Source: Gracilinanus agilis
Taxonomy: Eukaryota
Assembly (NCBI RefSeq): GCF_016433145.1
Contig: NC_058130.1
Location: 758,423,738-758,487,737, forward strand
Direction of reading: 5' to 3'
Length of the DNA stretch: 64,000 bases
In this document: positions 1 through 64,000 of the stretch, piece by piece
Numbering within the stretch: the stretch's first letter is position 1
How the letters are laid out: every line of letters starts with the position of its first letter
Made by a program: the position numbers and the translations under genes
The notes under the pieces: generated by a model
Databases searched by the model: none
Seen by the model: only the letters and a program-made list of their open reading frames with translations
What the model was told of the DNA's origin: nothing

Positions 1-208
1 GCTCCAGCTCCCCATGGCAGCTCCCCATGGCTCGAGGGGAACAAAGGAGCGGAATGGCTCTGGCCCGCCCCCCCCCTCCATCCAGGCCCAATAAGAGCGC
101 CGCCCTAAGAGCAGACACACGAGATCTCATCTGGGACAGGCGAGTGCAAGGAGACCGAGGCAGCCCACATCAAGTGACTTGCCCAGGGTCACCCCATCTG
201 AGCCCTAC

Positions 209-394
209 CTCTACACGGCCCTCCTCCTCCTCCTCCTGGTTCTCTGGGGTGGGGGGGGTCGGGCCGGGCTGGGGCCGCTGTCGCTCCTGCTGACCCTTCT
301 GGAACTTGGCGATGGCCTTGTGGTCCCGCTTCCGCTTGGCCCGCATCACCTGGCTGCCCGGGTCCCGGGGGGTGGCGTTGATCTCGAAGATGGT
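209..394 (-). CDS. DDX54: DDX54 exon 15
   Basis: cccag|ACC ATC TTC GAG ([20 protein letters not shown]...EGRVE); donor GAG|gtaggg. Confidence 0.9.
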
Positions 395-3300
395 CTGGGG
401 GTGAAGGAGAGCACAAACCTCGGTCCCCCTCTGGTCTCGCCCCCTGCCTCGAGGCCCCGAGGTGACCCGAGCCCCGACCAGCGCTGAGCCCTCCAGGGCG
501 GACACGGCGTGAGGAGAGCCCTTGGAAAATTAAAGGAGGGTCTCCAGGACAGGCTAAACCCCAAACCGCCCGGGCCCAGCCCGCAGGCTGCTCGCACTCA
601 CAGCCCGGGCTCGGTAGTTCTTGATGCTGTCCACAAGCTTCATCCTCTCCAACTCGTCACCCTCAAAGCGGGAGCCTGCAGGAGACAGAGGGAGGCCGTG
701 AGCGGCGCCCGTCCTGCCCCGGCCCCCGCGCCCCCAGCATGGTGGGGCACTCACTGAAGAGGGGGTGCAGGCCCAAGAGGCTGGGGTCCAGGTCCTTGGC
801 CCTCTTGATGGACTCGGGGGAGGGCCCCGGCCGGGAGCGCACGTATTGCTTGTGGGCGTTCTCAGCCACCCGCCGCAGGCTCTGGAGCTCGGAGGAGCCG
901 TCGTGGTCCGTGATGAGGCGGCACTCCTCGTCGTCCACCACGTTCCGGGGCACCCGGCCCAGCACGCCGTCCGCTGCCGCGTCTGGAAGGAGCCGAGGGG
1001 CCGCCAGCTTCAGCCTCCCTTTACTGAGGAGGGATCTGAGGCTCAGCGTGGCCGAATCTCGCCCGGACACGGCCCCTCACCGCTGTCTGCCTCAGTTTCC
1101 TCACCTGTAAAACGAGGGCAGCGGTGCCCCCTTCTCTAGTGCCGAGAAGACAAACGTAAAGCACTTGGCAAACCTGAGGGCGGGAGCTCCCAGCACCGCT
1201 GTGTGTCACAACAACCACAGCGGACCCTCCTGACGGTCCCAGCGACAGCGCCATTCCGTGGGTGCTTTGTACCAACTAGTCTGCACCGCCTCCCCCCGGA
1301 ACAAAAGGGGTGGCAGAGGGTGGGGGAGAATCCTCAGCTGGGGGGCGTCACTAATGTGGGCACCCCCCGAGCCCCTTCCTTGTGGGCCCATTTCCTAAGG
1401 TGTGACAGGAAGAAGCTTGGGCTAAATAGTCCTCAAGTCCTTTCCCTGGGCGAGACCCCCCCCAGCCCCCACAAGCATGGCCCCTCCACCAGGGCGTCAC
1501 AGAGCCCCACGGCTCACACTGTGTTGGTCTCAAGGCAGCGTTGCGGGATGGCCGGACTGGTAGGTGACTTGCCCAGGGTCACCCCACTAGGAAGCGTCTG
1601 AGGCCACATTGGAACCCAGGACTCCCGCCTTTGAGCCTGGCTCTCCATCCACTGAGCCCCACGGCTGCCCCCGCAGCTCAGTCTCAAGAACTGTCTGGTG
1701 CCCCAGAGCAGGGCCCCCCCTGGGGTCCCCTAGGAACCTGCCTCTCTGTGGCTCCCCCCGCCTCCTGGGCTGAGGCCGCCCGACACTGGGCAGCCCCTTT
1801 GTGGTCCACGGCTCTGGTGGGGAGCTCTGACGGGGGTCTGTGGCGGGGGTCTCGCCTGCAAACAGGAGGCTCTACAAACCTGAGCGCTCCATGCAGGGAG
1901 CAGAAGGGAGGCGCCTGTCCTCCCGCCCTCTGTCACAAAGACCCGGCTCTGCCCGCAGGGTGGGGGCTCCTCCCCCCCGTTCCCCACCCCCTCCCCAGGG
2001 CCCACCCGGCTACCTGATGGCTTCTCGTTGGGGGTGGCGAGGGTGAGTGGACGCCCCAAGAAGAGGTGAAGGTCCAAGACGTAGGGGACCTCGTCGGGGG
2101 CCACCAGGGAGTAAGCCGAGCCGCTTCTGCCCGCTCGCGCCACACGGCCTGCACAAAAGCAATGTGAGGGGGAATGCCGGGAGGGAGCCGAGCGCCGAGG
2201 CCGGGCCCCCCGGATCCAGGCAGCCCATCCCCGTTTCCCCTTCTATAAAAGGGGGCGACAACCAGCTCTGTGCAGCTTCACAGGCGTCTGGGAGGCTCAA
2301 CAGCGAGCCGCGCGCTGCCGGAGTCGAGGGGCACCGCCGCACGGACTGGGGCGTCTGCTGTTATTGGGAGGTGCTGTGGTGACCCCCCAGAACCCGAACT
2401 GTCCTACGAGGGGATTCGGGGGGGGGGGGTCCCGGCATAGGAGCTTTGCGGCGGGCTCGGAGGCTCAGCCGGCCCAGACACTCACCCACTCGGTGCAGGA
2501 AGAGCTTGCTCTTGGCAGGGAAGTTGTAGTTGACCACGTTGTCCAGCAGGGGGATGTCCAGGCCGCGGGCGGCCACGTCGGTGACGATGAGGGCCGGGCA
2601 CTGGCCGTGGACAAAGCGGGCCAGGTTGATCTTGCGTGCAGTCTGGTCCAGGGCGCTGTAGATGTGGGTGCAGCCCACGCCCTGGGCCGTCAGCAGCTGA
2701 GACGGGACAGAGACGGTGAGGCGAGACCCCCGCCCCTCCCCCCGCCGCCAGGAAGCCGCCCCGTCAGCCCCCACCACGTGTGTCAAATACCGACAACGGG
2801 AGGCAGTCGGGGGGCTCCGGGGAGAGCCAGGCCTGGAGATGGGAGGTCCTGGGCGAGCCCCCGACCCCCACCTCCCCGGCCTCGCCGCTCTCCTGCCTGT
2901 CCGACAAGGGGGTGCAGCCCGCACACACAGGCCGTGCCCTGGGAGACGTCGGTGTGCAGCGGCCTTGAGTGTGTGTGAGTGTGAGGCAGTGTGTGTGCCG
3001 TGTCAGTGTGTCAGCGTGTCACGCGTGTCCTAAATGCCCCCACGCAGCGCCCCCTCACCTCCGTGAGGTACTCGGCCTCGTGCTTGGTGGCCACAAAGAC
3101 CACCGTCTGGTCCTGGGGCCGGACGAGGTTCCGCAGGATGTGGAGGAGCACCGCCGGCTTGTCGTCCCGACGAACGTGGAAGAAAGCCGTCTGGGGCGGG
3201 GAGAAGAGCGCGTGAGGCCGGGCTAGGGCGGAGGAGGGCCTCCCCATGCAGGGACCAACAGCTAAGGGCCTCCCAGCCCAGCCCGGGCCCAGGCCGCACC

Positions 3301-6300
3301 TTCAGCTGCTCATTGAGTTTGGCGTCCACGTCGAGGCGGATCAGCACGGGCTCCGTGAGGCCTGGGGGGGACAGAGCGGCGCTGAGGACGGCTCACCCCC
3401 AGCGCGCCCCCCACCCCCAAGGGAGGGCCCCGCCGAGGACGAGGGCGGCTCACCGGCGCGGGCGAACTCCACGAGAAGCTTGGGCAGCGTGGCGGAGAAG
3501 AGCACCGTCTGGTGGTCCTCGGGGAGGCGCCCCATGATCTCCTGCAGCTGCTCCGCAAAGCCCATCTCAAACAGCCTGGGGAGGGGCAGGGAGGTGGGGG
3601 CCGGCCCAGGGGGTCACAGACACGAGCTATGACCACCCTCATTTTTACAAATGAGGAAACTGAGGCTAATAGGTCAGTGCTTTGTCCTGGGCCACACAGT
3701 TGGGGTGAAGGGTCTGAGGCAGGATTCGAACTCCAGCCTTCCCAACAGCGGGTCAGGCGTCCTTAGCCTCGCTGTCCTGGGCTGCCTCATTATGAACAGG
3801 CACCGTCCCTGCCCGGCCCTCCCCACTATGCAGGGGCGACCCCGAAGGGAGCGAGGTGGGATGGGGGCCTCGAGGGCCGGGCAGGGGAGCCCCCCGCCAG
3901 CCCCTCACCTGTCTGCCTCATCGAACACGGCGTACTGCACGCTCTGCAGCTTCAGGTTCATCTCCACGGCCACGTGCATCAGGCGCCCGGGGGTGGCGAT
4001 GATTCTGCAGAGACGGCCCCCTCTGTCACCCCGGCTGCCCTTCCCCGGCCCCCGCCCTCCCCAGCACTCCCCCTCCCTCAAGCTCGGGGAGGGACCCAAA
4101 GGCAGCCTCCCCCAGACTCACATATCGGGGTTCTCATGCAGCGCCGCAAACTGGTCCTCCATCCTGTCAAAGAGAAGACAAAGCGCCTGTGTCGGGCCGC
4201 CCCCCCCGCCCTGCGCTTGTTTCTAACTCGGGTCCTCTGACTCTCCTGCGCCGCTGCGGCTGGACTCAGAATCAGGAAGGCCTGCCCGGCCCACGGCGGC
4301 CGCCTCCTCGTCCCTACTCGTTCCTTTATTTTTCCAGGGACGCGAGAAACAACGCCTGACGATTGTTTCTGGCCTCTCAGGCTGCTCATCTCTAAAGCTC
4401 AGCACCGCCACCTGCTCGCTCCAGAAGCACCAGAGCGGCGCCGGCCCGACCCCTTGGACGGGAGAGAAGCAAAGGCAGGACCAGGCCTGGTGGCGGCTGG
4501 ACAGGCCGCGGCTCTCCTGATCCTGGAGCGGGGCAGGGAGGGGACGAGGCCTTCTGAAGATGAGGAGGCTGAGAAAATCCAACGAGCGGGGACTTGGGGC
4601 TGATGGACCCAAAGGGAAGGAGCCACTTGATGCTCTCAGGGGCAAAGAAGAGGATAACCAAGAGGGCATGTGTGAGGGAGCCTCGGAAACAAAGACTACC
4701 CCAAAGGCACGGGGGGCATTTGTAAAGAGGGGGGCTACAGCTAATGGGGAGACAGCCTAATGTCATCTGAAGAACCCCAAGTTCCTGGATGCAATAAGGC
4801 ATAGCAGGAAAAAAGAACGAGCCCAGAACGGGCTCCGATCTGCTACTTATTTTAGAACAACGTGGGCTGCTGGACTTGACTCACTGGCTGAACACGAGCA
4901 AATTGCTAGAGGTCTCTAGGACTCAGTTTCCCCCTCTGTAAGAAAGAGGATCCTAGCCCTGCCTCCCTGCCTGTCCCACAAAAGTACTGAGGATCCAGGG
5001 AGATCACGGACATAAAATCCTTTGGCTTCCCAGGTGTGGGAGCCCCTTCCACCAACACCCAGAGATGGCAGCCTATCTGTTAAGCTCCGACCGTGCGGTC
5101 AGTGTGGCCTGGGCTTCCCCTGGCAGAGATGGCATTTGAACCTAAGCCTTCCGGCACCGGACCTGCTGGATCACAGGCGTCTCATAAAGAAGAGTCCCCA
5201 GGGAGGGGCCCACCACACAGGCACCCAGAAAGCAGTCCCGTCTTGAAGGAGGGCCAGTCAGCTTTGCTGGACTGTGGCTCCTTTTTACTCTTTTGTGCCA
5301 AAGGAGGAGGAGAAGCTACGCTGGCACGAACGCAGGGACGTCCTGGGAAACGAAGACCACTAGCGCAACCCAGTCAGTGACAAGACACGAGACAGGAGAA
5401 GCTGGCACGGACGCGGGCACTGCCGTTGTGGGACTGCTGTTGGGGCAGGAGGGGAGGGAGGGGGTCTGAAGCACTTACTTGTCTCCCCCAAGGATCAGGG
5501 CCGTCTTCAGGCCAGTGAACTTGCCCAGCTGTGGAGCAAAGGAGGCAGAAGGTGACGCCAGAGAAAGCTCCAAAGATTCTGCCCTTTACTCTGAGTCTGC
5601 CAGAGGACGCTCATTCCCCCTTCCAGAGTTCAGGAGTTTATTTTTTATGTTGATAATTGGGCATCACAATAAATCTGAATTATGCAAATCCAACTTTATA
5701 TAAAGGATTCTCAAAGAACTCTGCACACACCCCAAGGCACCCACTAGCCTTTTTGTACAGTGCTCCCTCCCAGGGAAACCAGAATGGACGTGGAGAGACC
5801 TCTGCGTGCCCACATGCCCAGCTCCCACGTGTCTGTCTTTTGTCTGTCTTGCCAGGTACCACACCTGGCCCCAGCCCCTGCCTGCCCCCCATCAGTTCTT
5901 CCTCTCAGCTCTAGCCAGGCTTCCACATGACTGCCCGGGCCCTGCCTGCTCCTCCTGCTCTGGCTTCTCTGTCCTGAGCCCTGACATGTCCTGTATTCCA
6001 TGGTGGCCCCTGGGCCTCACAGGCACACAGCCCCCAGCCTCCAGCGCACATGGCCCCTGTCTCCTGCCCTCCTTCCCTCACATCTGCGGGCAAATTCACA
6101 AGATATAAAAATCTCTTTGCAGGTCTACAGAATGGCCTCTTAGGGAGAAGTGAGGGTCACTGGTCTCCTACATGCTGTTTTATGCCTTTAAAGGGGTCAG
6201 GACAAAGAAGAGACCCCCCACACCTGGCTTACCTCTTTGGTGAACTTCATTGTCTGCAGGGCCAGCTCCCGGGTGGGTGAGAGGATGAGGGCACGGGCAC

Positions 6301-9300
6301 CTGTCTGGGCACTGTGGGCTTTGAGTTTCTCAAACATGGGAATGAGGAAACAGGCCGTTTTCCCGCTCCCCGTTCGGGCCATGGCCACCACGTCCTTGCC
6401 GTCCAGAATCACTGGGATGGTCTGCAGGGTCAGAGCATGAGGTCATCTTTGTTCCCCCAATCTTCTCACTCAAGGCCAGGAAGGGGCCAAGGTGGGATGA
6501 GGCAGAGATGGAGGGGAAAGGTTCTGGCTACAGACTGGACTGCTAAGAGGGTGAGCTCCTGGGGCCCCCAGATTTCAAGCAGGGGCTGGAGGGCATGCCA
6601 TTCCCACATGGGTTGGGATCAGATGGCCACGAGGTCCCTTCCAACTGTCCGGACTGCAGCTCTGTGAGCCCTGCCCCAGGCCCGCACTGTTGGGGTGATG
6701 TTGCTGAGTCTGGGTCCCCCAAGCGCCCTCGATGGTGAGGGCTCCCATTTTTAGAGGCCACTCCGGTCTCACCCATTTCTTGCTGGATCCTCGACAACCC
6801 CAAGAGAGGCCCCTGCCATACCCATTTTACAGATGGGATGATATAGCATTGGCCTTTGTTTCTCACGGGCCAGCTGGGAAACAAGCATTGGAATAAACCA
6901 TAATATGCAACCTCCAGGGGTGCTGTGATTGGCACCTCGTGTCGGGGAGGCACAGACTGACTGACTGCAGAGAGAACCAGCTCTGGGGGCAGGAGAAGCG
7001 GGGTTCAAGGGCTGCCTTTAACACCAACTGTGAAAAAGGACAGATTTCTGAAGCCCTCCGTATCCAGGCTTCTCTTGAACACAGAGCAGGTGCTGATATG
7101 CCTTGACAGAGCCCTTCCTCACCTGCGAGTGCCCTATAAAGTCCCAGAGTCAGCTAGGGGAGGGAACAACAATGATTGCTCTCATTCCACCTGCAGCAGG
7201 GGCAGGCAGGCGGGGGGCTTCACTCAAGCTCTGGACCCTGGGACAGCTGATGGGGGAGAAAGAGAAGCACCAAGGTACCAGGTCATGCTGATGGAGCTGA
7301 AAAATGCCCAGGCCAGGGAGTCCCCAGCAGGGCTGGGCAACTCTGGACAAGTCCCCAAGCCTCCTGGGGACCCAGAGACTCTAAGCCGGGAACAGACTTG
7401 AGTTTTTGAATGGAGATTGAAGGCCGAGAGCAGGTCTCTGCACTGGGGGAGGAGCTCTTCTCTGGAACTCCCTCTAGCAATAAAAGCCCAGAGCTGGTTA
7501 AAAAGGGTTCAGAGACCCAAGTTCCAGTCCTGGCAGAGGTACTGACTCGATGAGCAACTGGGCAAGTCTGGCCTTGGTTTCCTCACTGGCAAAAATGGAA
7601 GAGGAGGATTGTTTTGAAGACGAGAAGGTAAAAGGTACCTTAAGGTAACTAAGAGAGAAGTGGTCATTTTAAAGGGAGTCCAAGAGACTTAGCAGAGAGC
7701 TGGTCTTGAAATTTGGAAACCCTGGATTCGAGTCCTGTCTCCAGACCAATTTAGCCTCTCTGAGCTCTGGGTGGCTCTTAAGAATCTAAGTTTCAGAGAA
7801 GGTGCTGCCCTGCATGAGGACTTTTCTTCCTCCGATGGGACGTTCCCTACAGCAATGAAAACAAGGGTCAAGGCCTACTCCTCTTTCCATTTTAAAGAGA
7901 ACTGAATCCACAGAATCCCTCATTTCCTTCTAGAAGAGGCACCCAGGTGGGGCTAGGGTTGGGGGAGGGATTCCAGGGCTAGGGCTTCCCTCACCTTCCT
8001 CTGGATGGGCGTGGGCACCTTGTAGCCCTTCTTCATGATGCCTTTGAAGACCGGGTAGCTCAAGCCTGGGGAGACACCAAAGACGGCCGGGTTCCAGGAT
8101 GAGGCTGGAGTCCCGGACCCCAAACCTCCAAACCCCAATCAGGGCTGAGCACGTTTGCAGGATCATTTTGTACTCTCCATGCCAGTGTTGATTTGTTATC
8201 TAAGAGTCGGCCCCAGAGCCTGGGGCCTGGGTCAAATCTTGCCTCTGAGGTGCACTGGCTGGGCCCCTTGGGCAGGTTACCCAGGCAACTGGTCCAGAAG
8301 ATGCTGCCCGACACAGGTGTAAGGGACCAGCAAATGACAGGTCCAGCCCCACACCCTCCATTCTATGCTCACACACACTTACACATGCACGCATACAATT
8401 TCCCAAATCCAGTCTCTGCTTGTGTTTTCCCCTTGTCCTGGCAGTGGTTCCCCCTTCCCCCTCTTCCAGCTCAAGCATGCCCAGCACCCTGAGCCCCCCA
8501 GCTCCGATGGAGGAACCCCCTGAGAGCAGAGAGCCTGTCCCAAGGCTCCTGAAGCCCCTCTGCAATCTCACCCATAGACTGGAAGCCTCCTGACTTCTTC
8601 TTCTTCTTGTTTTGGGCACGAACCATTTCCTGGATGTCAGGCTCAACATCTGAGGAGGCCTCCAAAGCGGGGAAGGCAGGCAGGGCCTTCTTGCGACCCG
8701 GCTGGAGTGGGGAGCAAGAGATGGGGTCACTCGGGACTGCCCCGCTATCTGGATGGGGAGGGTGGAGGTAGGGGGCCGACAGCGGCCTCTCAGCCTCATT
8801 TCTCTCTAAAGCACTTCTTGCCTTCTGCAGCCCCTCTACTGCCCAAGAGTGAAGGTCAAATTCCTGAGTTTGGCATTCAAGGCCCTCCTCTCTCTTTATA
8901 TATATACACACACACATTTTATAACACCCTCACCTCCCACCTTAGAATCAATACTAGGTATTGGTTTCAAGGCAGAAGGGTGGTAAGGGTAGGCAATGGG
9001 GGTCAAGTGACTTGCCCAGGGTCACACAGCTGGGAAGTGTCTGAGGCTACATTTGAACCCAGGACCTCCCGTCTCTAGGCCTGGCTCTCAATCCACTGAG
9101 CCACCCAGCTGCCCCACCCCCACCCCAATATATACAGATTTTAAGACTCACATGGTTAAGTGACTTGCCCAGGGACCCACCGCTAGGAAGTGTGTGAGGC
9201 TGCATCTGGACTCTGGCACCGCTCAGCAGCCCCTCCTTAAATCTAGACAGAAGCCGCCCCCTTCTAGTTCTCTCAACAAACCCTGTGCTTGGAACACAGC

Positions 9301-10710
9301 TGTCCTCCCTGACCCCAACGGGCCACGGCAGAACCTGATTCTATCCCCGCCAAAGCGCTGGTGACCAAACTTCTCCCTTCCTCCCTACGGCCCTTCGGTG
9401 TATAAGAAAATTAAATTAAATTAAATTAAAAAGGACGCGTTTACATTCGCCCACCCCAGAGGGCTGCCCTCTTAAAGCCAAGAGCGGAGGGGGCGGGGCA
9501 GCCTGGGGGCGGGGCCTTCCGGCCCGGAATTTCCGGTCCCGGCATTCCCAGCGTCCCAGGCCCTCGCTTGGGCACACGTGCATTCCCGCGGACACCGCAG
9601 AGGGATTAGTGGGCTGTCTCATGCCTTAAAGTGCTCATTTCCGAAAGGGAATTAATACATAGAGAGCCAGGCTCGGGGACCGGAGGTCCTGGGTTCCAAT
9701 GTGGCCCCAGACCCTTCCCAGCTGGGTGACCCTGGGCAAGTCCCCTCTTGCCCCGTTTGCCTCAGTTTCCTCGTCTGAAAAATGAGCCAGAGAAGGAAAT
9801 GGTGAGCCTCGGGTCTTCCTGACTCCAAGGCCCGAGCTCTATTCACCCTGGTCAGAACAAGTTAGCTTTAAAATAGGAAAGAAAAGCTTTCCTGGTAGGG
9901 TTGTAGTGGGAACAGTTTGTAAACCATAGGAGCTATATAGAACCTCCCTGGAAGCTCTGGGTTCAGGTCCTGCCTTATAGTCTTAATAAACCTTTATTAA
10001 TGGTGGGGCTAGATGGCTCAGTGGATTGAGAGCTGGGCCTAGAGATGGGACAGAAGGTTCCGGGTTCAAATTTTGCCTCAGACACTTCCTAGACATGTGA
10101 CTCCATGCCCAATCGCTTAACCTCCACTCTGCTTAGCCCTTAGCACTCTTCTGTCGATCCTAAGACAGAAGGTAAAGGTTGTTATAAAAAATAAAAAAGC
10201 ATTTATTAAAAGCCCACTGTGTCCTGGCACAGGAGAGGCAAGAGCTCCTGTCGGGAGGAATGGGAGATGGCGTCAAAGAAGGCGGGGTGCCGGGGTTGGG
10301 CGGAAAGAAGCTGCCGCGAGTCTTGGAAGAGCTCGGAAGCCCCCTCAGGGATCCCCACCCGGGTGGTGCCCGCCGCCACGGCTAAGCGCCGCTCTGCCCG
10401 CCCACTCCAGTGACCCTAAGGGAAGGACGCGGAGGAGAGTGGCGATTTCTGATTGGCTGCTAGGACAATGACCCGCTCGTCACTGAGAAGTGGCCAATGA
10501 AGCTCTATATGGGAAGCGAGCGAGTTTCTGGGGATTCTCTGCCGGCTGGCCCGGCACCGTAGGCGGCGCCGCCGATCCTTCGTTCCCGGGCCTAGGCAGG
10601 TCCCCGCTCCCGCCGCCCTTTCCCTCCTTCCCACCCCTTCGGCTACCTACCTTCCTGGCTCGGCCATTCCCTCCCCCTTCGGGCTGGATCTCGAACCCTA
10701 CACCCACCAT
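209..10710 (-). CDS. DDX54: DEAD-box RNA helicase DDX54 (Dbp10 orthologue), coding exons 1-15; 3' end lies outside the window
   Basis: Exons 10710-10651, 8701-8572, 8065-7995, 6421-6233, 5528-5479, 4163-4122, 4004-3909, 3575-3454, 3361-3300, 3190-3059, 2696-2486, 2148-2014, 982-755, 675-602, 394-209 total 1788 nt, all GT-AG with matching phases. Motifs: Q (GGFQSMGL), I (ARTGSGKT), Ia (SPTRELA), Ib (TPGR), II (DEAD), III (SAT), V (ARGLDIP), VI (HRVGRVAR). Confidence 0.97.
602..675 (-). CDS. DDX54: DDX54 exon 14
   Basis: [24 protein letters not shown]; tgcag| and |gtgagt; 74 nt. Confidence 0.95.
755..982 (-). CDS. DDX54: DDX54 exon 13
   Basis: DGVLGRVP...[17 protein letters not shown]...GLHPLF; ttccag| and |gtgagt. 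Confidence 0.95.
1545..1671 (-). mobile_element. Degenerate SINE1_Mdo-like fragment
   Basis: gtgacttgcccagggtcac...gaacccaggac...atccactgagcc...gctgcccc. Confidence 0.75.
2014..2148 (-). CDS. DDX54: DDX54 exon 12
   Basis: [34 protein letters not shown]; 135 nt, GT-AG. Confidence 0.96.
2486..2696 (-). CDS. DDX54: DDX54 exon 11
   Basis: [15 protein letters not shown]...[33 protein letters not shown]; 211 nt. Confidence 0.97.
3059..3190 (-). CDS. DDX54: DDX54 exon 10
   Basis: TAFFHVR...[17 protein letters not shown]; 132 nt. Confidence 0.96.
3300..3361 (-). CDS. DDX54: DDX54 exon 9
   Basis: [21 protein letters not shown]; 62 nt. Confidence 0.96.
3454..3575 (-). CDS. DDX54: DDX54 exon 8
   Basis: [13 protein letters not shown]...[19 protein letters not shown]; 122 nt. 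Confidence 0.97.
3620..3790 (-). mobile_element. MIR/MAR1-type core SINE fragment
   Basis: ttttacaaatgaggaaactgaggct...ggattcgaactc core. Confidence 0.7.
3909..4004 (-). CDS. DDX54: DDX54 exon 7 (DEAD motif)
   Basis: [32 protein letters not shown]; 96 nt. Confidence 0.97.
4122..4163 (-). CDS. DDX54: DDX54 exon 6
   Basis: [14 protein letters not shown] read by hand; tgacag| and |gtgagt; 42 nt. Confidence 0.95.
5479..5528 (-). CDS. DDX54: DDX54 exon 5
   Basis: [17 protein letters not shown] read by hand; ccacag| and |gtaagt; 50 nt. Confidence 0.95.
6233..6421 (-). CDS. DDX54: DDX54 exon 4 (Walker A)
   Basis: [25 protein letters not shown]...[16 protein letters not shown]; 189 nt. Confidence 0.97.
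7995..8065 (-). CDS. DDX54: DDX54 exon 3
   Basis: [24 protein letters not shown]; 71 nt. Confidence 0.97.
8572..8701 (-). CDS. DDX54: DDX54 exon 2
   Basis: [11 protein letters not shown]...[20 protein letters not shown]; ctccag| and |gtgaga; 130 nt. Confidence 0.94.
8922..9115 (-). mobile_element. SINE1_Mdo-like, near full length
   Basis: Reverse complement of the ggggcagctgggtggctcagtggattgagagccaggcctagagacgggaggtcc... consensus seen throughout the window. Confidence 0.9.
10003..10198 (+). mobile_element. SINE1_Mdo-like
   Basis: tRNA-like head, ggttcaaat B-box, A-rich tail. Confidence 0.85.
10651..10710 (-). CDS. DDX54: DDX54 exon 1, coding part (start codon inferred)
   Basis: [20 protein letters not shown] resembles the recalled human FEIQAEDDARARK. 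Donor AAG|gtaggt. ATG context aacATGG is a strong Kozak, and it is the only in-frame ATG in the open frame. Confidence 0.75.
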
Positions 10711-10789
10711 GTTCTGGCCGCACAGCAAGCCCCCCCCGGCCTTGGCTTTTGCCTTCTTCACTCCCAATGAACGCCAAAGCCGTGCGCGC

Positions 10790-10960
10790 GACCGCAAGGC
10801 GAAATCTAGGTGGCCGGCGCTTGCGCGCAGTAGGGGCGGGAGCAGTCCCACTCCCTTCCTGCAGATCTTTACCAATGGGCGGCGCGACCGATGCTCGCGC
10901 AAGCGCAACCACAGGCGCGGATCCTGCCATCTCAGCCACTCGGAGTCCTCGTCCTCCGAG
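10790..10960. promoter_or_regulatory. Bidirectional CpG-island promoter, DDX54/RITA1
   Basis: CpG-dense, between divergent genes; TGCGCGCA palindrome at 10822, GC box GGGGCGGGA near 10833, CCAAT at 10872. TSS positions unknown. Confidence 0.7.
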
Positions 10961-12224
10961 TCTCTGGAGGGCTCTAGTGCGTTCGTCGCCCTGTGCCCCG
11001 CCGTCGGGTCTTCCCAGAAGGAATCCAACTACCACGTCCTGAGGAAAATGGTAAAGCGCACCGGGTACCTTGTTAACAGTGTGGCCGACGTTTTTCGGGG
11101 TGCTCTCCAGATGGTTGGGAACCACCAACCCTGCTTCCTCCTGTCCCTCCCAGGTAAGCGCCCCGGCGGAGGGGGGGCTGCAGGCTGCCCTGTACAAGGC
11201 CTGGCACGAAGTGCATGCTTGAGGGAGGGGTGAGACCCTCGGAAGAAAGGGTGGGAGGGGCGCGGCCTGGACCCTGCCACGGGAACCTGCAGACTTGGAG
11301 AAAAACTCTCTGTAATGGTTTGAGAGCGAGGCCCGGAGAGGGAGGCTGCAGAATGCCGCCCCACCCCCCACCCCCCACCCCCGCAGTGTGGGTCTGAAGG
11401 AGCGCTTGAACCAAGGTTCCTAGGTTCCCCGGCTTTAAGAGGGCCGCTATATCGGCCTTCTGCGGGTGGAGGAAAGTAAACGTGCCCTTTTTCCGTTGAT
11501 TTATTTATTTTTTAGATACAAAGTGGGTATAGGGATGGAAGGGAGGCGTTTGATTCTGATGCAGAAGGTAAGAGTTTAAAAAAATTACGTGGGGGAAAAG
11601 AAAGGAAGCCACCCCCAAAATAGGCTGCGCCTTCGATAGAGCAATGGATTTGAAGTCAGGACAAGCTGAGTTCGAATCCTACCAAAGACACTTTCTTTGT
11701 GACCTTAGGCAAATTACTTGACTCTCATTGCCTCGCCCTTACCTCTCTTCTGCCTAGGAACCAGTACAGTGTTGATCTAAGACAGGGAAGGTTAGGGATT
11801 AAGAAATAAAAGGCTTTGGCTTGAAGAGGAAGGGATTGGGGCCGGGTCACTGTGGTTTATAAGCAGAAATCTTAAAGATGCTGTGGGGGTGGGGCTGGGA
11901 AGGACACCCCTGCTGTATCCTGGGCTCCCTGCCTGGAGGGGAACCCCAGAGTAGCTGATTTCAAACCCCCAAATTGGGTCTGCACAAAGTGCTAGAGCCT
12001 GACCAGAATTTTCTTTGTTTCCTTGTTGGTTAGCAACTGGCCTTTTTTGTCTCTCTTCTGGCAGCTCATTATGAGCCAGGGGAGAGTCAGGCACTTCACA
12101 GAGGGCCTTGGAGATCCCCCAACTGCACCCAGTGTGAAAGGGGGAGGCTTAGAGGTTATTGACTGGATGCCATTGGGGGAGAAAACAGGATGAACCCAGA
12201 GGGCCTCTTTCTTATGATTTCAGA

Positions 12225-12571
12225 ATGAGCAACATCACGAAAGCCTCAGTGGAGCTCACCATCAATGGGATACAGGCCCTCCAGCTTCAACACAGAGGCC
12301 TGAGTGGCTACCGGGTCAAGTACAGCACATCATTCGTGGATGAAACTTTGTTTGGCAGGCCTTTGGGGGCTCGGCCAGACCCGCCGGAGTTTGACCCTCC
12401 CTGGGCAGAGAAGGCCAAGCCCAGGAAGGCAGTGCCATTAACCCTTAATAAAAAGGAAGTAAAATGGAACCCGGATTCATATCCCTGCAGAGGCAGCAGC
12501 AGTATTCCTCCTCCATCCACGGACAACAACTGCATCTCTCCTCCTACACCCGGGAAAAAAAATAAATACAG
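12225..12571 (+). CDS. RITA1: RITA1 first coding exon
   Basis: MSNITKASVELTINGIQALQLQHR...VDETLFG...PPEFDPPW...GKKNKYR|. Confidence 0.92.
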
Positions 12572-15548
12572 GTAATAAACAGAATCCCACAATGTCCCAC
12601 CAGAAAGGACCTTAGAGGTGCTGTAGTCCAATTCTTTCATTTTACAGATACGGAAAACAGAGGGTCAGACAAGAGTCATGGCTTGCCCAACGTCATATCA
12701 GTAGTTTGGTAAATGGGTCAGGTCCGCATTAAGTGCCTACTATGTGCTGGTCTCAGGAAGCCTGCACCCTCTGGAGGTGCTTGTTTTCCCATACACCATG
12801 CATATAGACTCCTTCAGGGCAGGGCATAGTTTTTTTTTTTGCCAATGCCTCACATGTACTTAATACATGCTACTGGATTTGTGTGGTGTGGTATATAGTT
12901 CCAGGGAATGTGATTAGGACCACTGAGTAGAAGTTCCAGAGACAGAAACTTGTTCAATGTAAGGAAGCATTTTCCAAAATCTAGAACCACCCAGTATTAG
13001 AAGGGGATTGTCTCTCCCAGCATTCCTCATCCTACAAGAATGTCAGCTGAACCTGGATAACCATGGATGAGAAGGGTAAATAAAAATCACTAGCAGATGA
13101 CTTTGAACTTTTCCCACTAGTGAAAAATGATGCTAAGACAAACTGAGACACAGTTATCTCCAGGGCAAGCTAAGTATATTAACAGTAATGCATAAAACTA
13201 TTAATAAAATGGGTCGCTAAAAAGCCAGAGATCTGAGCATGATCGGTTTATAACTTAGGCTAGCTTACTAACCAATAAATTGGGTCAATGACCAGAGACC
13301 TCCCAAGTGAGCACTGACAGGGACTTTTGAACCTAGATGTGTCTTCCTTCTGATTGGCCCAATAGAACATCATTTTGGGCCTCCCCTAGCAAAGGTCTGA
13401 CCATCTTGATTGGTAGATACTTTGATGAGGAAGAGAGTTGAGTTACCTCAGCTCCCTATTCCTCATTGGGAGATAGGAATAATCCTCAAATGATAGGCTC
13501 AGTCTCCACTGGGCAGAGTGGATTGGCCTTAAGAAATGGGTTTGCCAAAGAATGGAAGAATGGATTACAGAGTAATCATAATTAAATGATACAGAGTAAT
13601 AATCATTTCCCTCAAGCACATGTTGTCCCTTTTGATCCTCAACCCAGTGCCTAGAATGTAATAGGCACTTAATTAATGTTTGTTTTTGCTTAATTGAGCT
13701 AAATGTTAGGATTATCTCCATTTACAGATGAGGAATCAGGCTCTGCAATGGTGGATAATGTGTACCCATAATCACATATCTCCTAAGTGTCAAAGGTGGG
13801 ATTCTCTCTCTCCCTCTCCCCCCTCCCCCCCCCCCCACCCTATCCCTTCAAGCTCCTCAACCTTTTCTTTATCTATTCAATTATGGTCCCAGTCCAAATT
13901 CTGTCTTGTGAGAAAACTTTATTCATTGGAGGTTTTCTTATATTTTTGGAACCTCACCCTGCATGGCTGGGAAACTTCACCACCTGTACCTGCTGTTTGG
14001 AGATCTTAGCTAAGGACCTAGGTTATGGAAACCAGAAATGCAATCAGATCCCCAGATTAATGCAAGGAGTTTTCTCATACATCTCCAACAGCCCACTTCT
14101 CATCTCAAAACTAGACCCATCCTGATAAGACAGTTGTTTCCATGATCCTTTGATTAGTTCACAGACACTTGGGAGGACTAGGACACTCCTTTTTTGAAAT
14201 TTAGGGAAATGTACCTTGTTCACTCCCCCTCCCAATTTGGAGAGTCCCTAATCTCCAATTAGACATCTCGTTACCTATTGTTTATGGTTGCCTTTTAATT
14301 GACCTTATTGCATTGTTTTTAATATATTAAAAAATCTGCCTCTCCCTGTATTTGAGGTCCAGACCTAAGCTGGGGAAGAGGCCAGGCCCTGATTTGTTGG
14401 GCAGTTGGCACACATTAATAAATCAATATGCTCAGAAGATCAAATCACTCTTTCCTCGGTCATTTCATCTTTTGTTCATTATGCTATGCCACCTCCTTCT
14501 TCCCCCAGTATTAGACAACTCTCCAAGGTCCTTTCAAAAAATTTGGGGCATAGGTGGCAGAATTTGACTTAAAACACATCTCCTGAACTTTCCATTGGTC
14601 CATTGACAAACCAGTTGGCCATACTGGAAAGAAGTCTTTGGTTCCAGGGTCCCATGTCTGTTTTATTCATTCCCTTTGTGACTTCCATTCCTCGGGCCTC
14701 CATTTTATCATCTGTAAATTGATGCAGTTGACCTTCAAGGTCTCTTTCAGCTCTAGATCTGGGATCCTGTGATTCTTGAAGTCAGGACCCCAACAAGTTA
14801 GAAGGCCCCTCATCTATGAGAAAGCAGTATCTTTCCTTAGCCAGGGTGCCAGAATGGAAGTGAGCATCCTGTATCACTTTCTCTCTGATTTGGATACAAA
14901 CTCCTTTGGCAATTATTTTTTCCTGACTTTGTTTCTTCAGATATCTAGATGTTCTAGAAAAGGGCCAGACTGGGACCTGGGCTCCTATTGTTCTCACCTC
15001 GTTATTTCTTCTCCATCCTTTTCCATACTAGGCTTATCAGCCACAAGTCATCCTACTGTGACGAGACCCTCTTCGGCACACAAGAGAAGGGATCCCCCAG
15101 GAAGGTACCATGGATAAAGATGGAAGAGATTCCAAGACTCGAGCCCCTCTTCTGGACCCCACCATCAGTGCCCGGGAGTAGTTGCTCACCCCATCCTAAG
15201 GAGACCCCACTGTGGACCATTCGCTCCATGGTTTCCTCTGTGCCAAAGAACAGGAGCAAGTCAGACATTTGGCATAGGCCCTTGGAGGAGTTGGACTCTG
15301 TAGATCCCCTCCAGAAGGGGAGTTCCCAGTCACTCACCCACCTGAATGGCTCCCCTACAAGGCACTCCCTCACCACCAAAACCCCACACCAGGGTAGGCA
15401 GCGAGAAGCTTGGGTTCAGTCAGCCTTGGTGATTTTCCAGAGCCCACTGGCAACCCCCACCCCCAGGACTCGTTCTGTCAGCTTCTCAGAACCAGTTAGT
15501 CACCGGAAATATTTAGCCACCCCCAAGCCAAAGCCACCCTGGAAATGA
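12225..15548 (+). CDS. RITA1: RBPJ-interacting and tubulin-associated protein 1, 287 aa, 2 coding exons
   Basis: Exons 12225-12571 and 15032-15548 (864 nt; AG|gtaat ... actag|G). Two DETLFG repeats (SFVDETLFG, SYCDETLFG), basic GKKNKYR, C-terminal PKPKPPWK as in mammalian RITA; synteny fits. Confidence 0.94.
15032..15548 (+). CDS. RITA1: RITA1 last coding exon
   Basis: LISHKSSYCDETLFG...SLTHLN...PKPKPPWK*; TGA at 15546-15548. Confidence 0.94.
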
Positions 15549-15833
15549 CTTGTGACTCTTGCCTTGATGTCAACTCTGGGAGCATGGAATGGGAAAGGTG
15601 CATGGGCTTGGTGCCAGGCTTGAATCTTATCCCAACCCAGAAGACTTCATGAGAATGGGAAAGGCACATCACCAGGCTCCCCAGTCCTTGACAGCAGCCC
15701 TGATTGATTCACATACATAAATATCAGCTCTAAGTACTGTTGGTGTATAGACCCCATACCCTGGAGAGACAGTAATGTTCCTTATTCTACCCTGTTCCCA
15801 TTTCCATAGTTGGAGGAAGACACCATGCTACCC

Positions 15834-15839
15834 AATAAA
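15834..15839 (+). terminator. Candidate RITA1 polyadenylation signal
   Basis: First AATAAA after the RITA1 stop (about 290 nt downstream); a second lies at 16912. Confidence 0.55.
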
Positions 15840-16326
15840 CTCTACTGTTGCCAACCCGTGGAGGAGAATCTTCCCTTCTTGCAGTATTTCCAGAATTTGT
15901 TTCTGCCTGTATTTGGATCACATTGAGATATGAGGGGTAACCCTTACTACCAAGTTTCCAGGCATTCATGTCCACTTGGGGTTATAAAGTCCCAAAAGGT
16001 TTCTCATAAGCTCTCGGTGCCACTACTATACCCATGTAAGCCTTGACACGGCATGGAGGCGGTGACCCGCAGTGCTAGAAAGGTCCCAGGTTCTACCCAT
16101 GCCAGAATCAGTGACAGTGTTGAGAGGGAAGGGAGCTCATTCCCCTTCTCATCCAACTTTACAGTCCTATAAAGAGAATCCTCTCTACACCATGCCCACA
16201 GGCGATCCTTTGCTGCCAGGGCTGGGGCTGCTCTGAGGATGGGTTCAGGGAAATTCAGATTGACCCTTTAGCCTGGCCCCTTCTAAGAAAAACAAGGAGG
16301 TTGCAGGCCCTTAAATATTAAAATAT

Positions 16327-16766
16327 AGATATCTCTTCCATATCATAGGAGTTAGGGACACGGTGTCCCCACGATCTGGAAAATCCACATAAAAATGTTT
16401 AGCCTTTGTACTAAAGAAGTCTGGATTTTGTTCTTTTTATTAACAGTACCTTATTGTCAAATTTGGGTTAAGTATTTGGTCATAGGTCAGTGTTAAGGGA
16501 GCTGCACTTCTAGCCTTTGTGTGTCATCTGCTAGCTTTCATGTTCTTTTCACAAACTTAATTTAACTTGAAAAAAAAATTATGTATATTTAAGATATTAA
16601 GAGAATGTTACTATACATACATTTTATGCATTTCTTAGTTTCCAAACATTTTTTGTGTCTACTGGCTTTCACAGCCCCACCCCACCCCCAAATTCCCATT
16701 TAATTTTTTATACTAATTCACAATATATCACAACCATGATGGAAGCTGCATATAAGTGCAGGTGTA
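16327..16766. mobile_element. Old TIR-type non-autonomous DNA transposon relic (Tigger/pogo-like, tentative)
   Basis: Colinear similarity to 25377-25758; begins tatctcttccatat, matching the terminal repeat of that copy. Confidence 0.45.
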
Positions 16767-17602
16767 TTTCAAGGAGCTGTTTTGTCAATATGGGTTCTCC
16801 TTCCACAGCTTAAAAGAGGCCGCTTCTGTGCCTACTCTAAAGGGTTCTTCTTAATTCCGACAGTCTGGTCAAGCCCACAGAGCCTTTCTGAGCATAATGT
16901 TATATGCGTCAAATAAACTACGTAAGATTATAGTGGAAACCAATTCTACAGGGTCCCTAGGTGGACCCTTGTTTTAGTAGAATTTGCAGAACATCGAACT
17001 TCCTTGGAAGAGACTAGCTACTGCCTGAATGGCTGCTGTGAATTGTAGCTTAAGAAACAAGGTTCATGACCTGGGGAGGAGGTTCCCTGAACTTGGCTGG
17101 GTTGGTCTTGGGATAATGGACATGCAATTCAGCCAGGCAGGCCCTTTCCACTTGTGTGCTGCCCCATGTAACCTTAAAAACTCGAGTGGTTTCCATTGTT
17201 TGATGAGGCCTCATCCTAGGCCTGCAGGGAAAGGCGTGTCCCCATGTGCATGTCTGTACATACGTGGTGTATCTGCTACACCTGGATTCTCCCCCTTTTC
17301 CCATGAGTTTAAAACCCAGAGAACAGGGGAATCAGCAGCCAGGCCTGAGTGAATTCGGCCCCATCCCTCTACCAGGCCTCTTTCCAAGCTGTTACAAGAT
17401 GGGATGGGGAAAACCTCGTATTGACTCTTCCAAGCTGAGTCGAGGCTGGAACAGTGGAGAGAGAAGAGTGATGGGCTTGCTCATGGGAGCTCTCCGAGAA
17501 CCGTAGACCCGATGAACGCCGTCTGCCCTCGTGGCCCAAACACCTGCACTGCTCTCACTGGGGAAAAGATGCCCGGGGTGGGGTAAAGGAATGGACTTGA
17601 CT

Positions 17603-17608
17603 TTTATT
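17603..17608 (-). terminator. Candidate IQCD polyadenylation signal
   Basis: TTTATT on + (AATAAA on -), about 330 nt after the IQCD stop. Confidence 0.65.
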
Positions 17609-17936
17609 GGCTCGAGTACAGAAAGAGGGAAGGCCTGAAGATGACCGCCGTGTTCTGTGTCTGCAGGCTCGGCATGGTCACAGAAGTTTGTGTCAGTGAT
17701 TGGCAGAGGCAGCCTGTGCTCTCTCGCCATTTGGAGGTATGTGCAAGCACCTACCCAAAGCCTGGTCCCAGGCAGGAAGAAGCCTCACCTGGGTCAATCC
17801 AGTAGAATCCACAGGGTTCTTGATGCCAGTGTGGCTGGTCCTGGAAGGATGGACAGAGAAGGGGCAGGGAGGGAAAAGAGCCACGAGTGCTGGAGGCACA
17901 GAGCAGTTCCCACCTGAGGAGCCCCTGGGCAGTGCC

Positions 17937-18218
17937 TTATTTTTTGCCTTTGCCTTTGCCTTTGCCCTTGCCTTTCTTCTTCCGCTTTGACTTCAGTAAC
18001 GACCTGACCAAATAGCCCTTCCAGAAGGCCTGGATGAGGGTGGCAGCCCGCACCATGAGGGCCATCTCCTGCTCGGCCTCTAGCTTCTTCTTGGAGCTGA
18101 TGAGTCTCTCGTCCCTGATCTGGACAAACTCCTCAACCAAGACCGCATGCTTTGTCCTCAGCTCTGCCAACTGGGCCTTCTCCTCCGTATAGATCTCGTC
18201 CAGCTCTTCTAATTCAGC
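17937..18218 (-). CDS. IQCD: IQCD last coding exon (IQ motif)
   Basis: ctttag|GCT GAA TTA...; TAA at 17939-17937. Confidence 0.95.
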
Positions 18219-21200
18219 CTAAAGGGAACCAGGTAGTTTGGGATCATTGAGGAAATCCTCTTCATATGGACACTGGGAAGGACATGGCGACATCCCTCCT
18301 AGACTAGTTAATTCTGCAAGTGCCCAAGAGTGTAAGAACTCACTATCTGACAAAAACTCCTGGGAAAAATGGAAAGGAGTCTGGCAGAAACTGGATACAG
18401 ACCAACATCTCATACTGTATACCAAGATAAAGTTAAAATGGGTACCTAAAATTAGACAAAGAGTGCTGCCATAAACAAATCAGGGGATGTGGGATAGCTT
18501 CTCTCTCAGATCTATGGATAAGAGAAGAATTTATGACCAAACAAGAAATAGAGAACATTACATAATGTAAAATGGATCATTTTGATTGTATTACATTTAA
18601 AAGATTTTGCACACGCAAAACCAATGCAGCCACAGTTAAAAGGAAATCAGATACATATAAAACCCAGAGGAATTGCATGTTGGCTATGGTGAGGCAGATG
18701 GAGGGGGTATGGGGGGAGGGAAAGAACATGAATCGTGTAACCATGGGAAAATATTCTAAAACAATTTTTTAAATTAAAAAGTAAAAAAAAAAAAGAAATC
18801 AGAAAGTTGGAGTGGGGGGCACAAATTTTATAGGAAGCTTTTCTGATAAAGGTCTCATTTTTCAAATATATAGCAAACAGAGTCAAATTTATAAGAATAG
18901 AAATCATTCTCCAATTGCTAAATAAAGGATATAAACAGGCAGTTTTTAGATAATGAGATCAAAGTTACCTATAATTACATTAAAAAATGTTCTAAACCAC
19001 TATTAATTAGATAAATGGAAATTAAAACAACTCTGAGATATCATCTCATACCTATCAGACTGACTAATATGACAAAAAATAAAGGAAAATGACATGTTGA
19101 AGAGGATGTGGGAAAATTGGAACACTAATATACTGTTAAGTTGTGAACTGATCCAACTATTTTAGAGAACAATTTGAAATTTCACACAATGTTGTGAAAC
19201 TGTACATACCCTCTGATTCAGTAATACCACTAAGTCTGTATTCCAAGGAGATTATTTATTTATTTTTAAGCTGTTTTTTTTTTTTGAAATTTTATTTTTT
19301 AGAAAATTTTTCCATGGTTACATGATTCGTGTTCTTACTCTCCCCTCAACCCCCCCCCAGCCCCACCCATAGCCAATGTGCATTTCCACTGGCTTCTTCA
19401 TGTGTCATTCATTGATCAAGACCTATTTCCATATTATTGATAGTTGCATTGGTGTGGTAGTTTCGAGTTTACTTCCCAAATCATGTCCGCATCAACCCAT
19501 GTGTTTAAGCAGTTCTTTTTCTTCTTTGTTTCNNNNNNNNNNNNNNNNNNNNNNNNNNNNNNNNNNNNNNNNNNNNNNNNNNNNNNNNNNNNNNNNNNNN
19601 NNNNNNNNNNNNNNNNNNNNNNNNNNNNNNNNNNNNNNNNNNNNNNNNNNNNNNNNNNNNNNNNNNNNNNNNNNNNNNNNNNNNNNNNNNNNNNNNNNNN
19701 NNNNNNNNNNNNNNNNNNNNNNNNNNNNNNNNNNNNNNNNNNNNNNNNNNNAAATATTGATAGCAGCTTTTTTGTGTGTTGTGTGTGGTGGCAAAGAACT
19801 GGGAATTGAAGGGATGCTACCCATCAGTTGGGGAATGGCTGGACAAGTTGAGATATATGTTTGTGATGTTATTCTGCTATAAGAAATGACAAGCAGGACT
19901 ATTTCAGAAAAACCTAGAAAGACTCATATGAACTGATGCAAAGTGAAGTGAGCAGAATCAGAACAACAGTGTACACAGTAATAGAAATATTATATGATGA
20001 TCGACTGTGAATGATTTGGCTATTCTCATCCAATGATCTAACAGTGATGGGCAAACTGCGGCCTGGGGGCCAAATGTGGCCCCCTGAAATGTTCCATCCT
20101 GCCTGGCGACATTATTCCTAATCTGACAAATACAATGAGCAGGATACAATACAATGAAACTTTGAAAGAGTTGCCTTAGAAACAGACCAACAGATGAGCA
20201 TTTCCTTTCCTTTGGCCCCTCTTTAAAAAGTTTGCCCATCACTGGTCTAAGACAATTCCAAAGGACTTCTGAAGGATGAAAATGTTATCTGCCTCCAGTG
20301 AGAACTGAGAGTCTGATTGAAGATTGAAGCATATTATTTTTTATTTTATTTTTTCATGGTTTTTTTTCTAGGGGTAGAGGATGTCTTTATTTTCTTTTAC
20401 AACCTAATATGGAAATATGTTTTGCACGACTGCACATGTATAACCTCTATCAAATTTTTGCTGTCTGACGGAGGGGGTAAGGGAAGGAGGGAGAAAATAT
20501 GGGACTCAAAATTAAAAAAAAAAACAACTGTTAAGAGAGCAGCTAAGTGTCTCAGTGGATTGAGAGCCATACCCAGAGACAGAGGGGTCAGATACTTCCT
20601 AGCAGTATGACCCTGGTTAAGTCACTTAATCCCCATTATCTAGCCCTTATAGCTCTTCTACCTTACAACCTATCTGCAGAACTGATTCTAAAGTAAGGAC
20701 TTTAAAAAATGTTAACAATTATTTTTACATGTAATTGGGAAAAAATATTCTTTTAAAATAGAATAAGTGAAAAAAGAAAGAAAATAGAATAAGGAAAATA
20801 ATCTGGGGTCTTTGGAATAATTACATGAAAGGAAAGGAAAGGGACCCTTACCTGCTTTTCTCCCATCTCCGTATCATATTTTTGGATCCAGTTCTCTATT
20901 TCTGTCTCTAGTTTATATTTCTTCTAGAAAAACAAAACATAAAAAGGCAGAAATTATTTAACCATGTTGGCAAAGTAATCAACAGAACCCTGAAGACCCG
21001 GCTCCTCATCATTCAACCAAGGCCTGGTTGCATTCATTGGGTGTCTGCTAAGAGCCCAGGAGAGTCTCCTGGTTCGGATTTCTGTTCACGCCTGAAAGCC
21101 GGCTTTGCTAACACCAGTTAAGGCACGCAGCTACAGAAACGACCCGGCTTGGGGAGGGGAGCTCGATTCTTATCAGTATCGGACTGGCAGGGAAAAGGGC

Positions 21201-22921
21201 CTTTGTGTCCATGGGAGGTAGGAAAGGTCTTACAGAGTCTGCTGGCCAGAACACACCAACAGGGGCTTTCCATGCCCTGCTGTCGAGGTCCTGCATCTTA
21301 CCTGAGTGGCTTGGATTGTCCTCTTCTCCCCTCCCTCATCCTTGCGACAGAGTTCTTCACAGATAAGATGGGGCATCTCCAACTACCTGCCCCCTCGCGA
21401 TTGCTCTCTCTCTTTTTAAACCCTCACCTTCTCTCTTAGAATCAATACTGGATACTGGCTCTGAGGCAGAGGAGCAGCGAGGGCTAGGCAATGGGGGTGA
21501 CGTGACTCGCCCAGGGTCATTCCACTAGAAGTGTCTATGTGAGGTCAGATAGGAACCCAGGACCTCCCGTGTCCAGGCCTGGTGCTGTGTTCATGGAGCC
21601 ATCTCCTTGCCCCCCTCCCATACCTTTCTGAGCCCCTGTTCGCTCTCCCGGTTCTCCATAGTGAGATTATGGTACTGGGTCTTGAGCATGAGGATATCCT
21701 GTTGGATCTTTGTGATGCGGATCTGAGAGGCCCTCAGCTCGGCCTTCTGCTGCTTCTTGGCCTCTTGCTTGGTGCGCAGGAGGTGGCTTTCAGAGAACTT
21801 GAGCACCTGGTGCAGGTGGCTTTTAAGTTCCCGGATCACGAAGTTTTCCTTCTCTACCTGAGGCAGAGAAAGAAGAGAAGAGCCCATGAGCCCCGGAGTA
21901 GCTGGAAATCGGCCTCTCCCCAGGAAGGCTGGGAAGTCTCTCCGGTGAAAGCCTTGGGCCAAGAGGGAATTCCACTGTGGGTTTCAGGAGCAGTTAGGTG
22001 GCCCAGTGGGTTGAGAATCAAGCCTAGAAATGGGAGGTCCTGGGTTCAAATGTCATTAAAAAAAAAATCCATTCCCTGCATCTAACCTCATTGCCATCAG
22101 CAGCCATTGCTCCTTTCATTTCCAGGGCATTCCCAACGCTGCCCAGGCAGGCCCTGAGCCATCCCCACAGGCTCTCGGGCTCCCCCCAGGCCTACCTGGG
22201 TATCCCTGGATTTGATGGTGCTAGAGAGCTGTGACTCGAGATCCTGGATCATCTCGGTGTTCTTCTTGTCCCTGAGAATGATTTCGTTCATGAATTCGAC
22301 CTTCTCCTTCTCCTCCATGGGGCTGGTGAGGAGCTTCTCGAACACAAAGTTTCTGAATTCAATCAGGCTTTGGAGAAAAACATCGGCCTCCTCGCTTCTC
22401 CCCACGATGTGGGTCCGAAAGATTTCCCCGGCTGGGATGTTGATCAGGAAGATCCTCAGGGTGTTGCGGGCAGAGCTCTTAACCTCGTCTTTGAGGAGTG
22501 TGATCCTCTGTTTGTGCTCCTCCACTTGGAGCTGCAGCTGATCTTCGGCCATCACTTCAGCCTCTTCCTCCTCTTCTCTGACCAGGTTCACCTGCTCCAG
22601 GAGGCTGTTGCACAGGTCCTCGTGTTCTCGGACGGCGTTTATGGTGTCGTCATCCCACAGGCCCTCCAGACTCTCGGGGTTGTACGCGGCTGCCGACAGC
22701 AGCGTGATCAGCTCTACCTTGTGGATGGTTTCATCCAGAACAGCAATGATCCTCTTGGTCTCGATGGTGGTGAGTTTGGTCCGAGCTGGGTCCAGTTGGC
22801 TGGTGTTTCCGCATGAGAGCAAGGCTTTTTTGGCACCCAGGCCCAAGCCTACCCTGGGCCTGTTACCAGTGGAAATCTCAGAGCCCTGGTAGAGGGGAGC
22901 CACAAGCACGTCCATCGCCAT
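17937..22921 (-). CDS. IQCD: IQ motif-containing D / dynein regulatory complex subunit 10, 437 aa
   Basis: Exons 22921-22196, 21857-21624, 20923-20852, 18218-17937 (1314 nt, all phase 0, GT-AG). Kozak ccaccATGG; [25 protein letters not shown]; IQ motif [15 protein letters not shown]. Confidence 0.96.
19533..19751. other. Assembly gap (219 N)
   Basis: Run of N, inside the last IQCD intron; no coding exon appears to be missing. Confidence 1.
20042..20244. mobile_element. hAT (Charlie-type) MITE with perfect 16-bp TIRs
   Basis: CAGTGATGGGCAAACT ... AGTTTGCCCATCACTG; flanks atctaa / gtctaaga resemble a TCTA-type hAT target site. Confidence 0.9.
20852..20923 (-). CDS. IQCD: IQCD 72-nt coding exon
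   Basis: Not in the ORF track; read by hand as [24 protein letters not shown]; ttctag| and |gtaagg. Confidence 0.95.
21415..21615 (-). mobile_element. SINE1_Mdo-like
   Basis: Consensus match; head ends about 9 nt from an IQCD donor site. Confidence 0.8.
21624..21857 (-). CDS. IQCD: IQCD second coding exon
   Basis: [23 protein letters not shown]...EQGLRK; 234 nt. Confidence 0.96.
22196..22921 (-). CDS. IQCD: IQCD first coding exon
   Basis: 242 codons; acceptor ctctag| places the exon start at 22942; donor CAG|gtaggc. Confidence 0.96.
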
Positions 22922-23294
22922 GGTGGATGCCGCTGGTTTGTCCTAGAGCTACTCTTGGCTTTGGGGTGTACACAGGTCTCAGCCTTTACTTGAAAGCTTT
23001 GTGGGTTCTGCAGATTCTCCACCCCGACACTGGGAACTCTGAAAAAGAAGGAAGGAAGAGTAAGCAGAGACTTCCTAAAGGTTTGGCCAGTCTGGAAACC
23101 ACATAAATAGGAGCTGAGACTCGGTGTTCTCCAACCATGTGCAAATCTTACTCTTGAGTCCTGAATGGAAAGCATCAATTGTCTCTACCAGAGCCTCCAG
23201 AGGGCTGGGTTGTTGTTCCAGCACCATTTTGGGTACAACTTATGAGCTGGAATGGAAGGACTTGGCCACTGGCCACTTTCCATTGATTTTTTAA

Positions 23295-23487
23295 AAAACT
23301 CTTATCTTGTGTCTTGGAATCAATACTGTGTACTGGAAAGGGTAGAAGAGGGGTAAGGGCTATGTAATGGGGGTCAAGTGACTTGCCTAGGATCACACAG
23401 CTAGGAAGTATCTGAGGCTACATTTGAACCCAGGACCTCCCTTCTCTAGGCTTGGCTCTCAATCTACAGAGCCATTTAGCTGCCCTT
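23295..23487 (-). mobile_element. SINE1_Mdo-like
   Basis: Consensus match. Confidence 0.85.
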
Positions 23488-23639
23488 CCATTGATTTTTA
23501 ACCAAAAGATTTTCTGTTTGAATGACTTTGAAATAATTTTAATTTACTTTTTAATTTTTTAATTAATAAAATTTTTTTAAATTTTAATGAGTAAATACAA
23601 AAATAATTTATTATTTTAATATTTTCAAAAACCTATGGT

Positions 23640-23843
23640 GGAGTCAGCTAAGTAGCACTGTGGATAAAGGGATAAAGCTCCAGGTCTCGAGTTGGGAAGG
23701 CATGGGTTCAAATCTGGCCTTGGATTCTTCCTAGCTATATGACCCCAGGAAAGCCACTGAACCTTAATTGCCTAGTCCTTACCACTCTTCTGTCTTAGAA
23801 TTAATACTAAGACAGAAGGTAAGGGGTTAAAAAAAAAAAAAAG
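23640..23843 (+). mobile_element. SINE1_Mdo-like
   Basis: Consensus match, poly-A tail. Confidence 0.85.
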
Positions 23844-23907
23844 CTCTGGTACTCATCAGAAATCAATGGCTTATAATTCAAAGACACTTGAATTTTTACC
23901 TATACAT

Positions 23908-24125
23908 CAGTGATTCCCAAAGTGGGCGCCACCGCCCCCTGGTGGGCGCTGCAGTGATCCAGGGAAGCAGTGATGGCCACAGTGTGCATTTATCTTTCCT
24001 ATTAATTGCTATCTTATCTTTCCTATTAATTGCTATTAAAATTAAAAAAAAATTAATTTCCAGGGTGCTAAGTAATATTTTTTCTGGAAAGGGGGTGGAA
24101 GGCCAAAAAAGTTTGGGAACCACTG
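23908..24125. mobile_element. hAT (Charlie-type) MITE
   Basis: TIRs cagtgattcccaaagt / agtttgggaaccactg; flanks ctatacat / gtctacat (6 of 8 match). Confidence 0.85.
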
Positions 24126-24204
24126 GTCTACATATATACATTTACATACATGTAGGCATATGAACTTTCCCCTGTACATATAGGTCTACATATACATAGA
24201 GAGG

Positions 24205-25372
24205 GGCAGCGAGGTGGCACAGTGCATAAAGTGCCAGGCTTGAAGTCTGAAGGACCCAAGTTTTACTAGCTGCGTGACCCTAGACAAGTTGCTTAACCCT
24301 CTTTGCCTCGGTTTCCTCATCCATGAAATGGGCTAGAGAAGGAAAAAATGAAATTGCATGTATTGCTTTGATATCATTAACCATACACCAAGGGGATAAC
24401 ACATAAACCTGTAGGCAGTAAAGGTAACTATGATTTTAGAAAAAGTTAGCCCTAATGAGTGAATGAACTGCATATAAGCATAGCGGTAGATAAGGAGAGA
24501 GTGAGCTTAAGAGCTTCTGCTATCAGCCTTGGAATGTTAAGGGCACAGTTCGGCTGAATCCTGATTCCTGAAAAAGAGGACAAACAAGCATTGAGTTGGC
24601 TGCAGAAGATGGAATTTCTTACTAGTAGTATTTGCTCTTATAAGGATTTGTGTCAATAACAGGATCCTCAGATTTTTATGACCAAGAGAGGCACCTCTGG
24701 CTTATCTTTAAGCCGGTACAGTGAGTTAAGATCGATTATGTCAGTCTATTATTTATACTATCAATTAATCCTCATCAAATTCATTCCCATATTTACTGTT
24801 GTTGTTACTTCCACACTGCAATGATGGACCAAACTTGGGCCATACCATGGATCACACATTCTAGAGGATGGGGCAGAGAAAAGAGGCCCTAAAAAATAAA
24901 ATAAAATAAAATAAAATAGGCCCTGATCTTTGCAAATTCTTCTGATGTCCAAATAAGGAGTCTTAATTGGTGCTAAATTGCCAGGACAAGGACAAATGGG
25001 GACGACCTGTCGTAGACCTTTTATTAGAATTTACTACCTCTCTTGGCAAATATTTCCTAAGCTTTAGGAAATATTTTGGACATTTCGTTTTGTTAATCAC
25101 TTTTGTTAGTTAACTTGTCAAAAGCCTATAAAACAAACCGGGAACATCTATATGAGGTCTTTGCCACAGGCAAGGTGCGGTGACGTCTCCGACTCTATTT
25201 ACCCACGAAATAAAGTTGGATATTTTCAGCTCTGGATTATGGCCCAGATGTGTTTTTTTTTTTCTTACAAGAAGGAAATGACAAACCACTCCAGTATCTT
25301 GCCAAGAAAACCTCAAATGGAATCATGAGGAATCTGCCATGACTGAAATGACTAAACAACAACAAAAATACG
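24205..25372 (+). mobile_element. MAR1-type SINE split by an approximately 0.9-kb insert
   Basis: 5' part 24205-24345 ends gagaaggaaa; 3' part resumes gaaggaaatgacaaaccactccagtatc near 25270. Confidence 0.75.
24349..25269 (+). mobile_element. Solo-LTR-like element
   Basis: Starts TG, ends CA (25228 or 25269); TATAAAA at 25127; AATAAA at 25209; interrupts a SINE; no clean TSD found. Confidence 0.55.
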
Positions 25373-25376
25373 TATG

Positions 25377-25758
25377 TAGTTATCCCCTTCAACACTGCCA
25401 AGGTTAGGGGTGCAGCACCCACAAGTTCTAGAAAATCTGAGCCAAATGTTTTGGTTCTACCTTTGTACCAGAGAAGAAGTTTGAGGGTTTTTTTCTTTTT
25501 CTTTTATGGAATGTTTATAGTAAAAGAAATTGTGTATATTTATGGTATTTAAAAATAAAATATGATAAAAATGTACATACTATACATATATTTTATGCCT
25601 TTCTGAATGTCTAAACTTTGTCTACATCATCTACTATTGGACTTTTCCTGTCATCTAAGGCTTCCACAAATCTCCCTAAAAGTGCCCATTTAATTTCTGC
25701 CAACCTGTGAAATATATCAAAACCGTGATGGGGAAAGTCACAATATGGAAGGGATATG
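25377..25758. mobile_element. Old TIR-type non-autonomous DNA transposon relic (Tigger/pogo-like, tentative)
   Basis: Ends tatccccttc ... gaagggata are inverted; related to 16327-16766. Confidence 0.5.
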
Positions 25759-25819
25759 TGTGTGTGTGTGTGTGTGTGTGTGACACTTTAAAGTAACTTG
25801 TATAAAAAGAAATTTGTAT

Positions 25820-25866
<47 letters not shown>
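25757..25866. repeat. (TG)13 and (GA)n microsatellites
   Basis: Direct reading: 25757-25782 and 25820-25866. Confidence 0.95.
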
Positions 25867-25868
<2 letters not shown>

Positions 25869-25936
25869 TGTTATCTGACATTTCAAAAGAACTTCCTGTT
25901 TTAAGAAAGGAATAAAGGCAGAATAACTGCAAATAG

Positions 25937-26136
25937 GGGCAGCTGGGTAGCTCAGTGGATTGAGAGCCAGGCCTAGAGACGGGAGGTCCTAGGTTCAAAT
26001 CCGTCCTCAGACCCTTCCCAGCTGTGTGACCCTGGGCAAGTCACTTGACCCCCATTGCCCACCCTTACCACTCTTCCGCCAAGGAACCAATACACAGAAG
26101 TTAAGGGTTTAAAAAAAAAATTAAAAAAAAAAAAAA
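25937..26136 (+). mobile_element. Young full-length SINE1_Mdo-like element with TSD
   Basis: 17-bp TSD agaataactgcaaatag at 25920-25936 and 26137-26153; poly-A tail. Confidence 0.95.
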
Positions 26137-27639
26137 AGAATAACTGCAAATAGCCAATTCTCTCGAAATGATAAGATGCACCAAAAATTTAATTTATACC
26201 TAACTTTTGGGGAACTCATAGGACACTGTAAAGTTAGTATTTCTTCATTCTTTCAATCACCAAATATTTATTGAACCCCTACTCTATGGCACCATAGTAG
26301 ATGGTGTGGAGATACAAAAGAAAAAACCCAACAAATCAGGCCTTCTTGCTCCAGTGCCTGAGGCTGGAGGTGGGAAGCTGATGAAATGCCAGGTGAGCAG
26401 CAGACACAAAGGTGCTACAGGAAGGATGTGGGAAGGAGCAATCAGGGAAGGCTTCACAGAGAACATGGAACCTTGGCCCATGAGCCAAGGTTTTTTTTAT
26501 GGGGCGATGTCCAAGGTCAAGGCAATGACAAGGGACGGGGTTCGTGGCTCGGAGGCCCCCAACCCAAAGCCTTCATTCTGTAGACAAGGATGCTGCGAGT
26601 CCCGGGGAAATGGCGTGGCTTGTCTAAGGTCACAACAGGTATGAAATGGCGGAGGCATGATTTGACTCCAGGGAACACCCTTGCCACATACTTACAAAAA
26701 TGTTCCCTCTGTTCCTAAGGGAATGTCAGGGCATGGAAAATGGCAGAGCACAGGACCTTTAGTACCCCAAATGTCAGATCTGGAAGGGTATAAGAACTGG
26801 GAATGTCACAACTGGGAGGGCACTTAGAATACGGAGTGCCAAAACCAGGAGAGTGTTTAGAAATTGTCTAATCCAACTCTGTTTTCCTGATGAAGAAAAC
26901 GAGACAGAGAGACAATAAGGTTTCAGGGTGAGTTCGTGGTAAGGTCAGAACTCTTGGCTTCCAGCCCTCAATGTGCTAAATTCCAGATCTTTCCCACAAA
27001 CTCCAGTCTTTTCACCCTCGTGGCACCCAGAGCTCGGCAGTACTGTGCTATAGTTCTATTTCAGCTGATACAGATATGTCGACTCATCAAAACCCAACAA
27101 ATGTGTAGACTGTCCTTACTTTTAAGAGGTCTATTTTCAACCTGGCACGTCATTTGTTTCTTTAAGTAAAGGTAAAATGTCAGGTGGCCTCTGGAGAACA
27201 ACGAGGAGCCTCAGAAGACCAAAGCAAAGGATTAGAGTGGGAGACAAATGATGTATTAGATAGGATGGAATCTTGACCATCTTGGCTCCACACAGAATTG
27301 TAATTTCACAGCTAGCTCCCCTCCACGGGGCATTATCAAGTCCCAGAATCTCCCCCTGGAAGCTCACTCCACCCCTGGGCTACCTCTCACAAGGCCTCAC
27401 CTTCTCACTGGCTGCTTCCTCCCAGAACCTCTCATTTAAGGAGGAGGCCCAGGCTCAAGATATAGTCATCCTTCTTCTCCTGGCTGTATTGCTGGCTGAC
27501 TCAACTCCAATTCTCTCTTCTCTACCAGGTCCCCAGGCCATGTACCTCCTATGCCAGCTGCCTCCAGTCTCCAGTTCCCTCTTATTCATTGTCTTCCCCG
27601 GTTAGAATATGAGCTCCTTAGAGACAGGGACAGTTTATC

Positions 27640-27890
27640 TTTCTCTTTCTCTTTGGGTTGTTATTGTTCAATCTGTGTCTGACACTTCTTAACCCCATTT
27701 GAGGTTTTCTTGGCAAATATACTAGAGTGGTTGGCCATTTCCTTCTCCAGCTCACTTTACATATAGGGAAACTGAGGCCAGCAGGGTGAAGTGACTTGCT
27801 CAGGATCCCACAGCGAGGAAGTGTCTGATTTGAACTGGGAAAGATGAGTCTGGACTCCAGGTCCAGCACTCTCTTCACCACACCATGTAG
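27640..27890 (-). mobile_element. MAR1-type SINE
   Basis: gaggttttcttggcaaa...gagtggttggccatttccttctccagctca...gaaactgaggc. Confidence 0.8.
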
Positions 27891-28724
27891 CTGCTTCTAC
27901 TTGTAGTCCCAGACTTTAGTACAGAGCCAGATAGATAGTAGGACCTAAAAAATGCCTGCTAAAGGCACTAATATGGGATAATCCTGAAAGACTGCTGACG
28001 GGGAAGGCTCTCCATCTCCAGAGAAAGAACTGTCAGAGTTGTCTTTCACATCAGTGTTTTCATGGTTTTATTTGAGGGTTCGGGTTACCTACAGCTTTGC
28101 TTCTTGCAACAATGAGCAATATGGACGTGGGTTTTGCATGACAAAAAAAATAAATAAAATAAAATAAATGCTTGTTGATTAACTGGTTTCCTCTATAGAC
28201 TATCCAAAGCCTAATTTTTTTGGCAATTATGACCAATAAGGGAAGTATTTAGTGGAGAAAAGGAGAGATGCTGATTCTAGAGTCCAGGGACCTGGTTTCA
28301 AATCACACCTCTGATGCTTACAGAGTGATGTGGGGCAAATCACTTCATCTGGCTGGGCCTCTGTTTCTTCACTAGCAAGATGAGGGGGTTGGACTGGATA
28401 ACCTCAAGGGTCTCTTTCAGCTCTAGGTCCAGGATCCTGTCTTCTTGTTCTGAATACAGAAAAGGATGGGGAAAAGAAGGATGCTACTGTATCAAAGTTG
28501 CCCTATACATGCTGGAGGTTAGGGTGAACAGATGAGAAAGAACAGAAGCTTTATGGACCTGTGTTCAATTCTTTATCATTATTTCTATTTTGGTTTTACC
28601 TTGCATTCTCATTTTCCCATTTTCTTTTCCTAGGCTCACATTTTGAATGCCTGCCAAAAGAAGGTAAAATGTATGTTAAAAAAAATCCCTCCCCCCCCAA
28701 TATATATATATATACACACACCAG

Positions 28725-28920
28725 AGGCAGCCAGGCAGCTCAGTAGATACAGTGCCAGGCCTGAAGTCAGGAAGATCTAGGTTCAAATCTGACCTCAGAC
28801 ACTTCCTAGCTGTGTGACCCTGGGCAAGTCACTTCACCCCAACTCTCTGGCTCTACTGCTCTTCTGCATTGGAACCAATCTTTCTGTTGATTCTAAGACA
28901 GAAGGGAAGGGTTAAAAAAA
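28725..28920 (+). mobile_element. SINE1_Mdo-like
   Basis: Consensus match. Confidence 0.85.
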
Positions 28921-29339
28921 AGAATAGTATGGATAATACTTAGAACAGAGAACGTCAGAGCTGGAAGGATAAGATAAAATGTCCAAGACAAGAGAGTTCT
29001 CAGAACAAAGATCTGAAACAAACCTTTGAACACTGATTGTCAAGGTTGGAAGGGCTCTTAAGATCATAAAATAGCAGATCTGGGAAGGTCCTTGTGAGTC
29101 ATCTTGTCTCATCCTTCCATGGCACAGAGTTATTGGCCCCAGGTCACGACACACGTCCTATTAGTGGCAGAGACAGAACTAGGACCCAGGTTTACTGATA
29201 CCCAGTCCAAGGTTCTTCCTATGACATGCTTCTTTTCTTCTCTTTTCTCTTAAACGGTCAGAAGGGTAAGGTCCCAAATGATGTACACAGCATCATTTTT
29301 TATGAAGAAGATTTACTCATATAAAGGAGTCCAGGATAA

Positions 29340-31270
29340 GTATAGCTGAGGAGGGCATTTAGTAAAAATCAGAAGAGGCAGAATCAGAAATGAGATTATC
29401 ACTAGTGAACACTTGGAGACCACCTAGGCCAGAAATAAGAAATAGATCAGGAGTTTGGAAAATACCTCACATGTGTTATATGAGACTTCAATTATCCATT
29501 GAATGGGTAGTTAGAACTCCTGGAGTTCTCTAACCACCAAAAGTCAAACATCTAAAAATTTGACTAGCGTTCATAACAATTTCATCAATCAAAAAAGGGT
29601 GGAAGAGTGAACAAAGGAAAATTCTACCTAGATCTGGTTCTCACCAACATGGAAGTATTATAGGATGGAAATAATGGGAACCTCAGTAAAAAGAGAGGCC
29701 TGGAGATGGGAGATCCTGGGTTCAAATCTGGCCTCAGACACTTCTTAGCTATGTGACCCTGGATGGGGCAAGTCACTTAACCTCCTTGTCTAGTCATTAC
29801 TGCTCTTCTGCATTGAAACTGATAGTATCCATTCTAAGAGGTTTTTTAAAAAAAAGACATTGATAAGTTGTAGAGTGTTCAGAGAAGGGCATCATGCCAT
29901 ATAAGGACTGGTTTAAGGAAATCACTGAGGAGTGGGGGGAATGAAATGTTAGCAGTCTTTAGTTTATTTGAAGAAGAGCTGTTATGAAGAATTATTACAT
30001 TTGTTTCTGCTTAAATTAGGACACTAATGCATTGTTGGTAGAGTCATGAACTAATCTAAACATAGTGGAGGGCAATTTAGAGCTATATCCAAAGGGCTAT
30101 AAAACTGTGCATACTTGTAATATCATTACTGGGTCTATATCCCAGAGATCAAGGGAAAGGATCTACTTGTTAAAAAAAAATATTTACAGCAGTTCTTTTT
30201 GTTGTGTATTGAAGGGATATCCATCAATTGGAGATGGCTGAACAAATTCTGGTATATGATGGTGACGGAATACTATTATGCCATAAGAAGTGATAAGCAG
30301 GATGTCTTCAGAAAAAATCTGGAAAGAACTGCATGAATTGATGCAGAGTGAAATAAGTAGAACCAGGAGAATATTGTACACAGTAACAGCAATATTGTGG
30401 AATAATCAATTGTGATAGACAACTACTCTCAGCAATACAATGATCCAGGACAATTCAAAGGACTTATGACAAAAAATGCTATCCACCTCCAGAAAAAGAA
30501 CCATTGGAGTTAGGTGCAGATCAAAGCATACTATTTTTCACATTAGGTTATTTATGGTTTTATCACCAAGATTAACACACACACAAAAAAAAAAAACCTG
30601 GAAAGATTTATATGAAGGGATGCAAAGTGAAATGAGCAAAACCAGGAGACTGTTATACATAGCAACAACAATAATTATGATGATAAACTGTGAATGACTT
30701 AATTATTATCAGAAATGCAAGAAATCCAAGGGACTAATGATGAAAAGTTATTCACCCCTATAGATGGAATTTATGAAGTCTGAATGCAGAATCAAGCATG
30801 ACATTTTCCACTTTATTTCCTCCATGAATTTTTCTCTATTGTAAAGGGATATGTGTCTTCTTTTATAACCTGACACATATGGAAAAATGTATTTTGTGAT
30901 AACATATGTGTGATCTGTACCATATTGGCTGCTGTATTGGGGAGAGGGGGAGGGATGGGAAAGAGAGAGAGAACATGGATCAGAAAATGTCAGAAAATGA
31001 TTATTGAAAATTGTACTAACATGTAATGGGGGGGGTGGAATTAAAAATTAAAAAAAAAAGAGAGATTTAGGCCCCAAAATCAGGAAAAACTTTTCTAACA
31101 ATGAAAGGTCTCCTAATGTACAGTGGGCTATCTCGAGAGGTAGTGGGTTCCCCCTCATTAGAGGTCTTTAAGCAAAGACTAGATGAGACCATGTTAGGTA
31201 TGAGTAGACAGGGATTTTGTTCAAGTACAGTTTGGACTAGATGAGCCCTTTGATTCTCTATAGTCTTATG
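29340..31270 (+). mobile_element. Ancient L3/CR1 LINE fragments interrupted by SINE and L1 pieces
   Basis: Decayed endonuclease motifs DFNYP (gacttcaattatcca) and LDLVLTN (ctagatctggttctcaccaac) at about 29480-29650; CR1-like 3' end at about 31060-31270; L1 3' fragments at about 30040-31060. Confidence 0.65.
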
Positions 31271-31514
31271 ACTTCATGATTAAGACCTCAGAACTTGTTT
31301 CAAGTTCACAGCTAGAACAACCTTTGAGATCATCTAGTCTGATACCATCATTGGGCAGAGGATGAAATTGGTGGCCTAGAGAAATTCAAACATCTTGCAC
31401 AAGGTCACACATCATTAGTGGCAGGGTCAGGGTTTGAAGACATACAAACCAGGGCTTTTTATACTCCAATTTTATTTTTCTCTTCTTTCTTCTCATCAGG
31501 CTCCTCATTCTTTC

Positions 31515-31722
31515 TTTCCTTCTATTTAAAAAAAAAAAACTCTTACCTTCTGTCCTCGAATCAGTACTAAGTATTGGTTCCAAGGCAGAAGAGAGGTAAG
31601 AAGTAGGCAATGGTGGTTAAGTAACTTGCCCAGGTTAACAAAGCTAGTAAGTATCTGAGGATTAATTCTGGTCTTCCTGAATCCAAGCCCAGTACTCTAT
31701 CCACTGAACCATTTAGCTGCCT
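31515..31722 (-). mobile_element. SINE1_Mdo-like
   Basis: Consensus match. Confidence 0.85.
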
Positions 31723-31759
31723 CAAGCTTGGCAAATGCTTTAATAAATATTTATTGAAG

Positions 31760-31960
31760 GGGAGCAGCTAGATGGCACAGTAGATTGAGAGCTAAGCCTG
31801 GAGATGGGTTCAAGTCTGGCCTCAAACACTTCTTAGCTGTGTGATCCTGGACAAGTCACTTAATCCTCATTACCTAATCTTTACCAATCTTCTGTCTTGG
31901 ACCAATACACAGTATTGATTCCAAGACAGAAGGCAAAGTTTTTAAAAAATAAATTTAAAA
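31760..31960 (+). mobile_element. SINE1_Mdo-like
   Basis: Consensus match. Confidence 0.85.
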
Positions 31961-32523
31961 ATACATACTTATTGAAGGAAAGACTGATTTTAGGGAATGA
32001 CCCAGTAGGTGGAGTTGGAGTCTGCATCATTTCAAATCCCTCACATCAAAAATAAATTCAGTGGATGATTACAGCAAATTAATGGGCCTGGGGGCCAGAA
32101 GACTACTAGATCAGTCCCTGATTTGCCCTTTATCTGGCCCCGTGAGTCTGGATCTCTTTGTGCCTCGGTTTCCCTATTTGCATACTGAAAGGATTGGATC
32201 TGAGACCCCTTCTAACTCATATATTCATATTTGCTTCTAAGTTCACTTCCTGGCTCTGCCTTCTGGGGTCTCATTTCCTCGTTTGTAAAGCCAGGGGGTT
32301 AGATCAGATGTCCTCTGGGGTCCCTTCCAACTGCGAACGCGATAAGAAGGGCTCATTAGCTTAGTCCTCCAGGAGACCCAGAGGCAGAGCGATGGACGCC
32401 CGTGACAGTTAAGTCGAACAAAAGTTCTTCCCTATCCACTTTCTCTTCCAAAGAGCAGAATTTCTTCTCTGTTGTTCTGTCACCCAGTTCGTTCCACTAC
32501 CACCCCCAATCATCTACACTTAC

Positions 32524-32650
32524 CGGCCCTCGCAGCTTTGGGGCTTCCCTCTCCTTCAACCACTCCTTCCTAAGTCTCCAGCGTGGCGGCGTTGCTAAGC
32601 TACGGATAAACATTAAAACCAGACCGACCACATCCGGGGCGTGACTTTGT
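32524..32650 (-). other. IQCD: Putative non-coding exon 1 of IQCD
   Basis: Strong minus-strand donor CCG|GTAAGT at 32524/32523 at the edge of the CpG island; the 5' end is a guess. Confidence 0.5.
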
Positions 32651-33500
32651 GGTTCAGATTGACTTGACCAGTCACCATTCACTATCCGGCATTTTCCTGT
32701 TAAGAGTCGAGCCAATCGAGAGAGCCGTGAGTGCGACAGTTCCAAGACTATTCTACTAGCCAATAGAAAAAGCCTAGACAGATGCTCGTTAGGCTGAGAA
32801 GGGAAGACTCGCGGAGAAGGCGGGAGAAGGAAAAGGGGAGGAGATTTGCACGAGGCATACAAGAGGCGGGGAAAAGAGCAGATTACCCAATCAGAAACCC
32901 GCAAAGTCTCCGGAAGAAAGAAGAGGGAAAGCCACACCTTCAGGCTGGAAGGGGCGGGGAAAGAGGAAGGGCGTTTACTGGAACCAATCATAGGTCCCTA
33001 AGGCAGACGTTGCAAACAATAAAAATTTGGAGCCTTAGGTATCATCCCCTTGAGGAGGGAGAGGGCGGGGAAAATAGAAAGGTCCAATGAGAGCACTTTA
33101 TGGTGCAGTCACGTAACCAACGAGTCGCAGGGAAGGGGGAGGAGGATCATTTCGGTCCCTGGAGAACGGAAGGGAAGAGAAGAAGAGGTGGGTGAAGTGG
33201 GCGGGGAAAATGGAAGGACGTTTCATCCGACCAATCAGAGAGCTGCTGTTTCCGCCCGGACAGTCAATGGCCTCCGGGAAGGAGGCGGAGCTACGACTGA
33301 GACTGGAGGTGTTGGGGGGGAGGTGGAGAAGGGGACGGATGAAAATCGGCGCAGCTGTGGCGGTGGCGGCCCCGGCGTTTTCCTTCTTTGGGGCGGCAGG
33401 TTCAGGTCCTGCCGCTGCTCCGCGATTCTCTGGCGGCGCCTCGCGGGAGGTTCGATTCGAAGCCCAGTTCGAGGTCGCTGCTTGCAGGGGCGTCTCCTGT
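32580..33500. promoter_or_regulatory. Bidirectional CpG-island promoter, IQCD/TPCN1
   Basis: CpG-rich. CCAAT at 32712, 32760, 32887, 32984, 33084, 33231; GGCGGGGAAA four times; X-box-like GTTGCTAAGCTAC at 32591. Confidence 0.85.
33280..33498 (+). other. TPCN1: Putative non-coding exon 1 of TPCN1
   Basis: CpG-rich segment after the CCAAT cluster, ending at a possible donor CCT|gtaagg (33498/33499); both boundaries uncertain. Confidence 0.4.
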
Positions 33501-33668
33501 AAGGACTCTGGGAGAAGTCGGGGGTCGGAGGTCAAAGGGCACAGGGTGTGGGGTACACACGTGCAAAGGGGATGTCAGACGTGGCACTGAGGCCGGAAGG
33601 GGACAAAGGATGACTCCGGGTTCCTAACTCAGTCCCTCCGCTTCGTCATGCCTTCCCAGGAGCCGAGG

Positions 33669-34290
33669 TCTAGAGCTGGAGGGACCTTAGAGAGATCATC
33701 TGGTCCTTTTTACAGATGGAGAAACTGAGATCCGGGGAGGGAAGTAACTGGAAATCATAGGATCCACATAACGAGCTGGAAGGGACATTAGAGATCACCT
33801 AGTTCATTTTACAGATGGAGAAACTGAGGCTCAAGGATCCCACATCTAGACCATAAAGGGGCCTTAGAGATCATCTGGTCGATTTTACACGTGGGGGAAA
33901 TTGAGGTTTAAGTGGAGAGAAGGGACCGAGGGTCATAGGATCCTAGATCTGGAGCTGGAAGAGACCTTAGAGATCATCTGGTTCCATAGAGGGGGAAACT
34001 GAGGCCCAAGGGGAGTGATATAACTGGGCATCAGATCCCATATCTAGAGCTGGAAAGGATGTTTGAGAACATCTAGTCCATTTTACAGATTGGGAAAGTG
34101 AAGTCCAAGGGAAAGGGAAGTAAAGGGGGTAGGGGGTGTCCTAAGATCTTAGATCTAGAAGCTAGAAAGGTCCTCAGGCCATCTAGTTCAATAGTCCCTG
34201 TCCCCAATGGGGAAACTGAGCCCCAAGGAAAGTGAAGGCATTTCCTTAGTTTCACCCACAGTAAGAATTTGAACCCAGGACCTTTGGTTC
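33669..34290. repeat. Degenerate tandem array of about 6 MIR-core-like units (about 90-110 bp)
   Basis: gagctggaagggaccttagagatcatctagt...ttttacagatggagaaactgag unit recurs near 33672, 33772, 33855, 33950, 34045, 34155. Confidence 0.8.
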
Positions 34291-35014
34291 CCAACATAGC
34301 AGTCTTTTTCTTTTTATTACCTCCATTCTCTATGTTTCCCTTCATCCCACCTATTCTTATTCTTCTCCCTTTCTTTCCCAGGCTCTTTTTCTGTCCTCCA
34401 TTAGTCTAGAACACAAACAATGCTGTTAATATTTTTTTGGGGGGTCACCTCCAAATCTACCCTTTGTCCTGGGGAGAAATCACACCCTGTCCTAGTTTCC
34501 ATTTGGGAGCCTTTGCCAGGAATAGAGGATTAAAAGAAAACAGGCTATTTGGAGTTCCCTTTGCAGCTGAGTTTCCTGTCCCTTCAGGCATCTATTCAGG
34601 GGCTTACCTGGTCTGATATACCAGTAGCTCCTCCCTCCCCCCAGATTGATCAGTCCCCACAGATAAGGGAGTGGGCAGAGTCCCTCCCTCAGTCTTCAAC
34701 ATGTGCACGTACATATATACACACTCAGAAGGAACATAGATTTGGACCTGGAGAAACTTAAGTTGAAGTCAGGATTCAAACCCTGGCCCTCTGACTCCCA
34801 AATCCAGATATCAAGTACATGGACCATTTACACAGAGGCCTTTTTCCTACTTGTTCATGGTCACTAAGAGATCAACAGAGTCCCCAAGAAGGAGAGTGGC
34901 CATGATACCCCGCTGTGAGCTGAACAACTGTATTCTAATCCCAACTTGGATTAGGACTGTGCCAACAGCCTCATCTTTGTGGGCTTCAGTTTTCTGCTCT
35001 AAAATGAGTGGGTA

Positions 35015-35210
35015 GGTAGCACAGTGGATAGAGCCACAGGCCTGGAGTCAGGAAGACCTGGATTCCAATCTGGTTTCAGACTTCCTAGCTGTGTGACCTT
35101 GGGCAAGTCACTTAACCCCAGTTATCTAGCCCTTCTCAATCTTTTGCCTTGGTGCCAATACTTAGAATCAGTTCTAAGATAGGAGGTAAGGGTTTTAAAA
35201 AAAAAATAAG
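35015..35210 (+). mobile_element. SINE1_Mdo-like
   Basis: Consensus match. Confidence 0.85.
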
Positions 35211-35596
35211 GTAAGATAATAAAATGAATGTTTTCCAAGGTCCTTTCCAGCTCAGTGAGTCTTAAGATTCCAGGGTCCTGGCAGCATAGAGATACTTGGG
35301 CCTGCTTTTAGGGAACTTGCCTTAAGTGCCCTTCTAAGGTCTGAGAAGGTAAGGGGTCAGTTGATAGGACATGTAAATATCTTTTATCTTCAGAAACCTT
35401 CCTTTTGAGCTATACCGAGTGGGCTGGTAAATCTTTCCACTCTTAAAATAAATATTAACCATATACTAAAGATAGTGCCACATTGGTATATTCTATGGGG
35501 GTGCTTTTCGCCTCCCATCTAATTAATCTGGAAGGCAATTCTGCTTGACTTTGCTCACCTACCCATACCCAGATTCCCTCCCCAAGGAGTTTTTTT

Positions 35597-35790
35597 TTTT
35601 TTTTTTTTACCTTCCATCTTCCATCAATACTATATATAGATTCCAAGACAAAAGAATTGTAAGGACTAGACAGTGGGGGTTAAATGACTTGCCCAGGGTC
35701 TCACATCTAGGAAGTGCCTGAGGTCAAATTTGAACCCAGGACCTCTCATCTCTGGGCCTGGCTCTCAATCCATGGAGCCACCTAGCTTTT
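35597..35790 (-). mobile_element. SINE1_Mdo-like
   Basis: Consensus match, poly-T at left end. Confidence 0.85.
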
Positions 35791-36159
35791 TAGAGGCAAT
35801 GCAGTGGGGATGATGGGTACATTTATCACTGTGTGCAACAGACTTGAAATTCTGAGAAATTCCTCCACTTTCTTGCTGCTTTTTGTAAGCTCCTTAAGTT
35901 TAGATTTTGGGGTAGGTGGGCACACAAATTGCTTGAGACTCAAAGGAGTTTCTCCCAAGGTTTTGAAAGGAACTTGACCTATATTAAAATGAAAGAATTG
36001 ACGGAACTTGATAGCTATCTTTAAGTTCTTGATGTTTTAGCATGTAAAAGAAGAATTAAGCTTTGGGGAGCAACTAGGTCGCTCAGTGGTTAGAGCCCAA
36101 GGCCTGAGGATGAGGAGACTTAGGAGAACTAGGACCTATCAAGAACTTGTGGGGTGGGA

Positions 36160-36335
36160 AGCTAGTTAGAAGAGCAAATAGAGAGCCAGGCCCAGAGTCA
36201 GAAGGATTTGGGTTCAAATGTGGCCTCAGACACTTCCTAGCTATGTGACTCTGGATAAGTCACTTAACACTTGATTGCCTAACCCTTATGGTTCTTCTGT
36301 CTTAGAATTGATCCTAAGACAGACGGTAAGAGTTT
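36160..36335 (+). mobile_element. SINE1_Mdo-like, just upstream of TPCN1 exon 2
   Basis: Consensus match. Confidence 0.85.
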
Positions 36336-36400
36336 ATACATATATAATCTCCAGTCTTGTTAGAGTTCTCTGCATTTTCTCTTTCTTATAAAACTAGAAG

Positions 36401-36502
36401 ATGCCCCTGATGGCAGAGGCTTTGAGACGTATCTCCAGGGCAGCAGTTTTGAAGAGGAAACTGAGCAAGAAACCCTTTGAAGCTCTCAGTGCTACATCCT
36501 GA
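36401..36502 (+). CDS. Upstream ORF in TPCN1 exon 2 (33 aa; translation unproven)
   Basis: ATG 36401 to TGA 36500-36502: MPLMAEALRRISRAAVLKRKLSKKPFEALSATS; stops 19 nt before the main ATG. Confidence 0.55.
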   Translation: MPLMAEALRRISRAAVLKRKLSKKPFEALSATS

Positions 36503-36521
36503 AACTGCCTGAAGGGAGGCC

Positions 36522-36633
36522 ATGGATGGGAGCATGGATGATGATGTCCCCTTCATCTTGACCCTGGACGACAGCGGGAGTACCCCACTGGCACCCTCTA
36601 ACCACCTGGGTCAGGAGGATTTGCCCAACGAAA
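36522..36633 (+). CDS. TPCN1: Two-pore channel 1, first coding exon (exon starts at 36398 or 36401)
   Basis: MDGSMDDDVPFILTLDDSGSTPLAPSNHLGQEDLPNE resembles recalled human MAVSLDDDVPLILTLDEGGSAPLAPSNGLGQEELP; Kozak gccATGG; donor A|gtaag; 112 coding nt. Confidence 0.95.
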
Positions 36634-36974
36634 GTAAGACGACAGAGCTGGGGTGTCAGCCTGCTTTTTCTATTCTGGGGGTCGGGGATTATGGCAGTCG
36701 GTGCTGGGATCTTGTGGTGTCCTTTCTCTTGGGGAGATGCTCATTCCTATCTTCCAGCAGTCTAATGTGATGGCATTATAAGTGGTAAAGCATTTGTACC
36801 TCAGAAACTGCAGGTCACATGGCATTGAGGTTGGTCCTCTGCTGTGTGCCCTCATGGAAAGAGCCAGGAATTTGAGCTAAATCCCAGATACTAGTTGTAT
36901 GACCTTGAACAAGTCTTTGTTCAGGCTTCTCATCTATAAAATGAAGATAATTGTTTTCTTTTCTTTTCTTTTTC

Positions 36975-37352
36975 CTTAAAACCCTTCCCTTCAATCTTAA
37001 ATTTAATATTGTGTATTGGTTCCAACAAAGAATAACACTAAAGGCTAGGCAACTGAGGTTAAGTGACTTGCCTAGAGTAACACAGCTAGGAAGTATCAGA
37101 GGCCAGATTTGAACCCAGGACCTCCTATCTCTAGGCCTGGCGTTCAATCCACTGAGCCACCTAGCTGCCTCTGCCTTTTTTTTTTCTTTAAACCTTTATT
37201 TTCTCTGTGACAGGAGAGCTACAATGGCTAGGCAATTGAAGTTAAGTGACTTGGCCATGGTCACACAGCTAGGAAGTGTCTGAGGTCATATGTGAACCCA
37301 GGTCCTCCTCACTCCAGGACTGCCACTCTCTACTGTGCCACCTTGTTGCCCC
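36975..37352 (-). mobile_element. Two tandem SINE1_Mdo-like copies
   Basis: About 36975-37170 and 37185-37352. Confidence 0.85.
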
Positions 37353-38769
37353 TTAACTTGCCTTTCTTGAAACTCTACTTTTCTCTTCAGGGACTTGCGT
37401 TATCTGAAGTGTAGGTGTTATCACAGGTTTTCTGGAAACTCAGTTTCTCCTTTTCCTTAAACCAAGGAAGTGATCCTGGTTAGTCTGCCTTAGTCTCTCA
37501 GCTCTGTGCACATAAATGGGAAGCATAGCTGGTCTTTCTCTAACCCTGCATTACTCAAGAAGGAATGAGAGTGCAGAGGAAATCTGTTTCAAATTTCGTT
37601 TGTCCTTAAAGTAGGCTATTGATTTGAGGTTCATTTTTTTAGGGCGGTTGCTTTTTTTTATTTGTTTGGTTTGGTTTGGGTTTTGACATGACTCAAGGCT
37701 ATCCCAAAATGGCTCTAAAGGCCATTTTGTGTGCTTTAAATTTTTAAAATGTTAAGTGTATGTCTGGCAGAATATGACTCTTTAAAGACCTTCCCGGTCC
37801 TTGTCCTCAGGTCATCTCTCCACAGACAGAGGCCTCCGACTAAGAGAGGTTTAAAATAGCCGACATTTCCTGCCTGTGCCTCCGTTCCATCAGACTATCT
37901 GGAATTACCTTAGCAACTGAATTTTCTAGTCCTTCTCTAGCTGTTCAGGTTTAACTTGGGGGTTTTCACTCCAGACAGGATTATTTTTCTGCATTTTTCA
38001 CAATAAGAATTTAAGATTAAAAGGAGGAAAAAAAGAGTCCAGCCTAGCATTGTGTTTTCTTATCCAAGCAAAGGACAGTGGGGCATGGAGGCAGCTCTTC
38101 TCACCTAGAGGAGTCTCTGGTCAAGATCAGAAAGGAAAATAGTGCCTCTCAGAAATGAGCATATTGGCTAGGGCTTGGCACCCTTGTTCCTATACATGTT
38201 CTTTCTTTCCCCTTCTTAGAAATAGCCCCATTGCTTAATCCAGTTCCTTTTGGTCCATCCAGGAATGTTAGATAGTGAACTCTCACTCTCCCGCTCCTGG
38301 TCTTTCTCTAAGCTCTGCATTACTTAAGAAGGTGTGAGAGTATAGGGGAAATGGCTTCTGGTAATTTGAGTCAGGGGTCAGGTTGACATTGATGGCTAGA
38401 TGCCAGAGCTTGAATTACCTCCAAAACCAACTTTAGATAATGAATAACATACTTTTGGGATTCTTCTCCTATTGAAAAGGTGAAATGTAACCCTTCAGTA
38501 CTGAAATGAATTGTGGGCTATAAAACTTATGAACTAAAACTAAAAAAACTAATTTACCAAAGAGTTACTACTATATATGCTACAAAACACTTTTGCCCAT
38601 ATAATCTGATTTGAGATATTTTTTATAAGGTAGTGTTATCCTCATTTTACAGTGAAGAAAATGAAATTTGAGGTTATATAACTTTCAAAGGTACCATGCA
38701 GAGCTGATATTAAATAATCACCAGAGAGGTATCATAGGTAACATATTAAAAATTTTATTTGAGTCCTTA

Positions 38770-39325
38770 ACTTTTTTCTCGTTCTTGGTTTTTGGTTAGA
38801 TTTGTCTAAGTCTGAAAGGGGAATGTTGAAGTCTTCCCAAATTAATGTTTTGCCATGTATCCCTTTAGTTCTATTAACTTTTCATTTAAGTATCTAGATG
38901 CTGTGTGCATACGTATTTGGTCTTGATATTGTTATATTATTTGCGCATTTAAATTTTGTATCTTGCAACAGGTTTTTTTGTATCTTGCAACTTTGCCGAA
39001 GTTGTTAATTGTTTCAATTAGTTTTTTGGTTGATTTTCTAGGATTCTCTAAATACCATCTTTATCTGCGAAAAGTTGATAACTTTCTTTTCTCATTGTGT
39101 TTTTGAATTCCTTCCGTTTCTTTTCCTTATTGCTATGACTAGCATTTCTAGCACATTATTGAATAATAGTGATGACAGTGGGCATCCTTGCTTCCCTTGA
39201 TTCCTGATTTTATCAGGAAGGCTTTTAGCTTATCCTCATTCCAGATAATGCTTGCTGAAGGTTTTAGATAGATACTATTTATCATTTTAAGGAAAGCTCT
39301 CTTTATTTCAGTGTTCTCTAGTGTC
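38770..39325 (-). mobile_element. L1 ORF2 fragments
   Basis: Antisense L1-like endonuclease and RT-region sequence (ttgaataatagtgatgacagtgggcatccttg...). Confidence 0.75.
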
Positions 39326-41154
39326 TATTTTTTTTTTAAGCCCTCATCTTCTGTTTTAGAAATAACCCTAAGACAGATGGGCAGAGTCTAGGCAAGTAGA
39401 TTTAGGTGACTTGGCCAGGTCACACAGCTAGGTAGTGTCTGAGGTCAGATTTGTCCTCAGTTCTCTTCAAACAGGTTTATTTCCAGGAGTCTTCTATTGT
39501 TAGTACCAGTCTGGATGTCTTGGGGTATCGGAGTTGGCAGAATGTTTGCTGAGGCTTTCAGCCCTGAGAACAATAGCATCTGCTAGGGAGCTGATGAAAG
39601 GACCAAGCCTAGATCAAATTTGGACACTTGAAAGCAGTCAGTAGCCTTGGGGCTGGGTAAGAAGCAATAGTAGTCATCCTCCTGCTGCAGAACCCAGAGG
39701 CATGGGTGTCCTTTCTGTCACCTGTGAATCAAGACTGGCAGACAGCCAATTCTCAGAAACCTGTGCAGAACCCACTGCCTCCTACTGTCTGACACAGAGC
39801 GACATCCTTTTTGTGTGTCAAAGTGTCGTGGTCTAGAGACAGATAGGTAGCTCAATGGATAGTGCTCCAGATCTTGAGTCGGGAGGACCTGGGTTCAAAT
39901 CTGGATTCAGACACCTAACTGTATCAAGTCACATAATCCCGTTTGTCTAACCCTTGCTCTTCTTTCTTCCAGTTGTACTATGACAGAAAGTGAGGGTTTA
40001 AAAAAAAAGTATCATCCTCTTTGGCAGCCTGTCCAGTGAAGACTGTGGGATCTCTTTTCAGATTAGCATTTTTAAATAGAAGGAGATGCTCGATTTCAAT
40101 TAGAGGCTAATAAAAATAAAGATGCAGAATGCTTTTTCCCGTCCACGTTCACCGATTCCCTGAAATTTACCCACAGACCCCTTGGCAGATTGTCTGCGGA
40201 CCCCAAGGCAGGAAGCTTTGGTATAACTGGGAAATGAGCAGGGAAGGAGTTCCTTCAAGACCCCGATATCCCCAGGCCACAAGACTGGATGTGGAAAATG
40301 CTAATGAGATACTCCCAGCCAGCTGCTGGCAGGATGATAGAGGATGCAGGGCTGTGGAGAGGTATTTATAAAGTACAGGAATCTGGGCTGCCCTTGAAGC
40401 CAGGCGGCGGTGCCAGCCTCAAACAGTAGGCCATTGAGTCATGCGTAGGTAAAGGCTCCGGGTGATGCCTGACATCCTGCATGGCCCTTGTCCCACAGTG
40501 AATAAGGCTTTGGGGCCATTTGTCAGCAAGGGGCTTTCCACCTGTCCTTGGACAGGTCACTTCCCTCTCTTCGCATTTCACTCCCAGGCAAACAGAAAGG
40601 GTCTTGAGGACTTGGGTTTCCAGAATGCGATAAGGCACGCCAAGCCCTTTGCTCCCAGGAGCCCACGTAGGATTATCCGCATTGGACAGGCGAGGGGTGA
40701 AGCCCAAGGTCACAGGCCTGTAAGTGGTAAACCTGGGTGAATCCGTCCCTTGATTCCAAGACCGCTGATCTTTCCCTGATACCATATTTCATCAGCATCA
40801 GGGTTTTCAAGGACCATTTATTTAGTGACTAATTACACGTGGCACTCTGCCTTCAAGAGAACTACCGTATTTACCAAGACGCCCACAGAGAAGGTGTTAG
40901 AGAGAGCCTGAATGGATGGGAAAGTGTTTAGATGACATGTTTTGGGGCCAAGGATAGGCACAAATAGCCTCTTTACAGATGTTAAAGATGAAGGTATATT
41001 TTGTCCTAGGAGTCAAGTCATGGGCAGCCGCAGCCTCATTGTTTTGTTTTGAATTGTTGGATTGGGGATGCCCTGTACCCATTCTTCAAGTGGGCAAGTG
41101 GTGGCTTCCTGGCCAGTTCTCGGTGAAGTGGTGAAAACCTCACTGAGTTGTTTT

Positions 41155-41352
41155 TTTTGTTTTTGTTTTTTTATACTCTTAGTTTCTATCTTAGTATCAA
41201 TTCTAAGACAGAGGAGCAGTAAGCGTTAGGCAACTGAGGTTAAGTGACTTGCCCAGGGTCACACAGCTAGGAAGTATCTGAGGCCAGATTTGAACTCAGG
41301 ACCTTCTGACTTCAGGCCTGGCTCTGTATCCACTCTGCTAACTAGCTGCCCT
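41155..41352 (-). mobile_element. SINE1_Mdo-like
   Basis: Consensus match. Confidence 0.85.
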
Positions 41353-43574
41353 CCCTCACAAGTTCTTGCCAGGGCCTGGTTCTGTGTCCTGAGAGTACAG
41401 CTTTAGTGTGAAATTCAGCATTGTCCACAAGGAATCTTGGCTAACCTCGGGCAGAGAACATGGGCCATTTCGGGGCTTCAGGCCGCCTCTTGCTGTGGCC
41501 TCCACCAGCCTGCCCGATAGTCCCAGGCTGCCACGCTTGGGAAGGAGCCAGGAAATGGCTTTCCCTCTGTCTTTCAACCAGCCCTTTATATTGCCTTCCA
41601 TGAAAGTGGCCTTCCAGTATCAGAAAAGGAATGAGGCAACAAGGATCCCTGAGACTGTTTTCCCATCTGGCCAGGGAACAGGACAGGAAGGCTGGCCGGG
41701 TCTGTCTAGAGGCAGGGATGGATCATTCCTCCTTCTGTATTGCTCGAAGGCTTTGGAAATGCTTTCCTCTCAGCACCCCTGTTGGGTAGCTTGGTAGATG
41801 CATTGCTCCCTTCGTATGGATGAGAAAACTGAGGTCTAGAAATGTAAAGTCTGTCCATATCCAGGTGCACGTAAGTAGAAAGTGTTAGGGTTGGCATTTG
41901 AACGCAGGTCAAATAGTCAAGGTTGCTGTGCCCAGCACTAAGAAGGCCCCCGTTGCCTCTCCAGTGCTCAGCAGGGCAGGGATGGTTACTGCTGGGACTT
42001 TCCCCCTCCAGTGTGTACCTTGGGGGACCTCCCCCAGGCGTGAGATAGTGGCCCCAGAACCCGCATGACCCTGGGCAGTGGCAGGGCTCCGGGCCCAGGC
42101 TCACGACGCAGACCAGATGCCACTTTTCTTTGGCCCCAGCTGGTGCCTGCAGCCAAGACAGGAATAAGAGGCGGCCCTGGCAGCCGGAGCCCCGATTGCA
42201 GTCAGATTTCTGCTGCCTCCCAGGGTGCGTGGCCAGTGGGCTCCGTCACTGGTGCTCCCGTGGCTTTTAGGGCCTCGCCAGGGTGGAGCACTCGTGTTGT
42301 CAGGCTAGCTGCGGCACCGATTAAAATGAGCGAGCACCAGGCATGCTGGGCCCAAGCCTCATAACGGAGCCTCGGAGCCTCTCGAGTTCCCCGGCCCTCG
42401 GTGTCTCATGGTGGGAGCCTGTCTGTTGCCACGGGCCCCCCTACCTCGAAATGCTATTTCTCCCTTCCGAAGGCGGGAAGCAGCCCCATCTCAAATGCGG
42501 CGGCAGCAGCTGTGCAGTGGTTGGAGTGCCGCCGTTTCCCCATTGCCTTAGGGGGGTCTAAGTTCACATTTGCTCAGAGAGGGATTCATGAGCCAGAACA
42601 GTCAGCGTCTACGCCTTCAAGTCAGTAAAGGGAGATGAAGAGGATTTGATGGGGCTCAGCAGTACCTCTCTGGCAGCTTCTGCTTGGAGGATGTGCTCCC
42701 AGGGTCGGACTCGAGGCTGGGCCCACTTGCCTGATCGGCTTCCATTGGGGCTCTCCTGTTGGAAGGGGAAGTGACCTGTGAAGGTGGAGACCCTCCCTGC
42801 CCAAGGGGAGCCACCCTGTGCTCTGCCCTTGTGGCATTAGGGGCTGGAAGCACCCAAGAAGAGAGATCCAGGATCTCTCAGCCCTGCCATTGTGTGCTAT
42901 GGGGACCCTCTCGGCAGGAAAGCTTCTTCTCCCTGGTCTTTGCTGTGCTCCTGGGAATCGCTGAATCTTGGAGTTGGAAGGGGCTCAGCAAGCATTGGCC
43001 TAGACCTCCTGTGATGGGCATCCCCCTTGCCTGAGACCGACTATTCCATTGTGGGGATGAGCTAACCGTGAGGAGCCAGCTCAGTGAAGGCAGAGGCTTA
43101 GGCCTTTGTTAGCATCCGGGGAGAGAGATTCCAAAATGAGGAACGATATAGAAAACCAACTTCCCCTTTCTGGCTCGTGTGACCTCTCTTGGCCTGGAAG
43201 TGCAGGTCCTCAGGGAGCTCCCGAGAGAGGACGCTTCCTCTTCTTGTCGGGCCCTTCTCCCAAGTCTGCCCCGGCCACTGGCGGAAACGAGAGCTCCTGG
43301 GCAGCTCCTGAGACTGTCATCCTGCGCCAGGCGGTGAGCCTGAGGCTTGGGCAGTGGTTTCTGTGGGCGATTCTTCCTCATAATCCCTATGAGGTAAAGG
43401 AACAGGATTTCTTTCCTCATTTTCTGATGGTGGGAAAGAGGACCCAGAGAGGGACCATTATCTGCCCCACAGTGACAGCGATGTCTTTCTTCTTGGCGGC
43501 AGAGAGTAATGTTGGTGAGTGCTGCTACCGGAGGAGAAGGACATCCGAGAAGCATTTTCTAAAATACACAAGAG

Positions 43575-44210
43575 GGGGCAGCTGCATGGCTCAGTGGATA
43601 GAACTCTGGGCCTAGAGACAGGAGATCCTGAATTCAAATGTGGTCTCAGACACTTCCTAGCTGGGTGACCTTGGGCAAGTCACTTAATACTGTTGGCCTC
43701 TGTCTCCTCATCTATAAATTGAGCTGGAGAAGGAAATGTCAAACCACCCCAGTATTTTTATCAAGAAAACCCCAATGGGGATGTAGACTCTAAACAAGCA
43801 CCCCAGTGCGATTATCAGTAATATAGAAATAGGTCTGGATCAATGACACATGTAAAACTTAGTGGACTTGCTTGTTGGCTATGGGGTGGGGGGTTGGGGA
43901 GAAGAACATGAATCTTGTAACCATGGAAAAATATTCTTAATTAATCAATTAAATAAAATAAAAAAAAGAAAACCCCAATGGGGGTCATGAAAAAGAAATC
44001 AGAGGGACAGGTGGGTTGAGAGTCAGACCTAGAGACGGGAGGTCCTGGGTTCAAATCCAGCCTCAGACACTTCCCAGCTGTGTGACCCTGGACAAGTCAC
44101 TTGGCCCCCATTGCCCACCCTTACCACTCTTTCACCTGGGAGCCAATGCACAGAAGTTAAGGGTTTAAGAAAAGAGAAGAAATCAGACATGACTAAACCA
44201 TTGAACAATG
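43575..44210 (+). mobile_element. MAR1-type SINE carrying nested L1-tail and SINE1 insertions
   Basis: L1 tail 43781-43965 with 18-bp TSD aagaaaaccccaatgggg; SINE1 44004-44176 with 11-bp TSD aagaaatcaga. Confidence 0.88.
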
Positions 44211-44649
44211 ATAAGAAAAAGGTTCCCAGAGAAGATGGCACTTGAGCCTTGAAAATATTCTAATAGATGGAGGTGAAGGGAGGGACCTTCCAGGCATGGA
44301 GGTAGACAATGGAACGCTATATTTGGGGGAGAATATGTAGCCCAGAAGGAGAAGTAGTTGACAGAAAGCTTGGAAAATTCAGGTGGGGCCAAATCGTAAT
44401 GGGTTTAAAATGCTCTTTTGGAGGCTTTCCGTCTTGCCTCTTACCTCCTTTGACCTCCTCCCAGAAACAACAGCTGTAATTTAAAGTGGCAAAATGAAGC
44501 TTTACTCACACTAGTCCCTATGCCAAGATATCCTCTTTCTGCCCTCAGATCTTCTCTCAGTCTGTCTCTCTCTGTCTCCGTCTCTCTCTTCCCGCCCCCA
44601 TCTTCCTCACTCTCTTCCCCCTCCCCTCCATGTCTCTGTCTCTGTCTCT

Positions 44650-46595
44650 CTCTTTTAAAAAATCTTTAACTTCTCTCTTAGAATGGGTATTTTCAAGGCA
44701 GAAAAGTGGTTAAGGGCTAGGAAATTGGGGTTAAGTGACTTGCCCAGGGTTGCACAACTAGGCAGTGTCTGAGCTCGGATTTGAACCCAGGATCTCCTGA
44801 CTCCGGGCCTGACTATCCATTGAACCACCTCGCTGCTCCGCTCAGGGCTTCTGTTGAGCTAGCTAGGGTTCCCTCTGCTTTGTTCATAATATTTCTTTCC
44901 TTTTGGTTCCTTTTTTTAAAATGAAAAGTGTGATTTAATCATCGGGGGGAGGTGCCACAATTGGTACCTCAGGGTTGGGGGGGGGTCCCCAAGGATTGAA
45001 GTGCCCATGCTTGGGTCGTGTAGGCAGTGTGTGCCTGGCTCTCCCTGATCAGAAGCCGGCTAGGCTGGGCCGGCCCTGCTGCTGCCCCCCTCCGCCCCCA
45101 CTTAGGAGGAGCTTCCCCAGGACAGTGACGGTTCTTCCCTGCACTTTCGCCTCGTCCTCTGAGCCAACCGTTCACATGTCCCAGGCCGTATTCTCCAGGG
45201 CCCAGAAGCCATCCGCATGGCATCACCTGTGAAGAAAGTATCCCAGCCTGGCCCTGTGTCCCCAATGAGTGTTGGAGGGAGTTTATGAATACAGCGATTT
45301 AAAATGTGTCAACCCTTATCTTCTGTCTTAGAACTGATACAAGTATCAGTTCCAAGATAAAAGAAGGGTAAAGGCTGGGCAATAGGGGTCAAGTGACTTG
45401 CCCAGGGTTATCCAGCTAGGAAGTATCTGAAGTCAGATTTGAACCCAGGACCTCCTGGTCTCTAAGCCTGGCTCTCAATCTACTGAGCTAACTATCTGCC
45501 CCTTGAGTTAAAGAAGGAACCCTTCAGTGAGCCCTTTGGCAAAATAGAAAATCCTCTTGTAATTCAAAACTATAACTCAAATAAACTCCTTCTTTATCTG
45601 AGTGAATTTGGATTTGGGGGTTGGGATTCTCCTCGATCAGGCCAGATGTGTGTGCGTGCCTCTCTTTCCAGTTTCTCGCTGTTGCCTCTTGGATTTGATG
45701 CTTCTAAAGGGCAGTAATAAGAGTGGTAGTATCAATAGTAGTAGTGGTGGTGGTGGTGGTGGTGGTGGTGGTGGTGGTGGTAGTAATAGTAGCACAGTAG
45801 TAGGAGGAGTGAGGCAAGCTGGAGAGTCTGGCCTGGAGAAAGGAAGTCTTATGTTCAAATCTGGCCTCAGAGACTTCCAGCTGTGTGACCCTGGGCAAGT
45901 CACTTACTCCCCATTGCCCACCCTTACCGCTCTTCTGCCTCGGAGCCAGTACCCAGTACTGATTCTAAGATGGAAGGTGAGGGTTTAAAAGAAGAAAGGA
46001 CAGGAAGTATTCTGGTGGGGGTGTTTGATAGGGCCCCGAGCCCATTTAGGCTTCTCTCTGGGGACGTGATTCCCAAGGACACAGAATACACCTTTTCCAC
46101 GGCCACACGAGGCCCTTCATAGATGCCAAGTAATATAACATGTGGCGAGTCATCGGACTCTTGAAATGCCTGTTGCCCAGGGAGGATGTTTGTTCTGTCC
46201 CTGCGAGTCGTTCATCCGCATATAATCTGGAGTCAGAGGACATGAGGCCGAGCCAGGACCTTGTCCTGCCCAGGGCAGCCACAAGCTGCGTCGCTCCTTC
46301 CCAGGACTAAGCCCTTGGGGTCGTGGTAAGCTGGGGGCAGCCCAGAGGCTCATCCTCTTCTCCCCAGGCCTCTCCAGGATCTTTTATCGGCACAGCTCCT
46401 GCTCACGTGGTCAGGCTTCCTTCCTTTTTTTTTTTTTTTAAACCTTTCCTTTCTGTCTTAGTATAAATTCTAAGACAGAAGAGCAATAAGAGGTAAAGTG
46501 ACTTGCCCAGGGTCACCTCGTTAGAAAGTGTCTGAGGCCAGATTTGAACCCAGGCCCTCCCCGCTCTAGGCCAACTCTAGTGGCACTCTATCTGC
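44650..46595. mobile_element. Cluster of four SINE1_Mdo-like copies
   Basis: About 44650-44838 (-), 45300-45503 (-), 45810-45990 (+), 46435-46595 (-). Confidence 0.8.
45738..45795. repeat. (GGT)~12 microsatellite with AGT flanks
   Basis: Direct reading. Confidence 0.95.
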
Positions 46596-49500
46596 TGTAC
46601 TACCTTGCTGGCCCAGGCTTCAGTCTCACTTCTCACTGCATGATCCATTCTGTAGGGTGGCCAGCGGTCCAGCCCTATCCTAGCCAGAGCACGTGGAGCC
46701 ACGAGGCAGGTTTTTCCCATCCTGCTTGGCCTTTGTCAGTTTTATGCTAAAAACCACACAACTGTCAAGGTCCACGTGTGTGTCTGTCCACGCCTCTTTG
46801 ATAGACACATACTGAGCGCCTACTGCATACAAAGCATTTTAGGTAAAATAGGAATGAGGAACGGGGGTCTGAGAAGGGGGGAAGGGAGCATGCGTGGATG
46901 GTCAGTCCTTCTCTTGACCAGCTCTACAGGACAGGTTTGGCCTGTAGTTTTCTAGAAGTGTTGGTTGCACATTGGAAAACTCAGCTGCTTTTTGGCTCCC
47001 TTCTCTTGCCCTTATCCCAGCGCACCTCGTAATTCATTAGCATTCTGAATGTCTCCGAGGGGGTACAGGACAGATGTTGGCACAGGTGCTGTTCTCCTCA
47101 CTGGGTAAACAAAGAAGGGTTTGCAAGTGCTCGCAAGTGTGTGCGTGTGTGCATGCCTGTGTGTGTGTCTGTGTATCTAAAGTTGGGGGCCTCACGTGGC
47201 TTACGTGCTCTTGGGATTTGGTGCTTCATTAAATTCCTTTTTCTTCCAGTGATCAGGCCACTGATAAAGAAGGAGGGAGTGACCCGAGGAGTTAGGTAGA
47301 GTCGTTTAAGAGCACTCAGGAATTCCCACCCCATACGAGCCAAAGTCAGCATTGCCTTGACCCTGTCCCGGGCCTGGCATCTGCCAAATGGACATGTCAA
47401 GGGGCTGGAAAGGACGCCGTTCCTTTTCCCTGGGGATAGTTCTGCGGCGGAGACAATCCTAGTGGTGGTGATGGTTGCAGGCACGTGTTAAAGTACTCTC
47501 TAGGTGGGAAGTCGGTAAGGGAAGAGAAGCCCTTTGGGTTTAGGAATGTTTAGCTGACATTTAGAAGATGCCTTAGCGTTTGCCAGGCACATTATTTTGT
47601 TCAGACTTCATGACAGTCCTGGGAGTTAAGGTGTTGAGGTATTATTATCCCAGTTTTACAAATGAGGAAACTGAGGCTCAGAAAGACTTAAAACCCTTCT
47701 GCTTAGGATCCCAAAGCTGGTATATAGCAGTGGCAGAAACTGAACCGAGAGCCCCCCGGCTTCAAGACTAGGACTTTTTCACCAAGCCACACTGTTCAAG
47801 AGAGTCTTTTGTAAAGGAGACAAAGGCCTTCAACGTGTTTTGAGGCCTGGACTCATGGAAGGTGAACCCTCCCCACCTTGCTAAGGTTTCTTATTTCTCC
47901 TGCTGCCTCTCTCGTTCTGGAAAATAGTGATGGCCCATTCCAAGCAGAACTTGGGTTCCAAGACACTGACTTGAAACTTTTCATCTGTCTTCTCTAGAGT
48001 TAGATGGGGGAGCAGGGCCTTCGCCCGTGACTTAGAAGGAAGCACTTCCCCAGCTCCTTTCCTTCTGATCTTCTGGCGTTCTCCTTGCTCCTCGGAGGCC
48101 AGCGTTGGTCTCCCCCCCTCCGTCCCTCCAACTCCTTTCTGTTGTCACTTGCCTTTGATACTTTAGAACCCCCTTCCTGCCACTATGTAGTCAGTCCCCA
48201 CATATGGCTGGTAGCAGAGACGCTGCCGTTAGCTCATGCTTTATAGACCAGAGGGAATGGGATGGTAAAGGCGAACTTTAAAGATTAATGATGACTTTGA
48301 AGGCCCTTCTGATTCCGATTTCCCCAGCACTCCCCCACCCTCTTCGGGGAGTCCTTTCCCTAGAAGAGAACCGGCCAGCTGCTTGATGAGGCTTTGGCCT
48401 AAATGATCCCCAAGACCCTACATCTGTGACCCCAGGATTGAAGGTTAAGCCCATTCTGTTTCCCTTTCTTCTTGGTGAGAGGAGAGAGGGGGCAGAGGAA
48501 GCTGCTCATGAAAGCTGGGTATTTGAGTCAGAGGAGGGGCTCCATGGGCCTTCCCGACCCCACAGGAGTTCGGCCTGCTGCTGTTCCACATTTCTGTAGC
48601 CCCTAACATTTGCCACAGGGTCTGCCCTCATGTACATCTGTTCTAATGTGGGATGTTAACATGGGGCCTGTTGGCTTCCTATCTCACATCCATTTGCCAG
48701 AATGTAAAGAGCTGGGTAGAGAATAATGTTCAACCCGCTTCCTTTTGGCAGAATTGCTTCCCATTGTCTCAAAGACCTTAATCTGGGGACCTTGGGACGC
48801 ACAGCCAGCTATAGAACCCCAGTTTCGTCATGCTGCTACACCTAGTCAACCTTGCTGGATTATTTCTTTCAGCTCCTTTTTCAACACTTTCCCATGGAGT
48901 GGGGCTCTCAGTGACAACTGGCAAATGATGGGGATGATTGCTTGTTATCATTCTGGTGGGGACCCATTCCGAAAAGGCTCAGAGTGCCTGGGAAATATCC
49001 TCATTTGTCTGTGTGATGGCCCCATGAAGTTCAGCAAGCACATCTATAATATGGCCCCGTATTATAAGGGAAGAAACCGAGGCACAGCAGATCAGGACTC
49101 GTCAAAAGGCCCAGAGTGGATCGACCTAGTGTCCATGGATCTTCTCTCTAGGCCTCTTCTGGGAAAAGGAAAGTCTGAGCAAGGAGAGGTGGGGAGAGTA
49201 TGTCTGTGTGTATCTGGAGCTGAATTTTCTCCCTTCTTCCTATCTCCATTCCCCATCTTCCCTGAAGCCTGGCTTTGAGCAGGATTGGCCCGTGGCCCCT
49301 GGTCCTGGTCCGTGGGGCCTCCCCCAGCCCCTGTTCGTCCCAGATCTCGGCTCTCGTGCCTGAGTCCCCATTAATCTGGCCGGTCCCAGCTTCCCCCCTT
49401 TCAAAATGGAGAGGGTTTTTAGTGCGAGGAAGTTGCTTCCTTCCTTCTGCCTGCCTGCCTGCTCTCTCTTCGCTTCCCCATCTTTGCTTTATGGCCGGCA

Positions 49501-51402
49501 TATGGAAGCTGTTTCTATTTACTCGGCACCACTAGGACATAGCCTGCTGCGCTCCAGCGAACGGAAGCCTCGGATTCCCCGCAGGCTCGTTTGTGAGGCT
49601 GCATGCAAAGCGGCCAGCTGTTTTGTAGGGAGCGTCTGGGCCGTGTTACATCAGCGTGGAGGAAGCGTTACCATCTGTGCAAACAGGTCAGCCCAGTTTC
49701 CTTGTGCCTGCCCTTTGTACCGTGAACCTTTCTCGTGCTCTGTGTGGGCTGGGGCTTTTGGTTAAATGGCGAGCCTTGCCAGCTGGGCATCGCATGCTGC
49801 CCTTCCTCTGTACCCTCCCCAGCCCTGTTCTCTTAGTTAGGCTGATTGCCATGACTACGGGGAAGCCGAGCTTTGGCTCAAGGTTCAGAGGAACTTTCTA
49901 ACGCTTTTCTCTGTTCAGAAGTGGGCTGGAATGCCTCACGAGGGGGTGAGCTCTCTGTGGCTGTCAAGTGCAAACGCAGGAAGGATACCTGACCGCCTGT
50001 CAGGGTGTGGTAGGGCGTCCGTCAGTCCAGAAGGTTACTCCCAGCTTTGAGACTCTGATTGAGAAAGGAAGGAGGAGAGGGTGGTGGGAGGAATAGATAG
50101 AGGCTGGAGACAGACCCCTCCAGAAATCCCTTCAGTGCTGAGGCTGAGAACCCTGAAGCCATGGTGCCCGGGCACGAGCTGTCCGTGGGACACAGAAGCA
50201 CCAGCAGAGCGGGAACAAAATGTTTCCCTCTGTCGAACTTTCCCTGAAGGCCTGAAAAAGGATCATCCTCGCTGCCAAGAATCCTCCCCATTGGCTTTCC
50301 TCGGCCTTTTGAAGAACTCCAGCAAGCTTTTCCTGCTCCCCAGCCCTCCTCCCTCCCCTCTTCCTCTCTCCCTCCCTCCCTCTCCCTTGCCTCTTCTCCA
50401 GTTCCCAGCTTGGGGCCCTCACAGCAAAGGCAGACATGCAGAAGAGCCAGCCACCCCTCACCTGCCTGGGGGAGAGAGCGGAGGCCGAGCTTTCCGAAAG
50501 CCCCATGGTGAGGTCCTCCTATCTCGTCGAGCCAGGCACTGATGGTATGCCTCATGTGGGAGGCAGGGTGAAGCGACTCAGAGGTTGTGGCTTTGGTTAT
50601 TGGGAAGCAGGTGGAGGAAGTCAAGCCCACCCTCTGGGGCATTATGAAACCAGGGCTGGGTCCGAGGCCTCGGTTTTGAATGTAAGCATTAATCATTGGT
50701 AGTGCAGTCCAGTGGAAAGGGAGGCCGTGCTCTGCTCTTCTCCACCTGGGTAATCTCAGGCAAGGCATAGAGTCTCCTGGGGCCTCAGGCTTCTCTCTGT
50801 AAAATAAGGGAATTGGGCAAAGGACCTGTGAGGTACCAGCTCTAGATTTGAGATCCCGGACTTAAACAGGCCCTTGTTTGCCTCCTTTGCTATATGAGGC
50901 CTTTGTACTAGTGAGACTCCCAGTCCGGCCCAGATAGTCTGGGAAGCCTGGGTCTGTCACCTTGGGTCTGGGAAGGGGAATCCTAAATGGCTTTACCTGC
51001 TGCCATTCAACTACGAACAAAAGGACACAACGAATGGAGTTCTAGAACCTGAGATCTCAAGGGCAATAAGGAAGGTTGGAAGACTTTGGGCAGGGATCTG
51101 GGAACCCGGTTGGGGTTGGGGGCTATTGCGACAAGGGGTTAGCCCACAGCTGTAGTGCTGAGTACAGAGATCTGAGCTGCTGCTTCTCGCCCTCGTTTTC
51201 TCTCATCTCAGATGCCCCATGAGGGCAGCCCCCTTGCCTGCCAGTGATATGGCCTTCATGAGTTCCCTTTCACACAAGGACAGGAACTGGTAGAGCCAGA
51301 TGGTTGGGTGGGTATGTGCTATTATTCTTGGTAGGGATATGGTAATGATAGTGGGGGTGACTGGTTTCCTCCTTCTCTTTGAGCTGTTCCCCTAAAAATA
51401 TT

Positions 51403-51415
51403 CTCTCTCCCCCTT

Positions 51416-51471
<56 letters not shown>

Positions 51472-51511
51472 TTCTCTCTCCTTTCCCCATTTCCTCCTAT
51501 CCCCTTCTTCT

Positions 51512-51548
<37 letters not shown>

Positions 51549-51600
51549 CTCTTCTCTCTCCTTTCCCCATTTCCTCCTATCCCCTTCTCCTTCTCTCCCT
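51403..51600. repeat. (CT)n polypyrimidine tract with a 38-bp direct repeat
   Basis: cttctctctcctttccccatttcctcctatccccttct at 51471-51508 and 51551-51588. Confidence 0.95.
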
Positions 51601-52414
51601 CGGTTCCGGCTGGCAAATCCCTTCCTCTTCTCTTGTCAGAACCAGCAGTAGATCCTTATGAGTGGCCAGATGGGTTAGGTGGAGGCTCTGTGGGTGGCCT
51701 GTTTTCTCCCTGCTCTCCCCCTGCGGCTGTGGAGAGTGCTCTTCTGTGGTCTCTGAGTGACCATTTCCCCTGTGATTGTGCACACTGCTCACATTCTTGA
51801 GCTGGACCTGCTGATCCTGCCCTTTCTCTGCATTTCTTTTCTCTCAGACGCTGACTGGTTTGGCTTATTTATTTATAAATAAGCTTCTGGCTACGCCTCA
51901 AATGGGAGCACTGAAAAGTGTTGGGGGGCTTTCCTGCTTTCAGGCCTCCTTCCAAACTAGGCAAAGGTGGGGAGGAGGTAGGCAGGGATGAGCATTCCCT
52001 CTGTGACTAAGAGCTCCCAAAGTAGGGCCTTGGCAAGATGATGAAAAGTCCTCTTGTGCTGATAAATGTGCCTCCAAGGGTGCTGGTGTAGGTGAGTGTT
52101 CTTCTGGGGCAGTTATTGATGGGAGTTAAAGGTCTGACCCTTTTCTGGTAGTGAATGAGCCAAGCCCTTTTATTTATTTGTTTGTTTGTTTTTAATAAAA
52201 ACCAATAAAGTAGTTTGGGAGTTCTCCCTTCACTTGTACTGTATATATGATGAAAGTTCTCCTTTGGAGATGATCTCCAAGTGGCTCATTTACCTAGTCC
52301 CAAATAACTTTATCCACTATGTCCTTGGACACTTCCTAGCTGTGTGACCCTGGGTAAGTCACTTGACTCTAGTTGCCTAGCCCTTGACACTCTTCTATCT
52401 TAGAATTGATTTTT

Positions 52415-55400
52415 AAAGGGGCAGCCAAATACTAAAGGTGGCTGAGTGGATAGAGAGCCAGGCCTGGAGAAGGGAAGTCCTGGGTTCAAATGTGGCCTCA
52501 GATACTTCCTAGCTGTGTGACCCTGGGCAAGTCACTTAACCGCCATTGGCCATCCCTTACTGCCCTTCTGCTTTGTATCAATTCTAAGATGAAGGTAAGC
52601 GTTAAAGAAGAACAAAGAACAACCATGTAGTAAGAGAGATGGAGTTTCAGGGCAAGAAAGGCTTTCCCCAAACTAGTATGGGTCAGCACTAGATCTCTTC
52701 GTGGGGGTTAGTGTAGCTCTCTCAGAACACCGTGGAAGGCGGAGGACCGCCCAGCACGGATGTCCCACCTCCTGCGGCCTTTCCAGATTTCTCCATGAAG
52801 TGCCTCTGTGGACCGGGCCAGCGCTCCGCATCGAGGTGGCCGCTTGGTTTTCGGTTCATTCCCAGGTCAAGGCCATTCCAGGGCTCGGGGCAGCAGGCAC
52901 TTATGGGCATTGCCGGTAGGCCAGCGAGTCGGAGCCAAGATACGGAGGGTTCGATGGCAGGCTCGGCCCCAGGTGGGACGGTTAGTCATTCTGTTGCCTC
53001 GTTGCAGCCAGCTGCCTCACAGATGGGGGCTGGAGAATGTGGCGAGGGCAGCGCGCATCCATCGCCCCTGCCGGGGAAAGAGCGCTTCGGGAGGGTCGTC
53101 CTGCACGCTTCTCTAGCGACGGCCGCAAAGCTTTCTTTGGACTTGGCCTCCACCTCCCTCTTCTCATCGTGCTTCGGGCTGGGATGGAGTGCTGAAGGGA
53201 GCCACGAGACCCGCTGCCCCTGCCCTTGGGGCCAGCCGTCCTCAGGTCCGGGCTAGATGACCCCGGAGCCCCCTTTGGGGCTGAGATCGGCCGCTGACAT
53301 CTTTGAGTCTGGATTCGGTAGCAGGCAAGGTCGCCCTTTGAGAGGACCCTCCGAGTCCTCCGGAGCCCCCTGCCCACAAGGCACATCTGCAAAATGGCCC
53401 GCTGTGGCTCGGGAAAGGGCTCCCTCTCTTTTTCCCTCGTGCGATGGTCCTTGGCCTCTGGGGACACACCCAGAAAACCATTCTCTAACCAACTGAGCCA
53501 GCCGGCCCCAGCTACGAAGAGGAAATGGAAAATCTGGCCATCAGGAAGGGGGCCCAGCTTCCTCCTCACTCCTGAAAGCAGCCCCAGCCCTTGGGGTCAT
53601 GGTAGCCCCCACCCAGAGAACTGGAAGGCCTGCCTGGCCTGTTCGCCCAGCAGGGCTCAGTTTGGCATTGCAGAAGTTGCGTGGGGAGGCTGTTTGGAGT
53701 ATTCAGGAGATCCTGTGCCAGAAAGGAGGGGAAATAAAAATCAAGAACATATTTTTAAACTCAAAGACTTGTATGATCCCAAGCAAAAACAGCTGCTAAG
53801 AGTGGGATTCGAATTTTAAGCAGCATCCTCTTTGGGCTGTTTGTTGTTGGGGTTTTCTAATCCTCACCTTCTGTCTTAGAATCAATACTGTGTATCAGTT
53901 CCAAGGCAGGGGGTTAAGTGACTTGCCCAGGGTCCCACAGCCAGCAAATATCTGGGGTCAGACTTGAACTCAGGCCCTTCTGTCTTCAGGCTTGGCTCTC
54001 TATCCACTTAGCTACCTAGCTGTCCCCTCTGGTGTTTTTACACACCTCTGAAGGTAAGGACCACAGGACATCCCCCACTGAAAATGTTGCTGGGAAAGGA
54101 TTATGGGGCAGAAACATCTGCCAAGCAGGGTCACTGGAATCCTGATGGGGAAGCTAATGGAGAGCACTGCTGCCAGAATCAGGAAGTTCTCCAGGCAGGG
54201 CGTTGAGTGTAGAAAACCAGCTGTTAAAGGGGTAAGAAATGTTTTGTTGGTTTTATTTATTTATTTTTTAGCCTTTACCTTCTGTTTTAGAATCAATACT
54301 AAGTATTGGTTCCAAGGCAGAAGAGTGGCAAGGGCCAGGCATTGGGGGTTCAGTGACTTGCCCAGGGTCACATAGGAAGTATCTGGGGTCAGATTTGAAC
54401 CTAGGTCCTTCCTCCTCTAGGCCTGGCTCTTTCCATTGAGCCACCCATCTACCCCAGGGTTAGAACATTTTTAAAAATCATCAGTGCCCTTCCTAGGGCC
54501 CATTGCTCTTTTTTTGCCTTTCCCCTTTTAGGTTATTTATTTACTCAATAGTTTTGTCCCATTGCCATTTCTATTTCTGCAGTGATGTGTGAAGGTTACA
54601 GAGGATGGGCCTTAGGCACACCAGGACACAGAGGGCTTTCCGTACAGAAATACAAGATCATCATGCTTAAGGACTGTTAGGAAAGGCTTATTGTAGAAGG
54701 GGAAATTTTAGCTGGGACTTAAAAGAAGCCTGGGAGGTCTAGCAGCAGAGATAAGGAGGAAGAGCATTCCAGGCTTGGGCAACAGCCAGAGAGAATGCCC
54801 AGAACCTGGAGACGGAATGTCTGGTTCATGGGATAACCAGGAAGCCACTGTCACTGGACTGAAGAGTCCGTGTTGGGGAATCGGGTAAGAAGACTGGAAA
54901 GGGGAGTGCAGGTTATATAAAGGGTTTTAAAAACCAAAAATATTGGGGGCAGCTTGGTAGCACAGTAGCTAGAGGGCCAGGCCTAACGTTGGAAAGACCC
55001 GAGTTCAAATTTGACCTCAGACATTTCCTAGCTGTGTAACTCAGCAAGTCATTTAAACCCAGTTGCCTAGCCCTTACTGCTCTTCTGCTTGGGAACTGAT
55101 AAGATTCTAAGACAAAAGGAAAGAGGTTACAAAACAAAACAAAACAAGAAATTAAGTGGCTTGCCCAAGGTAAGGAAAGTAGAGGGACCAGAAGCAGGCT
55201 TTGAACCCAAGTCTTGTGACACCCAAGCCAACACTTGAACCCCACTACATTATGTTTTTCCACTTTTGATTCTTTCATCTAATTTTTTTTTTTTAATAAC
55301 CCTCACCTTCCGTCTTGGGGTCAATACTGTGTATTGGCTCCAAGGTAGAAGAGTGGTAAGGGCTAGGCAATGGGGGTCAAGTGACTTGCCCAGGGTCACA

Positions 55401-55490
55401 CAGCTGGGAAGTGTCTGAGGTCAGATTTGAACCCAAGATCTCCTATCTCTAGGCCTGGTCCTCAATCCACTGAGCTACCCAGCTGCCCCT
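52415..55490. mobile_element. Series of SINE1_Mdo-like copies plus an L2-like fragment
   Basis: About 52415-52605 (+), 53855-54027 (-), 54260-54455 (-), 54945-55140 (+), 55270-55490 (-); L2-like purine-rich stretch at about 54600-54940. Confidence 0.8.
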
Positions 55491-56169
55491 CATGTAAGTT
55501 TTTTAAAGCTCTCAGAATCAATATTATGTATTATTTCTAAGACAGAAGATCTGTAAGGTAGGCAATGGGAGTTAAGTGGCTTGTCCAGGTTCACACAGCT
55601 AAGATGTTTCTGAGGCCGGGATATTCATCCAGGTTTTTATTTTGATCTTTGCTCTGATCTCTTCAATCAGAAAGACAAATTCAGAGGCATGTGAACAGAG
55701 GGGAACAGACACGTCCTCCACTAACATCTCAGTGTGGTGCCTCTCCTGGAATAGAGGTGACCCTGGCTTCTTAAAAGTGATGCCAGTGGAGCATGGGATC
55801 GGGCAGGTCCTGCCAAGCTGGCACAGCTGCAGGGGGAGGCCTGGGCTCTGGCCACTGAAGGCCAGCCAAGCTAAATTCAGAGAGGCTTGTGCCCAAGTTG
55901 GCCCCGGGGTGATGGATTTTTTGGCCACAGCAGTTCTGAGATTATCTTCCAAATCCTAGAGGGGCTGCAAACTGCCCCAGTGGAGGGAAGGTCCACACCA
56001 GCAGACGCACCAATCTTGGAAAGTTCAAGAAGTGCCCTTTTTCCCTGCCCTAAACCTACCATGGATCAGCTTCATTCCTTTTTTTGCTCATCATCTTATG
56101 TCACTGTTTAAGCTATACATTAACTACTCTTTCCTCACTTCTGCCAACTGTCTGTTTTGTCCATTGCAG

Positions 56170-56297
56170 ATGGAGGCGACTATATTATCAGTGACTTGAG
56201 GGCAGCCAGCCCAGACTCAGGGGATGGGAGCTCCCCCTTGAGTCCCACCCGACCCAGCTGGGAAATGAATTATCAAGAGGCAGCAATCTACCTCCAG
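56170..56297 (+). CDS. TPCN1: Two-pore channel 1, second coding exon
   Basis: ttgcag|AT GGA GGC...NGGDY...SWEMNYQEAAIYLQ|gtgagt; phase 1 in, phase 0 out; WEMNYQEAAIYLQ is diagnostic of TPC1. Confidence 0.96.
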
Positions 56298-56519
56298 GTG
56301 AGTTTCTCTCTCCTCCAGTGCATGGCACCATGTTTGTCAGGAGCACCACAATTCAGTTCTTGGCTGGCCCTTTGGCCTTGATGGATCAAATCCTGTCAGT
56401 TAGTTGCTTAGGGTGGATGTCCTAATTGTTGAATGAATTCATGAATGAGTTAATTCCTGCCCCCGCCCCCTCCCATCAGGCCCAGACTGACCTTCTTCTC
56501 TCAGAATCAGGGAGAAGCA

Positions 56520-56835
56520 GTTAATTTATTTTCATTTATTTTCATTAGCTTATTTGTTTATTTATCTAGTTTGTTTATTTCTTTGTTTATTTGTTCATTC
56601 CTTTATTTATTTATTCGTTTATTTATTTATGTTTGTTTTTTAAAGCCCTTACCTTCTGTCTTAGAGTCAATACTGTGTATTGGCTCCTAGGCAGAAGAAT
56701 GGTAAGGGCTAGGCAATGAGGGTCTAGTGACTTGCTCAGGGTCACACAGCTGGGAAGCATCTGAGGTCAGATTTGAACCTAGAACCTCCCATCTCTAGGC
56801 CTGGCTCTCAACCCACTGAGCTACCCAGCTGCCCA
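56520..56835 (-). mobile_element. SINE1_Mdo-like with long (TTTA)n tail
   Basis: Consensus match 56640-56835; tail 56520-56640. Confidence 0.88.
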
Positions 56836-56995
56836 CTTTGGAGTTAATTTATAGGCTAAAGGAGAAGGCTTTCTTTTCTGTGCTCAGTGCTAGCAGGAGT
56901 ATGTAGGGTTAGGATTGGGGAGGCTTGGACAGTTTGCTTTTTAAAATTCCCTGGTTTCCTTCTGAAGCTGAGTACCTTTTAAAAATAGCTCTGAG

Positions 56996-57188
56996 GAAGA
57001 CAGCTGGGTGGCTCAGTGGATTGAGAGCCAGGCCTAGAGATGGAAGGTCCTGGGTTCAAATTTGGCCTCAGACACTTCCTAGCTATGTGACTGGGCGAGT
57101 CACTTAATCCCCATTGCCTAGCCTCTTCTGCCTCGGAAACAATACACAATGTGGATTCTAAGACTGAAGATAAAGGGTTAAAGTAATA
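56996..57188 (+). mobile_element. SINE1_Mdo-like with TSD
   Basis: 14-bp TSD aaaatagctctgag at 56982-56995 and 57189-57202. Confidence 0.92.
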
Positions 57189-57883
57189 AAAATAGCTCTG
57201 AGTTATTCTTTAACTTGATCTGGCTGCCTCCTCACATCCAGAACTTTTAGATGGCACAGCCTGATGCTAGGTTATTGTTACTGTACTGAGAGACTTTCCC
57301 CAAATTATTGCATATGAATTGAAGAGGTTTTTTCCCTTCTCTTCTCTTTACTTTTCACCCTGCTGTGTGGCCTAGAAACTATGCCAGGAACTTAGTTTGA
57401 ATCAGTTCATGTATTTTGGTAGCTATCCGTTTCCTTCTGTCATTCTGCTCCTTGGTGGCTAAGTACCTAGAAGGAGTATCTTACATAGGTGGGCCTTTAA
57501 CGTATCCTTTGGGAGGAAGATGAATGAATGAATGAATGAAAAAAATTAGGAAGCTCTGATTTGTGCCAGGCACTGCAGAAAGTGCAAAGGAGTTGATCCT
57601 TGCCCTCAGAGAGCTTACATTTTGCAGGAGAGGATGAATTGGTCCTCTTTGGTCAGCGTAGGGGAGTAGACTGGCATACCCCTTCCCAGGAACTGTGGCA
57701 GAACTGATTTGTTCACCTTTGGAGTGGGGACATGGCTGGAAACTAGAGAGGGAAGCAAGTTATGGCTGGGGCTTGGGGCTTGGGCTTGCTGCCTTGGAAT
57801 TGTGGTCTGGGAGAGGCAGTCTCCAGTGAGGCTGGCAGGATTCCCAGGGCAGAAGTGGCTTAGTCATTCAGCAAACATTTATT

Positions 57884-58636
57884 TTTTTATTTTTTTTTAA
57901 GATTTTATTTTTTATTTTTATTTTTATTTTTCAAATTTCAATTTAATTAATTAATTAATTGAGAGTATTTTCCCATGGTTACACGATTCATGTTCTGTCC
58001 CTCCCCTCCCTCCATCCCCTTTCTATAGCTGACACACAGTTCCACTGGGTTTTACATGTGTCATTGAATAGGACCTATTTCCATATTATTGATAGTTGGA
58101 CTAGGATGATTGTCTACATCCCCAATCACATCCCCATCAACCCATGTGATCAAGCAGTTGTTTTTATTCTGTTTTCTGCTCCCACAGTTCTTTCTCTGGA
58201 TGTGGATAGCGTTCTTTCTCATAAGTCTTTCAGAATTGTCCTGGATCATTGCATTGCTGCTAGTAGAGAAGTCCATTACAATCAATTGTGCCACAGTGTA
58301 TCCATCTCTGTGTATAATGTTCTCCTGGTTCTGCTCCTTTCGCTCTGCATCACTTCCTGGAGGTTGTTCCAGTTCACATGGAACTCCTCCAGTTCATTAT
58401 TCCTTTGAGCACAATAGTATTCCATCATCACCATCAGATACCACAATTTGTTCAGCCATTTCCCAATTGAGGGGCATCCCCTCATTTTCCAATTTTTTGC
58501 CATTACAAAGAGAGCAGCTATAAATATTTTTGTACAGGTTTTTTTCCCTATTATCTCTTTGGGGTATAAACCAAGCAGTGGTATGGCTGGATCAAAGGGC
58601 AGGTATTCTTTTAGTGCCCTTTGGGCATAGTTCCAT
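57884..58636 (-). mobile_element. 5'-truncated L1 with TSD
   Basis: 18-bp TSD attcagcaaacatttatt at 57866-57883 and 58637-58654; T-rich tail at left; L1 3' end sequence. Confidence 0.92.
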
Positions 58637-59104
58637 ATTCAGCAAACATTTATTAAGCACTGTGTCAGACACTGGACTAAATGCTTTGGATACAAATCCA
58701 GGATAAACTGGTCCCTGCTCTCAAGGAGGCTACAGTATGATAGAAGAGGCCACATGTATGTAAGTGGGTACAGCCAAGATACATGCAGAGTAGCTGGAAG
58801 GGAATCCAAGTCGGGCAGGCCCTAGCAGCTGGAGGGGGACCATGAAAGGCCTCTCAAGGAAGGTGGCATTTAAGGGGAGTCTTGAGAGAAGCTAAGAGGT
58901 AAAGTTCACGAAGGAGAATATTCTGGGCACAGGACAGCCAGCAGACAGCCTGTGTGTAGGGGGAGCACCCAGTCATTGTCTTGTAGAGTACATAGAGGGT
59001 GGTGAAGTGTCTGATGTCAGGGAGGCTAGAGAGACCAGGTTATGAAGGCCTTTAGATGCCAGGCTGAATTGTTATTTTAGCCTGGAATTGGAAGCCACTA
59101 GACT

Positions 59105-59360
59105 GAGTCTGAAGGCAGCTATGTGGCTTAATAGATAGAGCAGTGGGCCTGGAGTGAGGAAGACCTGAGTTCAAATTGGGTTTCAGATACTTCCTAGGTA
59201 GGTTGCCCTTAGGCAAATCACTTCAACCTGTGTACCTCAGTTTCCTCCTCTGTAAAATGAGCTGGAGAAGGAAATAGCAAACCGCTCCAGTATCTTTGCC
59301 AAGAAAACTCCAAATGGGGTCAGAAAGTCAGACAAGACAGAAATGACTCCACCAGAATAA
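59105..59360 (+). mobile_element. MAR1-type SINE
   Basis: ggaagacctgagttcaaat...ctcagtttcctc...gagctggagaaggaaatagcaaaccgctccagtatctttgccaagaaaac. Confidence 0.85.
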
Positions 59361-59428
59361 GAAGACTTTGGGGGTGAGGGTGGCGAGTGGTGCCATAAGC
59401 ACACTTGTGCTTTAAAAAATCATTTTGG

Positions 59429-59665
59429 TGGGGGCAGCTGGCTCAGTGGATTGAGAGTCAGGCCTAGAGACGGGAGGTCCTGGGTTCGAATCCGGCCTCA
59501 GACACTTCCCAGCTGTGTGACCCTGGGCAAGTCACTTGACCCCCATTGCCTACCCTTACCACTCTTCTGCCTTGGAACCAATACACAGAAGTTAAGGGTT
59601 TAAAATAAAAAAATAAAATAAAAATAAAAATAAAAAATAAAAATAAAATAAAATAAAATAAAAAT
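59429..59665 (+). mobile_element. Young SINE1_Mdo-like element with TSD
   Basis: 15-bp TSD aaaaaatcattttgg at 59414-59428 and 59666-59680; (TAAAA)n tail. Confidence 0.95.
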
Positions 59666-60589
59666 AAAAAATCATTTTGGCCACATGGATTGGAGTGGGG
59701 AGAGACATGGCTCAGGAAGACCAAAGAGGAAACAGTTGCCATAACTTAGGCAAGAAACTGTGGGAGCCCAGACAAAGGAAGGAGTTTGTGATGTCAAAAT
59801 GACAAGATCTGGCAGTGGGTTCAATGCCAGCACGTAGCAGGGTCACTCAATAAGTATTTACTGAATTGATGCAAGTGAGGAACAGAGGACAGAGAGCTTG
59901 AACCCTTTGGTGCCTGGGAGGACCATGGTGGTGCCCTCCACACCCTTGAATGTTCAGACATTGGCGTGGCTGGGGAGGGAAGATCACAAGTTCTGTTTTA
60001 GCCTCATTGCTTCAGGACGCCTAGCTCACATCCAGCCAGAGACGTCCAGAAGATAGCTGGTGCTTGGGAGAAAGGCCAGAGTGGGTAAGAGCAAGGTGGC
60101 CGCAGGGGAGGCTCCAAAGCCCAGAAAGAGTTTGAGTGCTGTCGGCCGGCCCAGACTAGCATTGTACACTTCTTGGGTTCCTGGAGGTGTTACGTACCAT
60201 TACTGCAGGAGCTCCATAGTCAAGTCAACAAAAATGTATTTAATATCAGCTGTGTGCCAGGACGCCAAGCTCCCCTAGTGTTTGAGGGGCCCAGAGGGAC
60301 CTATTGATAACCCTCCCTGTCATGGCCGATGATTGCTTGTCCTGGGTTTGCTTGTGGGTCCGTTAAATGGAGGGGGAGGGTCTTTCCATTCCTTCAGCTC
60401 ATAACTGGCTGGCCAGTGGCTCTGTGCTGGTGGACAGGGAGCCCAGTAGGCCCTGAGCACAGGCCCTGGCCTGATCTGCTTTGAAGGTCTCCAGGATTCT
60501 ACATGCTGCTGCTATCTAATCATCTGCTAGCCAGACAGAACTTCCTTTCTCTATTTTAAACAGGATGGTTGTAAGAGGGGAAGTTTTCA

Positions 60590-60614
60590 TGTGTGTGTGT
60601 GTGTGTGTGTGTGT
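60590..60614. repeat. (TG)12 microsatellite
   Basis: Direct reading. Confidence 0.95.
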
Positions 60615-61589
60615 CCAGAAGACCAGTTTTCCCTAATTTCTTTTTGATTTTATTGCCTGCTCAGATCTGGCTAATTGGCCCCACTTGGCCTTGAGCAGTT
60701 AGGGAAAAGCGAAAGATTCATAATCCCTTTTTCTTTGGGAGGCTCCATCTGCTCCCATATTCTCCATTAGTTGTAATGTGCTGAGCAGCCTGGCCATAAA
60801 GAATATTTCTCTGGAGCTTCCAGAGCCAGCCCAGGCCTCAGTAGCCCTCCAGGTAGGCACTTTCCCTACCTAGCAGGCAGAAAGGCAGGAGGCCCGACTC
60901 CAGCAGACCAGCCTGCCTCAGAGCCTCTTTTCTTTTTTCTGATGGAGTGTATTTGCTCTCACTAGGCCAGAAGACTTAGTTTCTTTTGGGGCTTTGGCTT
61001 TGCATCCACCGGATTAGTTGGGAGCACTCCCTGCCCTTGCTGGGGATGGGTGGACCCTCCCAGGGTCATGGGTATCCCTTGTCAGGGCCAGTAGAGTTGA
61101 GACCCAAGTTAGCCCCATAGAGGAGCTTCCTGAACCAGGAGTCCTGACTCACTTAGGCCTTGAAAGTCGCTGATTAGGATATTTGTCAGTAACATTCAGG
61201 AAAAGTTCCCCAAAGCATAGCGTTTCCCCCCAGAAACTAGAACTGCTGTGAAAAATCTGTGCTGTGAGATAGACCCTAGAACTGTGAGTAATCCTTGGTT
61301 CTGTTCCCACCTCCCTGGAGCTTGCCCTTCTCTACAGATGACAGCAGTGAGGCCTTTGGTGCTGGGAAATGATTTGCCCCAGCTGCAGCTGAATTTTGCC
61401 CTACCTTTTGCTGAGTAGACAGACCCGAGCTTCCCTGAGGACTGATGGAACCCTCCTGTCCCTGAGCCAGAGATGGCAGGGATCTTTGTGCCCGTAGGCT
61501 CATCTCTACCTTGCAGAGGGGCTAGCTGTGCTGGAGATGATCTACTACATGTGTCAGCAGCAGGCACAGCCCGTGGGATCCCAGTCCAG

Positions 61590-61860
61590 TCATGTTGGGC
61601 TTTAGTAACTTGAGTGGGATAGAGCACTGGGCCTAGAGTTGGAAAACCTCAGAACAGATCCAGCCTCAAGATACTTCCTAGCTATGTGACCCTGGGAGAG
61701 TCACTTTCCCTCTATCTGCCTTGACCTCCTTATCTGTGAAATAGGGACAATGATAGCACCTACGTCTCGTGTCTCTTGTGAAGATCAAATGAGATCATAT
61801 TTGTAAAGTGCTTAGCACAGTGCCTGGCACATGGTAAGTGCTGCAAAAGTGCTTGTTTCC
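61590..61860 (+). mobile_element. MIR-type core SINE
   Basis: Core plus MIR-like tail aatgagat...ttgtaaagtgcttagcacagtgcctggcacatggtaagtgct. Confidence 0.8.
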
Positions 61861-62129
61861 TTCCTTCCACGGGGCCCTCTGCAAGTTGTGGCCCATAGGG
61901 ATTATTCCTGAGGCGGATACTACATGAGTTTACCTCACCCCATGAAATAACTTTTGGGTTGTTTGATTGGCATGGCACCAAATAGGTAAATTGATTTAGG
62001 TAGAATTGTCTTTTTTATCCTATTGGCTCAACCTAACTATGGGCAATTCGTGTTCTGCCAGGTGTTTAGATCTGACTTTATTTATGTGAAAAGTGATATG
62101 TAGTTTGATCATATAGTTTCTAGCTTTGT

Positions 62130-62540
62130 CAAGAGTTTATGAACAAAAGACCTCCGTGAACTGATGCAGAGTGAAATAAGCAGAACCTGGAAAACATCTA
62201 CACAGTAACTGCAATATTGTGGAATGATCAAATGTGAGAGACTCTGCTACTCTCAGCAATACAATGACCCAGGACAATTCTGAGGGACTTATGACAAAGA
62301 ATGCTATCCCCCTCCAGAGAAAGGACTATTGGAGTCAGAATGCACATGAAAACATGATTTTTCAATGGTTTACTTGGGTATGTGTTTTGCATGATAATAC
62401 ATATATAGCCCAGATTGAATTGCTTGTCAGCTCTGGGAGAGAGGAGGGAAGAAAGGAGAGAGACAGGTTGGATCATATAACTTTGGAAATTTTATGTGGA
62501 AATTTGTTATTAAAATAAAAAATTTAAATTAAAAAAAATT
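62130..62540 (+). mobile_element. L1 3' UTR fragment
   Basis: gaactgatgcagagtgaaataagcagaacc...; similar to the pieces at 19920 and 30330; A-rich tail. Confidence 0.75.
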
Positions 62541-62826
62541 TATCAGCAATCTCAGTTGAAGGAATTGAAATTAGGTTCAGGAGGTTTGACGATTCCGTTC
62601 AATTATATAAGCATTCGTGAGTGTTTATGACATGCCAAGCACTTTGCTAGGAACCAGAGATACAAATCCACAGAGGAAAAGAAGCTCAAGAAAACAACAG
62701 GATGTGAACAGAAATAGTGAAGGAGCAGGTTTTAAGGGAAGAGGGTGAGTTCCTGAAGGCCACTGACCACACGGCCCTTCGATGAGTTCTAACTCCAGCA
62801 AGGACACATTAGTAAAAATAAGATGC

Positions 62827-63019
62827 GGGGGCAGCTGGGTAGCTCAGTGGATTGAGAGTCAGGCCTAGAGACGGGAGGTTCTGGGTTCAAATCTGGACTC
62901 AGACAATTCCCAGCTGTGTGGCCCTGGGCAAGTCACTTGACCCCCATTGCCCTCCCTTACCACTCTTCCAACTAAGAGCCAATACACAGAAGTTAAGGGT
63001 TTAAAAATAAATTTAAAAA
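62827..63019 (+). mobile_element. Young SINE1_Mdo-like element with TSD
   Basis: 13-bp TSD aaaaataagatgc at 62814-62826 and 63020-63032. Confidence 0.95.
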
Positions 63020-63552
63020 AAAAATAAGATGCTGAGAGACCCTTCTGTGCAAAGATCTGGCTTTATTGTGACAGAAAAATCACAGGCCCAAAGGTCCCCC
63101 AGTTCAAAACCTCTATCCTGACCCTTGACATTGAGAGGTTTTTAAAGGCAAAAAGAGGAGCTTACAGAGTTGGGGTGATGACTTGCAGGGATCCCTCTTG
63201 ACCTGAGTAATAGTGACTTATAGGTCACAGACAGATCAGAACATTCTGACTCGGGCTTCTTCACAAGTCATTCTGACATAGTACATCCTAACCGCTATGT
63301 GTCTCCCTATCTCTCCCCTTCCCCCCCCACCAGCCCTCTGAAGGCTCCTGTCCTCCATGATCTCTGAGAGGGCTTCTCGTCCCTGTGGCCTCACAGGAAT
63401 TAGTTTGCTATAAAGTACATTATAAAATAGATTCAGATACCTAGGATTGACAGAGTAACCCACTTCTGATTAACATGGTAACACACACTTCAAATTACTA
63501 TAACGATACACTTATTTGAAATTATAACTTGGATATTACCCTGGAACTGCAT

Positions 63553-63756
63553 TTTTTTTTTAAACCCTCACCTTCTGACTTGGAATCAATACTGGGAATT
63601 GGCTCCAAGGCAGAAGAGTGGTAAGGGTGGGCAATGGAGGTTAAGTGACTTGCCCAGGGTCACACAGCTAGGAAGAATCTGAGGCCGGATTTGAACCCAG
63701 GACCTCCCGTCTCTAGGGCTGGCTCTCAATCCACTGAGCTACCCAGCTGCCCCCTA
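63553..63756 (-). mobile_element. SINE1_Mdo-like
   Basis: Consensus match; imperfect TSD ggaactgcatt / ggaaatgcatt. Confidence 0.9.
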
Positions 63757-64000
63757 GGAAATGCATTCTTAATGTGGTTATGTACACAGATTCTTGTCTG
63801 GGACGGAATTCTTATTAGAACATCACAGTTACAATTTAAAAAATCACCCTCCATGCACTGATTAAGCTATTAGTGATTGCTTTTCTGGTTACATTTGATG
63901 GGAGAAACAGTAAGTACCTATTAGATGGAATAAATACAAGGAAGGTGGGTGCACTAGTGGGAAAGGATTTGTAGACGGTGGTGCTTGAGCAGCAGTTGGA

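Follow-up and report, generated by a model that had tools for sequence, protein, structure and literature searches.

A conserved upstream open reading frame in the TPCN1 leader of Gracilinanus agilis, probably a translational brake as old as the marsupial-placental ancestor

In Gracilinanus agilis, exon 2 of TPCN1 carries an upstream open reading frame (uORF) of 33 codons ahead of the TPC1 start codon, and an orthologous uORF was found in each of the ten placental mammals whose leaders were compared with it. We consider it likely that this is a conserved uORF of the TPCN1 5′ leader, dating at least to the common ancestor of marsupials and placentals, which represses TPC1 synthesis in cis and is bypassed by leaky scanning. 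Judged from the sequences, its role is most likely that of an old translational brake on TPC1. Three observations carry this reading: the start codons, stop codon and length of the uORF have been kept across the sample, the spacing to the main start codon has hardly changed, and purifying selection is confined to the uORF frame.

The DNA analyzed was a 64,000-nucleotide stretch of the Gracilinanus agilis genome (contig NC_058130.1; hereafter the window), and the features of interest are listed in Table 1. The gene at this locus is TPCN1, the first coding exon of which encodes a DDDVP-type TPC1 N-terminus. This exon (exon 2) ends at position 36633, a small correction to the original prediction made from the letters of the window, and its coding part is 70-75% identical to that of eutherians. 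Upstream of TPCN1 lie a minus-strand Helicase_C exon (DDX54-like, 2364-2924) and a RITA-family gene (RITA1) with two plus-strand exons (12159-12572 and 14988-15545). This arrangement is the same as in human synteny, and the region was thus identified as the RITA1/DDX54 neighborhood of TPCN1. The CpG island ahead of TPCN1 is possibly shared with the upstream minus-strand gene. Long coiled-coil-like ORFs on the minus strand (21591-22921) gave no Pfam match; they are placed like IQCD/DRC10, which sits beside TPCN1 in a non-mammalian tetrapod locus (L010). The window contains a single run of N (19533-19751, 219 nt). A SINE-like repeat recurs across the introns (36160-36290, 43519-43665, 59361-59600 and many others); its translations recur as well, one containing FKCGLRHFLA and another being a second recurrent 23-letter protein string, and one copy stops roughly 100 nt short of the exon 2 acceptor.

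Table 1. Features of the TPCN1 locus in the window, and positions of the orthologous uORFs in eutherian sequences.
Feature	Position	Strand	Remarks
CpG island, likely TPCN1 promoter region	32501..33500	.	GC 0.52-0.59, CpG observed/expected 0.70-0.88 (500-nt bins)
Non-coding exon 1, predicted by homology	33339..33498	+	ends at donor cct/gtaagg; inside CpG island
Tandem NAGNAG acceptor (tag/aag) of exon 2	36395..36400	+	direct reading
uORF, 33 codons plus TGA	36401..36502	+	direct reading; orthologous ORFs in ten eutherians
Second in-frame ATG, codon 4, G at +4	36410..36412	+	invariant in 11/11 species
Spacer from uORF stop to main ATG, 19 nt	36503..36521	+	17-20 nt across all species
TPC1 N-terminus, coding part of exon 2	36522..36633	+	donor GT 36634-5
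TPCN1 exon 3	56170..56297	+	encodes WEMNYQEAAIYLQ; search anchor used in place of exon 2
uORF orthologues, same length and register	L001:159-260, L002:438-539, L004:1724-1825, L005:189-290, L007:4879-4980, L009:161-262, L011:1379-1480, L012:334-435, L013:1070-1171, L014:1382-1483
Vole uORF	L003:5097-5192		31 codons; 6-nt in-frame loss

The uORF was originally predicted as a 33-codon frame opening at ATG 36401, with a further in-frame ATG at 36410, and all of its letters were confirmed, including the TGA at 36500-36502. These are the only two ATGs in the exon 2 leader, and both lie in the same frame. The uORF terminates upstream of the main start codon, with the last base of its TGA at 36502 and the main ATG, in the context gccATGg, at 36522, and the two reading frames do not overlap. 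It had also been claimed that the main frame is closed upstream of its ATG; reading backwards from 36522 to the exon edge, five TGAs were indeed encountered.

Orthologous leaders were collected through an ORF search with exon 3, followed by searches with proteins of other species and by contig look-ups from which human- or ape-like proteins were left out. The exon 3 search led to the 99-aa product of a Logan RNA contig from a bat-like eutherian (L001). Together with the window, the final sample contained 11 species: the bat, mouse (genomic sequence L007 and RNA contigs L008 and L009), bank vole (L003), and the eutherians represented by L002, L004, L005/L006 and L011 to L014, with no human locus among them. 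The window is the one marsupial, and monotremes, afrotherians and xenarthrans are not represented; the exon 3 ORF, used in a word search, returned no marsupial relative, and the best 120 matches of the full-length search were all eutherian. When these leaders were aligned, the uORF frame was intact in all 11 species, with both ATGs kept and the TGA in the same alignment column, just as had been predicted. Eutherian leaders without the ATGs, or with frame-breaking indels or stops, would have spoken against the prediction; none was seen among the ten. Apart from that of the vole, whose 6-nt in-frame loss is the sole uORF indel in the alignment, every uORF is 33 codons long, and the orthologues span several mammalian orders (a marsupial, rodents, bats and other placentals). 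In the spacer, the window has a 1-nt deletion immediately 3′ of the TGA relative to eutherians. Between the window and eutherians the uORF is 52-64% identical with no gaps, whereas intronic sequence from -150 to -21 is about 50% identical with 20-32 gap columns. The window diverges from the ten placentals by 33-38%, in keeping with a non-placental mammal, and the start, stop and length of the uORF were kept despite about 40% nucleotide divergence. The proposed origin of the uORF in the therian ancestor is therefore supported by the window and ten placentals, the marsupial side being the single sequence of the window. In the one non-mammalian tetrapod TPCN1 locus examined (L010), in which the transcription start was not located, no homologous uORF was seen. 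An ATG ORF of 33 codons does occur there, at about 5761-5862 and about 250 nt upstream of the start codon; it is without sequence similarity and is probably a coincidence.

The position of the uORF within the spliced leader was also determined. In the window, a non-coding exon 1 was assigned by its alignment to mouse exon 1 (L007:1645-1796) and to the bat mRNA (L001:1-155); it has the exon core GGCGCAGCTG in common with them, and its donor, ...T/GTAAGGA, is like that of mouse. Exon 1 is predicted to start at or near an ATG (33339) whose counterpart stands right at the 5′ end in the RNA contigs of bat and mouse; a scan of exon 1 found no other ATG. At exon 2, the predicted NAGNAG acceptor was borne out by its letters, ctAG/aAG/ATG, with the two AGs at 36396-7 and 36399-400. 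The acceptor motif, CTAGAAGATG or CAGAAGATG, is present in 10/10 eutherian sequences. In the bat mRNA (L001) the proximal AG is used, and the GC-rich exon 1 is joined to AAGATG (equivalent to window position 36398). In mouse RNA contigs the acceptor is a CAG lying 8 nt before the ancestral tAG/AAG, so that ACCTTAG is added ahead of AAGATG; there the NAGNAG letters persist but fall inside the exon (L007:4860-4880; L008:2570-2590; L009:150-165). The uORF is thus within the spliced leader in the bat (L001) and mouse (L008, L009) RNA contigs, and by homology of exon 1 and of the acceptor the same would hold for the window. In the bat and mouse RNAs, the uORF AUG is the first AUG after the cap-proximal one at the 5′ end of the contig. 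Moreover, the first uORF AUG (uAUG1) has A at -3 and C at +4 in all 11 species, and the main AUG has a purine at -3 and G at +4, likewise in all 11.

The ATG at 33339 opens a 53-codon frame across the predicted exon 1. When the junction with the proximal acceptor was read by hand, the last T of exon 1 and the first AA of exon 2 were seen to form a TAA one nucleotide before uAUG1 (TAAGATG), identically in the bat mRNA (L001:1-161). A conserved exon 1 uORF ending at this junction TAA was rejected, given that the mouse exon 1 ATG frame reaches a stop after 12 codons and that the ATG is among the very first letters, at the 5′ end, in both RNA contigs; from that position, it may coincide with the transcription start and be unused.

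Selection on the uORF was assessed by neutral simulation and by codon models. For the simulation, an HKY model was run 200,000 times on a tree with branch lengths fitted to the uORF region itself. In 10 of the 200,000 runs, every tip retained the ATG and a frame that stayed open until a stop at codon 34 (P = 5e-5), a value that is conservative because indels were ignored. Codon models (IQ-TREE, GY+F1X4, fixed tree, 32 codons, 11 species) provided the dN/dS check that had been suggested along with the prediction. Omega was 0.52 in the uORF frame (2dlnL 9.9 against omega = 1, p about 0.002) and exceeded 1 in the other two, at 1.34 in the frame of the TPC1 N-terminal extension described below and 1.48 in the remaining third frame, neither of them significant. 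In seven non-rodent boreoeutherians, omega of the uORF frame was as low as 0.225 (2dlnL 19.75), and the other frames were at least 1.6. For the opossum (the window), rodents and L002, omega of the uORF was 0.73, not significantly below 1; this split into slow and fast lineages was chosen after the data had been seen. In close laurasiatherian-like pairs, changes clustered at third codon positions of the uORF, equivalent to first positions in the extension frame. Met1, Met4, Ala28 and the C-terminal Ser of the uORF peptide are invariant across the 11 species. Taken together, these data show that purifying selection is confined to the uORF frame and that constraint on the peptide is heterogeneous between lineages; in the opossum and rodents, only the architecture of the ORF is demonstrably kept.

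The leaky-scanning part of our interpretation rests on the established scanning model. The uORF would start 3 nt into exon 2, its AUG being the first after the cap-proximal AUG in the mature mRNA. Scanning ribosomes would initiate at uAUG1, which has A at -3, or nine nucleotides further on at uAUG2 as a back-up, and would translate 33 codons. They would then terminate 17-20 nt before the TPC1 AUG, presumably too close for efficient re-initiation. With so short a distance between stop and AUG, the uORF is expected to divert part of the ribosome flow, and most TPC1 would come from ribosomes that scan past both uAUGs without initiating. We infer splicing and translation in Gracilinanus agilis, as well as the repressive effect and the leaky-scanning route. 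That the two in-frame AUGs, the length and the spacer are all kept argues for selection on translation of the uORF frame, and the constrained peptide sequence in non-rodent placentals suggests that the nascent peptide may contribute there.

This arrangement resembles several known systems to different degrees. As in ordinary leaders bypassed by leaky scanning, there is one uORF that stays clear of the main frame, the context of its uAUG is moderately good and that of the main AUG strong, and stop and AUG lie close together. To our knowledge, conservation of length and register over about 160 million years is not found in most repressive leaky-scanning uORFs, and the TPCN1 uORF differs from them in having kept both. 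Control under stress, as suggested in the original prediction, would recall the ATF4/GCN4-type leaders, in which uORFs likewise control genes linked to nutrient or lysosome biology. Those leaders, however, need a permissive first uORF and a second, inhibitory or overlapping one, whereas TPCN1 has one non-overlapping uORF. An ATF4-type arrangement was rejected on these grounds, and also because a spacer of 17-20 nt is too short for regulated re-initiation. Conserved-peptide uORFs (CPuORFs) of animals, such as those of TMEM184C and MAPK6, are described by Takahashi 2020 (PMC7530721) as short AUG uORFs found across mammalian orders with Ka/Ks below 1, several of which repress the main ORF in a sequence-dependent manner. 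The TPCN1 uORF is like the CPuORFs so described in its conservation across orders and its Ka/Ks below 1, but its peptide constraint depends on the lineage; TPCN1 does not appear in the main text of that paper.

Other explanations for the uORF were weighed against this evidence. uORFs are common in mammalian leaders, and an ORF that arose by chance in Gracilinanus agilis, neither orthologous nor functional, would be in keeping with the finding that roughly two in three shuffled leaders contain a closed ATG ORF of whatever length. When a length of at least 33 codons was required, however, just 1.3% of the shuffles (124-nt leader, dinucleotides preserved) had a closed ATG ORF, as did 1 of 154 equally long pieces of intron 2. 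By itself the ORF is merely mildly unusual; it is the cross-species comparison that lifts it above chance. Its positional orthology in 11/11 species has the low probability under neutrality given above, and chance would need a wrong alignment register, a possibility countered by an alignment that has no gaps and is anchored at both the acceptor and the coding sequence; we give chance hardly any credence. Constraint of a non-coding kind (exonic splicing signals, RNA structure or a protein-binding site), with the open frame being incidental, was considered as well. The leader is overall better conserved than the intron, and the first ATG is 3 nt from the splice acceptor, so that part of its conservation could serve splicing. 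Yet the constraint is frame-specific, with omega below 1 in the uORF frame only, and start, stop and length persist through the nucleotide divergence noted above. A conserved RNA structure was rejected, since the alifold energy of -10.6 compared with -12.0 +/- 2.8 for column shuffles (z = +0.49). A purely non-coding origin of the conservation is accordingly very improbable. The frame may, alternatively, have been kept for a functional 33-residue peptide, acting either through nascent-chain arrest (of the signal-responsive CPuORF type) or elsewhere as a free micropeptide. The low omega in the seven non-rodent placentals, the concentration of synonymous-type changes at uORF third positions and the four invariant residues are all in line with such a product, and the catalogued human peptide is, by eye, identical to that of L014 at 28/33 residues. 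Against it, the identity of the opossum or rodent peptides to those of other placentals is just 36-48%, in the lineages where omega is not significantly below 1, and net charge and character differ, the opossum peptide being strongly basic and the eutherian consensus not. No known arrest motif is visible in the uORF peptide, the partition behind the low omega is post hoc, and for the human peptide the published PhyloCSF is negative and the number of mass spectrometry (MS) studies detecting it is zero. Opossum and rodent divergence, negative PhyloCSF and the absence from MS data argue against a universally conserved peptide function, and we regard the peptide as an unlikely, though not negligible, reason for conservation of the frame. 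A more elaborate version, in which a functional 33-residue product (a micropeptide, or an arrest peptide tied to, for example, nutrient or lysosomal state) is combined with tuning of uAUG1 use by the NAGNAG acceptor through a change of the -3 base from A to C, strikes us as rather doubtful.

The leader is also read in a further frame, and the uORF might owe its conservation to an N-terminal extension of TPC1, that of the long isoform. The original prediction had pointed to such a link in human, and annotated primate proteins do read EDASNGG...HILR through the leader in this extension frame; extended isoforms (EDASNGG...HILR...-MAVS) are annotated in bat and other gene models, too. The main frame is open across the whole leader in the bat, L002, vole, L004 and L005, and eutherian spacer indels are multiples of three. 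The extension frame is nevertheless broken by stops in 6/11 species (opossum, mouse, L011, L012, L013 and L014) and cannot therefore account for the conservation. The opossum frame is, in addition, shifted by 1 nt relative to ATG 36522, so that the leader of the window is neither open nor in register, and the omega values, which reach about 2.0 (2.05) in the slow group, reveal no purifying selection in the extension frame. With the proximal acceptor, moreover, the hand-read TAA at the junction of exons 1 and 2 falls in the extension frame in both the bat and the window, and the primate extension begins in a separate upstream exon, the translation of which looks repeat-derived. We find it scarcely credible that the extension underlies the conservation. 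The proteins P0039, P0190 and P0222, from eutherian gene models or transcripts, run from exon 1 into the leader as ...GAY/ASNGG, which fits the distal AAG acceptor; splicing there would eliminate the junction TAA and allow an N-terminal extension starting at the exon 1 ATG. Primate long isoforms (P0188, P0198, P0203 and others) have MESCY.AQAGLELLGSS.SPTLTSQSA... as their first coding exon, which we take to resemble an exonized Alu-type repeat. If it is Alu-like, the long isoform would be a primate novelty. The annotated human long isoform probably does not reflect a conserved protein extension; a read-through of the uORF region restricted to certain lineages is more likely.

The human orthologue of the uORF is catalogued as the GENCODE Ribo-seq ORF c12riboseqorf140, a TPCN1 uORF of 33 aa and 102 nt (Sandmann 2023, PMC10032668, Table S1). 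It shares with the uORF of the window the gene, the position in the leader and the 33 codons, and the human ORF starts with MPLM and ends with Ser and the stop. The catalogue classes it as 'primatomorpha - young' with origin 'unknown', and gives 0 MS studies and PhyloCSF values of -31.19 for primates and -375.74 for mammals (PMC10032668). In that work, 'young' denotes a BLASTp-based score outside primates below the cut-off, and ORF structure was traced only within primatomorpha (PMC10032668). The listing places translation in human cells on record and makes no claim of deep conservation of the ORF architecture; in the present study, by comparison, the ORF structure was traced to a marsupial and frame-specific purifying selection was measured. 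Within the papers searched, there was nothing on translational control of TPC1 and no text discussing a TPCN1 uORF. With human translation already known, the advance made here is modest but real: conservation that is therian-deep, constraint that is frame-specific, and the recognition that the extension frame is not the conserved one.

The feature described here is the marsupial counterpart of a conserved uORF whose human orthologue is catalogued as translated, and its translation in Gracilinanus agilis is predicted from that relationship. The endolysosomal cation channel TPC1 has been studied in connection with NAADP and PI(3,5)P2 signaling, trafficking and virus entry, and a leader element whose start, stop, length and spacing were kept throughout therian history offers a concrete handle on TPC1 dosage. 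More generally, the label "young", given to a Ribo-seq ORF by amino-acid similarity, can stand on an architecture with an age of roughly 160 million years, and this gap between the label and the age of the ORF bears on how catalogues of Ribo-seq ORFs are read.
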